NCBI GenBank assembly: GCA_030753015.1
Contig: JASMDC010000001.1
Span: forward strand, 64,001-128,000
Reading direction: 5' to 3'
From: Candidatus Undinarchaeales archaeon
GTDB lineage: Archaea > SpSt-1190 > JASMDC01
Length of the DNA stretch: 64,000 nucleotides
The position numbers were made by a program, and so were the translations under genes. How positions within the stretch are numbered: the first letter of the stretch is position 1; the number at the start of each line of letters is the position of its first letter. Shown here in pieces: positions 1 through 64,000 of this stretch. The notes beneath the pieces are model-generated. The model was not told the origin of the DNA. It saw only the letters and a list, made by a program, of their open reading frames with translations, and ran no database searches.

Positions 1-1
1 T

Positions 2-724
2 ACGGAGCTTGTGGAACGGACCGTCGTACCGCTTCTGGACCTCGGGTGAGACCAGCACCTCGCGCTTCCCGAACGAGAACGACTCCTCGCCCTTGAGCTG
101 GGGATTTCCCTCCCAGTGGTCCCTTACGGCGTTCACGTAGTCGACTATCTCTGGTTCGTCCTTGTCCATCCACTTGCTGGCGACGTCTGCGAGCTTGATG
201 TACCGCTGGTGACGGTTCCGTCGGTGGCCGGAGGCGAACGTGTAGTTCGGGTGGCCGCTCTCGAGGTAGTCGCGGAAGAAGTTGCAGGCGTACACGTCGA
301 CGCGTTCACCATCGGCCAGATCCTCGATGGCCTGTCGGGTCATGGTGCCGACGAAGAAGTCCTCGGTGGGCTCCCACGAGTCGATGATCATGTCGATCTG
401 GCGGAGAGAGCCGTCCTCCAGCTTCCGCTTGAACGCATCCTGATCCCCGTAGAGGTAGGGTCTGATGTCCTCACCCTTCTCGAACGATGCGACGGCCACA
501 CGTACGAACCAATCGTCGCCCATCTTGACCTTGTAGGCGTCGTCCACGCAGATGTACATGTCGCGGCGGCCCTCATCATAGGGCTGCTTGATGAGGCGCT
601 CGATCCAGGCCGGATCGGTCTCGTCGGGGTGAGCTGTTCCGAGGACCTGGGGGAGCACGGGCTCTAGGTAAGCTGATCCCGTGTCCGTCGTGGCGCTCTC
701 GGCCCCGTCGAGGAGGTAGGTCAT
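2..724 (-). CDS. Uncharacterised protein, paralog of 820..1587 (truncated at window edge, absent from ORF track)
   Basis: Manual translation from ATG 724: MTYLLDGAES...YICVDDAYKV...FEKGEDIRPYL...IIDSWEP...DVYACNFF...FASGHRRNRHQRYIK, open to position 2. Motifs are collinear with the 820..1587 protein. Confidence 0.85.
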   Translation of the reverse strand, partial: MTYLLDGAESATTDTGSAYLEPVLPQVLGTAHPDETDPAWIERLIKQPYDEGRRDMYICVDDAYKVKMGDDWFVRVAVASFEKGEDIRPYLYGDQDAFKRKLEDGSLRQIDMIIDSWEPTEDFFVGTMTRQAIEDLADGERVDVYACNFFRDYLESGHPNYTFASGHRRNRHQRYIKLADVASKWMDKDEPEIVDYVNAVRDHWEGNPQLKGEESFSFGKREVLVSPEVQKRYDGPFHKLR

Positions 725-819
725 CTCGGATGTACCCGTCCGCACCGGGAGGTCCCGGATGCAGCGGACGGTGATAGCGCTGCCTATTAAGTGTTGGTTT
801 TGGGGGACCGGAGGCCCGC

Positions 820-1587
820 CTAGGCCGCACGAGCGTGGGCCGGCTCCTCGTTGAGGGAGCGGTAGTGCTTGCGCACCTCATCGGAGACGTGGACGGTGCG
901 TCCGTGGAGGTCGAAGGTCTCCTGGCCACGAACGCCGGGATTGTCCTGCCAGAACCTGTCCACGTCCTTGACGAACTCGCCCAGGGTTGGCTCGCCGTCG
1001 TCCCTCCACTTCGTGGCCACGTCGGCGGTCTTGACGTATCGCCTGTACTGGTTGCGCCGGTGGCCCGATGCGAACACGATGTCGTCGTGCTGCCCGCCGA
1101 TGTAGGGCTTGAAGAAATTGCATGCGTAGATGTCCACGGCATCGCCGTGCGCCATCTCCGCGATGGCCTTGTTGGTGACGTCGGCGACGAAGTCGTCCTC
1201 GTAGGGCCTCCACGAGTCCATGACGATGTCGATCTGCCTGAACTTGCCCTCCTTCATCTTCTGTCGGAAGGCGTCTCGGTCGCCCTGGAGATAGGGTGTC
1301 ATGTCCTCGCCCTTCTCGAACTCCACGAGGGCGATGCGCAGGTACTTCTCACGGCCGATGTTGACCTTGTAGGCATCATCGATGCAGATGTACCGATCGT
1401 TGTGCCCTACATCGAATGGAGCGGCGAGGACCTCATCTACCTCGGCCGGATCGTCCTCCCACCACGACTCCTTGTAGATGGCGCGGTCGATGTCCCAATC
1501 GACGTAGCCCGGGCCCTTCTCTTGCTCATCATGCTCCGGCCCATTGAACGAATAGCTCAGTTCCGTTGTTCCCACGTCCCCTTTCAA
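820..1587 (-). CDS. Uncharacterised acidic protein (tandem paralog family)
   Basis: 255-aa ORF with YICIDDAYKV, FEKGED, DSW, YACNFF and FASGHRRN shared with the adjacent paralog. Start is TTG 1587 or GTG 1575. Confidence 0.85.
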   Translation of the reverse strand: MKGDVGTTELSYSFNGPEHDEQEKGPGYVDWDIDRAIYKESWWEDDPAEVDEVLAAPFDVGHNDRYICIDDAYKVNIGREKYLRIALVEFEKGEDMTPYLQGDRDAFRQKMKEGKFRQIDIVMDSWRPYEDDFVADVTNKAIAEMAHGDAVDIYACNFFKPYIGGQHDDIVFASGHRRNQYRRYVKTADVATKWRDDGEPTLGEFVKDVDRFWQDNPGVRGQETFDLHGRTVHVSDEVRKHYRSLNEEPAHARAA

Positions 1588-1814
1588 TTGTCCCCTTATG
1601 CAGAATAGAGCATGTTATGTCGTTAATAAATGTTGTCCTCAGCCGTCCGCCCGGCGCTCTCCAGGGCTCGTATTCATCGACAGTTCGTCGGGACTTGGGG
1701 GCCACTCTCGCATCTGATCACTCGATGACAACTATTGTCACTACCCTGAAAAGGTAACGTATATAAGGCGGCTATGGTGCATCTTTTCCTGCGAGCGGGA
1801 CGGACGGTTCTACC

Positions 1815-3620
1815 ATGGCGAAAGTGACCTCTAAAGGTGCTGCGGGCGTCGTAACCGGGTCCGAACATTACCTCGAGGTGGGTGAGGGCGATGACAAGAT
1901 CGAACTGCTCATCGATGCGGGGATGTTCCAGGGCAAGGGTGTCGACAAGATCGATCCGACCAAGAACTGGTTCGAGTCCCAGCTAGAGGGTCCGGACGGC
2001 CACTGGAACGAGACCAACCGCGTGCCCAACGGCGTACCCTACAAGGAGTTGGACGCCGTACTGCTCACTCACGCCCACTTCGACCATAGTGGTAAGTTGG
2101 GCTACCTCGTGCATGAAGGCTTCGAAGGCGAGGTCGTCGGCACGCCTGCGAGCCTGGCACTGGCCAAGGAGATCAACACCGATTCTGCCCGGATCCAGGA
2201 GCAGGAGTGCGAACGGGTGAACGAACTGAGGCCCATCAAGCAGAAGGGCTGGACCAAGGAGCCCATGTACGACGAGCAGGACATCGACACCTTGGCCGGG
2301 CAGTTCCATCCCGTGGACCGCGGCGAGGTCTACACCCTCGAGAAGGGGGACAACCGCGTCACAGCCGTGTTCCAGAACGCCGGCCATATCGGCGGCTCGT
2401 CATCGGTCCAGCTGTTCATCGAGGAGGGCGAGAAGCTCACCTACATGTACGCCACCGGCGACCTGGGGAAGGGGGGCCACCCCATTCTAAAGGACCCGGA
2501 GTACCTACCCCTGCGGCCCGAGGACGTCGGGATCCACAAGGATGTTACCGAGAACATCATGCTTATCGAGTCGACATACGGCGCCCGCGAGCACCAGGAC
2601 AAGTCGGACACGTCCAAGCTCGCAGACGTCATCAACTCCGCCTACCAGCATGCCCAGGACACCAGCGGACGCAGGTCCGTCCTCAAGGCTCATCAGAAGC
2701 ACGTCGACGCACGCCTTGCCGAGATGGAGGAGAAGCTCCGCCATGCTCACGGAGGTCGGGAGCGGCGGGCGATCATAAAGGAATACGGTCCGCAGGCGCT
2801 CGAGGACCAGCAGGAGGTCAGCAAGGACCTTCTCTCGGGACGCGGCGACTACCCTCTTGGGAACGAGAAGGGTCACGTGCTCGTCCCGGTGTTCTCCGTG
2901 GACCGGCTCCAGGAGGTCGCCTGGGACATCATCCGTCTCCAGAAGGATGGCAAGATCCCCAAGGACGTCTCGCTCGTCATCGACTCGTCTCTTGGCGAGG
3001 CGGCCACCGAGATCTACAGCAAGCACAGCGAGGAGTACAACGACCGGACGAACGCGGACCTCAAACGCTTTGGAATGAAGCATATCTTCGACTCGCCCAA
3101 TGTCTATCTGGCGCGCGACATCGACGACAGGAACGGTCCCCCCCGGAACGATGTGAAGATAATCCTTGCAGCGTCGGGCATGATCACGGGGGGGAAGTCC
3201 CCCTTCTATGCATCACGGGTGCTCATGGATCCGGCGGCCACAGTCATAACCGTCGGTTACCAGGGCCACGGCACCCCCGGGCGCTCCCTCCTTGACGAGG
3301 AGGACACGGTCTCGCTCAGGTTCAACAAGCCCACGGGCAACGGCCAGGACATGCAGTACATCAGGGGCACCTACCCCGTCCACAGCGACACGGCCACCCT
3401 CACAGGTCTCTACAGTGGTCATGCGGACATGTCCGACCTGGACGAGCGCGTGGACACGTACGCGGACTTCGTTTCACAGACGTACGGGCAGACCCCCAAC
3501 GTCCACCTCGTGCACGGTGATCCTGACCAGCTCGAGGCGTTCCACGACCGGCTGGCCGCGAACTACGGCGACACCGTGGACGTGGCAATCCAGGAGCGGG
3601 ACGTCAGCTACGAGATCTAG
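1815..3620 (+). CDS. MBL-fold beta-CASP ribonuclease (YSH1/CPSF-like)
   Basis: VTGS start, LIDAG, THAHFDH, AGHIGG, TGDLG, ESTYG, SGM, SGHAD and VHGD motifs. Confidence 0.9.
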   Translation: MAKVTSKGAAGVVTGSEHYLEVGEGDDKIELLIDAGMFQGKGVDKIDPTKNWFESQLEGPDGHWNETNRVPNGVPYKELDAVLLTHAHFDHSGKLGYLVHEGFEGEVVGTPASLALAKEINTDSARIQEQECERVNELRPIKQKGWTKEPMYDEQDIDTLAGQFHPVDRGEVYTLEKGDNRVTAVFQNAGHIGGSSSVQLFIEEGEKLTYMYATGDLGKGGHPILKDPEYLPLRPEDVGIHKDVTENIMLIESTYGAREHQDKSDTSKLADVINSAYQHAQDTSGRRSVLKAHQKHVDARLAEMEEKLRHAHGGRERRAIIKEYGPQALEDQQEVSKDLLSGRGDYPLGNEKGHVLVPVFSVDRLQEVAWDIIRLQKDGKIPKDVSLVIDSSLGEAATEIYSKHSEEYNDRTNADLKRFGMKHIFDSPNVYLARDIDDRNGPPRNDVKIILAASGMITGGKSPFYASRVLMDPAATVITVGYQGHGTPGRSLLDEEDTVSLRFNKPTGNGQDMQYIRGTYPVHSDTATLTGLYSGHADMSDLDERVDTYADFVSQTYGQTPNVHLVHGDPDQLEAFHDRLAANYGDTVDVAIQERDVSYEI

Positions 3621-3643
3621 GTTTTGCGGGTGTACCGGGCCGC

Positions 3644-3835
3644 TCATTCAACGGAGATAGCGGAAGCTGGACACTGGTCTGCTGCGTCCTCGACACATGG
3701 CAGTGACGTGTCGGCTCCCTCGATGACCTGGGATTTCCCGTCATCACCGAGCTCGAAGACCTCGTCGCACACACTGGTGCAGAGCCCACAGCCTATGCAG
3801 ACGTCCTTGTCGACCGAGACGGACAGAGGGTTCAC
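3644..3835 (-). CDS. Monocluster ferredoxin
   Basis: CIGCGLC...CPASAI, 63 aa. GTGA overlap with the thioredoxin stop. Confidence 0.9.
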   Translation of the reverse strand: MNPLSVSVDKDVCIGCGLCTSVCDEVFELGDDGKSQVIEGADTSLPCVEDAADQCPASAISVE

Positions 3836-4194
3836 CCGAACAGCTTGTCCAGCTTAGCCTCCATCGAGGCCTGGGGGAGCGATCCCACGATGCTGTTGAC
3901 GAACTCGCCGTCCTTGAACACCAGGAACGCGGGGATGGCCATGATGGCGTACTTGGTCGGTACCGCGCTGTTCTTGTCCACGTTGAGCTTGGCGAAGGCG
4001 ATGCTGCCCTTGTGGTCCTCGGCCATCTTATCGATCACGGGGCCCATCATCTTGCAGGGTCCGCACCACTCTGCCCAACAGTCGATGACGACCTTGCCGT
4101 ACGTAGTGATGAACGCGTCGAAGTTATCGTCGGTGAGGTCGGGCACATCCACAGGCCATGCACTCTCCTGCACTGACTCCTCGTCATCTCCCAT
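3832..4194 (-). CDS. trxA: Thioredoxin
   Basis: WAEWCGPCK active site and IP cis-Pro motif. Start ATG 4194 is estimated. Confidence 0.92.
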   Translation of the reverse strand: MGDDEESVQESAWPVDVPDLTDDNFDAFITTYGKVVIDCWAEWCGPCKMMGPVIDKMAEDHKGSIAFAKLNVDKNSAVPTKYAIMAIPAFLVFKDGEFVNSIVGSLPQASMEAKLDKLFG

Positions 4195-4425
4195 GGGCTC
4201 CCATGAACGGGCCACATTTTAAGTTGCTTTACATTTCAGAGGGACGCCAGGCCGTAGTGGAGGCGGTCGTGCCACTCCGCCACCTTCCCGTTGTTCCAGT
4301 TCTGGGTCACGAGCTGCCCGCGTTCGAACACGCTGACGGGAATGATATGGGCGATCATCCCCAAAACAAGTTGGAGGGTCTTCTCGCCCGAAATATTATA
4401 AGTCTGAACGCCCGACCGGTCCTCT

Positions 4426-5103
4426 ATGATCCCTGCCCAGTTGCTCGAGCTCCTGGTCATCATCAATCCTCTGGACAAGTTCTTTGTCATGCTGTTCCTG
4501 GGGAAGGACCTGTCCAAGAAGGACATGGGGCGTCTGCTGCACATAACTGCGATCTCATGTGTGCTCATCTCGCTCTTCTTCATCGTCACGGGCCCACTCC
4601 TCCTCGAGCTCTTCCACGTGAAGCTCCCAACCCTTCGGACCGTCGGCGGTATCCTTGTGTTCTACCTGGGCTTCAACGTGGCAACCAAGGGATCCAAGCG
4701 CGTCCTGGACACGAAGGCCGAGGGAGTGGAGACACTATCGACCATGCTGGCATTCCCCCTCTCCACGGGTCCCGGGTTCATCACCGTGCTCCTCACACTG
4801 GTGGCAGATCCCGCCATCGGTCGCAGCACGGTCCTAGGTTACACGCTCGCTGCACTGGCCGTGCTCTTCGTCGTGATGTACGTTGCTACACGGATCGCCC
4901 AAGGGGGCGGCCACAAGAAGGACCGCAAGGGCGGGTTCGTCATCAGCTTTCCCCTCGGGAGTGACAAGGCCTACACTGAGGTGACCTTCGACCTCCATAA
5001 GCTGGAGTTCATTTCCCGGTTCGTCGCTGTGCTCATCTGCTGCATCGGGCTCCAGATGACCCTGGGAGGGCTCCAGGAGCTCGTCCCCGGGCTGTTCAAT
5101 TAA
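4426..5103 (+). CDS. MarC family membrane protein
   Basis: IINPL, GGIL, AFPLSTGPG and about 6 hydrophobic segments. TATA-like ATATTATAAG about 25 nt upstream. Confidence 0.85.
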   Translation: MIPAQLLELLVIINPLDKFFVMLFLGKDLSKKDMGRLLHITAISCVLISLFFIVTGPLLLELFHVKLPTLRTVGGILVFYLGFNVATKGSKRVLDTKAEGVETLSTMLAFPLSTGPGFITVLLTLVADPAIGRSTVLGYTLAALAVLFVVMYVATRIAQGGGHKKDRKGGFVISFPLGSDKAYTEVTFDLHKLEFISRFVAVLICCIGLQMTLGGLQELVPGLFN

Positions 5104-5112
5104 GGTGCGATC

Positions 5113-6117
5113 ATGGTGGATGATGACGGTACGGTCGCGTCTGGGGACAAGATGGTCGAGAAGGAGGCCCCCCACACCCTCCGCGAGCGGCTATACAACA
5201 TCATCTTTGAAACGGACACCCGGGCCGGTCAGGTGTTCGACCTCCTGATCATCGCCCTCATCGCCGTGTCCATCTTCTCCATCATCCTCGAAAGCTACGC
5301 CAACATCCATGAGCGATACGAGTGGTACTTCTCCAACTCGGAGATAATCATCGTTGCCATCTTCACCGTGGAGTACCTGCTCAGGTTGTGGCTGTGCGAC
5401 CTCCATGTGAGCAAAGGGACCGAGGTGCGGACCCTGCTGTTCGTGCTCAAGGAGAAGGTTTCCTACATACTCCGCCCCATGCCGCTGATCGACCTGCTGG
5501 CCATCGCCCCATTCTATCTCTATCGGTTGTTCTCGGGGACGGTGATGATCGATCTCCGGCCCATTCGGGTGTTGCGTATGTTCCGGGTGTTTAGGGTGTT
5601 CAAGCTCGCCCGTTACTCCCTGGCCCTGGAGTCACTGGGGATGGTGTTCTTCAAGCGCTACCGGGTGTTCCAGCTGCTGGGATTCCTGGTGTTCGTGGTG
5701 CTCCTGGCATCCTCCTCTATCCTCTACTCGGTGGAGGAGAAGTCGGCGACCTTCGAGAACATCCCCTCTGCCTTTCTCTGGTCCATCTACACCGTCGCCC
5801 AGGTTGGGACAACGACCCAGCCGGCTACATCGATAGGGCAGTTGATCGCCGGTTTCATGGTGATATTCCTGCGCATCGGCATCGTGTGCGTGTTCGGTGG
5901 CGTGTTCGGCGCAATCTTCATCGAACAGATGGTGCACAAGCGCGCCCAGCGATGTACCAATAAAATATGCGGGTACGACCGGATCGACATAACCGCTGAC
6001 TACTGCCCTGTATGCGGTCACCATATCGCCGTCAAACCAAACTGCTGCGAGGACAATCCCCACTGGGCGAAGTTCTGCCGGTTCTGTGGGAAGCGGCTTA
6101 AGCGAAGTAAAGAGTAG
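5113..6117 (+). CDS. Voltage-gated ion channel family protein with atypical pore loop and C-terminal Cys-rich zinc-ribbon region
   Basis: FTVEYLLRLW, IDLLAIAPFY and S4 sensor RPIRVLRMFRVFRVFKLAR. C-terminal CTNKIC, CPVCG and CRFCG. Confidence 0.85.
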   Translation: MVDDDGTVASGDKMVEKEAPHTLRERLYNIIFETDTRAGQVFDLLIIALIAVSIFSIILESYANIHERYEWYFSNSEIIIVAIFTVEYLLRLWLCDLHVSKGTEVRTLLFVLKEKVSYILRPMPLIDLLAIAPFYLYRLFSGTVMIDLRPIRVLRMFRVFRVFKLARYSLALESLGMVFFKRYRVFQLLGFLVFVVLLASSSILYSVEEKSATFENIPSAFLWSIYTVAQVGTTTQPATSIGQLIAGFMVIFLRIGIVCVFGGVFGAIFIEQMVHKRAQRCTNKICGYDRIDITADYCPVCGHHIAVKPNCCEDNPHWAKFCRFCGKRLKRSKE

Positions 6118-6129
6118 CCACGTCAATCG

Positions 6130-6146
6130 AACGTTAAAAAAACGTT
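6130..6146 (-). terminator. T-tract terminator candidate (minus strand AACGTTTTTTTAACGTT)
   Basis: Seven Ts on the minus strand, about 20 nt beyond the reconstructed pre-insertion cdd stop codon. Confidence 0.4.
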
Positions 6147-6162
6147 AAACGCAATCACTTAC

Positions 6163-7650
6163 AACGGGTTTGAGGCAGAAAGCTCACCTCATTCATGGGT
6201 GGGATGAATGCCGTGTTTCCCCGAGGGAAACCAAACCCGAAAGGGAATTGATCCATACGATTACTGGCACGCCACCCCCCCTAAGTATATGTTGAATCGC
6301 GATCTACTATTATATGGGGAGGTGCGCTGTGAAGCAGGACGCCGATGATCTGAGTCATGTAAGGACGTCACAGTTATCTTGCCATAGCGCTCGGACGACC
6401 CTGCGGACGTTCAAGTACCGTATCTATCCATCCCGGAAGCAGATAATCAGGCTCGACTATCAGTTCTTGCTCTGCCGCGAGATGTACAACACTCTCCTGA
6501 GAAGGTGTCGGAAGGAGTACAGGACGAGTGGCACCTCTTTCAACCGGAAGGCCGAGCTCTGCCGGATCATCAAGGGGATCAAGGACGAGGATTCGAGATT
6601 CAATGCTGTGTTCTCCCAATCGCTCCAGAACGTCGCCGACAGGCTCGCCAAGGCATACCAGCACTTCTTCCGGAGAGTGAAGGAGAGGAAGGTGGGCAAA
6701 CGGGTGAAGGCTGGGTACCCTCGGGCTAAGAAGCGCGTCACGAGCATCACCTACCCCCAGTTCGGGTTCCGGTTCAAGAGCGAGGACAGGCTCCAGGCCT
6801 CCAAGATCGGCAGCATCCCCATCGTACTCCATCGCGTTCCCCGGGGGAGGATCAAGACGCTCACCATCAAGCGGAACCGGGCAGGCCAGTGGTTCGCGTG
6901 CTTCGCGTGCGAGGTCAATGAGGCGGAGGGTACTCCGGCCGATGGCGAGGTCGGCATCGACGTGGGCATCGAGCACTTCGCCACGCTGTCCGACGGCACC
7001 GTCATCGAGAACCCGCGACATCTGCTCAAGAGCGAGAAACGATTGAAGCGGCTCCAGCGCAGAATGTCCAGGAAGAAGAAGGGTTCCCGGAACCGGAGGA
7101 AGGCCGTTCGTCGGCTCGCAAGACATCACGTCCATGTCGCCGACCAGAGGCGTGAATTTCTTCATCGGACAAGTCGTGCGCTCGTCGACCGGTACGGTCT
7201 CGTCGCCGTCGAGAAGCTCAACGAATCCAACATGCTCAAGAACCATTGTCTCGCCAAGCACATCCAGGACGCATCGTGGGACACCTTCATCGGTATGCTC
7301 CGCTACAAGGCTGTAGCGGCCGGGGCGGAGCTGGTCGAGGTGGACCCGAGGAACACATCACAGATGTGCAACCAGTGCGGGAACATCGTTCTCAAGGCGC
7401 TGAGCGTTCGTGTTCATCGTTGCCCGCACTGTGGGTTCGAGGCGCATAGGGACGTGAACGTCGCTCTGAACATACTCGCAAGAGCTAGGGTCGGACAGAC
7501 CCGAAGTCACGCCTGTGGAGATCTCGCCTCTACTCCCGTCACGGAGGCGGGGGCAAGTGGGGTCATTGAATCAGGAACTATACGCGGTCGTCCGCACGCT
7601 CGTGTGGCCACCGCTGGAAGACCGGGGCTTTAGCCTCGGGAGGATGTCAC
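6163..7650 (+). mobile_element. IS200/IS605-family non-autonomous element (tnpB only, IS1341-like)
   Basis: Left: TTAC (6159-6162), 16 nt, AAAG, then hairpin CTCACCTCATTCATGGGTGGG. Right: GAAG, hairpin CCGGGGCTTTAGCCTCGG, GAGGATG, TCAC (7647-7650). The layout matches IS608-type ends. No tnpA. Confidence 0.85.
6314..7633 (+). CDS. tnpB: RNA-guided endonuclease TnpB
   Basis: TFKYRIYP HTH, RuvC-I GIDVG, RuvC-II AVEKL, zinc finger CNQC...CPHC, RuvC-III RDVN. D-E-D triad intact. Confidence 0.95.
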   Translation: MGRCAVKQDADDLSHVRTSQLSCHSARTTLRTFKYRIYPSRKQIIRLDYQFLLCREMYNTLLRRCRKEYRTSGTSFNRKAELCRIIKGIKDEDSRFNAVFSQSLQNVADRLAKAYQHFFRRVKERKVGKRVKAGYPRAKKRVTSITYPQFGFRFKSEDRLQASKIGSIPIVLHRVPRGRIKTLTIKRNRAGQWFACFACEVNEAEGTPADGEVGIDVGIEHFATLSDGTVIENPRHLLKSEKRLKRLQRRMSRKKKGSRNRRKAVRRLARHHVHVADQRREFLHRTSRALVDRYGLVAVEKLNESNMLKNHCLAKHIQDASWDTFIGMLRYKAVAAGAELVEVDPRNTSQMCNQCGNIVLKALSVRVHRCPHCGFEAHRDVNVALNILARARVGQTRSHACGDLASTPVTEAGASGVIESGTIRGRPHARVATAGRPGL

Positions 7651-7670
7651 TTATCTAGCCACCTGGACCG
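7480..7670 (+). ncRNA. Putative TnpB omega/reRNA (right-end scaffold plus flanking guide TTATCTAGCCACCTGG)
   Basis: Inferred from the established TnpB architecture, in which the right end overlaps the tnpB 3' end. The 5' boundary is approximate. Confidence 0.55.
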
Positions 7671-8093
7671 GTCGACGTCCAGGTCCTCGGGCCCGAACCC
7701 GTGGGGGATGAGCTTGGAGAGGATGAACACCTGGGCCTCGCCAAGCAGGTTAGCGGCGATGACCTCCATGTCACCGCCCGGCGGCTTGAACTCCATCATC
7801 TTCTGTCGGCAGAGACCGCATCCGGGGATGAGCCCCTCCTCGAGCACAACGGCCAAGGAGGTGACCTGGTACTCACCGTGCACCGCCGCTGTATTGATCG
7901 CGTTCATCTCGGCATGGCTGGTGAGTGTGTAATCCGCGGACTCGACGTTGCAGCCAACATGGACGTTCCCCGCGCTCGTGCGGGCGGCGGCCCCTACCCT
8001 GAACCCCGAATAGGGGCAGTAGGAGTTCTGCATGGCGGCGATAGCCGCGTCGACGAGCTCCCGCTGCTCGGGTGTGAGGTCGGCGGTCTTCAT
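7647..8093 (-). CDS. cdd: Cytidine deaminase
   Basis: SYCPYSGFRVGAA, GCNVE, HAE and CGLCRQ zinc motifs. Confidence 0.92.
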   Translation of the reverse strand: MKTADLTPEQRELVDAAIAAMQNSYCPYSGFRVGAAARTSAGNVHVGCNVESADYTLTSHAEMNAINTAAVHGEYQVTSLAVVLEEGLIPGCGLCRQKMMEFKPPGGDMEVIAANLLGEAQVFILSKLIPHGFGPEDLDVDRSRWLDK

Positions 8094-8317
8094 GGCCGGA
8101 TCTCGTTGAGGGTCTGGACCAGCTTGATCTTGTTGTTGATAGAGACGTTCTCGATACCGAGAATGCCCATGGCGAGGCTGTCGCTGTTCCTTCCGATCCG
8201 TATAAGGGATACACCACGAGAGTAGAGCTCCACGGCCATCCCCTTGTTCCGTAGGAGGCGGCTGACCTCGTTCAGCTCCTCCTTTGCGTTCAGCAGCTCA
8301 TCGAGCATTGTGGTCAC
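8090..8317 (-). CDS. Small hypothetical protein
   Basis: 75 aa. Four-nt start/stop overlaps with both neighbours. Confidence 0.7.
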   Translation of the reverse strand: MTTMLDELLNAKEELNEVSRLLRNKGMAVELYSRGVSLIRIGRNSDSLAMGILGIENVSINNKIKLVQTLNEIRP

Positions 8318-8517
8318 TTGAGCGACTGCATGATGCGCATGAGGTGGGCGAGCTCTTCAGGATCGCGCAGGTCGACGTCGATCTTCTTGTCAGTGAGCTT
8401 GACGTTGACGAACTCCTTCTTGGACACTTTCAGGTCCACCTCGAGAGGGTGGGCCTTGATGATGTCCAGGACATCGTCGATGAGCTTCTTATCGATCTTG
8501 GGTTTTGCGTCTGTCAT
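8314..8517 (-). CDS. Small hypothetical protein
   Basis: 67 aa, operonic between the Hsp20 gene and 8090..8317. Confidence 0.7.
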   Translation of the reverse strand: MTDAKPKIDKKLIDDVLDIIKAHPLEVDLKVSKKEFVNVKLTDKKIDVDLRDPEELAHLMRIMQSLK

Positions 8518-8531
8518 GTTAGGTCCCTCGC

Positions 8532-9191
8532 TTATTTCAGCTTGATCTCCCGCATGATGACGGCGGGGCTCTTCTTCAGTGTGATTGTGAGGATGCCGTT
8601 CTCGAGCGCGGCCTTTGATCCCTGGGGCACCACGGGGATAGGCAGTTCCACTTCACGCTCGATTAGGCCGAGGGTCCGCTCGGACACGAGCACGTCCTCC
8701 TCAGGCACTTCAGTAGGTCGCTTGACGTTAGCGGCGATACGCAGGTACATCTCGTTGGCCTCGAGAGTGATGTCCTCCTTAACGACACCGGGGAGCTCCA
8801 CCTGGACGATGACCTCCTTGGCGGTCTGGTAGACGTCCACGGGGATGCTGCCGCCCGCCATGCCTTCGGTCACCCGGTCCTTGAGGGACATGAGCTCGGC
8901 GAGCACGTTCTCCTTCATGTCAGGAGAGATGCCCTGGGACGCCATAGCGTTCTTGAAGACCTCGGAGGCTGCGAACTTGAGGAATGTCTTGAGCTTGCTG
9001 GGCTCGCCACAGCTCTCGCCCTCCATCTCGTCCTCAGGGAGGATTCCCTCTTCCTCGATTCCGATATCGCCAGCTGAGAAGGCCGGCATAAGGACGTCGC
9101 GCTTCATGTACGCTTCGGCCGCGAAGGCCAGCGCCACGAAGGGGAGCACGCTGCGGAGCAGTCCGGTCGGTTCATCATCCATCCCGTTCAC
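8532..9191 (-). CDS. Hsp20/alpha-crystallin family protein with long N-terminal extension
   Basis: PVDVYQT...VELPGVVKEDI...SER...A-LENGILTITLKK and a C-terminal IxL motif. Confidence 0.88.
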   Translation of the reverse strand: MNGMDDEPTGLLRSVLPFVALAFAAEAYMKRDVLMPAFSAGDIGIEEEGILPEDEMEGESCGEPSKLKTFLKFAASEVFKNAMASQGISPDMKENVLAELMSLKDRVTEGMAGGSIPVDVYQTAKEVIVQVELPGVVKEDITLEANEMYLRIAANVKRPTEVPEEDVLVSERTLGLIEREVELPIPVVPQGSKAALENGILTITLKKSPAVIMREIKLK

Positions 9192-9238
9192 CGGGAGTGC
9201 GTCGCAGGGGCAAGAATAAAAACCCTACGGTCGAGGCC

Positions 9239-10264
9239 TCAGAACCACTGGTCGAGCTTTCCCTGGGTGCCCGATGACTGGTTCTTGGCCATGCGTTTGG
9301 CCGTCCGTTCGATGCGCTCGTCGGAGAAGTCATGCCCATCGGCCATGAACCGAACGATCATGGGGACGTTGGCACGACCCCATGTGGGAGAAACGTCGCC
9401 GTCGGCGTCGGGCTCGAGGAACATTTCCATGATGCGGTCCGGTGCGAGGTCGAACTCCCACGTCACGTTCTCCAAGACGCGCTCAAGTGTTCCCTGCTCC
9501 TTGACGAGCTTGAGCCCCTTCTTGGGCCCGATTCCCTTCACGCCGCCGGGATTGTAGTCCGTACCGATGAGGACGCCGAGCAGCACGAGCTGTTCACGTG
9601 TGATGCCCAGGGTCTCGAGGGTCTCAGCCAGATCAAGGCGCTCGGGGACGACCGGGACGTAGATGTTCCGACCGGGAAGCTTGCGCCGGCCCGAGAGGGT
9701 GACATTGCGGACGAAGGTGGGGGCGCCGAAGAGGAGGGAGTCGTAATCCTGGGACGCAGCAGCGTCTACTGTGCCCTTCGCCGCCATCTGGGCAGCTTGG
9801 GCCTCGCCCTCGGCAGGAGCGTCCACCCAGGGGATGCCCATGTGATCGAGGAGCGTCTTGGCCTCGGCCACCATGTCTTTTGTTAGGAACACGGCCTGCT
9901 GGGAGTACTTTCGCGCATCCTCGATGCGTCCCTCGCGGAGCGCCTTCTCCCACTGGAGCTTGGCCTCCTCCCGCACGGCACGTCGCTCGTCGAGGACAGC
10001 ACGCTTTTCGAGTGGTGGTGGACCGTCGAAAACGTACACAGGCTGTACGCCCTTCTCCACGAGGTTGGCAGTGCGGTAGAACGTACCGGAAAGATGGCTT
10101 GTTATGTTCCCTTTAACGTCGTGGAGCGGGGTGCCGTCCCTCTGGCGGATGCTGGATATGAACTGGTAGAGGGCGTTGTACCCGTCGATAGCGACCTTCA
10201 GGCCGGCGAGGTCAGAGATGGCCAGCTCCCGCGGGGCTAGAAGGTCCCGGAGCTGTACGCCCAT
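9239..10264 (-). CDS. fen: Flap endonuclease 1
   Basis: MGVQL, AIDGYNALYQF, EGEAQAA, SQDYDSLLFG, GTDYNPGG and C-terminal PIP box QGKLDQWF. Confidence 0.97.
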   Translation of the reverse strand: MGVQLRDLLAPRELAISDLAGLKVAIDGYNALYQFISSIRQRDGTPLHDVKGNITSHLSGTFYRTANLVEKGVQPVYVFDGPPPLEKRAVLDERRAVREEAKLQWEKALREGRIEDARKYSQQAVFLTKDMVAEAKTLLDHMGIPWVDAPAEGEAQAAQMAAKGTVDAAASQDYDSLLFGAPTFVRNVTLSGRRKLPGRNIYVPVVPERLDLAETLETLGITREQLVLLGVLIGTDYNPGGVKGIGPKKGLKLVKEQGTLERVLENVTWEFDLAPDRIMEMFLEPDADGDVSPTWGRANVPMIVRFMADGHDFSDERIERTAKRMAKNQSSGTQGKLDQWF

Positions 10265-10273
10265 GGGCCGTCC

Positions 10274-10543
10274 CTAGAGGGCGCGGCGAACGTCCACCGT
10301 GTCGACCTGACTGACCCCTTCGATGGCCCCGAGAGTGTTCTCTACCTTATCGAGTATGCCCTCTTGCTCGGGGATGACGACCATCACCATGAGCGCCTTG
10401 AGCCCGAAAGCGATAGGCTGCTCGCCGATATTGTGGACCTCTACAAGGGCGCCCACATCCTTCTTGATGGTCTCCTTGAGCCCGTCCAGATCGATCTCGA
10501 GCCCGTCGGGCATAACCTTGAAGGTCGTGATTACTTCTCCCAT
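10274..10543 (-). CDS. ef1b: Elongation factor 1-beta
   Basis: MGEVITTFKVMP...EQPIAFGLKAL. True start is ATG 10543. Confidence 0.95.
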   Translation of the reverse strand: MGEVITTFKVMPDGLEIDLDGLKETIKKDVGALVEVHNIGEQPIAFGLKALMVMVVIPEQEGILDKVENTLGAIEGVSQVDTVDVRRAL

Positions 10544-10544
10544 T

Positions 10545-10712
10545 CTAAGGCCCCTCGAATCCACATTCCCCGCATTCGTAGGACCTGCCAAGGGCCTTGC
10601 ACCGACCACAGCGAGCGACGGTGGCCTTGCCACAGTTCGGACAGGGAAATATCACAAAATATTGTGCGAGAAGGGAGTTCATCCCGCACGAGGCGCAGGT
10701 GGCTGCTTCCAT
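10545..10712 (-). CDS. Small zinc-finger protein (DUF1610/HVO_2753-like), absent from ORF track
   Basis: MEAATCASCG...FPCPNCG...RCGRCK...YECGECGFEGP, 55 aa, in its usual position upstream of ef1b. Confidence 0.92.
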   Translation of the reverse strand: MEAATCASCGMNSLLAQYFVIFPCPNCGKATVARCGRCKALGRSYECGECGFEGP

Positions 10713-10897
10713 GATGACCGGGCAAGGAGAGTGAGGATGTATTTTTAAGGTTTATCCTCGCCGCGCCCCGCCACCTCCGAACCCTCCTTGGTCGGGACGA
10801 GAGTATCCTGTTCTTCATGCTTTCGGACCGCTAATTACATGGCGATGAATATCGACCTCCTAGGGTCCTTCAGCGACGGAAAAGAGAAGGGGGGGCA

Positions 10898-10923
10898 TGA
10901 GGGGGGAGTCCAGTCCCCCTCAT
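10898..10923 (-). terminator. Hairpin followed by pyrimidine tract at the end of the 10920..11414 gene
   Basis: Minus strand ATGAGGGGGA-CTGGAC-TCCCCCCTCAT, followed by CCCCCCCTTCTCTTTTCC. Confidence 0.4.
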
Positions 10924-11414
10924 ACCATGGGAATAAGTTCTATGTAGAGGGGTGTTGTCTTGATGTGTATCTCCTCGTAGGGAGCCTTGATACTAGCGAT
11001 AATCCTGTGGATGTTGTTGTAGAGGTAGGGGAGGAGATGCTTCTCCGGCCCCATTACACCACTGAGAGGGATCCTCCCGGTGCGGATGCCGTCTATGACC
11101 ATCTCCCGAATGGCCAGGTACTCCTCGGGCAGGAGGTGGTCCTTGGAGTTGATGGGTGGTATGCGCTTCTTCAGCTGGCCAGGGATCTCCTCCTGGAGCC
11201 GGTAACGCTTGAGGTTACCCACCTTGCGTGAATAGAGAAGCTTGCGCTTCTCAAGAACACGGAGCTTGCTCGTGAGCGTTCGGTATTCCGGTGTGTCGGA
11301 CCGTGGCTTCATACCATAGACCGACACCATCAGGTCCGCTACTGAGAACTCCTTCTTCTCGAACAACTTTCGCGCAATCTCGATGAACTCCTCGTCTCTC
11401 ATTGTGTTCTCCAT
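10920..11414 (-). CDS. Hypothetical protein, possible winged-helix DNA-binding protein
   Basis: 164 aa basic protein. LRVLEKRKLLYSRKVGNLKRYRL resembles a recognition helix plus wing. Confidence 0.6.
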   Translation of the reverse strand: MENTMRDEEFIEIARKLFEKKEFSVADLMVSVYGMKPRSDTPEYRTLTSKLRVLEKRKLLYSRKVGNLKRYRLQEEIPGQLKKRIPPINSKDHLLPEEYLAIREMVIDGIRTGRIPLSGVMGPEKHLLPYLYNNIHRIIASIKAPYEEIHIKTTPLYIELIPMV

Positions 11415-11659
11415 GACCGCCCTTCCATCCCAAGTAACTGAAGGTGAACGGAGCGATTTCCTTGCGTTTTACCTCGCTCAAACCCCTTCAGGGCGGTTTT
11501 TATGGTCCCGCTCTTCAGTTTTAAAGCTTTGCATACAAAAAAACGATGAAAATCCTTTAAAATCGCGTAACTCGCAATTAACGCCGGTTTTTATCGTATA
11601 ACAAGTATTTAACGTTTAGTAACACAACTTTTTCAAATTAAGGCACATGTGGCCGTTCT

Positions 11660-12946
11660 ATGGTCCTCGATTTCCTGCGCTCCTTGCTCGGTGGGCGCGA
11701 GGAAGAGCCCACCCCGCCTCCCGGGCCAATCGAAGTCGAGCTCAACGAGGTGGTTGACCTCGTGCGTGAGCGTACCCGGGGAGAGGCCCGCGACTCGATC
11801 GACCGTGTGAACGAGCTGGCATCAAATATTCGCCGTCGGCTCGAGGCACTTGAACAGCTGGTCGAAGCTCTGGACGAGGAAGAGGTCGATAATGACGAAG
11901 TGGACGTTCGCCTCATCAAGGCAGTAGGCGAATCCCGGCGCCACCTCCAGCGCAAGGTGGCCAAGGCCATGCACAAGGTAGCCTTTCCCCAGGATGAGCG
12001 ATTGGATTCCCTTGCCGAGTTCACCGATTCTCTTGACGCGTCGCTCCGCATGCTCACGAAGGCCAGCCAAGCCCATGTCTACTATCTCTCCGTGGTCTTC
12101 CCCAAGGATACCAAAGCGGTGGGTGAGGAATTGCGAGAGCTGGTCGAGCTCCATAAAGAGCTGTCCAAGGCAATGAAGGGCCTCAGGTCCATTGGTGGCC
12201 TGGACGAGCTTGCCGAACTCGTGGCAGACGCTCAGGAGGCGGACGTGATAGGGCAGCGGATGGACGAAGAGACGGAGCGGCTCCAAGACCGCCTTGAGGT
12301 GCTGGAGGGTGAGGTCACGTCGTTGGGGGCAGAACGTCAGGCCACGGAGGGTGAACTGACCGAGGTGGAAAAAGAGCTAGAGGACGCACGTGAGCAACTA
12401 CACGAGGCCGGACGCCGTATCGAGACGACGCTCGGAGGCGTTAAGAAAGCGTTAAAAAAGTATCAGAAAACGCTAGACTCGGGCGATGAGTCCCAGGTGG
12501 CCGCGGCATATCTTAAACGGCCAGTGGCCACTCTGGTCGCCGAGGGTCCACAACACCCCCAGTTCTCCAGGCTACTTGATGGGCTAACAACTGCCTGTGA
12601 TAGCCGGTCCTTGGGAATCAAGAAGGACAAGGCCACCAAGACCAAAGCGGCCTTGAAGCAACTCCAGGACGGCGCATTAGCACCCCACATAACGTCCTAT
12701 ACGGCACTGGCCGAGGAGGTCCAGAAGAAGGAGCGCAATCTCGCCGAGCATCCAGTGGTCCAACGCGCCCACGAGCAGGACGCGCGGTTGAGGGAGATGG
12801 AGCGCGAGACCGAGAAGATGTGCCGTGAGCTCAAGTCCCTTGAGCGTGAAGCGGACATCGTCGTGCGCCGGAGGGACACTGACCTAGCGAATATCGGACG
12901 GATAGCGACATCCCTTGTCGGATCCAGGGTGCGCGTAGTCACTTGA
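11660..12946 (+). CDS. Coiled-coil hypothetical protein
   Basis: 428 aa, E/L/R/K-rich heptad pattern, no Walker motifs. Confidence 0.8.
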   Translation: MVLDFLRSLLGGREEEPTPPPGPIEVELNEVVDLVRERTRGEARDSIDRVNELASNIRRRLEALEQLVEALDEEEVDNDEVDVRLIKAVGESRRHLQRKVAKAMHKVAFPQDERLDSLAEFTDSLDASLRMLTKASQAHVYYLSVVFPKDTKAVGEELRELVELHKELSKAMKGLRSIGGLDELAELVADAQEADVIGQRMDEETERLQDRLEVLEGEVTSLGAERQATEGELTEVEKELEDAREQLHEAGRRIETTLGGVKKALKKYQKTLDSGDESQVAAAYLKRPVATLVAEGPQHPQFSRLLDGLTTACDSRSLGIKKDKATKTKAALKQLQDGALAPHITSYTALAEEVQKKERNLAEHPVVQRAHEQDARLREMERETEKMCRELKSLEREADIVVRRRDTDLANIGRIATSLVGSRVRVVT

Positions 12947-13073
12947 GGATTGATCCCCGAATTCACAGGTATTAACGTCCGCTATCTTCAATGGCATACG
13001 AATAGGCTCCCGTATCGCGGTCCGCTGCTGCTTTTTCAAAAGGTTTTAATGTATTCATCGAATGGTGAGGGTT

Positions 13074-13148
13074 GCGACTGTGGTCCAGTCTGGTCTAGGA
13101 CTCAGGCTTCCCAAGCCTGCTGCCCGGGTTCAAATCCCGGCAGTCGCA
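13074..13148 (+). tRNA. tRNA-Gly (CCC)
   Basis: Acceptor GCGACTG/CAGTCGC, anticodon arm CAGGC-TTCCCAA-GCCTG, T-arm CCGGG-TTCAAAT-CCCGG. No intron and no encoded CCA. TTTTAATG box upstream. Confidence 0.96.
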
Positions 13149-13157
13149 TTCATTCTC

Positions 13158-13175
13158 GCCCCCGCACGCGGGGGC
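13158..13175. terminator. GC-rich inverted repeat between the convergent tRNA and coiled-coil gene
   Basis: GCCCCCGC-AC-GCGGGGGC. Confidence 0.4.
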
Positions 13176-13194
13176 AGAACCTACAGGAAAGAGA

Positions 13195-13563
13195 TCACTT
13201 TTCATCCGCGAACTCGGCGCCCAGCTCCTTCACATTCCGGGAGAGGCTCTCGACGCGCTTTTCCATGAGCTCGGCGATGAGGGACTCGTACTCGGACTGT
13301 TTTCCCTCCAGCAGCCTCAGCTGTTTTTCGAGCTCGTGGATCCGTTCGATTTCCAGAGCACGTCGCCCCTCTGACTCTGCAAGCTTGGACTCAATGTCCT
13401 CCGTCGACACGGTCGCGGCCGAGCGACGCACATCAGCGTCGATCCGTCGTGCTTCGGCCTCGCGGAGCTTGGCCGTGAGCTTATCGTTCTCAGCCTTGAG
13501 GGTCTCGATACGGTCGTTGAGCTCGGCGATCTTGGCCTTGAAGTACAGGGTCCCCGTGGGCAC
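13195..13563 (-). CDS. Small coiled-coil protein
   Basis: Heptad-rich (KIAELNDRIETLKAENDKLTAKLRE). Likely start GTG 13563 avoids overlap with the ATPase gene. Confidence 0.7.
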   Translation of the reverse strand: MPTGTLYFKAKIAELNDRIETLKAENDKLTAKLREAEARRIDADVRRSAATVSTEDIESKLAESEGRRALEIERIHELEKQLRLLEGKQSEYESLIAELMEKRVESLSRNVKELGAEFADEK

Positions 13564-13615
13564 GGAATGGCTAGTGTTCCCAAGCTTTATCAACTTTAGT
13601 CCCCTGGGCACACTC

Positions 13616-14644
13616 GTGGACGAGCTCCTAACGGCCCTGCGGGAACGGACGCGGGACGAGGGTATCGACATACCCGGGATCATCGGCCAGAATGGGACCA
13701 AGCGCGATGTGCTCTCCGCGATCCTTGCTGGCCGCCATATTATCATCAAAGGTTATCCGGGTGTCGGAAAGACCACGCTCGCCCGTACGATAGCGGAGCT
13801 CCTGCCTTCGGTGAAAGCGGTTGAGGGCTGTCCCTATCATTGCGATCCCAAACGGCCCGTGTGCCCGTTGTGCCGCTCACGAGAGGGGAAGGCGACAGTG
13901 AATACGGTCACTGGCGCCCAGCGGTTCATCCGTGTCCAGGGGAGCCCGGACCTCCAGGCCGAGGACCTTCTTGGTGATATCGATCCCGTGAAAGCCATGA
14001 AGTACGGCCCCTCTAATCCGCGGGCGTTCACTCCCGGCAAGCTTTTGAAGGCCAACCGCGGAGTTCTCTTCTTCGACGAGCTCAACCGGTGCCCAGAGCG
14101 GCTCCAGAACGCGCTGCTCCAGGTGCTGGAGGAGGGGATCGCGACCTTGGGAGGGTACGACGTCGACTACCCCGCCCGTTTCATCCTCATCGCAACCATG
14201 AACCCGTCCGAGTACGTGGGTACCGAGAAGCTCTCTGAGGTACTGCTGGACCGGTTCGACACCACGACCATGACCTACCCTGCTACGACCGAGGACGAGC
14301 GAACCATCGTTCAGGAGCGGAGTAAGGTCGTGGAGGGGGTTGCGGTCCCGGATGACCTGCTCGCCCTCATGATCGCCATCGTTCGTGCCACACGCGACCA
14401 CAAGGACATCGAGCGACCTGCCGGTGTCCGCGCTTCTATTGGATTGTACGAGCGGACACAGACGAACGCCATGCTCCAAGGCCGCGACAAGGTCATACAG
14501 CAGGACGTGCTGGATGTCGTTGAATCCGTGCTTGCCCATCGCATCCATCTTTCGGGCCGTGTGAGCCATGTCAAGAGCCCCGAGGACGTCCTCAGGGACA
14601 TAGTGGACACCGCTCTCCGCGAAGCAAAAAAAAAACAAGCGTGA
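13616..14644 (+). CDS. BchI/ChlI- or MoxR-like AAA+ ATPase
   Basis: Walker A GYPGVGKT, CPYHCDP...CPLC insert, PGKLLKANRGVLFFDELNR, ATMNP, LLDRF. Start corrected from 12950 (could be CTG 13604). Confidence 0.9.
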   Translation: MDELLTALRERTRDEGIDIPGIIGQNGTKRDVLSAILAGRHIIIKGYPGVGKTTLARTIAELLPSVKAVEGCPYHCDPKRPVCPLCRSREGKATVNTVTGAQRFIRVQGSPDLQAEDLLGDIDPVKAMKYGPSNPRAFTPGKLLKANRGVLFFDELNRCPERLQNALLQVLEEGIATLGGYDVDYPARFILIATMNPSEYVGTEKLSEVLLDRFDTTTMTYPATTEDERTIVQERSKVVEGVAVPDDLLALMIAIVRATRDHKDIERPAGVRASIGLYERTQTNAMLQGRDKVIQQDVLDVVESVLAHRIHLSGRVSHVKSPEDVLRDIVDTALREAKKKQA

Positions 14645-15909
14645 GCGATGAGCCGGAGGATGCTCCCCCTGACGGGGAAAAGGGCGGTGGGGCCAATCCG
14701 CCGACGGATATCGACCTTTCCTATTTCGATGAGCTCGAGCCTAAGGAGAGGCAGAGCCTCCTGGACGCTGCCAGCAAGGAGAGCCAGGACGCCCAGGTCC
14801 TGCGCACCATGATGAACCGGGGCGTCTCATCCTTCGATCCGTCCCATCTCGCCCGCCTCCTCACCTCCAATACGAAAGCGGCCGTGGGCGTGTACGGGGA
14901 ACCGTTCCTGGAGGCGATGACCGGGCTTATGCTGCTGGACTTCGATGCGTACGAGGGCCATCCCGATCGCAAGGGCGAGCTGACCAAACGCATCGATAAG
15001 CAGGTGGGTGCCATGATGCGGGCCGGCTACTTCACGGCACGTGAGGGCGAGGGATTCGAGATCAGCGAGCAGGGAGAAGAGCTGGCCGCCGTGAGCCTTC
15101 TCATCGACGAGCTGGAAGGCCTCTCCCGGATGGGTCGCGGCGATCACGCGATCCATACCTTGGGGGAGCGTGAGCACGGGTATCCCATGTCCCTCCGCCC
15201 CTACCGAAAGGGTGACTCCTATAGGGATATCTCCGTTCGCCAGAGCCTCAAGCGCGCGGTTGTGCGGGGACGCGACTTCCCACGTACCGAGGACCTTCGT
15301 GTGTATGAGCGCACGCGCAGCGTCTCCTTGGACATCGTGTACGCCCTGGACATCTCGGGGAGCATGCATGGGGACAAGCTCGATGCAGGCAAGAAGGCCG
15401 CAGTCGGGCTCGCGTTCACGGGCACGAAGGCCGGTGACCGCGTGGGAGTCGTGGCGTTCAATGTCAGGCCTACCCGGGTCGTGGAGCCAACAGCGCAGGT
15501 GGAGCAGGTTGCCCGGGAGGTGACGGCCCTCAGCCCTGCCCTGGGTACCGATATCGCGGCCGCTATCAGAGCTGGCCGGGAGATGCTCATTGACGCGTCA
15601 ACACCGCATCGGGGCCGCCACATCATCGTGATCTCCGACGCCATCCCCACAACCGGGGACGAGGATCCGGTGGAACGGTCCTACGAGGAGGCCTCCATCA
15701 CCGCTGCCGCCGACATAACCATCTCGCTTGTTGGCATCGACCTATCTGAGGAAGGGGAGGACATCGGTCGCACGCTCACCCGTATCGCTGGAGGACGCTT
15801 CTACCATATATCCAATCCTCACGACCTACACAACGTGGTGCTTGAGGAGCGGAACGAGGCGCGGATGGGCCTGATGTCCAACCGCCCTCAGCGGACCCGG
15901 TGGGGTTGA
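14641..15909 (+). CDS. vWA domain protein (BchD-like partner of the AAA+ ATPase)
   Basis: MIDAS DISGSM, DRVGVVAF, GTDIAAAI, VISDAIPT. GTGA overlap with the ATPase. Confidence 0.9.
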   Translation: MSDEPEDAPPDGEKGGGANPPTDIDLSYFDELEPKERQSLLDAASKESQDAQVLRTMMNRGVSSFDPSHLARLLTSNTKAAVGVYGEPFLEAMTGLMLLDFDAYEGHPDRKGELTKRIDKQVGAMMRAGYFTAREGEGFEISEQGEELAAVSLLIDELEGLSRMGRGDHAIHTLGEREHGYPMSLRPYRKGDSYRDISVRQSLKRAVVRGRDFPRTEDLRVYERTRSVSLDIVYALDISGSMHGDKLDAGKKAAVGLAFTGTKAGDRVGVVAFNVRPTRVVEPTAQVEQVAREVTALSPALGTDIAAAIRAGREMLIDASTPHRGRHIIVISDAIPTTGDEDPVERSYEEASITAAADITISLVGIDLSEEGEDIGRTLTRIAGGRFYHISNPHDLHNVVLEERNEARMGLMSNRPQRTRWG

Positions 15910-15912
15910 CCA

Positions 15913-17244
15913 TCAGAGGCCACGGGCCTTGCGGTAGCACTCCTCTGCATGACCATGGTCGTACTGCTTCTTGTAGAGGTCGCCGAGGAACTCCCAGGCC
16001 TCCCGGTCGTCAGGCCATCGTTCCAAGAGATGTCGTGCGGCGATGATCGCCCGCTCGTTGTCCTGGTTATGCCCGTGGCAGAGGGCGAGGTTGAACCAGT
16101 ATTTGCGCACCCTGTCGTTGATCTTGATTGCCTCAGAGTAGGCGCCTGATCCAAGGCCGTACTCATGGCGGAGATAGTGGACGTACGCGAGGCGGCCCCA
16201 CGCCTGATGGTTCCTCTTATCCGAGGCCACAGCGTTCTTGAAGCAGCGCAAGGCCCGATTACCGTCCCCGGGCCCCTCAAGCCACAGCTCGCCCAGGTCG
16301 GTCCAGGCGGGCGAGCAGTGCGGATCAATCTTCACCGCCCGCTCGAAGAGCTTGATGGCCGTGGGGATGTCCCCGAGCTGGTGGTAGGCGTTGCCGGCAT
16401 GGGCGAAGTAGTCGGCGCTCGTCTTCTTGGTGGTCGCGGCGTTCTCCCAGGCGGGTGCCGCCTTGTCCCAGCGGCCGCGCTTGCCCTGGAGGAGGCCGAG
16501 CTTGGCCCACGCTCGGTGGAAGGATTTATCGGCCATGACCGCCCGTTCGTAGTAGTGGACGGCCTTCCCAGTCTCGTTCTGACGTTCGTATCCCTCGGCT
16601 AGATTATAGTAGAGCATGGGATCGTCGACCTTTCCGACGGTCTCCACCCGCTGAACGAGCACGTCCACTTTCTTGGGATCGGAGCGCCCCTCCTTCAGCA
16701 TCTCCTTGATCTTGCGCAGATCGGCCTTGATGTCCTTGTGGTCATCTTTCATCTCGCGATGGTCGTCGGCAAGGCCGTCCAGCCGACGGTTCACTGAGGA
16801 GAGCATGGCTGCCAGCTGCCGGTCGGTCATCACCGAGAGCTTGGCGACCAACTCACGCTTCACCTTTTCTCCGCGGTCCCGGCTCCGCTTGTCGAGGAAG
16901 GAGAAGAACTTGGTACTCTGACGGTCGATGAACCTCAGCACCGAGTCCGAGTCACGGCCGGCCCGTTTCTGCGTATCACGCACTTCGGAGCGCATCCGTG
17001 TGATAATATCCTCCACGTCCTCGGGGGACATCCCCTCCCGGTCCAGTTCCTCCCGGACGATCCTGGTCACGTTCCTCCAGTTTTCCGGTGAAAGGGGCTT
17101 GGTGTGGAATCGGCTGTCAAGGGAGCGCTTGAACAACCGGGGGGACAACTTTTTCGCTGCCTTCGCTCCGAGACGGGCCATCACAGCTTCCACGGTGAGC
17201 GAGAGCGCGCAGTGGAGCACTATCGTACTCAGTGGATCGACCAT
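15913..17244 (-). CDS. Tetratricopeptide repeat protein with helical N-terminal domain
   Basis: Repeated AWxxLG...A...A..P TPR units in the C-terminal half. Confidence 0.85.
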   Translation of the reverse strand: MVDPLSTIVLHCALSLTVEAVMARLGAKAAKKLSPRLFKRSLDSRFHTKPLSPENWRNVTRIVREELDREGMSPEDVEDIITRMRSEVRDTQKRAGRDSDSVLRFIDRQSTKFFSFLDKRSRDRGEKVKRELVAKLSVMTDRQLAAMLSSVNRRLDGLADDHREMKDDHKDIKADLRKIKEMLKEGRSDPKKVDVLVQRVETVGKVDDPMLYYNLAEGYERQNETGKAVHYYERAVMADKSFHRAWAKLGLLQGKRGRWDKAAPAWENAATTKKTSADYFAHAGNAYHQLGDIPTAIKLFERAVKIDPHCSPAWTDLGELWLEGPGDGNRALRCFKNAVASDKRNHQAWGRLAYVHYLRHEYGLGSGAYSEAIKINDRVRKYWFNLALCHGHNQDNERAIIAARHLLERWPDDREAWEFLGDLYKKQYDHGHAEECYRKARGL

Positions 17245-17331
17245 TCAACCACTTCCAGGAGTATTAAACGTTTTAACTTGGGCCTATGGGACGTGACTTC
17301 CGTCCCGCAGTCGACTGTGATCGGCCGCCTC

Positions 17332-18465
17332 TTATTCGATCCTCTCGGTGAACACAACGCCACGCTTCGTGAGCTCGGCAAGTACGAGCTGGAAGAGCTC
17401 GTGGTCGCGTCCGAGGAACTCGGGCGGGAACACTCCCTTATCGGTGACGCGGCCGGCAAGGACCTGGCGAGCCACAATGGCCGCCGGGAAGCCCGTTGTC
17501 CGTGACATCGATGAGAACCCCGTGTCCTCATCGTACCGGTCCATCAGGTCGTAAGTATATGTCACCTGCTTGTCGTTCTTGAGACCCGCGACCTCGACAC
17601 GCATCACCGTGAACTCGCGGTCCTCGGGCCCGAGCTTCCACATTGGGAATAGGAGGCGCGTTGTGAGGTCGAGCGGTTTGACCTGCGTCCCGTTCTTGAG
17701 CTCGATCTTCTCCTGGGAGAAGAAACCGGTCTCCCGCAGCACACGCATGAGCTCGATGTGTCCGGGGTAACGCATTGTCTTCTCCTTCATGTTCGGTGCG
17801 TCGATCGTGGTGATGAGTGAGCGCAGGCCATCGGTGTTGAACGCCTCGAGCGTTCCGATGTCGGGGAAGTCCACCAGCTCGGGCTCAGAGAGCGCCGGGA
17901 GGACGACCACCTTGCCGTCGCGAACGAGCCGCGCAGGGCGTGTGTACTCCTCGAGCACGTCGATCGGAGAGAAGGGCGCCTTGTATTCGTAGGGCCAGCT
18001 GCGCTCCTTGGGGAGGCCGCCGACCATGATTGTGAGGTCGGTCGTCTTGTCAAGGATGGAGTCGACGTACCCCGGGATCATATTGCTCATCCCGGGCGCC
18101 ACACCACAGTCCACCACCGCGGTGACACCGTGCTCCTTGGCCAGCCCGTCCAGTGCCATGGCGTCCTCGGGCATGAACGAGATGTCCACGATGTTCTTGC
18201 CAGCGCGGATGACCGTCTCGAGGTTCTTGAAACCCAGGAAACCGGGCAATGAGCCGATGACGAGGTCGTACCCCTGGATGAGCTGTGTGATGGTGTCCGC
18301 GTCCGAGAGGTCGGCCTGGACGAACTCTATACCATGTGGTGTGAGCTGTTCCTTTAGAGCGGGATTGAGGTCCGCCACGGTAACGTCGATGTCCTTGTCC
18401 GCGGCGAGGTCACGGGCCATGACCTGGCCAACGAGCCCGCCACCGAGCACGATAATTTTTATCAT
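17332..18465 (-). CDS. Saccharopine dehydrogenase-like / lysine 6-dehydrogenase
   Basis: GGGLVG Rossmann motif, DCGVAPGMSN, EAFNTDGLRSL, KTMRYPGH, MSRTTG. Confidence 0.9.
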   Translation of the reverse strand: MIKIIVLGGGLVGQVMARDLAADKDIDVTVADLNPALKEQLTPHGIEFVQADLSDADTITQLIQGYDLVIGSLPGFLGFKNLETVIRAGKNIVDISFMPEDAMALDGLAKEHGVTAVVDCGVAPGMSNMIPGYVDSILDKTTDLTIMVGGLPKERSWPYEYKAPFSPIDVLEEYTRPARLVRDGKVVVLPALSEPELVDFPDIGTLEAFNTDGLRSLITTIDAPNMKEKTMRYPGHIELMRVLRETGFFSQEKIELKNGTQVKPLDLTTRLLFPMWKLGPEDREFTVMRVEVAGLKNDKQVTYTYDLMDRYDEDTGFSSMSRTTGFPAAIVARQVLAGRVTDKGVFPPEFLGRDHELFQLVLAELTKRGVVFTERIE

Positions 18466-18520
18466 GATACTGCCCGGGCTGGTGGGGAGAACATTAAAGT
18501 CTTTCGTGGAGGGCGCGTCC

Positions 18521-19408
18521 CTAGATCGGGTTTACCACCGCGTCCTTCCGACTGGCGGCCTTCTCGGAGGCCTTCAGCTTGTCGTCGAGCTTCTTGATGG
18601 CCTTCTCGCCGTGCTCCCAGAACTCGTAGGCGTGCTCGAATAGGTCGGTGAGCGCCTGGGCGAAGAAGGAGGACCGCAGCCAGATGCCCGTGTCGTAGGA
18701 GGGGTGCACGGCGTTCTCTGGCACCACCATGAACATGACCTCATCGTTATCGATCACGTAGATACGGGCGTGGATATCCTCTGAGTGGCGTACCTTCGCA
18801 ATGGTCAGGAGGAGCTTGGCGTCCGTCCTGTTTGTCTCGTTGAGGTGGGCGGCCATCTTGATGATGGCACCGTTCTTGCTTGCCTTCTTCAAGGCTTCGA
18901 TATGCTCCTGAGCCAGATAGGTGATGCCGTCGGAGGTCGTGAGGATGATGATGGAGGTCTTGGCGTCCCGGATCATCAGGTCGAGATGGTCACGCATGTT
19001 GGTCTGTCCGCGTACGGCGCCCGATTCCTCGGGGGGTGCGATGAACTCGGACCCTTGGGAGTAGAGGTTCTTGAGCTTGCCCAGAACGTTGCTCTTCTCG
19101 ATGCGCTCGACCTCATCGAGGTGCTTAACGCGCTCGGTCTCGGTGTAGTCCTTGACGGCCGTGATGATGTCCTTGGGCGGCACGACAACGTACTTTATGG
19201 GCTTGCCCGGTTTCTGTGAGATGAACTTCTTTGACTCGAGGCTCTCGAGCACGTCGTAGGTGCGGGAGCGCGGGACGTTGGAAATGTCCGCAAGCTCTCC
19301 GGCAGTAGCACTCCCTTTCGACAGAAGGGCGAGCCATACCTTCGTCTCGTAGAGGTTGAGGCCGAACCGGCGGCGAATCTCACTGACAAGCTCTTGGTCG
19401 TGGATCAT
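18521..19408 (-). CDS. TrmB family transcriptional regulator
   Basis: FGLNLYETKVWLALL...SNVPRSRTYDVLESLESK and a PLD-like C-terminal domain (HARIYVID). Confidence 0.92.
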   Translation of the reverse strand: MIHDQELVSEIRRRFGLNLYETKVWLALLSKGSATAGELADISNVPRSRTYDVLESLESKKFISQKPGKPIKYVVVPPKDIITAVKDYTETERVKHLDEVERIEKSNVLGKLKNLYSQGSEFIAPPEESGAVRGQTNMRDHLDLMIRDAKTSIIILTTSDGITYLAQEHIEALKKASKNGAIIKMAAHLNETNRTDAKLLLTIAKVRHSEDIHARIYVIDNDEVMFMVVPENAVHPSYDTGIWLRSSFFAQALTDLFEHAYEFWEHGEKAIKKLDDKLKASEKAASRKDAVVNPI

Positions 19409-19451
19409 TAATGGACACCGCAGACGACGACGCGGCTATGTTTTTTAAATG

Positions 19452-20483
19452 CTATGCTTCGGCAGCGTTCCCGATTCGCTCTCGCCATGCGGCTGCGCGG
19501 CGCTCGTCACCGTACGCCGCATAGAGCTCGGCCAGTCGCTGTACAACCTCCGCGTCGTCCGGTCGCAGCCGTGCCGTCGCCTCGTGGAGCATGATGTCCC
19601 TATAGAGTCGTTCCCTTGAGAAGCAGCGTCGGGCCCGGGCGGTCTCGCCACGTCCTTCAAGGAGCATACCCGCTGTAGCCCAGGCGTCAGGGACGTTCTC
19701 TGGAGCGAGCATACCACACGCTTCCTCATGGAGGATAGCGAGGTCAGGCCGTCCAGTTGCCTCGAGCACCAGGGCCATGCCCCGGTTGGCCTTCTCGTGG
19801 TCCCGATCGAGCTTCAATGCGCGACGCAGGTGCTCTTCTGCAGAGGAGGGCTTGGTCTGACGGAAGGCCACTATCCCAAGGCCGGCCCAGCCCAGTACGC
19901 TCTTCGGATCGCGTTCAACGAGCTCGCGGTACACGACCTCCGCTTCGTCGAACGCCTCCCGTGCGATGAGTGCCTCCCCCAGCCGCTCGGCCGCCTCGGG
20001 CCGTCCCAGCTCAAGGGACAGGACGCGTCGAAAGCATTTCTCGGCTCCTTCTCCAGTACCGCCGAGGGCCACCCCGAGATCGATCCAGATATCAGGATTG
20101 TCAGGAGCTACAAGGGTCAGGGACTCGAGGGTCCGGACCCACAGGGCCCGATGGTCGTCCCTTCCCTTCTCGAAAACAAGACGTTCGAGAGCGGTGGCGA
20201 GGTTCAGGAGCGTCTCGGGTCGTGTTGCGTCCACCTCGAGCGCTTCGGAGAAAGCACGGACCGCATCCTCGAAACGACCTGCCCGCACAAGACATGAGCC
20301 GAGGTTGTTGAGCGCCGTTGGATCATCTGGGTCCCGGGACAGGACATCTTTGAACCGCTCGATGGCCACACCGACGCGGCCTTCCTCGAAAGCATCCTTT
20401 CCCTGACGGAGCAGTTCCTCTATGTCCGTCGTGGATTCGCCCATGGTGGGTGTGATGGCGGCCATCCTATAAGAATAACTCAC
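19452..20483 (-). CDS. Tetratricopeptide repeat protein
   Basis: Multiple TPR units (ALNNLGSCL...AVRAFSEAL). Start uncertain. Confidence 0.85.
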   Translation of the reverse strand: MSYSYRMAAITPTMGESTTDIEELLRQGKDAFEEGRVGVAIERFKDVLSRDPDDPTALNNLGSCLVRAGRFEDAVRAFSEALEVDATRPETLLNLATALERLVFEKGRDDHRALWVRTLESLTLVAPDNPDIWIDLGVALGGTGEGAEKCFRRVLSLELGRPEAAERLGEALIAREAFDEAEVVYRELVERDPKSVLGWAGLGIVAFRQTKPSSAEEHLRRALKLDRDHEKANRGMALVLEATGRPDLAILHEEACGMLAPENVPDAWATAGMLLEGRGETARARRCFSRERLYRDIMLHEATARLRPDDAEVVQRLAELYAAYGDERRAAAWRERIGNAAEA

Positions 20484-21395
20484 CTAGACGAGGGCGAGCA
20501 CGATCGGGATGGTCAGGGTTGAGAGCATTGTGGTGAAGAACACCGCGCGGGCCCCCACCTCGGCATCCAGCCCGAGCCGTTCGATGAGGATGACGTTCAC
20601 CGTGGCACTGGCGCTGCCGAACTCCACGGCGACACAGGTACGCCACGCGAGAGGGAGGTCCACCAGACGGGACACTGTGACTCCTAGGATCCCGCCGACG
20701 ACCAGACGCAGCCCGACTACTAATGCCGTAACTCTGTCCATCTTGAAACCATCAGAATCCGGCCGAAGACTTGCGCCCACGACGAACAGGGCCAAGGGGC
20801 CCGTTACGGTATCCATGCGGGAGATTACGGGGAACGCGAGGCGTACGAGCATGTCCGGGGGAGAGCCCGGCATGAGAACGATAACCACCGCCAGTGCCAT
20901 GGCGGCCAGGAGGGGCCAGAACTGGGCGTACACCGTGCGGGGATCGAAGGTGTCCCGGTCCATGAACAGCGGCGTCAGGAGCAGGAACGTGAGGAAGTAC
21001 GCTTGCGAGTAGAACACCGCGGCCAGTGCCCCCGCTTCCCCGGCAGCCGAACGGATGAAGGGGAGGGGGATGAAGATACCGTTGTGGTGTGCCACGAGGA
21101 ACACGAGCGTATCCCGGGAAGGGCCCGAGAGCCCGAACCAACGAGCGGTGGCCAACGTAAGCCCCATGAACACGATGTACTGGCCCACCGCAACCAGCCC
21201 GAGACGCCAGAGCGAGCGGGCCACGTCCCGCTCGAGCCCAGCGGCACCGGTGAGCACCGACGCGGGGATGAACACGAAGAACAGTACCAATAGCGCCCGC
21301 CGGACCAGCTCCTCCGAGAGAATCCCTTTCCTGCGAAGAAGATGGCCTGCGGCCACCAGCCCGAGGAACGTGGCGTATGTCTGGAGGGGGAGCAT
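20484..21395 (-). CDS. AEC (auxin efflux carrier) family transporter
   Basis: About 10 TM segments, NGIFIPLP, PLALFVVGASL, TTMLSTLTIP. Confidence 0.85.
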   Translation of the reverse strand: MLPLQTYATFLGLVAAGHLLRRKGILSEELVRRALLVLFFVFIPASVLTGAAGLERDVARSLWRLGLVAVGQYIVFMGLTLATARWFGLSGPSRDTLVFLVAHHNGIFIPLPFIRSAAGEAGALAAVFYSQAYFLTFLLLTPLFMDRDTFDPRTVYAQFWPLLAAMALAVVIVLMPGSPPDMLVRLAFPVISRMDTVTGPLALFVVGASLRPDSDGFKMDRVTALVVGLRLVVGGILGVTVSRLVDLPLAWRTCVAVEFGSASATVNVILIERLGLDAEVGARAVFFTTMLSTLTIPIVLALV

Positions 21396-21424
21396 GGTAG
21401 CAGCTCTCCGCAGCCCTATCCATG

Positions 21425-21435
21425 TTTTTATATAC
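21425..21435. promoter_or_regulatory. TATA box in a short divergent intergenic region
   Basis: TTTTTATATAC between the divergent starts 21395(-) and 21477(+). Confidence 0.6.
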
Positions 21436-21476
21436 TTTGGTCGCCCTTTTTCGAAGGGTACCCCCCGGTGAGTCCA

Positions 21477-24023
21477 ATGGCCCGTCATATCCCCACGCTC
21501 ATTCTGCTCGTAACGCTCCTGCTGTCCGCTCCCGCGGTAGCGGTGACGTACGCCGAGGTATGGAGCGTGGACGGTGACCTGTTCACTGTAGGTGACGCCG
21601 ATAATGACGGGAAGGACGAGATCGTCGTACTTCCGTGCGATGTGTACAGCTGTTCTGCTGCAGGATGCAAGCGGGATTACTCATGTGGCGCCTCCGCTTC
21701 GGACGTATGGTCGGTGGCAGTGGGCGATGGCGATGGCGACGGGAACAACGAGATCTATCTGGGGAAAACGGGTGGCTTCTCCGTATACCGGTGCGACAAC
21801 TCCCGGTGCGTCGAGGCAGGCCAGGGTGAGACCCTTTACAACGGCCGAGCGGTCGGGTTCGCTGCGGGCGATGTGAACAACGATGGCACCAATATCCTCA
21901 TGGTGGGCACCAATCCCGTCAAGGAATGCGGTGCCGGTCGCGTCACGGGTACGTGCACCGATGGCACGAAGAGCTGGGGTCTGCTCATCAGCTACACTTG
22001 CGACGCCGATGGGTGCGTGGACCAATGGTTCTACGAAATGAAGGGCACCGTCGACGACATCGATATCGTGGACGTGGACAATGACGGGAAGAACGAGGTC
22101 CTCGCCGCCCGCAACGTGCTCGCCTGCGATAACAACCGGTGCGACAAGACGAACGACGGGAGCTCCGTCGATCCCGAGGACATCCAGGATGGGGACTTCC
22201 TCGGTACCTACACGGCCGTCGGCGACCTGGACGGCGATGGGAAGAGCGAGCTGGTGACAAGAAGCGAGACCAACCTCTACGTCTACAGCTGTGACACCTC
22301 CTCGTGCGAGCGGATGAGCGTCGAGACACCGGCCTCGAGCGCGTTCGATGTCGGGACGCTCAACGAATCCCACCCCTCCCTGTTATCGGGCAACGCCACA
22401 GACAGCTCGCTCGTCGAGAGCATCATCGTCGACGGCAAGCTCTCATCGTCACCTCTGTACATATCCTCCGGAGGTGCGGGCGCGACCCAGCTGAAGGTCG
22501 TGCATTCCAACGGCGATCGCATGGTAGCGGTGCGTCTGGGTACAAAGGTACGCCTCTTCGCCGCCCGTCTGGATCTGGACGAATCGTGCGAGCGCGATAA
22601 CCAGTGTGGTTCCGGGATCTGCGCGGGGGGTGTGTGCAGCGATGGATCGTACGGTGCCGTTTGCGAGGCGGCCAACGACTGCGACTCGGGCAACTGCCTG
22701 AACGATATCTGCTGCGAGTCGGGCAAGGAATGCTGCCTTGAGGACAACCAGTGCTCCAAGGGCGTGTGCGACGTGGGCTCCTACGCGTGTCACGTCCGGG
22801 CCGAGGGCGATATCTGCACCCAGGACGCCGAGTGCGACACCGTCACGTGCACGAACGGCGTGTGCTGTACTGTCGGGAAGGCATGCTGTACGAAGGACGA
22901 CCAGTGCGCGGAGGGTGAGGTGTGCTGCGCTGCCGGCGAGTGCAAGCCCATCTACGATGTGGTCAAGATATATCCCCCTAACAGTACTGCCGTAGCACCC
23001 GGCACCGAGATCTTCGTGACCGGCGACAGCGGGGGACCGCCCCGCGAGGGCGCGGTGTGCTACACCGCAGCCCTGGAGCCGGGTCAGACCTATCAGCTTG
23101 CCTGGAGCTTCCCGGAGGGCTTGGGGATTACCGCGGAAGACTCCAGCATCTCCCGACTGAAGGGGCCGGACGCTGCCGTTATCAACCTCGACTGGAAGGT
23201 TGTGGGCGATGGCGAGCTCACAGCCGACTTTACCGTGCTGGAAGCGGGTGACTGGGATCTGGTCATGAGCGCCCTGGGTAACGGAGTTGGGTACAAGTAC
23301 ACGTTCTCGGCCACCGAAGCAACGACCGGGCTCGTACCGACGCCCGAGGCTGTCGTGCAGGAGACCACCCCCGAGCCCGAAGCGGCCGCGACCGAGGCCA
23401 CACCCGAGCCCACGGCGGACGCACGCGTGGAGAATCCGCCTGCCGTTACCCCGGCTCCCGAGGCCATCGCCGCCGCTCCGCCCGCCGCGACTCCGACACC
23501 CGCACCGGCTACGCCTGCACAATCCCCGCCCGCGACAGGGATCACTTCTGCCTTGGGCGACACCACGACCCTTCTGGTGGCAGGATGTCTTCTGCTCGCG
23601 CTCCTGTTTACCTACCTCAAGCGGGCTCCTATCGCTCGTGCCGTGGATGGTAGTGTTATGGGCATCACAGTGGCCGACGCGGAGAATCCCGCAGGGTTCG
23701 ATTCGCTGAAGCTCTCTGTGTACCGCACATACACCACGAGCATCCGGCCTTCCATCAGCCACTTCCTGGAAGGGGCCGCGGCCACGACCGATGCAGATGT
23801 GGTTCCGGCCGCAGCCTCTGCTGGAGCCGCAGTGCCCGCCACCCTCCAGGACTCGGGTAGTCCCTACTCGCGCCAGGCCGTGTCACAGGCGGTCCGGTAC
23901 GAGACCATCGACCGCAAGGAACTGATGGAGAAGCTCAAGACACTCAAGGAGCTCCTGGACAACGGCCTTATCACGCCGGATGACTACAACCGCAAGAAGG
24001 AAGAGTACCTGGCCAGGTTCTAG
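21477..24023 (+). CDS. Single-pass surface protein: FG-GAP repeats, Cys-rich region, Pro/Thr/Ala stalk, TM, C-terminal SHOCT domain
   Basis: Signal peptide, several GDxDxDGxxE loops, CxxxxxCxSGxC repeats, TM LLVAGCLLLALLF, SHOCT LKTLKELLDNGLITPDDYNRKKEEYL. Confidence 0.85.
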   Translation: MARHIPTLILLVTLLLSAPAVAVTYAEVWSVDGDLFTVGDADNDGKDEIVVLPCDVYSCSAAGCKRDYSCGASASDVWSVAVGDGDGDGNNEIYLGKTGGFSVYRCDNSRCVEAGQGETLYNGRAVGFAAGDVNNDGTNILMVGTNPVKECGAGRVTGTCTDGTKSWGLLISYTCDADGCVDQWFYEMKGTVDDIDIVDVDNDGKNEVLAARNVLACDNNRCDKTNDGSSVDPEDIQDGDFLGTYTAVGDLDGDGKSELVTRSETNLYVYSCDTSSCERMSVETPASSAFDVGTLNESHPSLLSGNATDSSLVESIIVDGKLSSSPLYISSGGAGATQLKVVHSNGDRMVAVRLGTKVRLFAARLDLDESCERDNQCGSGICAGGVCSDGSYGAVCEAANDCDSGNCLNDICCESGKECCLEDNQCSKGVCDVGSYACHVRAEGDICTQDAECDTVTCTNGVCCTVGKACCTKDDQCAEGEVCCAAGECKPIYDVVKIYPPNSTAVAPGTEIFVTGDSGGPPREGAVCYTAALEPGQTYQLAWSFPEGLGITAEDSSISRLKGPDAAVINLDWKVVGDGELTADFTVLEAGDWDLVMSALGNGVGYKYTFSATEATTGLVPTPEAVVQETTPEPEAAATEATPEPTADARVENPPAVTPAPEAIAAAPPAATPTPAPATPAQSPPATGITSALGDTTTLLVAGCLLLALLFTYLKRAPIARAVDGSVMGITVADAENPAGFDSLKLSVYRTYTTSIRPSISHFLEGAAATTDADVVPAAASAGAAVPATLQDSGSPYSRQAVSQAVRYETIDRKELMEKLKTLKELLDNGLITPDDYNRKKEEYLARF

Positions 24024-24080
24024 TCGCTCTGTTCGCAGCCATACGAACAGGCCACGAGCATCAGATGGGGTGGGCGGGCC

Positions 24081-24530
24081 CTAAGGTTGATCTCTTTCGA
24101 TGCCGACGACTTCTTCGCCAGCTCGAAGGTATTCCTCGATCCGCTCAGCAACATCGTCGATGAGATATCGCCTGGTGAACGAGAACGCCTCGACAGGGCT
24201 TACGCCCTCAGTGAAACGGTACCGGTTCTTCGACCGCTCGACCAGATGAAGGGCCGCCAGCCGTCTGAGGTGGCGACGCAGGTTCGAGGCGGCCAGACCT
24301 TCGGTCACACCCATGGTCTTCAGCTCGTTCACGAGCTCCTCCAATGTGGATTGTTCCCCCCTGGCATGGGTCCGGAACAGGGCATGGAGGACATCCACGA
24401 TGGTGTCACGCCGGTCGTTGGGCTGGAGAACGCCGAGGGAGAGGCAGATGCGGCGGAAGAGCTCCCGTTCCTGAGTAGACCGGGGGCGCTCGTACTTGCG
24501 TAGTGTGATCTCCTTGAGGGGCGCGGCCAT
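24081..24530 (-). CDS. Winged-helix HTH domain protein
   Basis: ITLRKYERP...LSLG...ASNLRRHLRRLAALHLVE. Start ATG 24530. Confidence 0.75.
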   Translation of the reverse strand: MAAPLKEITLRKYERPRSTQERELFRRICLSLGVLQPNDRRDTIVDVLHALFRTHARGEQSTLEELVNELKTMGVTEGLAASNLRRHLRRLAALHLVERSKNRYRFTEGVSPVEAFSFTRRYLIDDVAERIEEYLRAGEEVVGIERDQP

Positions 24531-24594
24531 ACCGGTGATAAGATGCGCTTGAGAATTAAAACCTGTCGGAATGGGCGAGATGATATAGTCGCTC

Positions 24595-25767
24595 TCAGTA
24601 CAGGAACACTTTAAGCAGCGACGGGCGACGTGCGAAGAGCCGAGCAGCTCGGGTGAAACCCTTGCCCGCGAGGAAGTCCACGACGTCCTTGGGAGTGATC
24701 TTGGTGATGAGGTAGTCGAGGTCCTCGTCGGAGAGCGAGTGGACCGCGCGTCTGGCACGAACGAGGCTATTCTGGAAGGCGCCGTACCCCTTGCTCCACC
24801 GCTCTTCGTACTCCTTGAGGGACTTCTTTGATGTGTCACCACGACCTATGGCCTTGGCAGCGGTCTCGCCGGCGAACCTCCCGGCTTCCATGGCCTCACA
24901 GATACCTCCGGCATGGATGGGATTGACCTGGCGGGCCGCATCACCGGCGACCATGATACCATCGGCCACAAAGTGACTGATCGACTCACCTACAGGGATG
25001 GTCCCAGCGTTCACCTCAAGGACACTCCCTTGGGCCAGCCCTGGTTCAGAGGCTATGAACCGCTTGAGGTAAGTGATAGAATTCTCCTCGTCAGAACCGA
25101 GGACCGTGACACCTACATTGGCAACATCATCGCCCTTCGGGAATACCCATGCATAACCGCCACCAGCGGTCCTCCGGCCGGTCCAGCAGGTGACCATGGT
25201 GGGATCGGGGATGTCGATACCTGCCATTTCGAACTGGACACCGGAGCTCAGATTCTTTGGCTGGACTGGTTCGGTAAGTCCCAGCGACCGGGCCATGGTG
25301 GCGTCCACACCGCCACAGCAGATGACGATGGCCGCCTCCTCCTCCCAAGTCCGGCCCGCGGAAGAGAGGGTGACTCGTGTAGTATCTCCGTCTCGCACCA
25401 CCGACTCTGCGCGAGTCCAGGCCTGGACATTCGCGCCATCGCGCACGGCGAGGGTGGCCAAGTATTTATCGAACAACTTCCGCTCCACAACCACACCGAC
25501 CACGTGGTCCTCCCGGGCAGATACCCTGCGGCCATTGGGCGCAACGAATGTGAGGCCATGGATGCGTTGAGCGATCCACCGCTCATCCTCGGGTACCATG
25601 TCACGCTTCAAGACCTCGAGCACCACTCCTTCGGCACACCGTTTGGGAGCGCCAATCTCCTGGCGCTGGTCCACAGCGAGCACATCAAGGCCTTCGCGGG
25701 CAGCAAATCGTGCAGCGTTCGCCCCTGCGGGGCCTACACCGATAACGATGACGTCAGGCACGTACAA
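24595..25767 (-). CDS. Digeranylgeranylglycerophospholipid (geranylgeranyl) reductase
   Basis: GVGPAG FAD motif, GAPKRCAEG, GGYAWVFPKG, GDAARQVNPIHAGGI. Confidence 0.92.
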   Translation of the reverse strand: MYVPDVIVIGVGPAGANAARFAAREGLDVLAVDQRQEIGAPKRCAEGVVLEVLKRDMVPEDERWIAQRIHGLTFVAPNGRRVSAREDHVVGVVVERKLFDKYLATLAVRDGANVQAWTRAESVVRDGDTTRVTLSSAGRTWEEEAAIVICCGGVDATMARSLGLTEPVQPKNLSSGVQFEMAGIDIPDPTMVTCWTGRRTAGGGYAWVFPKGDDVANVGVTVLGSDEENSITYLKRFIASEPGLAQGSVLEVNAGTIPVGESISHFVADGIMVAGDAARQVNPIHAGGICEAMEAGRFAGETAAKAIGRGDTSKKSLKEYEERWSKGYGAFQNSLVRARRAVHSLSDEDLDYLITKITPKDVVDFLAGKGFTRAARLFARRPSLLKVFLY

Positions 25768-25768
25768 T

Positions 25769-25942
25769 TCACTCCAGAGATATAGCGCCCGTGGGACATA
25801 CCGCTACGCACGCCCCACAGGAGACACATTCCTTATCGTCGATGATGATGATAGGATCATGGAACACGCTCGCGTCCACGGGACATGTCACGATACAGCC
25901 GCCGCAATGCAGGCATAGGTCCTCGTTCACGACAGCGACCAC
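25769..25942 (-). CDS. 2x[4Fe-4S] ferredoxin (probable GGR partner), absent from ORF track
   Basis: MVAVVNEDLCLHCGGCIVTCP...ECVSCGACVAVCPTGAISLE, 57 aa, GGTGA SD upstream. Confidence 0.92.
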   Translation of the reverse strand: MVAVVNEDLCLHCGGCIVTCPVDASVFHDPIIIIDDKECVSCGACVAVCPTGAISLE

Positions 25943-25954
25943 GACTCTATCACC

Positions 25955-27274
25955 TTATGGTACGAGACGGGATCGGTCACGGGGGAAGAGCACGGTCTCC
26001 CGGATGTTCTTGACGTCCAGGATGATCTGGACCACGCGCTCGATTCCCAGACCCAGGCCACCGTGGGGGGGCATCCCGAACCGGAAAGCGTCCAAGTAGA
26101 ATGTGAAGTCGCTCGTGTCCAGACCCTGTTCCTTCATCCGATTGATAAGAACGTCGTGCCGGTGCTCGCGCTGGCCGCCCGAGGTGATCTCCATCCCGCT
26201 GAACTCCAGGTCGAAAGCGCGGCATACTTCGGGACGCTCGTCGTTGACCATGATATAGAAGGGCTTGATACGCGAGGGGTATTCTGTGATGAAGTAGAGG
26301 TCATGGCCCTTCTCGGCCATGATCTTGCCGAGGACCTTCTCTGCCTCGGTCGAGAGGTCCTCGCCCCATTCGACCTCTGTCTCACTGGATGCGTTGATGA
26401 GCTCGACAGCTTCAGAGTAGGTCACCCGGGGGAAGGGTATACTGACCTCAGGTAGCTCCACACCCATCTCTTCGAGCTGGAGGGAGCAGGAGGTCCTGAC
26501 ATGCTCGAGCGCATGGGCGAGCACTCGTTCGAGCATTCCCATGACGTCCTCCTCGCTCTCGATGAAGGCCATCTCCATGTCGATCGAGATGAACTCGGAC
26601 AGGTGACGGATGGTATCCGATTTTTCAGCCCGCCAGGCCGGGGCGATCTCCAGGATCCGGTCGAGCCCGGATCCCATGAGCATCTGCTTGTAGAGTTGCG
26701 GTGACTGGGCAAGGTAGGCCTCCCGATCGAAGTAGGCGATCGGGAAGAGCGTGGAGCCTCCTTCAGCACCGGCTGCAACGATCTTGGGGGTGTGCACTTC
26801 CACGAATCCCTCATCGTCACACTTCCGGCGGAACTCCGCGAGCAAGGCGTCCTTGATAATGAACACACGGGTGACGTTCTGCCGACGAAGGTCGACGACT
26901 CGGTTGTCCAGACGCGTGTCCAGCTCGGCGTGGACCTTTCCCGTCACGTCAAGGGGGAGGGGAGTATCGGCGGGATTGAGCACCGTGACCGTTTCCGGAA
27001 TGATCTCCACGCCATGGGGGGCCTGGTTGTTCTTTTTGACCTGCCCCGAAACCGATACGACCGACTCCTTTGAGAGTGATGCGATCGTGGCGAAGAGCTC
27101 AGGCTCAAGCTTCTTCTTGATAGCGGTGACCTGGATAATCCCGGTCTTGTCCCTCAGGAGAAGGAACCTGATCCCGCCCAGATTTCTCTTACTGTGCACC
27201 CAGCCAGCTACGTTCACTGCCTTGCCGTCGAGGGCCTCGGTCAGCTCACAGGTCCACTTTGTTCTCAATACCAT
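25955..27274 (-). CDS. aspS: Aspartate--tRNA(Asp/Asn) ligase, probably non-discriminating
   Basis: AGWVH, LAQSPQLYKQ, WRAEKS, GMPPHGG, FPRD. His and Pro occupy the anticodon-domain positions typical of ND-AspRS. Confidence 0.95.
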   Translation of the reverse strand: MVLRTKWTCELTEALDGKAVNVAGWVHSKRNLGGIRFLLLRDKTGIIQVTAIKKKLEPELFATIASLSKESVVSVSGQVKKNNQAPHGVEIIPETVTVLNPADTPLPLDVTGKVHAELDTRLDNRVVDLRRQNVTRVFIIKDALLAEFRRKCDDEGFVEVHTPKIVAAGAEGGSTLFPIAYFDREAYLAQSPQLYKQMLMGSGLDRILEIAPAWRAEKSDTIRHLSEFISIDMEMAFIESEEDVMGMLERVLAHALEHVRTSCSLQLEEMGVELPEVSIPFPRVTYSEAVELINASSETEVEWGEDLSTEAEKVLGKIMAEKGHDLYFITEYPSRIKPFYIMVNDERPEVCRAFDLEFSGMEITSGGQREHRHDVLINRMKEQGLDTSDFTFYLDAFRFGMPPHGGLGLGIERVVQIILDVKNIRETVLFPRDRSRLVP

Positions 27275-27296
27275 GATGCTACACGTCCGTTGGATC

Positions 27297-27533
27297 TCAC
27301 AAGTACATGTTGTGGAAGAGCGTCCACACCACTCCCCAGACGAAGGCGAACGATGCCACCCACCCACCGGCCCCCTTGGTCGGTACGAGGCGCTTGGCGG
27401 CGAGCACTACGGCCGCAAGCAGAGGAAGTACCACGACATAAGCCATGATCTGTTCTTCCTGCTGGGACGAGAGGTATCCCGCAATCATCGCAAGCGCCAC
27501 GGTGAAGAGCGTGACAACCGTGTTCGTCGTCAT
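27297..27533 (-). CDS. Small 3-TM membrane protein, archaeal EMC6-like
   Basis: 78 aa, three hydrophobic helices, C-terminal WGVVWTLFHN pattern. Confidence 0.6.
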   Translation of the reverse strand: MTTNTVVTLFTVALAMIAGYLSSQQEEQIMAYVVVLPLLAAVVLAAKRLVPTKGAGGWVASFAFVWGVVWTLFHNMYL

Positions 27534-27586
27534 CGCTGGGTTCCGGACCGACAAGAGTTTTAATTCTTTCCACCACATCGCGGCCA

Positions 27587-28552
27587 GTGACCCCGCAGGA
27601 GCTCGCGACACTTCGTCCCCGAAAGCGGACGTTGGTCCTGGCATTGGTGGTCAGCGCTCTCATATTCGTTCTGCTCCTCCTTATGGAGGAACGAGAGGTC
27701 CTGCTCACGACACTGGGGGACGCGGACATCACGTATATCGCTTTCGCTGTGCTCGCCGACATACTGGTCATAGTACTGGTCACGTGGCGCTGGCATGTGC
27801 TCCTTGAGCGCCAGGGCGTGCGGGTCCCATTCGCGCCCGAACTCGACATGGTGGCGGGCTCCATCGCGCTCAACAATGTCCTCCCTTCAGGCCGCATCGC
27901 GGGTGATCTGGTCCGCCCCATCCTCCTTGAGAAGGGATTCGGCGTCCGAAAACGACAGGGGTACGCCAGTGTTTTCGTCGACAAGGCCTTCGACTTCGGC
28001 TTCGCCTTCCTCCTCACCACCGTCTTCCTCGCGTACCTTGCGGTCTCAAGGGGTCTGGTGGGATGGTACGTCGTTGCCGTGTCGATTGTGCCGCTCCTCG
28101 TGCTCGTGGCGGTTGTGCGCAACCTCGACCTGCTCGAAGGCATCGCTCTCGGCAGGCTCGGGCGTGAACACCGGGAGGTGGTCGAGGACGTGTTCATCGA
28201 GCTCCGCACCCTGCTCCACGATCCATCCACCCTGACCGTATGCGTGCTCTGCACCATCCTCTCCATCGTGTTCCTCACCATCCGCACATGGTTCATCCTG
28301 GCAGGGCTGGGCGTGGAGAACGTGGGAATGGTGGTCTGCTGCATGATCGCCATCCTAGAGACCATGCTCTCGTCCGTCCCCATCACGCCTGGAGGTCTGG
28401 GTTTCGTGGAGGGTGGCCTCGTCACCTTCACCGCAGTGCTGGACATCGCCCGGGGACCGACCTTCACCGTCGTGGATAGGTTTATATCATATTGGCTTCG
28501 AACCGTGTTCGGGCTCTCACTCCTGGGGAGGTTCAGCAACAAATGGACCTGA
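27587..28552 (+). CDS. UPF0104 / lysylphosphatidylglycerol synthase TM (flippase-like) protein
   Basis: RWHVLL, NNVLPSGRIAGDLVR, PITPGGLGFVEG, DRFISYW. Confidence 0.9.
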   Translation: MTPQELATLRPRKRTLVLALVVSALIFVLLLLMEEREVLLTTLGDADITYIAFAVLADILVIVLVTWRWHVLLERQGVRVPFAPELDMVAGSIALNNVLPSGRIAGDLVRPILLEKGFGVRKRQGYASVFVDKAFDFGFAFLLTTVFLAYLAVSRGLVGWYVVAVSIVPLLVLVAVVRNLDLLEGIALGRLGREHREVVEDVFIELRTLLHDPSTLTVCVLCTILSIVFLTIRTWFILAGLGVENVGMVVCCMIAILETMLSSVPITPGGLGFVEGGLVTFTAVLDIARGPTFTVVDRFISYWLRTVFGLSLLGRFSNKWT

Positions 28553-29502
28553 GCGAGGTTTGGACAGAAAAATATAGGCCACGGTCACTGAGCGATGTGG
28601 TAGGGCACGCCGAGATAGTCGCCCGCCTCAGAGGATTCGTAGAATCTGGATCGATACCGCATATGCTCTTCGCAGGGCCTGCTGGAACGGGTAAGACCAC
28701 GACAGCCATCGCCGTGTCTCGCGAGCTCTTCGGCGACCAGTGGCGCTATAACTTCCTCGAGAAGAACGCGTCCGACGAGCGCGGCATCGACGTGGTCCGC
28801 TCCACCATCAAGAACTTCGCCCGCACGAAGGCCATCGGCACCGCCTTCAAGATAATCTTTCTGGACGAGTGCGACGCCCTCACAAGGGACGCCCAGAACG
28901 CTCTCCGGCGTACTATGGAGAATTACTCGCTCACCTGCAGGTTCATCCTGTCCTGCAACTACTCCAGCCGCATCATCGATCCCATCCAGTCGCGGTGCGC
29001 CGTCTTCCGCTTCGCAAGGCTCACCCCCGACGGCGTCAAGAAGATGGCCGAGCGCATCCGCGACGGCGAGAACCTGAAGATGGGCGATAAGGCTATGGCG
29101 GCCGTCGTCGACCTATCTCGGGGCGACCTGCGTCGGACCGTGAACGTGCTCCAGGCATCTGCCGCCCTGGGTAAGGAGATCACCGAGGACGAGGTCTATC
29201 AGATTACCTCGGAACTGAAGGGTGGCGAGGTGCGAGACGTGCTGACGACCGCCCTAGAAGGCGATTTCCTGGTGGCACGGGGCAAGCTCCAGGACCTGAT
29301 GATAACGCGCGGCATGGCGGGGGAGGATGTTGTGCGCGCCATACATCGGGCCGTCCTTGTGCTGGATGTCGCCGAGGAGACTAAGGTCACCATCCTTGAC
29401 CGGCTCGGCGAGTACGAGTTCCGCATGGCCGAGGGGGCTAACGAGTACATCCAGCTCGATGCTCTCCTGGCGAACCTCACCATCCTCGGGAAGCGTTCGT
29501 GA
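28543..29502 (+). CDS. rfcS: Replication factor C small subunit
   Basis: WTEKYRP, GPAGTGKT, NASDERGID, LDECD, SRC. No intein. Confidence 0.97.
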   Translation: MDLSEVWTEKYRPRSLSDVVGHAEIVARLRGFVESGSIPHMLFAGPAGTGKTTTAIAVSRELFGDQWRYNFLEKNASDERGIDVVRSTIKNFARTKAIGTAFKIIFLDECDALTRDAQNALRRTMENYSLTCRFILSCNYSSRIIDPIQSRCAVFRFARLTPDGVKKMAERIRDGENLKMGDKAMAAVVDLSRGDLRRTVNVLQASAALGKEITEDEVYQITSELKGGEVRDVLTTALEGDFLVARGKLQDLMITRGMAGEDVVRAIHRAVLVLDVAEETKVTILDRLGEYEFRMAEGANEYIQLDALLANLTILGKRS

Positions 29503-32500
29503 CCATGACCCGCGCGACCCTCTTCGTGGTCCTGCTCCTTCTTACGGTAGGGCAGGCAGCGACCGTGACCATCGAGTCGGCGGATGCCTTCGCGCTCCCC
29601 TCGGCGACCGCACTCTTCATCAACGCCTCGCTCGAGGGCTTCCTCGCGTTCACTCCGTCCCTCACACGTCTGAGCTGTGGCGGCTCGCAGGTGCGGACCG
29701 TCTTCTTCCTCACGCCGCCGGTGGCCGGGATACCGAGCCGGCTCAAGGCCGCGGCAGTCATCCCGGGGACACCGCCGGGCCAGCTGGCGTGCCACCTGAC
29801 CGTGGGCTCGCCGGGCCTCCAGGGATCGGTCGATATCGATGCGGTCGTCTCTGCTCCGGGAGGGGGATTGAGCCTCACTCCCATCCTCCTATTCGACAAC
29901 ACCACCGGTTCCGCAAAGCTTACTCCCGGCACGTCCGCCCCCGATGTGTACACCGGTCTGTACAAAGAAGGGGAGACTGCACCGTTCAAGGGGCTCTTCG
30001 ACTACACATACCATTGTGGGAAGCTCGGTGTCGCCGCCATACCGTGCAATGAGGAGATCGCGTGGTCAGCGGTGAGCCGGGAGGACGCCAAGGGACTGGA
30101 GGCTGTCGTGCTCGCGCGCTCTGGAACTGCTGTTGGGTACGCCCGGGCACGGATGCTCTATCGGGGGATCATCGTATCCCTCAACGCCGAGCTCATGTCA
30201 CGGTCCCTGGTAGCTGACACCGAGCGCATGGTGGAGGAGGTGACCTACGAGGACAGGGTGTATGGTAGGCGCCAGCTCAACCTGACCATCCTTCCCTACA
30301 TGGACGACACACTCACTCTGGTGACTGAGCTGCCTTCGGGGACACGAACGGACAGCGTCACCGTACACACAGGCCGGCCCCTCATCATCGGCACCGTGAT
30401 CGAGACCGACCAGCCGGGCGACGTCCACTACTCCATAGAGTCGACCACCTATCGGTACGTGTGGAACGCCACACTCACCTATACCGCGGGTAGGTCCTTT
30501 GAGGTCGAGGCACCGGACCCGGTGACCATCTACCCGGGAGAGCGAACAGGGCTCAGGTTCAATGTCAAGAACCTACGGTCCGTCCCGGGACTGCGCGTAT
30601 GCGCCGAAGCGGACGGGTTCAACGCGACTGTGTCGGGTGCGACATGCCATGGATGGGACCTCGCGCCGGGGAAGGACATGGAGGTCGAGGTGGTCGTCGG
30701 GTACGACCGGGGTCCAGGTGGGAACGTCACGGTCTCCTTTCAGCCCCCCGAGTCACCCGAGGGTGCCGTCTCCATCGCTCTCGATATAAATCCTGGTGAC
30801 TTCCGGGATTATGAAGGTACGATCGGCTGCGAATGGCTACTGGGGCGTGTGCGATGCCTGTTCGATATAGCACCCTCGGGCACGCTCGAGGACCGATTCT
30901 ACTACACGATCGCACCTGCTGCAATGAGCTCAGAGCCCATGTTCATGTCCAAGACGCTCAGCGGGCCTGCAGACAAGGATTTACTGCTCTACGATATCGC
31001 AGCCGACGACCGCGAGCTGGCACAGGACGTGGACCTGCTCCACTTCTACGTATCCCTGGCAAAGACGGAGCCCCTCTTCACAGAGACCCCGGAGTTCACC
31101 GACGTGCTCGCTCTCGCGGACAGTGTGCGGGGCGACATCGACCGGTACAATATCGATCCCGCCGTCAAGGAGCCCGTCTACCAGGCGCTCGCCAGAGCGG
31201 TCGCGCGGGAGACACCCCTGACCGATGTTCTCGAGCCGTTGACCAGCTTCCGCAAGGAGATGCTCAACGCTTCGGTCACGATGCTCGCAAAGCGCCTGGA
31301 CGTGTCCGTCAAGGTCGTGATGTGCAACCGTCCCTATAAACGGGCCGGCGCGGCGATCGTGCGCTGCATCGCCAACGAGACGATCCTGGACGCCCGTGCA
31401 TCGGTCGATTTCACGGTGACGGCGCCAGCGTCCGTCTTTGCCCGCCAGGGTAGAGAGATCGATATCCCGGTCACTGTGATCAGCTCGCTCGCCAATCCCG
31501 CACCATTCGTCGTGCGCCTCTCCTCTGCCTCCCGTGAAGCCATGGAGAAGGAAGGGACGGTGGACGGGTCCCGGACCTTCACATTCAAGGTGACCGAGAG
31601 TGAGCTCGGGGACGTCCAGTTCCATGCCTCCGCCTTCCCGTCGGGACAGGACGGAGTGGGTCGGACGACGACCGTGCTCCTACACGTCTCGGACGAGCGT
31701 TACATCGCGCTTGAGACGATCGAGGAGATAGGGTGCACCATCCGTTCTGGTTCTTGCGAAGTTCAGGTCCCGGTCACCAACCGGGGCACAGATGAACAGC
31801 AGGTGAACATGGACATCGCACCGGGAAGCGGGGCCGAGCTTGCAGCGGTCCCTCCCGAAGTGCTCGAAGTGGGGGAGACGATGAACCTCACCGCATCGAT
31901 CTCGGGTTTCAACAAGACCGGGGAACAAACGTGCGTGCTCCTTGTTGTACCGGTGGGCAACGAATCCCTCGCTAACCGCGTCACCGTGCGCGCCCGCCCG
32001 GTGCGGTCAGAGGTGGACGTGCTCATGCCCGAGGAAGTGAGCGATGGTGCCTACATCACGATCCGCAACAAAGGTGAAGCTCGTGAGGATATCGAGATAC
32101 TTGTACCGGACGAGGCCTATTCGTGCGTCTACCTAAGCAAGGATGGCGAGTTCACCATGGAGCCCAACCGTGACGAGCGCGTGAAGCTCGCACCGGGCGA
32201 GTCCTGTCTGTCCGATACCATCAAGCTTACCGTGATGGTGAGCGGTCAGGCCCGTAACTTCACGGTGAAGGTACCGGGCGTAGCAATCCGTCCGCCGGAG
32301 GACGATGATGATGGTAACGATACGAATGATAGCGATGAGGAAGGGGGCACATGGGTTCCACAGCCACCACCTTCTACAGAGGATGAAGGTAGCAGCAGCC
32401 TGAGCTATCTCATCATCTTCTTGCTACTGGTGGCAGGGGGTGCCGGTTACCTCAAGCTCCATCAGGCCAAGGCCACCGCTACGACCAGCCTCACACCGGC

Positions 32501-32609
32501 TCCCGGTGGCAAGGCCGAGACGGCAACGGCCGCGCGGGCGGCAGGGCCAAAGTCCTACTACACCAAGGCCTATAGGACGTACTACACGTACCGGCCCCCT
32601 CCGCTCTAG
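29499..32609 (+). CDS. Large single-pass surface protein with Ig-like beta-sandwich repeats
   Basis: Signal peptide, VxNxG-type CARDB-like segments, NxS/T sequons, acidic linker, TM YLIIFLLLVAGGAGYL, Tyr-rich tail. Confidence 0.8.
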   Translation: MTMTRATLFVVLLLLTVGQAATVTIESADAFALPSATALFINASLEGFLAFTPSLTRLSCGGSQVRTVFFLTPPVAGIPSRLKAAAVIPGTPPGQLACHLTVGSPGLQGSVDIDAVVSAPGGGLSLTPILLFDNTTGSAKLTPGTSAPDVYTGLYKEGETAPFKGLFDYTYHCGKLGVAAIPCNEEIAWSAVSREDAKGLEAVVLARSGTAVGYARARMLYRGIIVSLNAELMSRSLVADTERMVEEVTYEDRVYGRRQLNLTILPYMDDTLTLVTELPSGTRTDSVTVHTGRPLIIGTVIETDQPGDVHYSIESTTYRYVWNATLTYTAGRSFEVEAPDPVTIYPGERTGLRFNVKNLRSVPGLRVCAEADGFNATVSGATCHGWDLAPGKDMEVEVVVGYDRGPGGNVTVSFQPPESPEGAVSIALDINPGDFRDYEGTIGCEWLLGRVRCLFDIAPSGTLEDRFYYTIAPAAMSSEPMFMSKTLSGPADKDLLLYDIAADDRELAQDVDLLHFYVSLAKTEPLFTETPEFTDVLALADSVRGDIDRYNIDPAVKEPVYQALARAVARETPLTDVLEPLTSFRKEMLNASVTMLAKRLDVSVKVVMCNRPYKRAGAAIVRCIANETILDARASVDFTVTAPASVFARQGREIDIPVTVISSLANPAPFVVRLSSASREAMEKEGTVDGSRTFTFKVTESELGDVQFHASAFPSGQDGVGRTTTVLLHVSDERYIALETIEEIGCTIRSGSCEVQVPVTNRGTDEQQVNMDIAPGSGAELAAVPPEVLEVGETMNLTASISGFNKTGEQTCVLLVVPVGNESLANRVTVRARPVRSEVDVLMPEEVSDGAYITIRNKGEAREDIEILVPDEAYSCVYLSKDGEFTMEPNRDERVKLAPGESCLSDTIKLTVMVSGQARNFTVKVPGVAIRPPEDDDDGNDTNDSDEEGGTWVPQPPPSTEDEGSSSLSYLIIFLLLVAGGAGYLKLHQAKATATTSLTPAPGGKAETATAARAAGPKSYYTKAYRTYYTYRPPPL

Positions 32610-32613
32610 CGTA

Positions 32614-33480
32614 TCAGAGGCACTTCACGACCAGGCACCCTCTCGGCACTCCTAGTGCTCTCGCGACCGGAGCGCATTTAGCCTTGAGGAGGTAGACTAG
32701 CCGCCCCTCCACCCTTTCATGGAACTCGCTCATGGTCTCGAAGTTACCCATGCCCTTGGCCACGATGACGTCGGCCTCGTCCAGCGCCTCGATGAAGGCA
32801 GGGTCGGCCTCGTCCAGGTTGACGCCCACCGAGTCGCCGTCGGACACCACTTCGGGGAATCCCATGGCGCGGGCTTCAGCTACGGTCACGTCGTTGAGGA
32901 TGGGGACGCCCTTGGCGACGGTCGTCACGCGTATTCCCGCTTCCACTAGGCGCTTGGCCAGGAGCAGATCGAACACACACTCACCGTGGTTGTCCAGGAT
33001 CAGCAGCACCCACTGGGCCTCATCGAGCCTCTCGAACAGCTCGTCCGTGTCGTCCACACCGAAGGGGGTCGTGAGGAGCTCTCGAAAACCCCCGGCAAAG
33101 TCGTTGACATCGAAGGCGTAATCGGCGACACCGAAGTCCATGGCATTGCCGGCGCACAACACGCGCACCAGAGCTCGCCGCTCGTCCTCGGACCTGCCAA
33201 TGAATGAACGTGCCTCGGGGAGGAGCGTTTCTGCCACCTCGTCCGAGCGTGCCTTCAGTTCTCGGAACGGGTCGGGACAACCAGAGAGCCGGACCACGGT
33301 GCGGAACCGGTGAGTGCCCACTTCGGCGGCCACCTTACTGCCGACCTGGGCATTGTCCCGGGCCCAATGACCGAACTCCTCCTGGCACCTGCGATGGACA
33401 TCCTCATCGTCCGAGGCCAAGCGCGCCTCAAACACAGCCCGGTCCATGAGACAGGGGATGCACTCATCGGCCAGCTTCAT
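32614..33480 (-). CDS. ARMT1/DUF89 damage-control phosphatase
   Basis: ECIPC, AGNAMDFG, DNHGECVFD, PILNDVT, KGMGNFE, KAKC. Confidence 0.93.
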   Translation of the reverse strand: MKLADECIPCLMDRAVFEARLASDDEDVHRRCQEEFGHWARDNAQVGSKVAAEVGTHRFRTVVRLSGCPDPFRELKARSDEVAETLLPEARSFIGRSEDERRALVRVLCAGNAMDFGVADYAFDVNDFAGGFRELLTTPFGVDDTDELFERLDEAQWVLLILDNHGECVFDLLLAKRLVEAGIRVTTVAKGVPILNDVTVAEARAMGFPEVVSDGDSVGVNLDEADPAFIEALDEADVIVAKGMGNFETMSEFHERVEGRLVYLLKAKCAPVARALGVPRGCLVVKCL

Positions 33481-33525
33481 GCGGCCGGGTGAACGAACCG
33501 CAGGTTAAATGGATTACGGTAGCGA

Positions 33526-36500
33526 TCAACCGGCCGACGGTTGGCCAGTTACCGGAGTCTGTGCCGTCCCATTCTGCTGTGCCTGACCTGTACCGGCCTG
33601 AGGTGTTCGGGCAACGTTCGATTGGGAACCATATGAACCGTAGTACCGATTGGCATAGTAGGAAGAGCGCATGGCCTTAGTGATCTCCACGACAAGGTCG
33701 GACAGCAGCCCTGTCCCCATGGCGGGTTCCTCAGCCCTGGCCACGAGATTCATGTTCCACCCGGTGGTGGCCTGGTACACGGACACTTCCAGTGAGACCC
33801 GCTTCTTGGAGAACTTGCCCCGACCGGCCCATATGGCCTTCCCGCTGAACATGCTCGATGCTTCACGGACGACATAGAGTGGAGTGGTCCTCGCCTCGAT
33901 TGCAGCCCAGGCCACCCGCCAGTCCGAACCCAGGTTCACCGCGTGTGAGAACGACTTGTACTTCCCGAACACGCTATCGTACTTATCGGGTTCCACCTCA
34001 TAGCCCTCCAGAACGGGGCAGACCGAGGACACCTTCACCGGCTTGACGTTCTGGGATTTCATCCTGCCCCGGTCGTCCTTGTAGGTCACGACCCCGGAGA
34101 TCTCACCCGACACGCACCGGAGCGGGTACATCTTGAAGATGGCCGACTGGAGGTCCCCGCTCTCAAGGTCGCCGAGCATGTAGACGTTGGACTCGGGCTC
34201 GAGGTATGCCAGGGCCGCAGGTGAGGTCAGTTCGACCTTAACGTCCCGGAGCGGGAACGTGGAGCCGTTCTCCACCTTGACGAATATCTTGAGGAGGGCC
34301 CCTTCCCGGTCCATGCCCCGTTTCACTACGACCCTCTCTTCGCCCAATGTCTTTCGCTTCACCACGAGGAAGAGACCAATGAACAGCGAAGCTCCGATAA
34401 TGACGAGCTCGACATGGTCCTTGATCTCCTCGACGAACTTGATCCAGTCGATGTGGTCGATGCAGGACCTTGAGATGCTGGTGATGCAGGTCTGGAGGCA
34501 GGGGATGGTCCCCAAGCTACAGATATGGGTCGTTGATAGTTCCAGGGCCAGGGTATTACCTCGTTCCATGGCAACCGCGTCCTCGCCTCCAAGGGAACGG
34601 GAGATGTGAGTGAGGTTCTCCACAAGGACCGTGCGCTCGTCGAAGTCCATCTTGTCCAGCTTGCGATGGTTCACGAGGGTGCTGTAGAGCTCCTTGAGCA
34701 TGGTGCGTGTCTCATCTTCCGACGTAGCAATCGAACTGAGGAGGAGCTTGTCGATGTTCTCTGCGCTCACACGCCGACATACCTCGAACTTCTGGGCGAA
34801 TTCGCACCGGTCGCAGAACACCGCCTCTCCCTGGAAGCAGCCACGTGTCTTCTCGTCGTACCCATAGCATCGTATCTCCTGGGTACGGCAGCAGTCCTCG
34901 ATGCACCGTCGCTGTGGAGCATCCTCGTACCGCTCGCAGAAACCGTCGCCGCACTCGGGGCATCGGGTTATCCCCATGAGGAACCGATCCTCGCAGCACA
35001 CGCCCTTCTGCATGATGCAGGAGCCCGCGCAGAGCACACCACCCCGTTCCACCTCACATGTAACTTGTGAGCAACTTGCCATGCCCTGGGACCAGGTGTT
35101 GTTGCAGCATGCGCCCAGCTGGGGGGGGAAGCACTGACCGCCGCAGCAGATCTCACCCTCACCGCACTCGCCATCGTCGCCGCAAGAACGGCAGACGTTA
35201 TCATCGCACATGGGCAGGGTCCGTGTGCAGTTGGCCGAATTGCAGCACTGGCCTTGCTCGATCCACGAGTTGTCGCAGCATACCCCCTGGCCGAGCCAGC
35301 ACTGGTCGCCGCAGAAGGAGAACCTGCCCTTGCATACCTTGGAGCATTGATGGTTGTCGCACAGGAACGTACCACAGTCGTTGTCATTGCAGCAGTCGGA
35401 ACCCTCGATCCACGTATCGTCACAGCAGTTGCCCTCTGCGGTGTACCACTTCTCGTCGCAGCACGTGCCCTCTCCCTCCTCGCACCGTCTCCCGCAGGGG
35501 GTGAATCCTTCCTGGCACTCGATGGCCGAGCATCTGTGGCCGCTCACGAAGCAGGTCGTACCCTCGGTACAGTCCACGTCACCGCAGCATACGTCGTCAC
35601 CGGTGTACCAGGAGTCATCGCAGCACAGCCCCTGCCCACCGTAGCATTTACCTCCGCAGCACTCGCTATCGGGTCCGCACTCGATGGACGCCGTGCAGGA
35701 ACGGCAGATGGAGATGTCACCATCACAGACAGGACGGTCGTGCGGGCAGTCCTGGTCGCCGCAGCATGCGCCGCTCTTGATCCAGGTCGAGTTGCAGCAC
35801 ACCCCGTCGCCCATGAAGCAATTCCCGCCGCATCCCTTGAACCCGAAGCGGCATGTTCGCGAGCAGGTGAAGTCCTCTTGGCAGGTATAGTTACCGATGC
35901 ACTCAGCGTCCGAGCAGCAGTTCCCCCCGGCAGTGAACGCGCCAGCGCAGCAAACACCGGAGGTCGAGTTCCAGCGCTCCAGGATGTCGTCACCGCAGCA
36001 TTGCTCATCGACCCATCGAGCGTTGATGCCTCCCTTGCACTGGCAGGAGAACGGATCCCCATCACCCTCCGGATTGGCGCACGCAGAGCACCATACCTTG
36101 CTGCCCTGGGTGCACGTGGTACCGTCGCAGAAGGTGGTGCAGTTCCCGAACAGACAGGCCTCGCACTCCTCGCACAGGTCCCGCTGTACGAGCCCCTTGA
36201 GGCAGCGAGCAGTGGCACCGCACCAATTGTCCTTCTCCTTATCGTCCCCACAGCATCGCCCGTCGATCCACTCGCCCCCGTCGCATTCACAGCTGCGGGC
36301 ATCGTTGTCCCCGTCCTTGCTGCATAGGCTGCACCAGGCATCGCCCCGACAGTTGGTTGCTTCACATTCGAGGGAGTACAGGCACATCTTCGATGGGCAC
36401 TCGTCGGAGGTGCACACGCACTGGCTGTTCGTGCAGACGTCATAGGGTGATTTGGTGCAGCTATCGCTAGTGAGACAGGGCTCGTCGCTGACGCCCCACC

Positions 36501-39500
36501 GGCCGTCGAGACAGAGTCCACCGACACCGGTCCAATCCTCGCCCTTATCGTCACCACAGCACATCTCCTTCTGGTCGGCGGTCGAGATGTGCCAGCTCCC
36601 TATCTTGCATGAGCACGAGTCCTCGTTGGCGTCCCCGTCGGAGCTGGAGCATGCAGTGCACCAGTCGTCCGTATCTATGGCACAGGCATTGCCGGTGCAC
36701 ACCCGGTCGTAGGAGCAGCGGTTTGCCGTGCAGCTCTCCGATGTGCACGACGCGTACGGGCGCTCGAGACAGTCGCTCACGAGGCAGCAGTTCCCACCGT
36801 CGGCCCAGGTGTTGTTGCAGCAGACACCCGTACCAACCTGGAACTCGCCACCGCAGCAAACGCCCTCTGTGCTGTTCCAGTACTCGGTGGCGCCGTCATC
36901 ACCGCAGCATTGTCCGTCCGCCCACGTGGCCTTTGTCAGGCAGTTCGAGCAGAAGTGCTGGTCATCGTCCGGGTCGGTGACCGCGGCCCATGCACCTGCG
37001 CTGCAGTATCCTCCAGCACCGCACCACTCCTCGTCGGGATCATCCCCGCAGCACGCAGCGGTCCGATCCGCAGTCGAGAACTGCCAGGTCCCGCTCTTGC
37101 ACGTCCGGCAGTACTCTGCGTCCAAGTCGGCGTTCCCATCCTTGACGGCGATCCAGCTATCGGTCTGACAGTACCCGGTCACCCCGCACCAGGCCTCATC
37201 GGGGTCATCCCCGCAACAGCGGTTCTCCCGCCACGCGAAGGATGAGCATACCTCGCAAAAGCGTGCGTTGTTGTCGGGATCGCTCCCTGCGACCATAGTC
37301 CAGGCACCTGCATGGCAATAACCGGTGAGACCGCACCATTCCTCGTCAGGATCGTCACCGCAGCACTGGTTCTCCCTCCATTCCTCTTTCGCGCACATCA
37401 CGCACGAGTAATAGTTGGTGTCCCCGTTCGAGGAAGCGCACACGGAGCATTCCATATCGGAGCAGCTTTCGCCGGTGGAACCGAGCACGTCGATCTCGCA
37501 CTGCGAGTAATCGCATGTGGACCATCCTCCTTCCTCGCAATCCGTGAATCCGCTGAAGTGGCACTTGAGCGCCTGGGCATCGATGTAGTTATCACAAAGG
37601 GGGTGGCTTGAGCTGGATTCCTTGTACTCGCAGGGGCGGGTCCAACCACCTACGGCGCACCCGGTGAGACCGCTGAAGTAGCAATTGTTATCGACGGCCT
37701 TTGGCAGACAGGGGGGTTTTGTCGGATCCGAGCTCGCGAAGGCACAGGAGGCCCAGCCGTCCTTGGTGCAGGAGGTTGAGCCGTCGAACTGGCAGGTACC
37801 CCCGACGGCGAGGGGCGGGCATGAGGATTTGTCACCGGTCTCCTGGGCGTACTTACATGCGGACCATCCGTCGTTCGTGCACAAGGTACCGCCACCGAAG
37901 TAGCATAAGCCGGCCTCCTCATAGTGACCGCAGGCCGGTCTTTCGGTGTCTTCGTTATAGTCACATGTGGACCATCCGGAGCTTGAGCATGACGTGGTGC
38001 CCCGGTAGTTACAGGTCCGGCCCGAGGAGTAGTGGGGGCAAGCTGGCTTCGATGTGTCGATGGTGTACTTGCAGTCCGACCAACCGTCCGTTATGCATGT
38101 AGCAGTGCCACTGTGACGGCAGTTCGTGCCAGATGCCTCGGATTCGCAGGCAGGTCTGCTCGCATCCTGCTTGTTGAAGGTGCAAGCAGCCCAACCGGAT
38201 GCGGTGCATTGGGTCGAGCCATCGAACTGACATACGTCCACCTGGGCCACGGGGCCACAGTCAGGCTTGTTAGGTTCTTGGGATGTAAATGTGCAGCTAC
38301 CCCAGCCCGATTCAGTGCATGCGGGCGAGCCCCCGAACTTACAGGTGTTCCCGTCCTCATCGGGCGGGCATGCTGGTCGCTGGTGGTCGGAGCTCGTATA
38401 TGTGCACTCGGACCACCCATCGGCCCCGCACTGTGGCGTCCCGCCATAATAGCAGATGTTACCGTCCGTGTACGGAGCGCACGCGGACCGCTGGGTATCG
38501 CTCGATGTGTATGCGCAGGCGCCCCAGCCCGATCCCGTGCACGAGGGTGCACCACCAAACTTGCATGTGTTGCCCTCGGGCTTGGGCGGGCATGCTGGTC
38601 GCTGGGAGTCGGACCCGCTGAAACTGCATTCTGTCCATCCACCGCTCCCGCACGAGGAGCTGCCCTGGTAGTAACAGTAGGTGCCCTCCGTTCGAGGAGA
38701 GCAGTCAGGGGGGTTCGTGTCGGAGTAGTCGAAGGCACACGCCTCCCATCCGCCGATCCCGCATGTAGCGTGCCCGCTGTATCGGCACGTGTTGTCCAAG
38801 GGAGAGGGATTGCATGTAGGCTTGTTCGTGTCGGTCAGCGAGTAGGTACAGCTCGACCACCCGGATGTCGTGCACTGTGCGTTTCCGCCATAGCTACAGG
38901 TGTTCCCCTCGTCCTTTGGCCCGCAGTCGGGTTTGCCGGCATCCTGGTGCGCGAACTCGCAGCCAGACCATCCCGTGGTGGAGCATGAGGTGGATCCCGC
39001 ATAGCTACATGTGTTCCCGACCGCCTTGGGGTCACAGTTCGGTGGATTACGGTCCGTGTTGTCCGAGCAGGACGTCCATCCTGAGGTGCCGCACTCACTT
39101 ATACCGCCGTAATGGCAAGCGTCCCCGTCAGCGGTGGGGGTGCAGGTGGGGCGTGAAGCGTCCGATGCCGAGAATGTGCAGCTTCCCCATCCGCTCGTGG
39201 TACAATCCGTGGTGCCCTGGTACTGGCAGGTGTCACCCACGGGCTTTGGACCGCACGCTGGCTTGACGCTGTCCTGAAGGCTGAAGAGACAACCGGTCCA
39301 GCCCGATTCGCTGCAGGAGGTGCTGCCCGAGTATCGGCAGGTGTCCCCCACGGGATCGGGACCGCACAAAGGTTTGTTGGTGTCTTGGTACGTATGGGTG
39401 CACTCGCTCCACCCGCTGGAACCGCACCGCGTGTATCTCCCGTAATAACATGTGTCGCCCGAGGCGATGGGATTGCAGACCGGTTTTATTAAATCGGAGG

Positions 39501-40932
39501 AGTGGGAGCATTGGGACCAGCCAGATGATGTGCAGGAGGTGGTGCCGCCATAGTCACAGGTATCACCTATCTCTCTGGGGCTGCAGTCGGGCTTCGTCGT
39601 GTCGCTCTGGTAATTACATGACGCCCACCCGCTCTCCGTGCAGTCCGTCTCCCCCGAATAGCGGCAGGTATCACCGTCCGGTTGAGGTCCGCAATCGGGC
39701 TTGTTGGTATCCTGGTACGCGAAGGAACACGCCTCCCAACCTGTTGACATGCAGGACGTGCTCCCGCCATACTTGCAGAGACGGTCACTGGCCGCAGCCG
39801 AGCAATCGGGCTTCGATCCCATCTGATAGTTGCAGTCCGACCATCCTCCAGCCTGGCACTGGGGATTGGCCGTGTGGTAGCAGGAGTTCCCATCGGGGTA
39901 ATTGTCGCATGTGGGCCGGGTCTCGCTCTCGAAAGAGCAGCTGGACCATCCCGACGCCGTGCAGTCGCTGGATCCCGAGTGCTTGCAGATGCTACCATCT
40001 ATATAGGATCCACAGGAAGGCTTGGTCCCGGTCTGGTAGCTGCACTCCCATCCTGAGGCAGTGCACTGTGCCGTGCCTGAATGGTAGCATGTGTTCCCGT
40101 TCGCGTAATTTCCGCAAGCGGGCTTTGTCTCGGTCTGGTAGCTGCACTCCCATCCTGAGGCGGTGCACTGCGCCGTGCCCGAATGGTAACATGTGTTCCC
40201 GTTCGCGTAGTTACCACATGCGGGCTTTGTCTCGGTCTGGTAGCTGCATTCCCAACCTGTCGCCTTGCACAGTGATGTTCCGGAGTGATAGCATGTGTTC
40301 CCGTTCGCGTAATTTCCGCAGGCGGGCTTTGTCTCGGTCTGGAACGCACAGGTCGACCATCCCGTCGCCGAGCACTGGGTCGATCCCGAGTGGTAGCATG
40401 TGTTCCCGTTGGCATAGTTCGTGCATGCGGGCTTGCTGTCGCTCTGGAACTCACATGTCGACCATCCCGATGCGGTGCATCCGGTCGTACCGGAATGATA
40501 GCATGTGTTCCCGTCCGGGTACTGGGTACATGCCGGTTTCGAGGTGCTCTGATAGGAACATTCCCAACCGCCGGCGGTACACTGCGCGCTGCCCGAGTAA
40601 TAGCAGATGTTCCCGTCCGCGTACAAGCCGCACGCGGGCTGGTTCGCATCCTGATACGAGTAGGAGCAGGTCGACCAGCCGGTGGACGTGCACGATGTGC
40701 TCCCACCGTACTTACAGGTAGTGCCACTGATGGTCTGAGAGCATGAGGGCTTGGAATTCCGGTAGCTGAAGCAGCATTTCGGATATTGATAGTACCCGCT
40801 GTAATAGCAGTAACTGCCACTTGTCTTGGGCAGGCAGCTCGTGGTAGATGTGCTGAAGCACCAGGCACTCCAGCCGAGGCTCATGACAAGGACCATTACC
40901 AGCAACAGGGTGCGTCGGTGGGCACCTATCAT
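33526..40932 (-). CDS. Giant Cys-rich repeat single-pass membrane protein (2468 aa)
   Basis: Signal peptide, 30 GW four-Cys repeats, 7 CCGDD repeats, GVCC..W repeats, TM near the C-terminus and a cytoplasmic domain. Confidence 0.9.
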   Translation of the reverse strand: MIGAHRRTLLLVMVLVMSLGWSAWCFSTSTTSCLPKTSGSYCYYSGYYQYPKCCFSYRNSKPSCSQTISGTTCKYGGSTSCTSTGWSTCSYSYQDANQPACGLYADGNICYYSGSAQCTAGGWECSYQSTSKPACTQYPDGNTCYHSGTTGCTASGWSTCEFQSDSKPACTNYANGNTCYHSGSTQCSATGWSTCAFQTETKPACGNYANGNTCYHSGTSLCKATGWECSYQTETKPACGNYANGNTCYHSGTAQCTASGWECSYQTETKPACGNYANGNTCYHSGTAQCTASGWECSYQTGTKPSCGSYIDGSICKHSGSSDCTASGWSSCSFESETRPTCDNYPDGNSCYHTANPQCQAGGWSDCNYQMGSKPDCSAAASDRLCKYGGSTSCMSTGWEACSFAYQDTNKPDCGPQPDGDTCRYSGETDCTESGWASCNYQSDTTKPDCSPREIGDTCDYGGTTSCTSSGWSQCSHSSDLIKPVCNPIASGDTCYYGRYTRCGSSGWSECTHTYQDTNKPLCGPDPVGDTCRYSGSTSCSESGWTGCLFSLQDSVKPACGPKPVGDTCQYQGTTDCTTSGWGSCTFSASDASRPTCTPTADGDACHYGGISECGTSGWTSCSDNTDRNPPNCDPKAVGNTCSYAGSTSCSTTGWSGCEFAHQDAGKPDCGPKDEGNTCSYGGNAQCTTSGWSSCTYSLTDTNKPTCNPSPLDNTCRYSGHATCGIGGWEACAFDYSDTNPPDCSPRTEGTYCYYQGSSSCGSGGWTECSFSGSDSQRPACPPKPEGNTCKFGGAPSCTGSGWGACAYTSSDTQRSACAPYTDGNICYYGGTPQCGADGWSECTYTSSDHQRPACPPDEDGNTCKFGGSPACTESGWGSCTFTSQEPNKPDCGPVAQVDVCQFDGSTQCTASGWAACTFNKQDASRPACESEASGTNCRHSGTATCITDGWSDCKYTIDTSKPACPHYSSGRTCNYRGTTSCSSSGWSTCDYNEDTERPACGHYEEAGLCYFGGGTLCTNDGWSACKYAQETGDKSSCPPLAVGGTCQFDGSTSCTKDGWASCAFASSDPTKPPCLPKAVDNNCYFSGLTGCAVGGWTRPCEYKESSSSHPLCDNYIDAQALKCHFSGFTDCEEGGWSTCDYSQCEIDVLGSTGESCSDMECSVCASSNGDTNYYSCVMCAKEEWRENQCCGDDPDEEWCGLTGYCHAGAWTMVAGSDPDNNARFCEVCSSFAWRENRCCGDDPDEAWCGVTGYCQTDSWIAVKDGNADLDAEYCRTCKSGTWQFSTADRTAACCGDDPDEEWCGAGGYCSAGAWAAVTDPDDDQHFCSNCLTKATWADGQCCGDDGATEYWNSTEGVCCGGEFQVGTGVCCNNTWADGGNCCLVSDCLERPYASCTSESCTANRCSYDRVCTGNACAIDTDDWCTACSSSDGDANEDSCSCKIGSWHISTADQKEMCCGDDKGEDWTGVGGLCLDGRWGVSDEPCLTSDSCTKSPYDVCTNSQCVCTSDECPSKMCLYSLECEATNCRGDAWCSLCSKDGDNDARSCECDGGEWIDGRCCGDDKEKDNWCGATARCLKGLVQRDLCEECEACLFGNCTTFCDGTTCTQGSKVWCSACANPEGDGDPFSCQCKGGINARWVDEQCCGDDILERWNSTSGVCCAGAFTAGGNCCSDAECIGNYTCQEDFTCSRTCRFGFKGCGGNCFMGDGVCCNSTWIKSGACCGDQDCPHDRPVCDGDISICRSCTASIECGPDSECCGGKCYGGQGLCCDDSWYTGDDVCCGDVDCTEGTTCFVSGHRCSAIECQEGFTPCGRRCEEGEGTCCDEKWYTAEGNCCDDTWIEGSDCCNDNDCGTFLCDNHQCSKVCKGRFSFCGDQCWLGQGVCCDNSWIEQGQCCNSANCTRTLPMCDDNVCRSCGDDGECGEGEICCGGQCFPPQLGACCNNTWSQGMASCSQVTCEVERGGVLCAGSCIMQKGVCCEDRFLMGITRCPECGDGFCERYEDAPQRRCIEDCCRTQEIRCYGYDEKTRGCFQGEAVFCDRCEFAQKFEVCRRVSAENIDKLLLSSIATSEDETRTMLKELYSTLVNHRKLDKMDFDERTVLVENLTHISRSLGGEDAVAMERGNTLALELSTTHICSLGTIPCLQTCITSISRSCIDHIDWIKFVEEIKDHVELVIIGASLFIGLFLVVKRKTLGEERVVVKRGMDREGALLKIFVKVENGSTFPLRDVKVELTSPAALAYLEPESNVYMLGDLESGDLQSAIFKMYPLRCVSGEISGVVTYKDDRGRMKSQNVKPVKVSSVCPVLEGYEVEPDKYDSVFGKYKSFSHAVNLGSDWRVAWAAIEARTTPLYVVREASSMFSGKAIWAGRGKFSKKRVSLEVSVYQATTGWNMNLVARAEEPAMGTGLLSDLVVEITKAMRSSYYANRYYGSYGSQSNVARTPQAGTGQAQQNGTAQTPVTGQPSAG
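40031..40438. repeat. Coding tandem repeats, 102-bp period
   Basis: GTCTGG unit starts at 40031, 40133, 40235 and 40337. Each encodes about KPACGNYANGNTCYHSGTAQCTASGWECSYQTET. Confidence 0.85.
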
Positions 40933-41058
40933 TCCACAAACCTACCTCTAACTACCAATCCAAGATTTTGAGTTCTTGTTTTATTAAGCTTGGGAAATGT
41001 CGCCGAGTCCGAGCTCTGGCTCAACCGGAAAGTGCCTTGCCCACCCGCATTACTGGAC

Positions 41059-41649
41059 CTATGGCATCAGTAGTCTGCGGAAGGAGAACTTCTGGCCGAA
41101 CATGTTGAAGTAGACACGGTCCGGAGCGTACCGGTGCTTGGTCCACTTCAGGAAGTGCATGAAGAATGTCGGGCCGAACCAGTTGCCAGCGAAGCCGACC
41201 ATGTAGTTCTTGATCTTGTCCAGCTTCACGATGGCGTAGATGTCGCGGTTGAGGTAGTCCAGACCGGGGTGCTTGACCTGCATGGTGCCCCCGAAGTAAT
41301 TGACGAGGGGCTCAGGGAAGCCCTTTGTGATGAGGACGTCGAACGTGTTGGGCCCATGCTCGTCAGCGTCATACTGGAACTGGACCTTGAGCACGCTGTG
41401 CTCATCCGGGCTGAAGTCCGATACCTCACGGGGAGCGCGTTCTTTGCACGTCATCTGGAGGGAGAGCTCCATCTTCGAGCATTGGCACAGTTCCGCCAGG
41501 GTGCCGTCGTCGAGATTGCGCCTGTAGAGGTTCATCTCTGCACCGTAGGGATTGAAGTAGGTGAGCGTCAGGTGATCGGGAGGATTGAAGTCGAGATTCT
41601 TGGAGACATCACCCATAAGCGCATTGGAGATATTGCGGATAAGGTCCAT
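41059..41649 (-). CDS. Hypothetical protein
   Basis: Open frame with host-like GC3-rich codons in its 3' part. Start uncertain (41616, 41649 or further upstream). Confidence 0.65.
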   Translation of the reverse strand: MDLIRNISNALMGDVSKNLDFNPPDHLTLTYFNPYGAEMNLYRRNLDDGTLAELCQCSKMELSLQMTCKERAPREVSDFSPDEHSVLKVQFQYDADEHGPNTFDVLITKGFPEPLVNYFGGTMQVKHPGLDYLNRDIYAIVKLDKIKNYMVGFAGNWFGPTFFMHFLKWTKHRYAPDRVYFNMFGQKFSFRRLLMP

Positions 41650-41838
41650 AACCTTGGTCTTGGTATGCTGGTCCACGTTCCCGCAACCCAGGGTGAGATG
41701 ATAGGTTATAGCTCCCATCAACGGAATATGACACGCTCCGAGTTTAACTATTTTTCGGTAGTGTCGCCTTTTCACTCGACGACCCTCCTCACAGCCTCCG
41801 ACAACCTTAAATAAGAGGGAATGCCGCCACAAAGTCGG

Positions 41839-42543
41839 ATGGGTTCCAAGCAAAAGCTCGCCAAGCTCATGGCGGGGGAGATCGTGCTCTCTGAGCAACC
41901 GGGCTCTACTATCAGGAAGTGGAGGGAGCAGTTCAAGATTTCGCAGAAGGAGCTAGCAGAGAACCTCAAGGTCTCATCTTCAGTGATTAGCGACTATGAG
42001 GGAGGACGGAGGAAGTCGCCCGGTATCAATGTTATTCATCGCATCATTGACACATTGATCGCCGTGGACGAGGAGCGTGGTAGTCCTATGATCACGAGGT
42101 TCGGTTCGCTCCTCACGGGGGAGAGCTGGGGCGAGATCGTGCACGATATCCGGGAGCTGATGACGCCGATCAATGCCATGGACTTCTGTGATAAGCTCAA
42201 AGCGGATGTCATCGCTTGCGAGGAGCTCATCGATCGTGAGCTCTACGGATACACCGTGGTGGACAGCCTCAAGGCGATCCTTGAGTTCTCGCCCTTGGAA
42301 CTCGCCCGTATCTACGGTTCCACCACCCAGCGAGCCGTCGTGTTCTCCCGCGTTTCTACGGGGCGTTCCCCCATGGTGGCCATCCGCGTGACGAACCTCA
42401 AGCCGAGCATCGTTGTGATCCACGGTACGGACATCGAGGATCCGGTGGCGGTAAAACTGGCCGAGGTCGAGCGAATACCGTTGGCGATCTCTCGGCTGGG
42501 GAGCCTGGACGAAATACTCCAAACCCTTCGGACAATAGAGTAG
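41839..42543 (+). CDS. Cro/C1 HTH transcriptional regulator with DRTGG-like domain (COG1709-like)
   Basis: AGEIVLSEQPG...ISDYEGGRRKSPG, GYTVVDS, VSTGRSPMVAIRV. Confidence 0.9.
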   Translation: MGSKQKLAKLMAGEIVLSEQPGSTIRKWREQFKISQKELAENLKVSSSVISDYEGGRRKSPGINVIHRIIDTLIAVDEERGSPMITRFGSLLTGESWGEIVHDIRELMTPINAMDFCDKLKADVIACEELIDRELYGYTVVDSLKAILEFSPLELARIYGSTTQRAVVFSRVSTGRSPMVAIRVTNLKPSIVVIHGTDIEDPVAVKLAEVERIPLAISRLGSLDEILQTLRTIE

Positions 42544-42560
42544 ATCCGAGCCCCCTTCGT

Positions 42561-42737
42561 CTAGGGTTCGTTATAGGTGATGAAGACACGGAGCGTACCG
42601 GTCGTGCCGATATAATTGTAGCTGATCCCGATGATGTTCTCACGACCGATGCTGTTGAGGAACTTCTCGGCCTCAGCTAGTGTCTTATCGTTGGCGCCCG
42701 GGAGGATGCTCCCACCGAATCCTTTTATCTTGATCAT
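42561..42737 (-). CDS. 58-aa protein, paralog of 42762..42938 (absent from ORF track)
   Basis: MIKIKGFGGSILPGANDKTLAEAEKFLNSIGRENIIGISYNYIGTTGTLRVFITYNEP, with GGAAGG SD. Confidence 0.85.
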   Translation of the reverse strand: MIKIKGFGGSILPGANDKTLAEAEKFLNSIGRENIIGISYNYIGTTGTLRVFITYNEP

Positions 42738-42761
42738 GGTACAACCTTCCAGTTCGTGCCC

Positions 42762-42938
42762 TCAAGGCGAGTCGTAAGTCAGAAAGACCCTGAGGGTCCC
42801 TGAGGTCCCGATGTAGCAGTATTTAACATCGATGATATTGGCCCGTGTGACCGAATTAAGGAATGACTCCGATTCCCGAAGCGTCTTCTCATTGGAGCCA
42901 GGGAGCAAGCTTCCGCCGAACGTCTTGATTCGTATCAT
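42762..42938 (-). CDS. 58-aa protein (tandem paralog)
   Basis: MIRIKTFGGSLLPGSNEKTLRESESFLNSVTRANIIDVKYCYIGTSGTLRVFLTYDSP, with AAGGTG SD. Confidence 0.85.
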   Translation of the reverse strand: MIRIKTFGGSLLPGSNEKTLRESESFLNSVTRANIIDVKYCYIGTSGTLRVFLTYDSP

Positions 42939-43049
42939 CGCCGCCACCTTCGATTTCTCATAAGGGGGGAAAACAATAAATAGGTTAGTCGGGCGTCGAG
43001 AACCTAACTCCGGTACTCTTCCCTGTTGCCGGTTGCGAAGGCGGTTGTG

Positions 43050-44270
43050 TTGCTCAAGGTCGTGAAGTTCGGAGGCTCGAGTGTTGCTTCGGGCGAGAAG
43101 GTGGCGCGTGCAGCAAAAGCTATCGTCCAGGACGTGAAGCGTGGGAACCGTATCGTGGTCGTGGTATCGGCCATGGGCGATTCTACGAACCGCCTGCTTA
43201 CCATCGCAAATGGTGCTTGTGGGGGATCTCCGGCGCCGGAGGACCTTGATGAGATTCTTGCCATGGGCGAGCGGATATCTATACGTATGTTCGCGGCCGC
43301 GCTCCGTTCCCTGGGAGCGGAACCCGTTTTGGTGGATCCTCAGACATCGCTCTGGCCCGTCATCACTGACTCCACTCCCGGGAGCGCCAAGCCGGACCTA
43401 GCCAAGACAGCGGTCCGGGCGCGAGAGACCATGCTGCCGTTGCTTGAGGAAGGGAAGATCCCTGTCGTGGCCGGATTCATTGGAATCGACGGAGCGAACC
43501 GCATTACCACCATCGGCAGAGGAGGTGGGGATACGAGCGCATCCCTCATGGGAAACGTGCTCCATGCTGATGAGGTCGTCATCGTGACCGATGTGGACGG
43601 CATCCTCTCCGCCGATCCCCGGGAGATCCCTGATGCCCGGATTCTGAACTGCATCACTGTCCAGGAACTGTGGGATCTGGCAGTGAACGGTGCGGGTGTC
43701 ATGCATCACCTCTCTCTGAGGTACAAACGGAAGGGAACCGTCATCAGGGTAGTGAACAATGAGAAGGGAGATATAATGACAAAGGGAACAGAGATAACCG
43801 GTGAGCTCGAAAGTGTTGGATTCCTCGTGGGGCTGGGCAAGGAGCCGAAAGCAGCAGTGACCGTCGTGGGCGACCAGATGGACCAACGCCGTGGACTCCT
43901 CTACAGGTTCTCCCGGCAACTGTCCGAGGCGGACGTCACCATCTACTCAATCTCAGCATCTACCTACTCCATCACGTTCTATGTGGACGAGAAAATGGAG
44001 CGCACTGCGGTGGCCAGCCTCCACGAACTCGTTGTCGAGGACGACAAGCTCAAAGCGGTCACATCCCGGGGCGGCATCGGGCTCATTACCGTAGCGGCCC
44101 AGGGCCTTCAGGACAAGGCGTCGATGCTCTCTCGCATCGGTACCCTTCTAGAGGAGCAGGGGCACCAGCTAATCGGAGTAAACACTTCAACGGCCGAGCT
44201 CACCCTCCTTGTTGAATGGGAAGACGCAGAGGCATGTCGGGACGTCCTACACTCAGGTCTCGCATCATAG
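43050..44270 (+). CDS. Aspartate kinase with two ACT domains
   Basis: KFGGSS, VVSAMGDSTN, TTIGRGGGDTSA, TDVDGILSADP. Confidence 0.93.
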   Translation: MLKVVKFGGSSVASGEKVARAAKAIVQDVKRGNRIVVVVSAMGDSTNRLLTIANGACGGSPAPEDLDEILAMGERISIRMFAAALRSLGAEPVLVDPQTSLWPVITDSTPGSAKPDLAKTAVRARETMLPLLEEGKIPVVAGFIGIDGANRITTIGRGGGDTSASLMGNVLHADEVVIVTDVDGILSADPREIPDARILNCITVQELWDLAVNGAGVMHHLSLRYKRKGTVIRVVNNEKGDIMTKGTEITGELESVGFLVGLGKEPKAAVTVVGDQMDQRRGLLYRFSRQLSEADVTIYSISASTYSITFYVDEKMERTAVASLHELVVEDDKLKAVTSRGGIGLITVAAQGLQDKASMLSRIGTLLEEQGHQLIGVNTSTAELTLLVEWEDAEACRDVLHSGLAS

Positions 44271-44315
44271 GCGGGCTCTAAGCTTATTATAGGTGTGGGG
44301 AGTACCGAGGCACGC

Positions 44316-46100
44316 ATGTCGCGCTCTGTAGGGCCTTTGGTGGCCGCCCTCATCATCTTGGTACTCGCCTTCGATGTACTCTCTATCCTCTCCCTTGAAC
44401 CTCGTCTCCCACTGCCACACGACGGCGCGTTCACGATACTCGCCGTCCATGGGGACGTGAACGCAGATGGAAGAATGGACACATTCCATGTCAGATCATC
44501 ATACTCCGGAAGCGGAGAACAACCGGTCCTTTTCCAGACTCTGCAGCTCTACACCTATAATTTCACGATACGGTCGTTGGCCCTCGACAGGATCGACTGG
44601 AGGAAGCTAGAGGGCGCCAATGACACGATGTATCGGAATGGGGATGTGGTGGAACACTTCCTTCAGGTCCCGGCCAGTCATGCACTGGACGGTGCAATGA
44701 TGCTGACCGTATCCTTTGATCCCGATCCGCGTAGGGGATTCTCCAGCGTCAACGCCACCTTTCGCCTCCCCCCCTCGCTTGAGCACGGGGCCACGATCGA
44801 TATCACTCAGGCACGTCTGAAGGATATCGTGGTCCTGGAACAGGACAACTTCTCCACCAACACCGACGAGACGCGGAACACTACGTCGATGATGCAGGCG
44901 GAGGGTCTGGCGGTCCCGGTCATGCTCATGATCCTCATTGCTCTTCTCGTCCATGCAGTGCGACGGGACCGGCCTTGGCTACGCTCCCTTGGACGGAGCT
45001 GGTGGGTATCTATGGTACTCATCCTCATCGCAGCCCTCTTTCTGCGTGTGTGGTACGGGGATCTATTCCAGCGTACACAGATCGTCAATAATATGCGCAA
45101 CGTACGGTTCGCCCAGCACTTGTTAGGGGGATCGACGATCTTCTGGTCTTTCGGTTCAGGACATCCCTATATCCTGTCCATAGTGTATGCCGCTTCAGGG
45201 ACGGGTGTATCTGCCTGGGGTGCCGAAGGGACAGCCATGGCCGTGTCACTCGCCGTATCACTGGTCCACGTGCTCGCTCTCGGTCTCCTCGGTGCCGCGT
45301 TCCTCAGTCCGCGCGCAGGCCTGGCCGCAGCAGCCCTTCTTACTACTCTCCCTCTCGATCTCCTTTACGCCACGACAGTCCGGCGGGACGGGCTGGCGAG
45401 CCTCTTCATGACCGTCTCCTTATTCCTCATGGTGCGTGGCTCCCGGTCGAGCTCCCGCTCCCACCTGTATGCGGGTGCTGCTGCCATGGGGATGGCCCTG
45501 TTCACTGTTCGACCCCTCTTGGTCATCCTGGTCCCCTGGTTGGCTTTCCTCATCCTGGCGTGCGACCTTCCTCCCCGCCGGCTCAAAGGCCCGCTCGTCT
45601 TCCTGCTCCTGGCCGCGGCCCTACCCGCACTGGCCCTTATGTTCGAGGCCATGACCTATATTGACGGAACACCCATCTTGGGCGGGATGATCCTCACTCC
45701 GGAATACCTGACGGCCAATGCCGGATGGATGGTATTCTACCTGTTCGGGGGCGACCACCATGCATCGCTCATCACACTTCTGGCCATAGTGGGCGTGCTC
45801 TCCCTGAGACGTCGAGGTCCCGGGAAAGCAGCGTCGTTGGCGGCATTCCCTATCATGATGTCTCTCTTCTTCATCGTCCACCGCGTCCCCATCGCCTATT
45901 GCACCTCGCACCGCCACCTGATCTTCCTCTATCCGACCCTCCTTCTGATGTCGAGCGAGGGTGTTGCCGAGGTGTGGAAACGCTGGCGGGAGCGGTACGG
46001 GAGCGAACCATTGTTAATCTTAGCGTTGGCAGCGCTCTACATCATAGGTGTGCACGCTGGTTATCTGGATGGAGTGCTCGCTCTCAGGCGGTGCATCTGA
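44316..46100 (+). CDS. GT-C fold (ArnT/PMT-like) membrane glycosyltransferase
   Basis: Many TM segments, ALFLRVW, GLAAAALL...P, RHLIFLYP. Confidence 0.7.
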   Translation: MSRSVGPLVAALIILVLAFDVLSILSLEPRLPLPHDGAFTILAVHGDVNADGRMDTFHVRSSYSGSGEQPVLFQTLQLYTYNFTIRSLALDRIDWRKLEGANDTMYRNGDVVEHFLQVPASHALDGAMMLTVSFDPDPRRGFSSVNATFRLPPSLEHGATIDITQARLKDIVVLEQDNFSTNTDETRNTTSMMQAEGLAVPVMLMILIALLVHAVRRDRPWLRSLGRSWWVSMVLILIAALFLRVWYGDLFQRTQIVNNMRNVRFAQHLLGGSTIFWSFGSGHPYILSIVYAASGTGVSAWGAEGTAMAVSLAVSLVHVLALGLLGAAFLSPRAGLAAAALLTTLPLDLLYATTVRRDGLASLFMTVSLFLMVRGSRSSSRSHLYAGAAAMGMALFTVRPLLVILVPWLAFLILACDLPPRRLKGPLVFLLLAAALPALALMFEAMTYIDGTPILGGMILTPEYLTANAGWMVFYLFGGDHHASLITLLAIVGVLSLRRRGPGKAASLAAFPIMMSLFFIVHRVPIAYCTSHRHLIFLYPTLLLMSSEGVAEVWKRWRERYGSEPLLILALAALYIIGVHAGYLDGVLALRRCI

Positions 46101-46316
46101 GCCCTGACAGCAGGAATCCCTCTCTATGGTCGACCCTCCTTCTGCATGCGCTGGTACGGGAAATCCGAGCCCTCCAGGCGATAAAGCCGTGTGTTAGGGG
46201 AAGTATATTATGTGTAATTCTTACCTAATTTATTACTCCCTTTCGTCTTCGTGACCTTTCTCCACTTTCTTGCTGCGGGTGAGTGTGTGGTCGCAGTCAA
46301 TAGCAGCGCGTGAGGC

Positions 46317-46736
46317 CTACTCACCGATGACCTGGCATATGAGACTTCGACGCCTTGAGCGGGTATCGAGTTCAACGAACACGGCCTGCTGCCATGTGCC
46401 GAGAACGAGCTCACCCTTGCGGAAGGGGATGGTAAGGCTTGGTCCAAGGAACGCAGCTCTGACGTGGGAAGAGCCGTTATCGTCGTTCCATGTCATATGG
46501 TGTGCGTAGTCCGCGTTCCGTGGAGCTATTATCTCGAGAGCCCTTGGGATATCCTTGAGGAGCCCGGGTTCGTACTCGATGGTTGTGAGAGCACCTGTAG
46601 ATCCGGGGACGAACACGCATACAACGCCATTATCCAGCCCGGACGAGCGTACAATGTCGGCGACCTTGCTGCTGATATCGACGATGTGGACGGCTCCCTT
46701 GGTCTTGATAGTGAAGTCCTCCGCATGGACGGCCAT
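46317..46736 (-). CDS. yjbQ: YjbQ/UPF0047 family protein
   Basis: GSTGALTTIEYE, NGSSHVRA, LGTWQ, ELD. Confidence 0.93.
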   Translation of the reverse strand: MAVHAEDFTIKTKGAVHIVDISSKVADIVRSSGLDNGVVCVFVPGSTGALTTIEYEPGLLKDIPRALEIIAPRNADYAHHMTWNDDNGSSHVRAAFLGPSLTIPFRKGELVLGTWQQAVFVELDTRSRRRSLICQVIGE

Positions 46737-46784
46737 GTCCGGCCCGATGCGCACGGGTGTTTAAATATCGATGGGCGCCCCTAC

Positions 46785-48053
46785 CTATCCAATGGGCATG
46801 TAGTACAGCTGCCCCTCCGAGTCGCGCATGAAGTAGGCGTCGAAGGTCCCGGCGTCCACCGCAGTTGCCTTCTGTACCTCCTCGCCCTCCATGTAGAACA
46901 CGTTGAACGTCACGTTGTGCTGGAATGTGTGGAGTGCTTGCTGAAGGGAGTGGGGCGTTATAGGCTGGTAGAGGGTATTGGGCAGTCGCTCGGGTGCGTT
47001 CTCCGTGATGTAGGTCAGCATGGCCTTCGGATCCCGCTCGGCCAGATCGTCATCAAGGACATAACGGTTCTGTCCCGTGAGCTCGTTCTCATCCCTCTCA
47101 TACGTCCGCTCAAGCTCCTTCCATGAGAGAGAGCCGTCCATGCGCTGTCTTGCAAGCCCGCCCAGCTCTTTTGCTAGCGTTCCTGCATCGCGGGCGATGT
47201 CATCTATGTGGTCGGGTATATTGTCGATCCCATACGCTTTGTCGAGGCGGTTGAGCACGTGGAATCCGGCCTTCGCATATGGGCATTTGAAGCCCTCGTT
47301 CACAGTAGTAGTCCACCGCAGCAGGTCCCTTATGAGGAGCGAGCGCACGTTGGGACCAGCGCCGTCACGCTCCGCGAGCTCGAGGCCCTTGACCGTCGCG
47401 TAAGCTTCGCTCAGACCTATATCCTCATAACTACGCAGGAAGTCATTGGCCGTCGAGGCATCAAGATCCGCCACGAGGTCAGCATGACCGAGCTCGTGGT
47501 ATTTGGTTGCAGCCTTGTACTCGTCCCGGCTCATATCATCTTGATGGATCCCTGTAATCACTTCATTGACCTTCTGTACGAATTCTTGGGGCAGGTGGGT
47601 CGATTCAATGGTGTCCTGCTCCCGGTATGTGCTCATACCATGATCGATGAGAGAATCATCCTTGAGGAGGACGGTCGTCCCGTCAGGGTGGCGTTCTGTG
47701 AGCCCAGTAGTGCCCTGCCGCCCATCGCTCTCTGCTAGAGTCGCGACCTCATAGATATCGATCCCTCGGGCATCGTCGCGCTCATGACCTTTGACGTGGT
47801 ACACGCCGAGCGAACTTCCACCGACATCGAGTAGGGTGTCCCCTGAGCGGACGGAGAATGAACCAAGGTCATTATACACTTCGTCCATATGCTTCGCGAG
47901 AGTGTTCACTGCCTCCTTTGCTGACGAAGCGGACGCCACCTCATTGAGATAGTCCGGGGCGTCATCTGGTAGTGTCGCTGCTGGCGTGTCCTCGAAGTAT
48001 GACGCGATGGCGGTGCCAAGGAGCTCACGGAGCTCGCCAACATCACTACTCAA
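46785..48053 (-). CDS. Hypothetical acidic protein with HEXXH motif
   Basis: YHELGH followed by SEAYA. Start estimated at TTG 48053. Confidence 0.65.
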   Translation of the reverse strand: MSSDVGELRELLGTAIASYFEDTPAATLPDDAPDYLNEVASASSAKEAVNTLAKHMDEVYNDLGSFSVRSGDTLLDVGGSSLGVYHVKGHERDDARGIDIYEVATLAESDGRQGTTGLTERHPDGTTVLLKDDSLIDHGMSTYREQDTIESTHLPQEFVQKVNEVITGIHQDDMSRDEYKAATKYHELGHADLVADLDASTANDFLRSYEDIGLSEAYATVKGLELAERDGAGPNVRSLLIRDLLRWTTTVNEGFKCPYAKAGFHVLNRLDKAYGIDNIPDHIDDIARDAGTLAKELGGLARQRMDGSLSWKELERTYERDENELTGQNRYVLDDDLAERDPKAMLTYITENAPERLPNTLYQPITPHSLQQALHTFQHNVTFNVFYMEGEEVQKATAVDAGTFDAYFMRDSEGQLYYMPIG

Positions 48054-48143
48054 TAGTAGTAATAATACATTCCTGCAATTTAAGTATTTCGGTTTAACTC
48101 CGTGGGTGAATACATTTAAGCATGAGGCACCGCTCGCATCCCG

Positions 48144-48935
48144 ATGGTCTCCTTTCTCCCGGGAGGGCCTATAGCACTGCACGGGGGCGTCGCACTCCTC
48201 CTGATGACTGTACCAACCCTTCTTATCCTCTCGGCCATCGTACGCGAGGTCTCAAGGACCTTGTTGTGCACGGACTGCCGCCAATGTACTGCGGTATGTC
48301 CTGTCGTGACCATCGCACGGGAGCTAGATAACAAGGAGGGGGACGGTAGGGCCACATTCATCGGACCCGCTGAGGTCATGCGGTCGCTCCGTGCTGGAGA
48401 TGACAAGCGGATCATAGAGGGGGGACTTCATATCTGCTCGACATGCCGTAATTGCGTGGAACGATGCCCTCGTGGACTGGATGCAGAGGCAATGGTGCTC
48501 GCGGGAAGGAGCATCCGATTCCGAAGGGAAGGCGCTACTGATGGTCAGGTCAAGCTCCTTGAGCGGCTCGACAAGGCAAGAAATGTCCTTGGTGAGACCA
48601 AGAGCCGACCCGATCCTGCCTCGCAGGCCCGGTCCATTCTAAAGAGTGCCAAGCAGCTTGAGCGGCACCTCGAAGATAAGGAAAACGAGATATCGTCAGA
48701 AGACGGTCCGGATCAGATCCTAGATAAGAATGTGGATGGGACTGACGATACGAAAGTCATGAAGGCGGATACTGAACCTGAACGTATACCTAAGGTAAAA
48801 AAGACCGTGAAGCCGAACAAGGATTCAAAGAGCAATCGGTCAAAGAAGCTGGTGAAAACGAAGGCCTCGAAAAGATCTGCGAAGAAGGACGCCGGAGGGC
48901 GGAAGCGATCGACAGGGCCATCGGAGGGATCGTAA
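48144..48935 (+). CDS. HdrC-like 2x[4Fe-4S] protein with N-terminal TM and Lys-rich tail
   Basis: CTDCRQCTAVCP and CSTCRNCVERCPRG. TATA-like ATTTAAG about 25 nt upstream. Confidence 0.85.
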   Translation: MVSFLPGGPIALHGGVALLLMTVPTLLILSAIVREVSRTLLCTDCRQCTAVCPVVTIARELDNKEGDGRATFIGPAEVMRSLRAGDDKRIIEGGLHICSTCRNCVERCPRGLDAEAMVLAGRSIRFRREGATDGQVKLLERLDKARNVLGETKSRPDPASQARSILKSAKQLERHLEDKENEISSEDGPDQILDKNVDGTDDTKVMKADTEPERIPKVKKTVKPNKDSKSNRSKKLVKTKASKRSAKKDAGGRKRSTGPSEGS

Positions 48936-49768
48936 TGCACCGCATGGTCTTCGACGGTTGCTTATACGGACTACAGCTACTTGACACAAGATATGCGGTG
49001 CGATACCTTCTGAAGAAGCTCGGGATCGAGGTGACTGAACCCACAAGGGACATCTGCTGTGGGAGACCGTCATCGTTCATCGGCGACATGGCAGGAAAGG
49101 ACAAGCTCATCAACATCTCCGTCAGCGGCTGGGGTCGCACGCAAGGTTCTGTGGACGAGGTTCTGGTGTCATGTCCGGGTTGCGGGACTGCGCTCATGGA
49201 TTCTGCCGATGTGGCACGAAGGGGCATCGAGGTGACCCACTTCATCGAACTCCTTCCCGAGAAGATGGAGTTCCTCCGCAAGAGCGGGCTCGGAGAGGTG
49301 AACGCTCGAGTGACCGTTCATTTCCCTTGCCATCTCAGCCGGGGGATGGGTGTGGACAATGCGGTCATGGTGGATGTCCTTAACGCGATTCGTGGCCTTG
49401 AGATAATCGAAATGGAGGAGGCTGGCTCGTGCTGCGGTGGCTCGGGCGGCCTCAGAGCGAGTGATCCCGCGGTGGCTAAAGTCTTACGCTACCGCAAGAT
49501 ATGTAATGCCCTGGCAACCAAGGCCGACCTAATCGTGACAGCGTGCCCCCGATGCGAAATCTCCCTGAGCGAGGCCCTCGCGGAGGTGGCCGCCGACGAG
49601 GACGCGGATCCCGCCCTGCGCAAGACTGCTGCAAACATGAAGGTCGTATCCTTAGCCTTCCTGGTGGCATTTGGTATGGACGACTTCACAAAGAACCTAG
49701 AGCGTGTGCTTACCGAAGCCAAGGAGCGACTTGCCGCTCGGAAAGCGGCCGAGGAGGGGATGATCTGA
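48935..49768 (+). CDS. HdrB-like CCG-domain Fe-S protein
   Basis: Two CCG domains: FDGC...CCG...CPGC and HFPCH...CCGGSGG...ACPRC. TAATG overlap with the upstream gene. Confidence 0.9.
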   Translation: MHRMVFDGCLYGLQLLDTRYAVRYLLKKLGIEVTEPTRDICCGRPSSFIGDMAGKDKLINISVSGWGRTQGSVDEVLVSCPGCGTALMDSADVARRGIEVTHFIELLPEKMEFLRKSGLGEVNARVTVHFPCHLSRGMGVDNAVMVDVLNAIRGLEIIEMEEAGSCCGGSGGLRASDPAVAKVLRYRKICNALATKADLIVTACPRCEISLSEALAEVAADEDADPALRKTAANMKVVSLAFLVAFGMDDFTKNLERVLTEAKERLAARKAAEEGMI

Positions 49769-50451
49769 TCATCGGATACCTTGCGCTCGCACTGTTCCTC
49801 GCGACCATCGTTCTCTCACTGAAGGGTGTCATCCCCCAGGACCGTATCCCAATTCAGACGGCGCTGCTCGGTGTGACACTCCTCATAGTGCTCATATCCG
49901 TGATCGGTGCTCGTCAGGGACTGGCGCGCACTATCACTCCCACGGACCTCTTGGCTTCCATTCAGATCCATCCCATCACGGCTCTGATCGCTGGATTCTT
50001 GGCCGTCGGTGGGCTGGAAGCGGCTGGTGCCTTCGAGGCACTGGTGGATGCCCTCGACAGGCTCGCCTTGTTCAAGATCGGTGGGATTGAAGTATTTGGT
50101 CTTCCGGGGGTCGTGGTCCTGCTCGTCAATACACCCGCCATCCTCGCCCTCCCCTGTGGCCGTATACTTGGTGCCGCGCTGCTCCCGGCAGCCCTCTTCC
50201 TTGGACGGGCCGTGGCCGAACGACAGGACGACAATCGCTTGGTGGCGGTAGTTGTGTTCGCTTTCACGGTCAATGCCGCAGCATCATGCGCGCCCTCGCT
50301 CCTTGGAGGTCTCGGAATGATAGGTGAAGGTATGACGGGTCAGCCGTTCGGCACTTTCTCGAACCCTCTACGGGCGGGCATCATGGCTGGGACCGCCTTT
50401 ACGGCAGTGGTCCTCGGACGGCTGGCGCCCCTGAAGGTAGGAGGGCGATAA
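49765..50451 (+). CDS. Membrane protein A (LPCGRI / NAAASCAPS family)
   Basis: Hydrophobic from CTG 49765 (CTGA overlap, GAGGAGGGG SD). Paralog of 50456..51196. Confidence 0.8.
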   Translation: MIIGYLALALFLATIVLSLKGVIPQDRIPIQTALLGVTLLIVLISVIGARQGLARTITPTDLLASIQIHPITALIAGFLAVGGLEAAGAFEALVDALDRLALFKIGGIEVFGLPGVVVLLVNTPAILALPCGRILGAALLPAALFLGRAVAERQDDNRLVAVVVFAFTVNAAASCAPSLLGGLGMIGEGMTGQPFGTFSNPLRAGIMAGTAFTAVVLGRLAPLKVGGR

Positions 50452-50455
50452 GATC

Positions 50456-51196
50456 ATGGAGCTCTCCCTTCCTTTGATCGGGGCCGCCGTCTGGATCGCT
50501 GTGGCTCTCTTGGTCATTCGTTCCCGCATCGACGATAAGCACCTCAGGACCGGTTACATATGTCTGTTGGTGTTCGTGACGACGCTCGCTTACACCCAGG
50601 TGGCACCACCTCCGATACCCATACAGACCGTTCTGGTGGCACTAGCAGTGTTCATGCTGGTGGTCTCGGAGGCGACACTTGCCGAGCTCCTGGCAGGGAT
50701 CATGCTCCACCCAATCATGGCCATGACCGCAGGCTTCATGGCCGCAGGCGCGCTGGGATTCGCAGGGGGATATGATGCGATGGTCGAGATATTCGAGAGG
50801 CTCGCGATGACGACCCCTCTTGGACTTGTCGGGACGGCCGTGCTTGTGGCGAATATCCCTGCGCTCATTCCGTTGCCGTGTGGCCGGATCACCGCGGCGG
50901 CCTTCCTGCCGGGCGTTGTGAGGTTCGGTAACGAGGTGCTCGCGCCAGGTATCGCTGCCACAGGAGCTGCTGACCACGCTCCGTTCGCGACCCATGTGCT
51001 CGTGGCCGCGTTCATCGTCAACGCCGCAGCATCCTGTGCCCCCTCGCGCCTGGGTGGGATCGCTACCGTCGGCGAGGGTGAACTGGGGCTCGAACCTGGT
51101 ACCAGTGCTAGGGCCCAGCAGGCGGGCATCCTGGTTATGACCGCCGTGACTGCCCTCATAATGCTTCTCATATCCAATGGAACCCTTTCGGGGTGA
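50456..51196 (+). CDS. Membrane protein B (LPCGRI / NAAASCAPS family)
   Basis: Shares IPIQT, HPI..AGF, LPCGRI, VNAAASCAPSxLGG and GEG with protein A. Confidence 0.85.
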   Translation: MELSLPLIGAAVWIAVALLVIRSRIDDKHLRTGYICLLVFVTTLAYTQVAPPPIPIQTVLVALAVFMLVVSEATLAELLAGIMLHPIMAMTAGFMAAGALGFAGGYDAMVEIFERLAMTTPLGLVGTAVLVANIPALIPLPCGRITAAAFLPGVVRFGNEVLAPGIAATGAADHAPFATHVLVAAFIVNAAASCAPSRLGGIATVGEGELGLEPGTSARAQQAGILVMTAVTALIMLLISNGTLSG

Positions 51197-51202
51197 TACG
51201 CT

Positions 51203-51346
51203 ATGAACACGAGACTCTTGCTGACGATGGTCGGGATTGGCGCCCTCTGCGGCGCAACGTTCAACCATGCCCTGGGCTATGCGATCTACAAGCCCGGAGG
51301 CATCATGGGCGGCCTTGTGACCGGGCTGCTGATGTTCCTACTCTAG
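51203..51346 (+). CDS. 47-aa two-helix membrane peptide, absent from ORF track
   Basis: MNTRLLLTMVGIGALCGATFNHALGYAIYKPGGIMGGLVTGLLMFLL, with GGTGA SD. Fills the operon gap. Confidence 0.7.
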   Translation: MNTRLLLTMVGIGALCGATFNHALGYAIYKPGGIMGGLVTGLLMFLL

Positions 51347-51358
51347 GTGCTTCACGTC

Positions 51359-51799
51359 ATGGAACCTGTCATCATCACGGTGCTGCTGGCGGCGAGCGTG
51401 GGAGTGGCAGGTCTAATTAGAGGTCGAGCCCGACGGACCGTCGCCATGCCCGTTGACGAGGTCAGGCGTAACGTCATGGCCTCGCTGGCTCTCGCAGTCC
51501 TCCTCGGCAGCAACGCTGTGAAGGCATTGCGCACACGTCACCTGTGGACCCTCACCTGCTACGAGTGCCAGGCATGCCAGCCTGTGTGCCCTCGCGGGCT
51601 CGATCCTGCACGGTTCGTGGTCGCAGCGCGCACGAACAATCCGGACCTTCCTAGTCAAGTGGACGGTACGCATGACGTACCCGTGCGCGAAGCGGCCCGT
51701 TTGTGCGTCAGGTGTGGGCTCTGTGAGCAGGCGTGCCCCCTCCGGCTCCCCATCATGAGTGCGATCGATGATCTGAAGAACGATGGGAGGTTTGTGTGA
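51359..51799 (+). CDS. Membrane-anchored 2x[4Fe-4S] protein (second HdrC-like)
   Basis: N-terminal hydrophobic helices, LWTLTCYECQACQPVCP and CVRCGLCEQACP. Confidence 0.85.
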   Translation: MEPVIITVLLAASVGVAGLIRGRARRTVAMPVDEVRRNVMASLALAVLLGSNAVKALRTRHLWTLTCYECQACQPVCPRGLDPARFVVAARTNNPDLPSQVDGTHDVPVREAARLCVRCGLCEQACPLRLPIMSAIDDLKNDGRFV

Positions 51800-51800
51800 G

Positions 51801-52430
51801 ATGGTCGAGCGGCGCGACTTCCTGCGGAACGCTCTCGGGTACGGAGCAGCGCTGGTGGCAGCGCTCTCCCTCGCGCCACCCACGGGCAATGGTGCAGTGG
51901 TCCGTCCGCCCGGTGCCGTGGACCCGCGCCAGTTCAAACTCCTCTGTCTTAGGTGCGACCAGTGCGCTCAGGTCTGTCCGACCGAGGCCATCGAGATAAT
52001 ATCCACCGGTCCGATAGAAGAGATCGGTCTGCCACGCGTTACGGGCCAACCGGGTCCGTGCACCTTCTGCTATGAGTGCAATAAGATCTGTCCGACCCAG
52101 GTGCTCGACCTCGGGACCGTGACCGATCTCCAGCAGAGCGGTAGGCAACCGAAGCTAGGCACCGCATCCCTCGCCCATCCCGAGCGGTGTATCAGATGCG
52201 ACCGATGTGACGAGGCCTGCCCCTACATAGTCGTCGAGAACGACCTTACCGGGGAGGGAGAGCAGGTAATGCGCTACCGAAAGCTTCTGGAGCCCATCTC
52301 TGAGGGGGCGTTGCAGCGTGAGATGGCCCGCCTCGAGGATTACTGCAGGGGATGCGGCCATTGCGTGAACGCCTGTCCGACGGACGTGCTCGTTCTCAAG
52401 CCGAGTGCTCGTAAGGTGGTGCGCTCATGA
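51801..52430 (+). CDS. NapG/MauM-like polyferredoxin with twin-arginine leader
   Basis: RRDFL leader, VRPPGA, four CxxCxxCxxxCP motifs. Confidence 0.88.
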   Translation: MVERRDFLRNALGYGAALVAALSLAPPTGNGAVVRPPGAVDPRQFKLLCLRCDQCAQVCPTEAIEIISTGPIEEIGLPRVTGQPGPCTFCYECNKICPTQVLDLGTVTDLQQSGRQPKLGTASLAHPERCIRCDRCDEACPYIVVENDLTGEGEQVMRYRKLLEPISEGALQREMARLEDYCRGCGHCVNACPTDVLVLKPSARKVVRS

Positions 52431-53215
52431 GCGTCCAGACATACCGCCGGCCGGTCCAGGCGATATTCCTTATCATATCCATCATCCTTCTCGGCGGGAT
52501 CGCACGGTACTGTCCGTTCATCGGTGTTCAGCAGATTGCTGGCGCTATCGGTTCCGGTCTAATCGACGAGGCCTTTGATGCGGGAACAATCCGCGGCTTC
52601 TCTCGCCTCACTATAGTCGTGGGTGGATTCACGCTCTTCGTCATCGTGTTCGGGCGTGTGTGGTGTGGATGGATTTGCCCGTTCGGAACCATCCTGAGCG
52701 CGGCGAACGCGCTCAAGCTCCCTGTCCAGGAGCGCAGTCCTCCACGCATCCTCCAAGGGTATTCCTTCAAGTACGAGCTCTTAGCAGTCTTTATCGGCGC
52801 GACCATGATCTTCGGATACCCCGTGTTCTGCCAAGTGTGCCCGGTCGGCGCCCTCTACAGGACAGCGGGCTTCCAGACGTTCGACCTTGCCGTAATCCCC
52901 GGTTTGACCGTCGTCTTCATATCCGTGCTCTTCGTGTTAATCTATCATCGTCGGTTCTGGTGCAAGTCAATCTGTCCGCTCGGTGCGCTGACGGCTATCT
53001 TGGACAAGGTAAGCGCGTTCCGAGTCCTAGTGGACGAGGATACGTGCATCGAGTGCATGGTTTGCCAGCGCGAGTGCCCCATGGACATCCTCGTCATTGA
53101 GGATTCTATCCGCCGTGGCCATCGAACAGTGCCCACGGGGGAGTGCTTTCGCTGCGGACGGTGCATCGACGTGTGCCCCAAGGATGCCCTCTCCTTCAGC
53201 TTCAAGTACGGGTGA
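52427..53215 (+). CDS. NapH/MauN-like membrane polyferredoxin
   Basis: GRVWCGWICPFG, RFWCKSICPLGA and a C-terminal 2x[4Fe-4S] domain. Confidence 0.9.
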   Translation: MSVQTYRRPVQAIFLIISIILLGGIARYCPFIGVQQIAGAIGSGLIDEAFDAGTIRGFSRLTIVVGGFTLFVIVFGRVWCGWICPFGTILSAANALKLPVQERSPPRILQGYSFKYELLAVFIGATMIFGYPVFCQVCPVGALYRTAGFQTFDLAVIPGLTVVFISVLFVLIYHRRFWCKSICPLGALTAILDKVSAFRVLVDEDTCIECMVCQRECPMDILVIEDSIRRGHRTVPTGECFRCGRCIDVCPKDALSFSFKYG

Positions 53216-53219
53216 TATC

Positions 53220-53672
53220 ATGGTCCACATGCGTGAGCATTTCATACTGGTGATCCTGGTGATCGGGATCGTTGCCCTTGTAGTCATGGGCTCCACTCGG
53301 CTCACTCCGTCCTCTACCACATCGGTGAACGCCCGTCTTCTCAACCGGCCCAATCCTGCTGGAGAGGGGATCTATCGCACAACGCTCGAGCTCTCCTGGG
53401 AAGGAAGCCCGGTCGCCAGGCGATGTGCGATACTTGTGCTGGCGTTCGATCGGAACGACCGGGATGACGCGTGGCATGTGTCGGTCCTGAAGGACATCGA
53501 AGCCTCTCCCTATGGGCAGAACCTGTGGGCGGACATCCCTCCTGACAAACCCGAAGGGAAAGCGGTCCTCACCGCCGACCTCCTGTTCGAGAGCATAGGG
53601 GCGGGAGAGGTAGTGGAGGCGCTCCTCCTGTGCGATGGTGAGGTCGTCGCACGGGACGAGGTTCTTATCTAA
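53220..53672 (+). CDS. Small membrane-anchored or exported protein
   Basis: N-terminal hydrophobic helix, beta-rich body with two Cys, GGTGA SD. Operonic with the napH-like gene. Confidence 0.65.
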   Translation: MVHMREHFILVILVIGIVALVVMGSTRLTPSSTTSVNARLLNRPNPAGEGIYRTTLELSWEGSPVARRCAILVLAFDRNDRDDAWHVSVLKDIEASPYGQNLWADIPPDKPEGKAVLTADLLFESIGAGEVVEALLLCDGEVVARDEVLI

Positions 53673-55960
53673 GCCTTGTTCCGTCGGACAACGAAGCCCT
53701 CTATCACGAGGACGTCCACTCCACGCCGGACCAGAACCGAGAGCGCATCCCTAGGTGTGCACACGATCGGTTCACCATGGATGTTGAAGGATGTGTTGAG
53801 CACGACGGGAACTCCCGTGTGGGACTCAAGCTCGGTAAGCACCCTGTGGTAGGCAGGCTGGAGCTCCCGCCGCACCGTCTGAGGTCGGGTCGTGCCATCG
53901 ACATGGACGACGGCCGGGATCTCACCACGCTTCTCCGCGGGCACATCGTAGGCCTCGATCATGAACGGGGCCTCCCGCCCTTCCACAAGGTACTCTTCCG
54001 CCCGCTCCAAGGGGAGGCTCGGACAAAACGGTTGGTACCACTCCCTGCCCTTGAGGAGGAGGTTGATTCGGTCCTTGGTTGAAGTGTTGGAGGGATCGGC
54101 GAGCACCGAGCGGTTGCCTAGGGCGCGAGGGCCGAACTCCATGCGTCCCTCGAACCAGCCGACGATAGCACCTCCTGCAGCAAGGTCCGCGGCAGTACCC
54201 GCCATATCGTCAGTGGCATCCCACGTGATCCCCCGTGTCCCTCGGAGGGCGGTCAGCACGTCGTCCTCGGTATAGGAGGGGCCGAGGGACACGCTCTCGA
54301 AGCGATGGGACGTAGGTCTGCGTCCCTCCTCGCGACATCGGTGATGCCATACATACAGCGCAGCACCCACACACGTTCCTGCATCGCTGGCAGCAGGCTG
54401 GATGAACAGGTCCTCGACACAGTCCAGCCGACGTATGTTCATGTTGGCCAGCACATTGAGGAAAACCCCTCCCGCTGTGGCGACCTTTGCCTGCCCCGTG
54501 AGCTCGACCGCTTGGGTCGCCAGCGACGTGAGCACCTTCTCCAGTCTACGCTGGAGTGCCTTGGACACGGCGGGCCGCGTTGTGTTCTCAAGGAGCCCTC
54601 TTCGGACCGCGGCGTACACGGGGGCGTCAATGAATGTGCCTTTGTGCTTCCCAAGAGGGGGTTTCTCCACCGCACGCGCGTCGTACCAGGTCCGGAACGC
54701 CTCGATGGCCCTTTCCGCGAATCCTTCCACATCGGGTGCGTCGGCCGGGTTACCCCCTGTCCACAGAGTGCGGCAGAGGGGGGAGAACTCCACGAGCTCC
54801 CGTACATCACGCTCATCCATATCGAGCATCTCCGCGATGCTCGTCGTCGTCCGTGTCCCATCGCATAGGGAGTATACGGCGTGGTCGCGCTCGATGAGCC
54901 TGAGCGACAGGCCCCCGCTCATGGAAGCAGAGTATACTCCTTGGCGCTCGTGCAGCTCGACATTGGGTAGGAGGCAGGCCCAAATATCCTCGTCCTGTAT
55001 CCCAATGAGGGGTGCGGCCAGCTGGACGACCTCATCCACGTGTGCCGAGGGGGAGCGGCGGAGAACATACCATAGTGCTCGGAACTCCTCGTCCTCAAGC
55101 GGTTCTACCGACAAGGGATTGCCGGAGTGGGGCCGTAACCGGTACCCTTCCGTCGTCCGCTCCGGCCGCCACTTGGGTGAGGGTCGGACCACTTCCGATC
55201 CATGGAGGGTGTTACGCAGGTCCCTGGAAGGGACGGGTTTAATATCAAGGAGCCCGAGGAGGGCCTCCGCCGTTGGTTGCAGCTCAGCCTCCTTTGGAAG
55301 GGGCATGAGGGCCTCATACAGTTGTTCGATCCCATCGGGGACTTCTCCCGGGAACGAGCTCATGGCGGTGACCTTGCCCTCATCGTACCATATGGATAGC
55401 CCGAGGAGGAGCGTTGTCAATCCGTATACGAGCCCGACGGAAGAGCGCAGGGGGGAGGATGCGACGAGCTCTAAGGAACCGTCAGCCCATCGGCCAACGG
55501 CGGCCGAGCGGTCATCCCCGTACCCGTCCACCGCCAAGGCAGTGCATCCATCGAATCCCGAGCACAGAGCCGCCGAGGCCAAGTGGGCCGTCTCGTGGTC
55601 GACGGCGGCCACCTCTACAGGCGTGGAGCGCTCGCCCGCAAAGAATGTACGGATCCGGTCCACTTCCTCCTGATTGCGAAGACGAACGTTCGTGGAGAAC
55701 AATGACGCGAGCTGGGCCCGGGACCTACGGTGTGGCGGTTCGATGGGGCGTGCCCCCTCGCCTCCGTATGCGACAAGGTCGATATCATCAGGAGTGAGCC
55801 TTGCCAAGCGTAATACCTCGAAGATGGAGTCCCGGGGGAAGTGGCCGGTGTGCTTGTCCCTATTGAGCCGCTCCTCCTCCACCGCGGCCACCACCTGACC
55901 GTCGCGGACGATGCATGCCGATCGGTCATGGGCCTTGAAGGACACCCCGAGGATGTTCAC
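53669..55960 (-). CDS. Carbamoyltransferase (NodU/CmcH/TobZ family) with large internal insertion
   Basis: HDRSAC, EEERLNRDKH, HETAH, DGYGD, GGVFLN, DAG, GPRALGNRS, HVDGTTRPQ, NTSFN. Start GTG 55960 with TTTAAA about 25 nt upstream. Confidence 0.92.
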   Translation of the reverse strand: MNILGVSFKAHDRSACIVRDGQVVAAVEEERLNRDKHTGHFPRDSIFEVLRLARLTPDDIDLVAYGGEGARPIEPPHRRSRAQLASLFSTNVRLRNQEEVDRIRTFFAGERSTPVEVAAVDHETAHLASAALCSGFDGCTALAVDGYGDDRSAAVGRWADGSLELVASSPLRSSVGLVYGLTTLLLGLSIWYDEGKVTAMSSFPGEVPDGIEQLYEALMPLPKEAELQPTAEALLGLLDIKPVPSRDLRNTLHGSEVVRPSPKWRPERTTEGYRLRPHSGNPLSVEPLEDEEFRALWYVLRRSPSAHVDEVVQLAAPLIGIQDEDIWACLLPNVELHERQGVYSASMSGGLSLRLIERDHAVYSLCDGTRTTTSIAEMLDMDERDVRELVEFSPLCRTLWTGGNPADAPDVEGFAERAIEAFRTWYDARAVEKPPLGKHKGTFIDAPVYAAVRRGLLENTTRPAVSKALQRRLEKVLTSLATQAVELTGQAKVATAGGVFLNVLANMNIRRLDCVEDLFIQPAASDAGTCVGAALYVWHHRCREEGRRPTSHRFESVSLGPSYTEDDVLTALRGTRGITWDATDDMAGTAADLAAGGAIVGWFEGRMEFGPRALGNRSVLADPSNTSTKDRINLLLKGREWYQPFCPSLPLERAEEYLVEGREAPFMIEAYDVPAEKRGEIPAVVHVDGTTRPQTVRRELQPAYHRVLTELESHTGVPVVLNTSFNIHGEPIVCTPRDALSVLVRRGVDVLVIEGFVVRRNKA

Positions 55961-56020
55961 GCTGCTGGCCGTGTGCGTCAAGGTTTAAAGGGATTGGGGT
56001 GAGGTGTCCGAAGAGGGCTT

Positions 56021-56767
56021 TTACCTCACGGAGCGGAATATCCGGTCGAGGTTCCCTGCGAGCACTAGACGGCGAGCTCGACCACGAGGGACAGCGGCCA
56101 GCACCTTGGCAAGCTCCACCCGAGCGTCAAGGTAGGGATGGTCCGAGCCGTAGAGCACCCTCCGCGGTGATGCTCGCACAGCTTCTGCGATCACCCTGAC
56201 GCTCGCGTTCGACGTATCAGCGTACACATTTCGCTTCTTGAGCAGGGGCAGGCAACCCCGCGAGAGATGGCAGAGGATGAGTGGTGTTGGACCGCCAGCG
56301 AGCTTGTTCAAGTACTTGGGCGATGCGAATCCGGCTCCCGTATGGAATACCAGCGCCAAGCCGAGGTCCCGGGCACGCTCGAAGACGTCCGCAAGCTCCG
56401 GGTGGTCGGGACGGAAGCACTCGACGACCGGGTGTAGCTTGATACCCACTAGCCCGAGCCGTCCTACCTCCTCCACATGCGCAACGGCGTCTGGGTGGCG
56501 CGGATCCACCCTGCCGAACGGGATGAGGTCATCGCGTTCACGGGCGGTACGCGCGAGCTCGCGGTTACGCTCGGGGTAGGAGTGTGTGGACGGATTTGGG
56601 AACACGAGGGCCCGCTGCGTTCCTAAGGCGGAAAGAGTGGCGTCCATGTCGGTAAGGGAACTGGAAGGATCGAGCTCGGGCACCCATGGGTCCGAAGGAC
56701 CAATATGGACATGCGCATCGCACAGTCTGCCTGCAAGGGGGGCCAGAGCGGCGGCGAGCTCGTCCAT
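56021..56767 (-). CDS. Amidohydrolase family protein (TIM barrel)
   Basis: DAHVH, GIKLHP, FHTG, YGSDHP. Confidence 0.9.
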   Translation of the reverse strand: MDELAAALAPLAGRLCDAHVHIGPSDPWVPELDPSSSLTDMDATLSALGTQRALVFPNPSTHSYPERNRELARTARERDDLIPFGRVDPRHPDAVAHVEEVGRLGLVGIKLHPVVECFRPDHPELADVFERARDLGLALVFHTGAGFASPKYLNKLAGGPTPLILCHLSRGCLPLLKKRNVYADTSNASVRVIAEAVRASPRRVLYGSDHPYLDARVELAKVLAAVPRGRARRLVLAGNLDRIFRSVR

Positions 56768-56768
56768 G

Positions 56769-57410
56769 CTACTCTTCGTCCACGAACCTGGCGATATCCG
56801 TCTGGACCGACTTGGCGTCGTAGCGCTCCTTGAAGATTCGCCAGATTTCCTCGTGCACGACCATCTCGTCACGATCGCCGTCCACGATGACCATGTGATG
56901 GCGGCGCGCAAGCTCATGGTACTTCTTCCGAACTCCCGTGAGGAACTCCACGTTCTCGAACTTCTCGCCTTCGTAGTGGAGGACCTGTTCCTTCCGCTTC
57001 ATGGTCACCTCGGGAGATACGTCGATGAGGATGGTGAGGTCGGGCATGAGCGCGAACTCGTGCATGCTGCGGATGAGCGTCTCGTCCACACCCTTCATGG
57101 TCTGGTAGGCGATGGACGAGAACAGATAGCGCTCGCACAGAACAACCTTGTTCTCATTCAGAGCGGGGAGAATGAGCTTGTCCACGTGCTCGGCACGGTC
57201 CGCCGCGAAGAGGAAGCAGTCGGTAAGGGGGTGGATGTCCCCCATCTTGAGGACGATCTTGAGGAAATATCCCGTAAGTGTTTGAGTGGGCTCGCGGGTC
57301 GCGAGTATCTCGAAACCCTCCTTACGCATGCGTCGTTCCATGAGCCAGAGCTGAGTACCCTTTCCGGATCCGTCGATACCCTCGAGCACGCAGAAGAACG
57401 GCTTGCCCAT
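56769..57410 (-). CDS. tmk: Thymidylate kinase
   Basis: EGIDGSGKGTQ, TREP, LFAADRAEH, ERYLFSSIAYQ. Confidence 0.95.
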   Translation of the reverse strand: MGKPFFCVLEGIDGSGKGTQLWLMERRMRKEGFEILATREPTQTLTGYFLKIVLKMGDIHPLTDCFLFAADRAEHVDKLILPALNENKVVLCERYLFSSIAYQTMKGVDETLIRSMHEFALMPDLTILIDVSPEVTMKRKEQVLHYEGEKFENVEFLTGVRKKYHELARRHHMVIVDGDRDEMVVHEEIWRIFKERYDAKSVQTDIARFVDEE

Positions 57411-57509
57411 GGCGGGGGAGGGATGGGCAAAGAAATAAAAATCCGCCGTCAGGGTTCGTTGAGGTCGTCTGCGAACGATTTAAAAATCTTGGGCCGGTAG
57501 CCGAACACG

Positions 57510-58817
57510 ATGGAGGCTCTTTACGTTCAGCAGTTTGCCGATACCCGCAAGCATCTCGAGACCAGTACCCGCATCATCCCCACGATGGTCGTCGGGTGCG
57601 AGTCCACGAGGGACGTGTGGATCAACTTCTCAAGCCTTGACGAGATCAAGCGGTTCTCGAACAGGTACGAGGGCAAGCTCAAACCGTACCTCGACCTCGC
57701 CCATATGTGGATCTCCAAGGGCAAGGGGGACGAGCGCGTCATCGATGGCAACTCACAGGAGGCAGACGAGCTTATCCGGGAGCTGCGCGACAGGGGAGTG
57801 AAAATCAAGAACTCGCTGGGCGGGAACGGCGCCCTGGAGTCCTCGGCCCTCAAGGCACTTGGGGCCAACGTAGTCTTCGTCGGGAACATATTCCCCAAGG
57901 TGCTCAAGCGGCTCCCCAATCGTTCCAAGAAATACTTCGAGTTCGTCGACTTCGATTTCGCCATCACTCTTGACGAGCTCGATCCCAAGTCGCTCATTAT
58001 CCAGGCCGGCGGAACTGACCGCTTTATCCTCTGCGACGGAGAGGGCCGACGCTGGGAACACCTTCGGGACTACGTTGACAGCATCCCTAATATCGTCGAG
58101 GAGGTCAGCGAGACATACGGCATCATCGACTCGGTCAATCTCGTGGGCTGGCATGTCGTGTTCGCTACCGACAAGAACGGCCTTGACAAGGTATCCGACC
58201 TCGTTGACAAGGTGCGTGGGAACACGCGGTTCCTCTTCACCGATACTGGAGCGCTCACCAAGACCTCCAACATGGACCGGAAGTTCCTATTCGAAAAGGT
58301 CTACGACAAGTTCGACGTACTCTCGGTGAACGAGATCGAGCTCGAGCAGCTCCACGAGGCCCTCTTCCCTCGGAAGGGCGACCAAGTGACCCAGATGGCA
58401 GATATACTCGGCGCTGCCAAGAACCTCAAGGCCATCTGGCTCCACACGAGGACACACCACGTCTGTGTTAAAAAGAAGGACTTCCTCACCCTGGATACCA
58501 TCATCAAGGCGCAGAACTTCGCTGCGATAGCCGGTGTGCTCAGGGTGGAGACCGGTCGGTATCCCCGAATGGACGAGATGATCGATCGGTTCAACACCCT
58601 CAATTTCTCCGAGGAGGGTATCTCTGCCGCTGAGAAGATAGTAGAACAGTACGGGGCGGAGTCGAAGGACGGTACTTTCACCGTCGGGGGAATGGAAGGA
58701 AGCATCGTGCCCGGCCTGGAATGCCTGGACTTCGAGTCCGAAGTGGGTGCCGGCGACGCTTCGTCCTCTGCGTTCACTTACATGCTCTCGGTGCTGGGAC
58801 GGAAAAGTGGAGTTTGA
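57510..58817 (+). CDS. ADP-dependent glucokinase/phosphofructokinase family protein
   Basis: GKGDER, LGGNG, DRFI, SVNEIEL, LHTR, VGAGD catalytic motif. Confidence 0.8.
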   Translation: MEALYVQQFADTRKHLETSTRIIPTMVVGCESTRDVWINFSSLDEIKRFSNRYEGKLKPYLDLAHMWISKGKGDERVIDGNSQEADELIRELRDRGVKIKNSLGGNGALESSALKALGANVVFVGNIFPKVLKRLPNRSKKYFEFVDFDFAITLDELDPKSLIIQAGGTDRFILCDGEGRRWEHLRDYVDSIPNIVEEVSETYGIIDSVNLVGWHVVFATDKNGLDKVSDLVDKVRGNTRFLFTDTGALTKTSNMDRKFLFEKVYDKFDVLSVNEIELEQLHEALFPRKGDQVTQMADILGAAKNLKAIWLHTRTHHVCVKKKDFLTLDTIIKAQNFAAIAGVLRVETGRYPRMDEMIDRFNTLNFSEEGISAAEKIVEQYGAESKDGTFTVGGMEGSIVPGLECLDFESEVGAGDASSSAFTYMLSVLGRKSGV

Positions 58818-59844
58818 TAAGTCGTGGGACACTGGCGTAAAGATAGCCGGTGCCCTGCTCGTTATCCTCACGCTGTACCTCTTCTCGCCCTTCATCGGGG
58901 ATATCGTGTTCGCCCTTCTGCTCGCATACATAGCGCTCCCGCTGCGACGTTCTGTTAAGGGGCACGTGGCCAACCGTGACTTGATGGCCTTCATCACGAC
59001 GACACTCATCATACTCGGTATAGTGCTCCCTGCACTGCTCGGGTTGCGCTTCATGCAGGGCAAGATAGTCGTAGGAATGCAATATCTTGTGGACCAGGGC
59101 ATCTTCTCACATGAACATCCGCTTGTACAGCTCATATTCCAGGAATGGGAGCAGTTCCAGGAGATGACCACACTCCTCAATGCCGTGTTCGACGAACCCT
59201 ACATTGGTCCCGTGCTCGACCAATTCGCTCTGCTCATAGCCACGCTCCCGGAACGCGTCATCCATCTATTCATGTTCCTCGTGTTCCTATTCTACTTCAT
59301 CCGGGACGGCCCGGAGTTCCACGATAAAGTCCTCGATTATCTTCCGAAGAAGCAACGGACGCGGGTGGAGGAATACCTCCACGTGGCCGATATAGCGATC
59401 TATGCCACCATCTTCGGACGGTTCATCACGGGAATCGTCTGTGCGTTCGCCTCCGCCTCTGGGCTCTATATACTAGGTGTCCCCAACGCTACCCTGTTGG
59501 GAGTGGCCGCAGGCATAATCTTCATCATTCCCCAAATAGGTGTGTGGATCCTCTACATCCCCCTTTCGGCCTACTGGGCTTCCATGGGCCAGCTGGGACT
59601 GGGGGGGCTCATCCTCTTCCTGGGCATCACGATCGGTCTGTTGGACAATGTGGCCTACTCGCTAATCGTGGGTGACCGGATGCGCCAGCATGGTGTGCAT
59701 CCTATATTCACACTTGTGGGTCTGATGGGAGGCCTTCTGGTGTGGGGATTCAAGGGGCTTGTGCTCGGACCTATCGTCGTAGCCCTTTCAATCAGCTTTA
59801 TCCGGACGATGATCGTCCCCGCTCCCACGCCCCGCAAGAAGTGA
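58807..59844 (+). CDS. AI-2E family transporter
   Basis: FYFIRDG, IPQIG, LDN, HPIFTLVGLMGG...GLVLGP. Confidence 0.9.
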   Translation: MEFDKSWDTGVKIAGALLVILTLYLFSPFIGDIVFALLLAYIALPLRRSVKGHVANRDLMAFITTTLIILGIVLPALLGLRFMQGKIVVGMQYLVDQGIFSHEHPLVQLIFQEWEQFQEMTTLLNAVFDEPYIGPVLDQFALLIATLPERVIHLFMFLVFLFYFIRDGPEFHDKVLDYLPKKQRTRVEEYLHVADIAIYATIFGRFITGIVCAFASASGLYILGVPNATLLGVAAGIIFIIPQIGVWILYIPLSAYWASMGQLGLGGLILFLGITIGLLDNVAYSLIVGDRMRQHGVHPIFTLVGLMGGLLVWGFKGLVLGPIVVALSISFIRTMIVPAPTPRKK

Positions 59845-60324
59845 GCTCACGGCTCGTTTGTGCCCTTCATTGATCGCGTAAGCGACCATCCCTCGTCCGG
59901 GCATCCCGTAGACGACAACGGAACCGAGGGGCGCCAGCATCGTGACTGGGATAGCGGCGAGGTCCTCCTCTCCGGATACCACTACTCGTGCCGGTGGTTC
60001 ACGGAGGCCTTCGGACACGGCGTCCCACAGTGCCTGTGTGACCACGCCTGCTGGATTCTCGCATTTCAGTTCACGGGACTCGTAATCCAGGGCCCGTCGA
60101 TGTTCCTCGATAATAGGATGGCGACGCTCCATCATGTCGATGATGGCAAGATCTGGTACGATACCAAGTGAGATGAGTGTGAACGTAACGCGGTCACCAA
60201 TGCTCACGACGGGATCCTTCCGCTCATCGAGCCAGACGACGAATGAGCTGCCATCCTCGAACAACTTCCCATGGACCATGCGGAGCACATCGAGATCATC
60301 CTCTCGTAGCTCGTAAATGACCAT
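59788..60324 (-). CDS. GTP-dependent dephospho-CoA kinase (DUF359)
   Basis: SIGDRVT, NPAG, GEEDLAAIP, VYGMPGRG. The 3' end overlaps the convergent gene by 57 bp. Confidence 0.88.
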   Translation of the reverse strand: MVIYELREDDLDVLRMVHGKLFEDGSSFVVWLDERKDPVVSIGDRVTFTLISLGIVPDLAIIDMMERRHPIIEEHRRALDYESRELKCENPAGVVTQALWDAVSEGLREPPARVVVSGEEDLAAIPVTMLAPLGSVVVYGMPGRGMVAYAINEGHKRAVSSLLAGRGSGDDHRPDKAD

Positions 60325-60492
60325 GGCGGGATGGGCTCGACGGGAAAGGTATAAGAACCTTGCCGGAAGGGGGCGCGGTGACCTTCCGGGAAGTGGTGGA
60401 AATGCGGCACGAAAACATGTGCGGTGTTTATTTTGTTTAATAATAAAACATAAATATACACACGTATTGCGCAAAATTCTGAATAAACAAGT

Positions 60493-60672
60493 TCATTCTG
60501 TGAGGCCCTCACTTTCCTCGTGAGCGTCCTCAAGGGCCTCCACGATCGCCTTGGCGGGATTGCGCTCTTTCTCAATTTCCTCCTGCTCCAAGCTCTCAAT
60601 TTCTTCTTGTTCCTGGTCCAGAAGCTTCTCTGCGCTCTTAATATCTTGCTCCACATCCTCAAGAAGTCCCAT
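60493..60672 (-). CDS. Small highly acidic protein
   Basis: Glu-rich ORF directly downstream of lhr. Confidence 0.55.
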   Translation of the reverse strand: MGLLEDVEQDIKSAEKLLDQEQEEIESLEQEEIEKERNPAKAIVEALEDAHEESEGLTE

Positions 60673-60705
60673 TGAACACAAAGAGCCGTCCATTCCTTAA
60701 GAACC

Positions 60706-63519
60706 TTATCCCCAGAACCGCTTCGTGCGGAAGAACGTCCTCTCTCCTTCCATGATGTCACGAAGAAGTTCGTTCTCGTTGTCGTGAGGGCGCCCAAGGA
60801 CGCGGGCCGCAGTGCGGGGGCCGATGCCCTTTCCGGCAAGGACCAGTAGAGCTCGTGGTCCATACGAGATGAATAGGTCAGCTGATAGCCTAAGGGACCG
60901 CACTCGGCGTCCATCCTTGGCACCCAGTTTCTCACCGCGGGCATCCCGCTTGAGGAGTGCATCGTCGTCGGATCCCACGGTGGCAAGCAGACGGGCACCG
61001 CAGTTCCCGCATTCCAGGTCATCTGGCACCGTCTTTACCATGAGCGAGGTATCCCATGCGTTGCAGTGCATACAGAAAAGATGGATACGGGTAGAGAGGA
61101 GGCGTTCGCGGAAAATGCGCATGATTTCGGCATCGGGGCGTTCGGGGGACACCACCGTCCGCTTCGGGTGCTCGATGATAGACCGCGCAAGGGGTGAGCA
61201 TCCGCTGGCGTGACCGACTGATAGAGTTCCGTCGGCAATCATTCCGATGACCTCGTTCGTGTGGGGGATGTCGAGCTTCTCGGTGAACACCTCGTTGCGG
61301 GTCTCGCGGGCGAGAAGTGTGCCTGCATAGGCCTCCACGATGCGTTTGAAACTGATGCGTGCATGGTCGGCGTCCTTCTTGATGGCACCAAAGCGTCGGG
61401 CCACGTGCAAGAAGCGCCAGCGATAGAGGGCACTGTCCTCCACGATACGTGTGAGGTCACGCATGAGATGCTCGGTGCCGAGGTTGAGTATCAATCGCTC
61501 CACAAGTTCAGTGTCGGGGGCCCCGGAGAACTCGAGTAGGATTCGGTACGGGTCGGAGCGCATGGTCACGGCGCTGCCATGGTGCAGGGTAATGTAGGAT
61601 GAGAGCAGGAGACCCAGAGTGGCGTTCACTCGCGAACCGAAGCAGGCGTGGACCACCACCGCCGAACCTACGAGCTCGATGACGATGCACCGCTGGTCCG
61701 CCACGAACGGTGTGTCCCGGACCGCTTTGAGCACGGCCTGTGCTCCTGCCTTGTCGAGGGGGTACTCGCTGGTGAGAATGCTCAGCGCGTCCTTGTCATG
61801 AGTTGCCGCTAGCCTGCAGCGCAGCGTCCCGACCTCCTGGGCGACCTCCCACTCCACAGGGATGAGCTCGCCCTCCCATCGGGGGATCGTTCCAACGGAG
61901 CGCCCCACGCGTTCAACGAAGAGGGCATCCTCGTCCATCCCGACGGTCCGCCATGGTCGGCCCCTGCAGATGAATACCGAACCAGGTTCCACGTTCTGGA
62001 CCACGAAGCGCTCGTCGAGGACCCCGATGCGCTCCTGGCCATCTACGGTCACCACCGAGTAGCTGCGCTGGTCGGGGATCATGGAGAGGTTGTTATAGAA
62101 GTAGGTGGAGCCCTTGCGTCGTGCCCCGATGGTCTCCCCATCCCGCCACAGTATGCCCAGGTCACAGAGCAGGTCAACGAGCTCGATGAAGTCGTCGCGG
62201 GAGAGGTCATGGAAGGGTGCGGCAGATGTGATGGTGCGCAGTGCATCCCGGGCGTCCACGGTCCTCTCCTCCTTGGCCAATCCGACCACCTGGTTAGCGA
62301 CGACGTCCATTGGAGCCCGGAACACCTGGACCGGCTCGAGCTCACCGGCCATGGTCCTGCGTGCGACCACCGCCGCCTCAATGCAGTCGTCCGCGTCCAT
62401 AGCGAGCACAAGTCCCCGGGAGACGACATCTGCTCTGTGGCCGGCACGGCCCACCCGCTGCACGAGCCGAGTGGCCTGGCGCGGGGATGTGTACTGGATG
62501 GCGAGGTCCACTGAGCCGACATCGATGCCAAGTTCCATTGAGCTAGTGCAAACGAGGTTCGTGATCTCACCTGCCTTGAACGCACGTTCTGCCTCGATAC
62601 GAGCGGTCTTGGAGAGGGAGGAGTGATGGACATCGGTACCTGAGGACTCATCCCAGATGGCGAACCGAGAGGAGAGCACCTCCGCTTGCTGGCGCGTGTT
62701 CACGAAGGTGAGCACCGAGCGCTCCCTTCGGACGTTCTCTTCGATCGTGCGCACTGCTGATGCCAGCTGGGGGGCGACCAGCAGGCGTTCGGCAAGCTCC
62801 TCATCACCTTCGATGATCGTGGGCATGACGACCGCGATTTCGAGCCGTTTCTCTGTCTCGGCATGCACTATCTCCACGGGACTCCCCGAACCACGGAGGA
62901 ACGCGGCCACCTCTTCCGGCGTTCCTACCGTGGCCGACAATCCAATCCGTTGGATGGGGCCGCCTGCGAGCCTGCACAATCGCTCGAGGGCCACAGCGAG
63001 CTGGCTGCCGCGCTTGTCCACCGCCAGCTCATGGACCTCGTCAACGATGACCATGCGTAGGTTCGCAAGGTGGGTGCGCAGACGCTTTCCTAGGAGCATG
63101 GCCTGGACAGTCTCCGGTGTTGTGATGAGCATATCGGGGGGCTTGAGTGCTTGGCGCCGGCGTGCAGCAGGCGTTGTGTCACCATGCCGGACCTCCACGG
63201 TGAGCCCCAGCTCTTCCCCCCACCACCTCATCCGCTCCATGATGTCTCTGTTGAGAGCGCGGAGAGGGGTGATGTACAGCAAGAGGTTGCCGGAGTGACC
63301 TTCATTCCGCCATTGGAGCATCCTGTGGAAAGCAGGGAGGACGGCAGCTTCCGTCTTTCCTGATCCGGTTGGCGAGATTAGGAGCACGTTGGCGCCAGAG
63401 AAGATACGCGGGATAGCCTCTGCTTGTGCAGGAGTGGGTGCGGTAATTCCCTTACGGTCCAGTAGATGGCGGACCGGGTCTGCGAGCAGTGGGAAGGGAT
63501 TGGAAGTGGCCTTAGCCAA
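60706..63519 (-). CDS. lhr: Lhr-like SF2 helicase (archaeal)
   Basis: PTGSGKT, DEVH, SAT, QRVGRAGH, C-terminal CMHC...CGNC and HhH-like GIGPRTA. Confidence 0.93.
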   Translation of the reverse strand: MAKATSNPFPLLADPVRHLLDRKGITAPTPAQAEAIPRIFSGANVLLISPTGSGKTEAAVLPAFHRMLQWRNEGHSGNLLLYITPLRALNRDIMERMRWWGEELGLTVEVRHGDTTPAARRRQALKPPDMLITTPETVQAMLLGKRLRTHLANLRMVIVDEVHELAVDKRGSQLAVALERLCRLAGGPIQRIGLSATVGTPEEVAAFLRGSGSPVEIVHAETEKRLEIAVVMPTIIEGDEELAERLLVAPQLASAVRTIEENVRRERSVLTFVNTRQQAEVLSSRFAIWDESSGTDVHHSSLSKTARIEAERAFKAGEITNLVCTSSMELGIDVGSVDLAIQYTSPRQATRLVQRVGRAGHRADVVSRGLVLAMDADDCIEAAVVARRTMAGELEPVQVFRAPMDVVANQVVGLAKEERTVDARDALRTITSAAPFHDLSRDDFIELVDLLCDLGILWRDGETIGARRKGSTYFYNNLSMIPDQRSYSVVTVDGQERIGVLDERFVVQNVEPGSVFICRGRPWRTVGMDEDALFVERVGRSVGTIPRWEGELIPVEWEVAQEVGTLRCRLAATHDKDALSILTSEYPLDKAGAQAVLKAVRDTPFVADQRCIVIELVGSAVVVHACFGSRVNATLGLLLSSYITLHHGSAVTMRSDPYRILLEFSGAPDTELVERLILNLGTEHLMRDLTRIVEDSALYRWRFLHVARRFGAIKKDADHARISFKRIVEAYAGTLLARETRNEVFTEKLDIPHTNEVIGMIADGTLSVGHASGCSPLARSIIEHPKRTVVSPERPDAEIMRIFRERLLSTRIHLFCMHCNAWDTSLMVKTVPDDLECGNCGARLLATVGSDDDALLKRDARGEKLGAKDGRRVRSLRLSADLFISYGPRALLVLAGKGIGPRTAARVLGRPHDNENELLRDIMEGERTFFRTKRFWG

Positions 63520-63922
63520 TGTAGGTCACGTCTGCCTCGGGCTTCTTCCCGGGCCGCTTGATGTTGACCGACGGGAGGCTGATCGGGGGAGGGAGCTTGA
63601 GCATGCTCGAGAGCATCACTGTCTGGACGGTACAGTTCTGGAGAATTGAGTTCGCCACGTTCTGAACACTCGCATCTGGTAGACGTTTGGTGCTCTCGAA
63701 GTGCTTGGTGTCCGCCTCATTGCCCTCGAACATCATGGTGCCCTTCATACGGATGTACCCGATGCTCGGGGAGTACTGCACATCGAATCCGAAATGAATT
63801 GCGTAGGTGTTGGACGAGCCCTCCTGCGTTATTTCCTGGAAGTTGACGTTGATACTCACTTCTTTTGGTGCCCGGCTCTCGAACCGCTTGGCTTCAACGA
63901 AGTCGAGGGTGCCCGTCATCAT
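63512..63922 (-). CDS. Conserved archaeal protein, possible SecB-like fold
   Basis: Beta-strand-rich N-terminal half, then a helix and the LPPPISLP motif. Overlaps the lhr start. Confidence 0.7.
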   Translation of the reverse strand: MMTGTLDFVEAKRFESRAPKEVSINVNFQEITQEGSSNTYAIHFGFDVQYSPSIGYIRMKGTMMFEGNEADTKHFESTKRLPDASVQNVANSILQNCTVQTVMLSSMLKLPPPISLPSVNIKRPGKKPEADVTYIG

Positions 63923-64000
63923 GGCTCGGGAGAACGGCCCGGGTGTTTTTATCTCTTTCTGCTGCGTGGTGGGGATGCTCGCTCGCACCGACCTAGAAAA

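Follow-up and report, generated by a model that had tools for sequence, protein, structure and literature searches.

The window, a 64,000-nt stretch of a contig from a Candidatus Undinarchaeales archaeon, carries at positions 48144-53672 of its forward strand nine co-oriented genes (g1-g9) that overlap or almost touch in the list of open reading frames, and the genes that flank them lie on the opposite strand. The first two genes overlap by 1 nt and g2 and g3 by 4 nt; gaps of 4, 6 and 0 nt follow between g3 and g4, g4 and g5, and g5 and g6; g6 and g7 overlap, g7 and g8 share 4 nt, and 4 nt separate g8 from g9. The ORF coordinates, together with domain searches, agree with the nine tightly coupled genes of the initial annotation. 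A candidate archaeal TATA-like element with a TTTAA core, read from the sequence, is found at 48110-48120 (+ strand), about 27 nt before the ATG of g1, and is plausible; it would suggest a leaderless or short-leader transcript. All nine genes are present in identical order in a sister genome labelled Undinarchaeota, at 81-93% amino-acid identity. Since this order is kept there, and the core of the set recurs across phyla as described below, the arrangement goes beyond chance, and g1-g9 is a single, real and conserved operon.

We compared the operon with 39 loci that carry homologues of g3 and g4 (memA and memB; together memAB). Of these, 31 are archaeal (Thermoplasmata/Methanomassiliicoccales, Halobacteriota, Altiarchaeota, Hydrothermarchaeota and the sister genome) and 8 bacterial (Planctomycetota, Coatesbacteria and other bacterial MAGs), and archaeal neighbours were counted if they shared the strand and lay no more than 5 kb away. 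Beside memAB in the archaeal loci lie HdrB-like (27/31), HdrC-like (25/31) and NapH-like (25/31) genes. Each of the 8 bacterial loci carries a dicluster gene of the HdrC/g6-like type, combined with a cytochrome b561 or FMN_bind domain; none of them has an HdrB-like gene, and the memAB family can thus do without the CCG site. The memAB core is always encoded beside membrane-anchored [4Fe-4S] dicluster proteins. The synteny search proposed with the initial annotation thus finds the gene set kept together in several archaeal and bacterial phyla without cultured members, and that lineages differ in gene order yet keep the genes together argues for selection on the linkage. It also weighs against the view that adjacency here has no functional meaning, with unrelated neighbours or with some ORFs not being genes at all, as do the overlapping starts and stops, the fusions in relatives (memA with memB, memAB with the peptide, NapH with GltD) and the recovery of the same DNA, letter for letter, in contigs from three public runs, the sequence being listed for 11 studies with 8 runs flagged as possible sources. 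Only the lack of direct interaction data speaks for that view, which synteny already brings close to refuted and which we hold to be extremely improbable.

The first gene, g1 (48144-48935, +), encodes an HdrC-like 2x[4Fe-4S] protein that is anchored in the membrane at its N-terminus, its single hydrophobic segment spanning residues 15-33, and ends in a tail of some 90 aa rich in Lys. It matches the Pfam Fer4_8 dicluster family (3.6e-10) and bears both of the CxxCxxCxxxCP motifs typical of HdrC, while on the NCBIfam HdrC model TIGR03290 it scores 31.6 bits, below the cut-off of 160. The first Cys motif is invariant in a 22-row alignment (A5), and a hydrophobic N-terminus precedes it in 23 of the 23 archaeal orthologues listed. 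The Fer4_8 match, the hydrophobic segment and the orthologues bear out the earlier description of a TM-anchored HdrC-like protein, and that of an HdrB-like protein with two CCG domains is likewise upheld for g2 (48935-49768, +), which matches PF02754 twice (7.1e-27) and has no signal sequence. In the translation of g2 both CCG motifs are complete (C9...C41C42...C80xxC83 and C132...C166C167...C204xxC207). Its top NCBIfam matches are the C-terminal half of TfrB (130.8 bits), LdhH (102), GlcF (62.6) and HdrB (60.8), every one of them below the cut-off of its model (for HdrB, 60.8 against 345), and the closest solved structure is a methanogen HdrB (9sfi_C, 1.7e-16). CCG proteins are not uniformly disulfide reductases: GlcF, GlpC, LutA and SdhE deliver electrons to quinone or work on other substrates.

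The next two genes, memA (g3, 49765-50451, +) and memB (g4, 50456-51196, +), are paralogues that appear to be the first and second halves of a split IT-superfamily-like membrane protein. The homologous start of memA is a CTG at 49765 that overlaps the stop of g2, with no ATG, GTG or TTG there; in the sister genome an ATG stands at the matching position. The halves are about 40% identical (39% by tblastn of g4 against the memA of the sister genome), and neither belongs to a Pfam or NCBIfam family, the DsbD families included. Judging from the fusion of the two into a single ORF in 22 of the 39 related loci, memA and memB evidently form one unit. Invariant columns hold H69, C131 (in PCGR) and C175 (in NAAASC) of memA (alignment A4) and H85, C142 and C194 of memB (alignment A1). 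Across the loci each half keeps two Cys, one Arg, one Asn and one Glu without exception (78/78 halves), and the His is nearly invariant (70/78). The predicted model of g4 (pLDDT 76.4) shows a helical hairpin with PCGR at its tip, and the invariant residues are predicted to lie at the hairpin tip and at a helix end. Binding of a substrate at a transporter site would explain the invariant Cys and Arg equally well as redox chemistry would.

The initial annotation had these membrane proteins as Cys-motif paralogues of no known kind; the paralogy and the motifs stand, whereas the fold is not an orphan. A subthreshold Pfam match to CitMHS occurs in 18 of the 22 fused homologues (best 4.8e-6). Among the Foldseek matches listed through rank 24, 21 of 21 are DASS, TRAP, AbgT or NhaC-type transporters (probability 0.97-1.00), for a low-confidence query model (pLDDT 62.8) and at TM scores of 0.38-0.49, and the Atlas offers a lead in the same direction. 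Sequence and models together indicate that memAB has a highly divergent IT-superfamily-like fold (CitMHS/DASS-like, elevator-type) whose two halves, memA and memB, are antiparallel. The antiparallel arrangement is read from the complementary K/R patterns of memA and memB, from extracellular-type domains (CARDB or NosD-like beta-helix) fused N-terminally to memA in some Thermoplasmata, and from the charged linkers that join the halves in fused homologues. The family is small, with 57 representatives among 1.84 billion proteins, and the same HMM search did not reach the large transporter families from it. Directly after memB, g5 (51203-51346, +) encodes a 47-aa two-helix membrane peptide with no Pfam or NCBIfam family, found by tblastn in 17 of the 31 archaeal loci; comparable hydrophobic small ORFs, often as a tandem pair, follow memB in 12 further loci, and by eye the C-terminus of the bacterial fused memAB resembles the g5 segment. 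Thus g5 is the conserved third part of the membrane module, and the core consists of memA, memB and g5.

The remaining genes encode further Fe-S proteins and one lineage-specific protein. A second HdrC-like dicluster protein (Fer4_17 and Fer4_8) is encoded by g6 (51347-51799, +), with homologues in 17 of the 31 archaeal loci. It had been annotated as a TM protein, and the dicluster holds but the plain TM reading is the less likely one: by eye, an internal Met at 51446, an alternative start, is followed by RRNVM, then a run of hydrophobic residues and AVKA, the alignment with relatives begins only near residue 40, and g6 is related to a Tat-type 210-aa protein of another locus (L026). From these features g6 is more likely exported or anchored by the twin-arginine route. 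The twin-arginine NapG/MauM-like and NapH/MauN-like pair of the earlier reading is recovered in g7 and g8, below the family cut-offs. The polyferredoxin g7 (51783-52430, +; alternative start 51801) has an RRDFL twin-arginine motif and four CxxCxxCxxxCP motifs, and scores 75.3 bits on NapG (cut-off 269) and 63.9 on MauM/NapG (cut-off 178.85). The membrane Fe-S protein g8 (52427-53215, +) has four hydrophobic segments, two CxxxCP motifs, one CxxCP and a C-terminal dicluster; it matches Fer4_5 (4.4e-17) and scores 124 bits on NapH, where the cut-offs are 213 and 234. Lastly, g9 (53220-53672, +) encodes a 150-aa protein that carries a membrane anchor at its N-terminus and falls into no Pfam or NCBIfam family; a beta-sandwich domain with the likeness of Ig-like adhesins (TM 0.53-0.64, Atlas model pLDDT 0.57) is possible, as a lead only. 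Because g7-like genes were found by tblastn in only 4 of the 31 archaeal loci, and g9 in the sister genome alone (1/31), both lie outside the conserved core.

Relatives also carry parts that this operon does not. A small 4-Cys TM protein (CxxC...SPCxxC), encoded directly upstream of memA in 27 of the 31 archaeal loci, is missing from the window's operon, and a homologue (6e-22) is encoded elsewhere in this genome directly upstream of a DsbD_2 gene (78.9 bits). Homologues of a DsbD_2 protein occur within the cluster or next to it in 8 further loci from two distant lineages; of 4 cluster-linked ORFs tested, Pfam confirmed just 2 as DsbD_2. In some Thermoplasmata a GltD-like NAD(P)H flavoprotein is fused to NapH. 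These further conserved parts (the 4-Cys TM protein, the DsbD_2/CcdA-like genes and the GltD-NapH fusion) make it doubtful that the system is self-contained, as had been proposed.

We give a probability of about 0.45 to the reading that g1-g9 make up one operon whose products form a membrane-bound, Hdr-like redox complex not described before, and we read its function as membrane thiol/disulfide or sulfur redox chemistry. The literature search found no published description of the cluster, and all the operon proteins miss the NCBIfam equivalog cut-offs; neither source maps the locus to a complex already described. The undescribed transmembrane redox system of the initial annotation therefore survives as a conserved set with no described match, and loses its self-contained character and its membrane subunits of unknown kind. 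In such a complex, g1 and g2 would sit at the cytoplasmic face, where the CCG (noncubane cluster) sites of g2 would reduce or oxidise a disulfide or persulfide, either of the invariant memAB cysteines themselves or of a small sulfur compound held at them. The NapH-like protein g8, together with g6 and g7 as twin-arginine ferredoxins, would wire this site to menaquinol and/or extracellular carriers, menaquinol being a candidate because the genome encodes MenA (128 bits, above cut-off); TatC is encoded as well. The net effect would be that thiol/disulfide chemistry moves reducing equivalents or sulfur across the membrane, a theme that the 4-Cys TM protein and the DsbD_2 linkage appear to back.

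Like the IT-superfamily transporters (CitMHS; VcINDY and LaINDY of DASS; the TRAP transporter SiaQM; AbgT), memAB would have two homologous halves in opposite orientation, each with a hairpin. Unlike them, its halves are still about 40% identical and are separate genes in this genome, its binding-site positions hold invariant Cys, and its genes are always linked to Fe-S proteins. To our knowledge all characterised members of the superfamily are solute or ion transporters, and this link is the first argument for taking memAB as a true elevator-type secondary transporter that takes up or exports a small anion (an S, Se or As oxyanion, a thiol/disulfide or an organic acid) and whose Cys and Arg merely bind it, with g1 and g2 reducing or oxidising the substrate in the cytoplasm and the NapGH-like proteins passing the electrons to or from menaquinone. 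The Arg, Asn and Glu that never vary, placed at the hairpin and at a helix end, resemble an anion or cation site. In lactate and glycolate systems a permease commonly adjoins a CCG/dicluster oxidoreductase, an arrangement that the locus resembles, and g2 matches the LdhH and GlcF models. However, the scanned cluster-adjacent ORFs include no dehydrogenase subunit of the FAD_binding_4 or LUD type, a solute site would not usually hold four strictly invariant Cys, and memAB is linked to Fe-S membrane proteins even without HdrB and is found in the company of DsbD_2 genes and the 4-Cys TM protein; we regard such a transporter as rather unlikely. The superfamily also contains Na+/H+ antiporters, and one NhaC-type model is among the listed Foldseek matches, so that memAB might instead be a module that translocates Na+ or H+, coupled mechanically or electrostatically to NapGH-like/HdrBC-like electron flow, in the manner of the antiporter-like subunits of complex I. 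The invariant Glu and Asn and the constant company of electron-transfer subunits would suit such a redox-driven pump, which nothing in the data requires and which leaves the invariant Cys, the 4-Cys TM protein and the DsbD_2 linkage without a role. Its chances seem slim.

The thiol/disulfide reading has a functional analogue in DsbD/CcdA. CcdA consists of two oppositely oriented repeats, each with an intramembrane Pro-Cys motif, and memAB would likewise have opposite repeats with a Pro-Cys motif and co-occurs with DsbD_2 genes; the analogy is functional only, as memA and memB have no sequence relationship to these proteins and differ in fold and size. A special case of the thiol/disulfide reading with a defined physiological role would place the complex in cell-envelope maintenance and not in energy metabolism, exporting reducing power as DsbD/CcdA does, or removing electrons as DsbB/VKOR does, for the cysteines or metal centres of surface proteins. 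The DsbD_2 genes in or beside the cluster, the pairing of the 4-Cys TM protein with DsbD_2 in this genome and the fusions of memA to CARDB and NosD-like beta-helix domains would fit, and the Fer4_5 proteins NosR, MauN and CcoG, kin of g8, help to mature or maintain periplasmic enzymes. The data point to no target protein, however, and six extracellular Fe-S clusters (g6 and g7) seem excessive for a housekeeping reductant path; we consider this narrower role unlikely. NosR-type systems (FMN_bind, NapH-like protein and ferredoxin) resemble the bacterial clusters, which encode FMN_bind and a dicluster protein beside memAB, but nos genes are absent and the archaeal loci lack the FMN_bind domain.

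Set against characterised complexes, the proposed redox complex would place HdrBC-like proteins in the cytoplasm, further subunits in the membrane and twin-arginine Fe-S proteins on the outer side. It has no HdrA, HdrE, NarI-type cytochrome b, NrfD-type subunit or cytochrome c, and this sets it apart from HdrABC, HdrDE and Dsr/Hmc, as initially claimed. With HdrABC (solved as 5odc and 9sfi) it shares the two complete CCG motifs of g2 and the two CxxCxxCxxxCP motifs of g1; but the locus has neither HdrA nor MvhD, g1 is membrane-anchored, and both proteins fall far below the equivalog cut-offs given above. DsrMKJOP and the related Hme, Tmc and Hmc complexes of sulfate reducers follow the same logic, with a catalytic CCG subunit in the cytoplasm, other subunits in the membrane and a ferredoxin that Tat exports to the outside. 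According to a published account (PMC10861901), the CCG protein DsrK uses quinol electrons to reduce a protein-bound Cys trisulfide, which by analogy would be a precedent for the proposed action of g2. The operon nevertheless has no NarI-type cytochrome b (DsrM), NrfD-type protein (DsrP) or cytochrome c (DsrJ), reaches only 20 bits on the DsrK model and has a membrane part made of a NapH-like and a transporter-like protein; DsrC was not found in the genome. As in the NapGH quinol dehydrogenase and MauMN, g8 has Fer4_5, CxxxCP motifs and a C-terminal dicluster and g7 a twin-arginine motif and four cluster motifs, yet both score below the family cut-offs, NapG-like genes are rare in the archaeal loci, NapH is fused to GltD in some Thermoplasmata, and the window has no NapAB.

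Other molybdopterin genes are also absent from this part of the contig, and the genome (98.9% complete) yielded no NiFe hydrogenase. The statement that the window holds no HdrA, HdrE, hydrogenase, molybdopterin or flavin subunit is correct for all but the last and nearly so for flavin, as one weak Pyr_redox_2 motif (23.7 bits) occurs at about 25660-25755, 22 kb from the operon. Elsewhere in the genome are two other two-CCG loci, each adjoining large Pyr_redox_2 frames, which are possibly conventional Hdr.

Nine plus-strand open reading frames fill the stretch from 48144 to 53672, overlapping or separated by gaps of at most 6 nt, with genes on the opposite strand at either side and a candidate TTTAA-centred promoter element about 27 nt upstream of the ATG of the first gene (g1). 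The reading frames, Pfam and NCBIfam searches and motif reading confirm the nine-gene operon and the domain calls of the initial annotation: g1 is an HdrC-like dicluster protein with a hydrophobic anchor at its N-terminus, g2 an HdrB-like protein in which both CCG motifs are complete, g6 a second HdrC-like dicluster protein, g7 a NapG/MauM-like protein in which a twin-arginine motif and four cluster motifs can be read, and g8 a NapH-like protein with Fer4_5, CxxxCP motifs and a dicluster. Pfam and NCBIfam gave no family match for g3 and g4 (the paralogous membrane proteins memA and memB, together memAB), for g5 (a 47-aa peptide) or for g9 (a 150-aa anchored protein). Previously called a plain transmembrane dicluster protein, g6 looks, when its sequence is read by eye, like a twin-arginine exported protein and not just an anchored one. 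In the window memA starts with CTG (49765-49767), in the sister genome with ATG (locus L018, about 7311), and the start codon overlaps the g2 stop identically in both (ATGA/CTGA); the CTG either is a rare start, relies on translational coupling, or is a variant of the strain or of the assembly. The tail of g1 (48640-48935) is a low-complexity stretch of about 90 residues rich in Lys, Glu and Asp that is missing from most orthologues. Most of the 23 g1 orthologues measure 174-205 aa, and four from Altiarchaeota measure 238-262 aa.

None of the operon proteins belongs to a named equivalog, all being far below the curated NCBIfam cut-offs for HdrB, HdrC, NapG, NapH, TfrB, LdhH, GlcF and DsrK. HdrB is defined by two Cx31-39CCx35-37CxxC motifs, each for one noncubane [4Fe-4S] cluster; PF02754 matches g2 in two stretches (7.1e-27), and all ten cysteines, predicted cluster sites, are present in its translation, which scores below the HdrB cut-offs (60.8 vs 345.15 bits for TIGR03288, 21.6 vs 450 for NF041780). 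An HdrA-type Pyr_redox_2 gene was found neither in the operon nor within 20 kb of it. Because HdrA is absent, g1 is anchored and the scores lie under the cut-offs, the cluster is not HdrABC. Elsewhere in the same genome, two more two-CCG genes adjoin long Pyr_redox_2 frames (C50:23957-25373 and C62:83203-86260, on two other contigs), the second with molybdopterin genes nearby, and these two loci may be conventional HdrABC-type systems. The layout of g8 is that of NapH, with four hydrophobic segments, two CxxxCP motifs and a C-terminal dicluster (Fer4_5, 4.4e-17), at scores under the NapH cut-offs (124.3 vs 213 and 123.6 vs 234 bits); g7 has NapG/MauM motifs and likewise scores under its cut-offs (75.3 vs 269 and 63.9 vs 178.85 bits). 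With these scores, and with no napAB or molybdopterin gene in the window, the cluster is not NapGH proper.

The nine proteins include no HdrDE cytochrome b family, no NarI-type cytochrome b, no NrfD-type subunit and no cytochrome c, and searches of the genome (98.9% complete) found neither DsrC nor a NiFe hydrogenase. Therefore the cluster is not HdrDE, Dsr, Hmc or Tmc, and the distinctness from HdrABC, HdrDE and Dsr/Hmc originally claimed for it is borne out by the missing HdrA, cytochrome b, NrfD-type subunit and cytochrome c. A link to Dsr was rejected, DsrC not having been found and the genome's single NIR_SIR-type frame lying elsewhere. In outline the cluster resembles the Dsr/Hme class, in which membrane subunits lie between a CCG subunit on the inner side and a ferredoxin on the outer; it differs from that class by its new membrane partner. 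A hydroxy-acid reading (LutABC/GlcDEF/LdhH) was ruled out for want of a catalytic subunit, there being no LUD-domain or FAD_binding_4 subunit among the nine proteins or the scanned accessory proteins of relatives. The reported absence of HdrA, HdrE, hydrogenase, molybdopterin and flavin partners from the window mostly stands, this part of the contig having no molybdopterin gene, and needs amending for one weak dinucleotide-binding motif 22 kb away. The cluster is apparently undescribed: our literature search, whose reach did not extend to gene tables in supplements, found no paper on it, and the passages on NapH in PMC9012536, PMC4543118 and PMC4683180 concern other NapH contexts.

To follow the gene set across genomes, we used a pattern scan with one genome per species, which gave 39 loci with a memB relative (31 archaeal, 8 bacterial), and counted components on the same strand within 5 kb of the mem gene in the archaeal loci. 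HdrB-like genes occur in 27/31 of these, HdrC-like and NapH-like genes in 25/31 each, g6-like genes in 17/31, NapG-like genes in 4/31 and the lineage-specific g9 in one (1/31). Two of the four archaeal loci without an HdrB-like gene end at a contig edge. The remaining two, L033 and L037 in Hydrothermarchaeota, are second loci in which a single mem gene is followed by a NapH-like gene, with memA, HdrBC and the peptide missing; this mem protein might act as a homodimer or be a surplus half. The 47-aa peptide has a tblastn match in 17 loci, and similar hydrophobic small ORFs, often in tandem pairs, are present in 12 more. Gene order differs between lineages, being mem-peptide-g6-two small Fe-S proteins-NapH-HdrC-HdrB in Altiarchaeota and HdrC-HdrB-mem-...-NapH in Thermoplasmata and in the window's genome, and the linkage has therefore been retained through rearrangement. 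In the bacterial loci (Planctomycetota, Coatesbacteria and bacterial MAGs), HdrB and NapH are missing from all eight, and in all eight an HdrC/g6-like dicluster gene adjoins the mem gene, either joined to a cytochrome b561 or followed by FMN_bind and a dicluster protein. A membrane-proximal [4Fe-4S] dicluster domain is the one type of partner that every version of the cluster has, and in archaea a CCG protein nearly always accompanies it. The synteny check that had been proposed across archaea and bacteria came out in favour of a conserved cluster, with mem genes kept beside Fe-S genes in at least five archaeal and two bacterial lineages.

The membrane proteins themselves are paralogs (39% identity between memB of the window and memA of the sister genome by tblastn), and they are fused as one ORF in 22 of the 39 loci; in the bacterial fused proteins, a C-terminal segment resembles the 47-aa peptide by eye. 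Three independent leads make it likely, not proven, that memAB falls within the IT (ion transporter) superfamily, whose members are elevator-type carriers. The first comes from protein-language features, which indicate CitMHS/Na_sulph_symp clusters (score 0.90, a lead only). CitMHS appears below threshold in 18 of the 22 fused homologues (best E 4.8e-6; best shown 25.6 bits against a cut-off of 31.9), the halves in the window having no Pfam match at E <= 0.01. Finally, a Foldseek search with a fused Altiarchaeales model returned DASS, TRAP, AbgT or NhaC-type transporters in 21/21 among the matches listed (through rank 24), with probabilities of 0.97-1.00, a best E of 4.9e-4 and TM values of 0.38-0.49 among those matches. 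We stop at likely because that fused model is weak (pLDDT 62.8). The model of the memB half alone gave nothing at E <= 0.001, with Pho90 and LaINDY as weak rows only, and the memB alignment profile gave 0 matches to PDB sequences at E <= 10. That half model (pLDDT 76.4) contains a confident helix-loop-helix with PCGR at its tip and NAAASC ending the next helix, and in DASS carriers such a helix-loop-helix tip together with a helix end forms the binding site.

The lysine and arginine patterns of memA and memB are complementary at equivalent loops, memA in several Thermoplasmata carries a signal anchor followed by a large N-terminal extracellular-type domain (CARDB or beta-helix), and the linkers of the fused forms are long and charged. 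Together these features fit two halves inserted in opposite orientations, as in inverted-repeat transporters. The CARDB fusions occur in loci L029, L031 and L032, and the beta-helix/NosD-like one in L019. If the fold is correct, memA and memB provide a rare example in which an elevator-type fold exists as two halves that are still visibly alike and face opposite ways. The family is tiny, an HMM search of 1.84 billion representatives collecting 57 proteins and no member of the large transporter families at E <= 0.001, and 46/46 word-index matches are unnamed or "hypothetical". Both cysteines, the PCGR arginine, the NAAASC asparagine and one glutamate are invariant in 78/78 halves, and the histidine of HP is kept in 70/78. 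Neither protein matches DsbD_TM or DsbD_2, and the likeness of memAB to DsbD/CcdA is one of proposed mode of action only. The transporter leads bring with them the main rival to a redox reading, namely that memAB would simply carry an anion, with g1 and g2 acting on this substrate afterwards. In that event the invariant cysteines would only bind substrate, and the cluster would represent a new transporter family together with a new Hdr-type reaction. An ion pump is a further possible reading of memAB.

Relatives of the operon carry further parts. Directly upstream of memA in 27/31 archaeal loci, and missing from the window operon, is a membrane protein that combines a single TM helix with a small domain bearing CxxC...SPCxxC and measures about 115-125 aa (the 4-Cys TM protein). 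Its homologue in the window's genome (6e-22) lies on another contig (C26; L058:9823-10814), directly upstream of and overlapping a gene for DsbD_2, a CcdA-like family (78.9 bits). The pair sits behind a winged-helix regulator gene, and this genome may thus encode a related, additional membrane module of the thiol-disulfide type. Homologues of an Altiarchaeales DsbD_2 protein were found by tblastn in 8 further loci, after HdrB in Altiarchaeota and before the mem gene in Planctomycetota; of four such ORFs checked with Pfam, two were confirmed as DsbD_2. We asked separately whether g9 could be a displaced 4-Cys TM protein, which hhalign rules out (probability 0.4%), or a free form of the extracellular memA domains of Thermoplasmata, for which blastp gave no match better than E = 2. 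One Methanomassiliicoccales chromosome encodes a NapH-like protein fused to GltD-like Fer4_20 and Pyr_redox_2 domains, and the GltD-like module is contiguous with NapH in four more loci (tblastn); through this module, electrons from NAD(P)H can enter those systems on the cytoplasmic side. The fusion is a 748-aa protein (L026:9032-11278), the arrangement occurring also in L024, L027, L028 and L044, and we met no description of a NapH-GltD architecture. Small Tat-type Fe-S proteins also occur in relatives: Thermoplasmata have three of them before HdrC, and Altiarchaeota have two after g6. Their position is filled in the window by g6 and the four-cluster g7.

For the 39 loci, every ORF of 70 aa or more was also clustered, and some of the recurrent, unexplained clusters were scanned against Pfam. 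The matches were CBS, response regulator/GGDEF, NikR (one locus), DUF357 and one further dicluster protein; the sulfur-carrier neighbours TusA, DsrE, rhodanese and thioredoxin were not recognised among the clusters scanned. The NikR nickel-responsive regulator gene stands directly after a Planctomycetota cluster (L050:10540-10959, one locus), and a lipoate-protein ligase gene follows DsbD_2 at the end of the Altiarchaeales cluster in two loci only (L030:13383-14444 and L038). Of the initial interpretation, then, a conserved and apparently undescribed cluster stands. The term "self-contained" does not, since relatives carry the 4-Cys TM, DsbD_2 and GltD-NapH additions, and nor do membrane paralogs of unknown kind, the CitMHS and Foldseek leads marking them as transporter-like.

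How might such a cluster work? The first two proteins would be cytoplasmic, because g2 is without a signal sequence and Lys/Arg residues follow the g1 anchor. The clusters of g8 would also face the cytoplasm, as do those of E. coli NapH, and g6 and g7 would be exported; TatC is present in the genome. Menaquinone is probably made, since MenA lies over its cut-off, and no haem-copper oxidase was found in this genome. The known chemistry of CCG proteins is disulfide reduction in one-electron steps. The CCG protein DsrK is described as reducing a protein-bound trisulfide (PMC10861901). On sequence grounds we favour thiol/disulfide or persulfide chemistry, with the memAB cysteines themselves or a sulfur compound held by them as the reactant, because CCG chemistry, the four invariant cysteines, the 4-Cys TM protein and the linkage to DsbD_2 would all agree with it. 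NapH and the ferredoxins on the outside would connect this reaction electrically to menaquinol or to carriers outside the cell. A role in envelope maintenance, also possible, would be a special case of this favoured chemistry. A predicted complex of memA, memB and the 47-aa peptide with g1 residues 1-135 scored 0.11 against a mark of 0.32 with controls absent, and counts neither way.

Membrane complexes with a CCG subunit of the HdrB, HdrD or DsrK type are central to methanogenesis and sulfur respiration, and to our knowledge every one described uses a cytochrome b or an NrfD-type membrane partner. In this cluster its place is taken by a rare transporter-like protein whose cysteines are invariant and which is found beside Fe-S proteins in at least five archaeal and two bacterial lineages, all uncultured. 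If those cysteines are redox-active, they would provide a new route for reducing equivalents or sulfur across the membrane. We class the cluster with the membrane CCG redox complexes, and that it is something stranger is a real possibility. One such scheme, which we regard as unlikely, is that memAB is not a solute transporter and that its own invariant cysteines (as dithiol/disulfide, persulfide or bound cluster) are the cargo, moved by an elevator motion between an outer face served by NapH with g6/g7 and the CCG site that g2 offers in the cytoplasm. Were this true, memAB would be a protein that itself carries two electrons and two protons across the membrane, a transporter fold would be standing in for a quinone loop or for DsbD, and the still-split, antiparallel pair of about 40% identity would show how inverted-repeat transporters arise.

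The genome itself is archaeal, 3.85 Mb and about 60% GC, and a same-genus sister genome (public label Candidatus Undinarchaeota) has all nine genes in the same order at 81-93% identity. Same-class genomes compared were merely 0.6-1.2 Mb, and this genome is either an unusually large member of the class or doubtfully placed. Identical DNA is present in contigs of three public marine runs, with holders spanning 11 studies and 8 runs flagged as possible sources; the organism is thus not a one-off assembly product, its DNA being present in contigs of many marine runs. In metatranscriptome run X20, two short contigs are identical to the window (48515-48673 and 51270-51445), where DNA carry-over is possible and the uncovered parts are uninformative. 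The genes around the operon encode a PMT_2-like membrane glycosyltransferase (44295-46100, plus strand), a UPF0047 protein (46317-46754, minus strand), a 465-aa protein of no family (46785-48182, minus strand) and, downstream, a carbamoyltransferase (53669-55981, minus strand), the 3' end of which overlaps the g9 stop by 4 nt.
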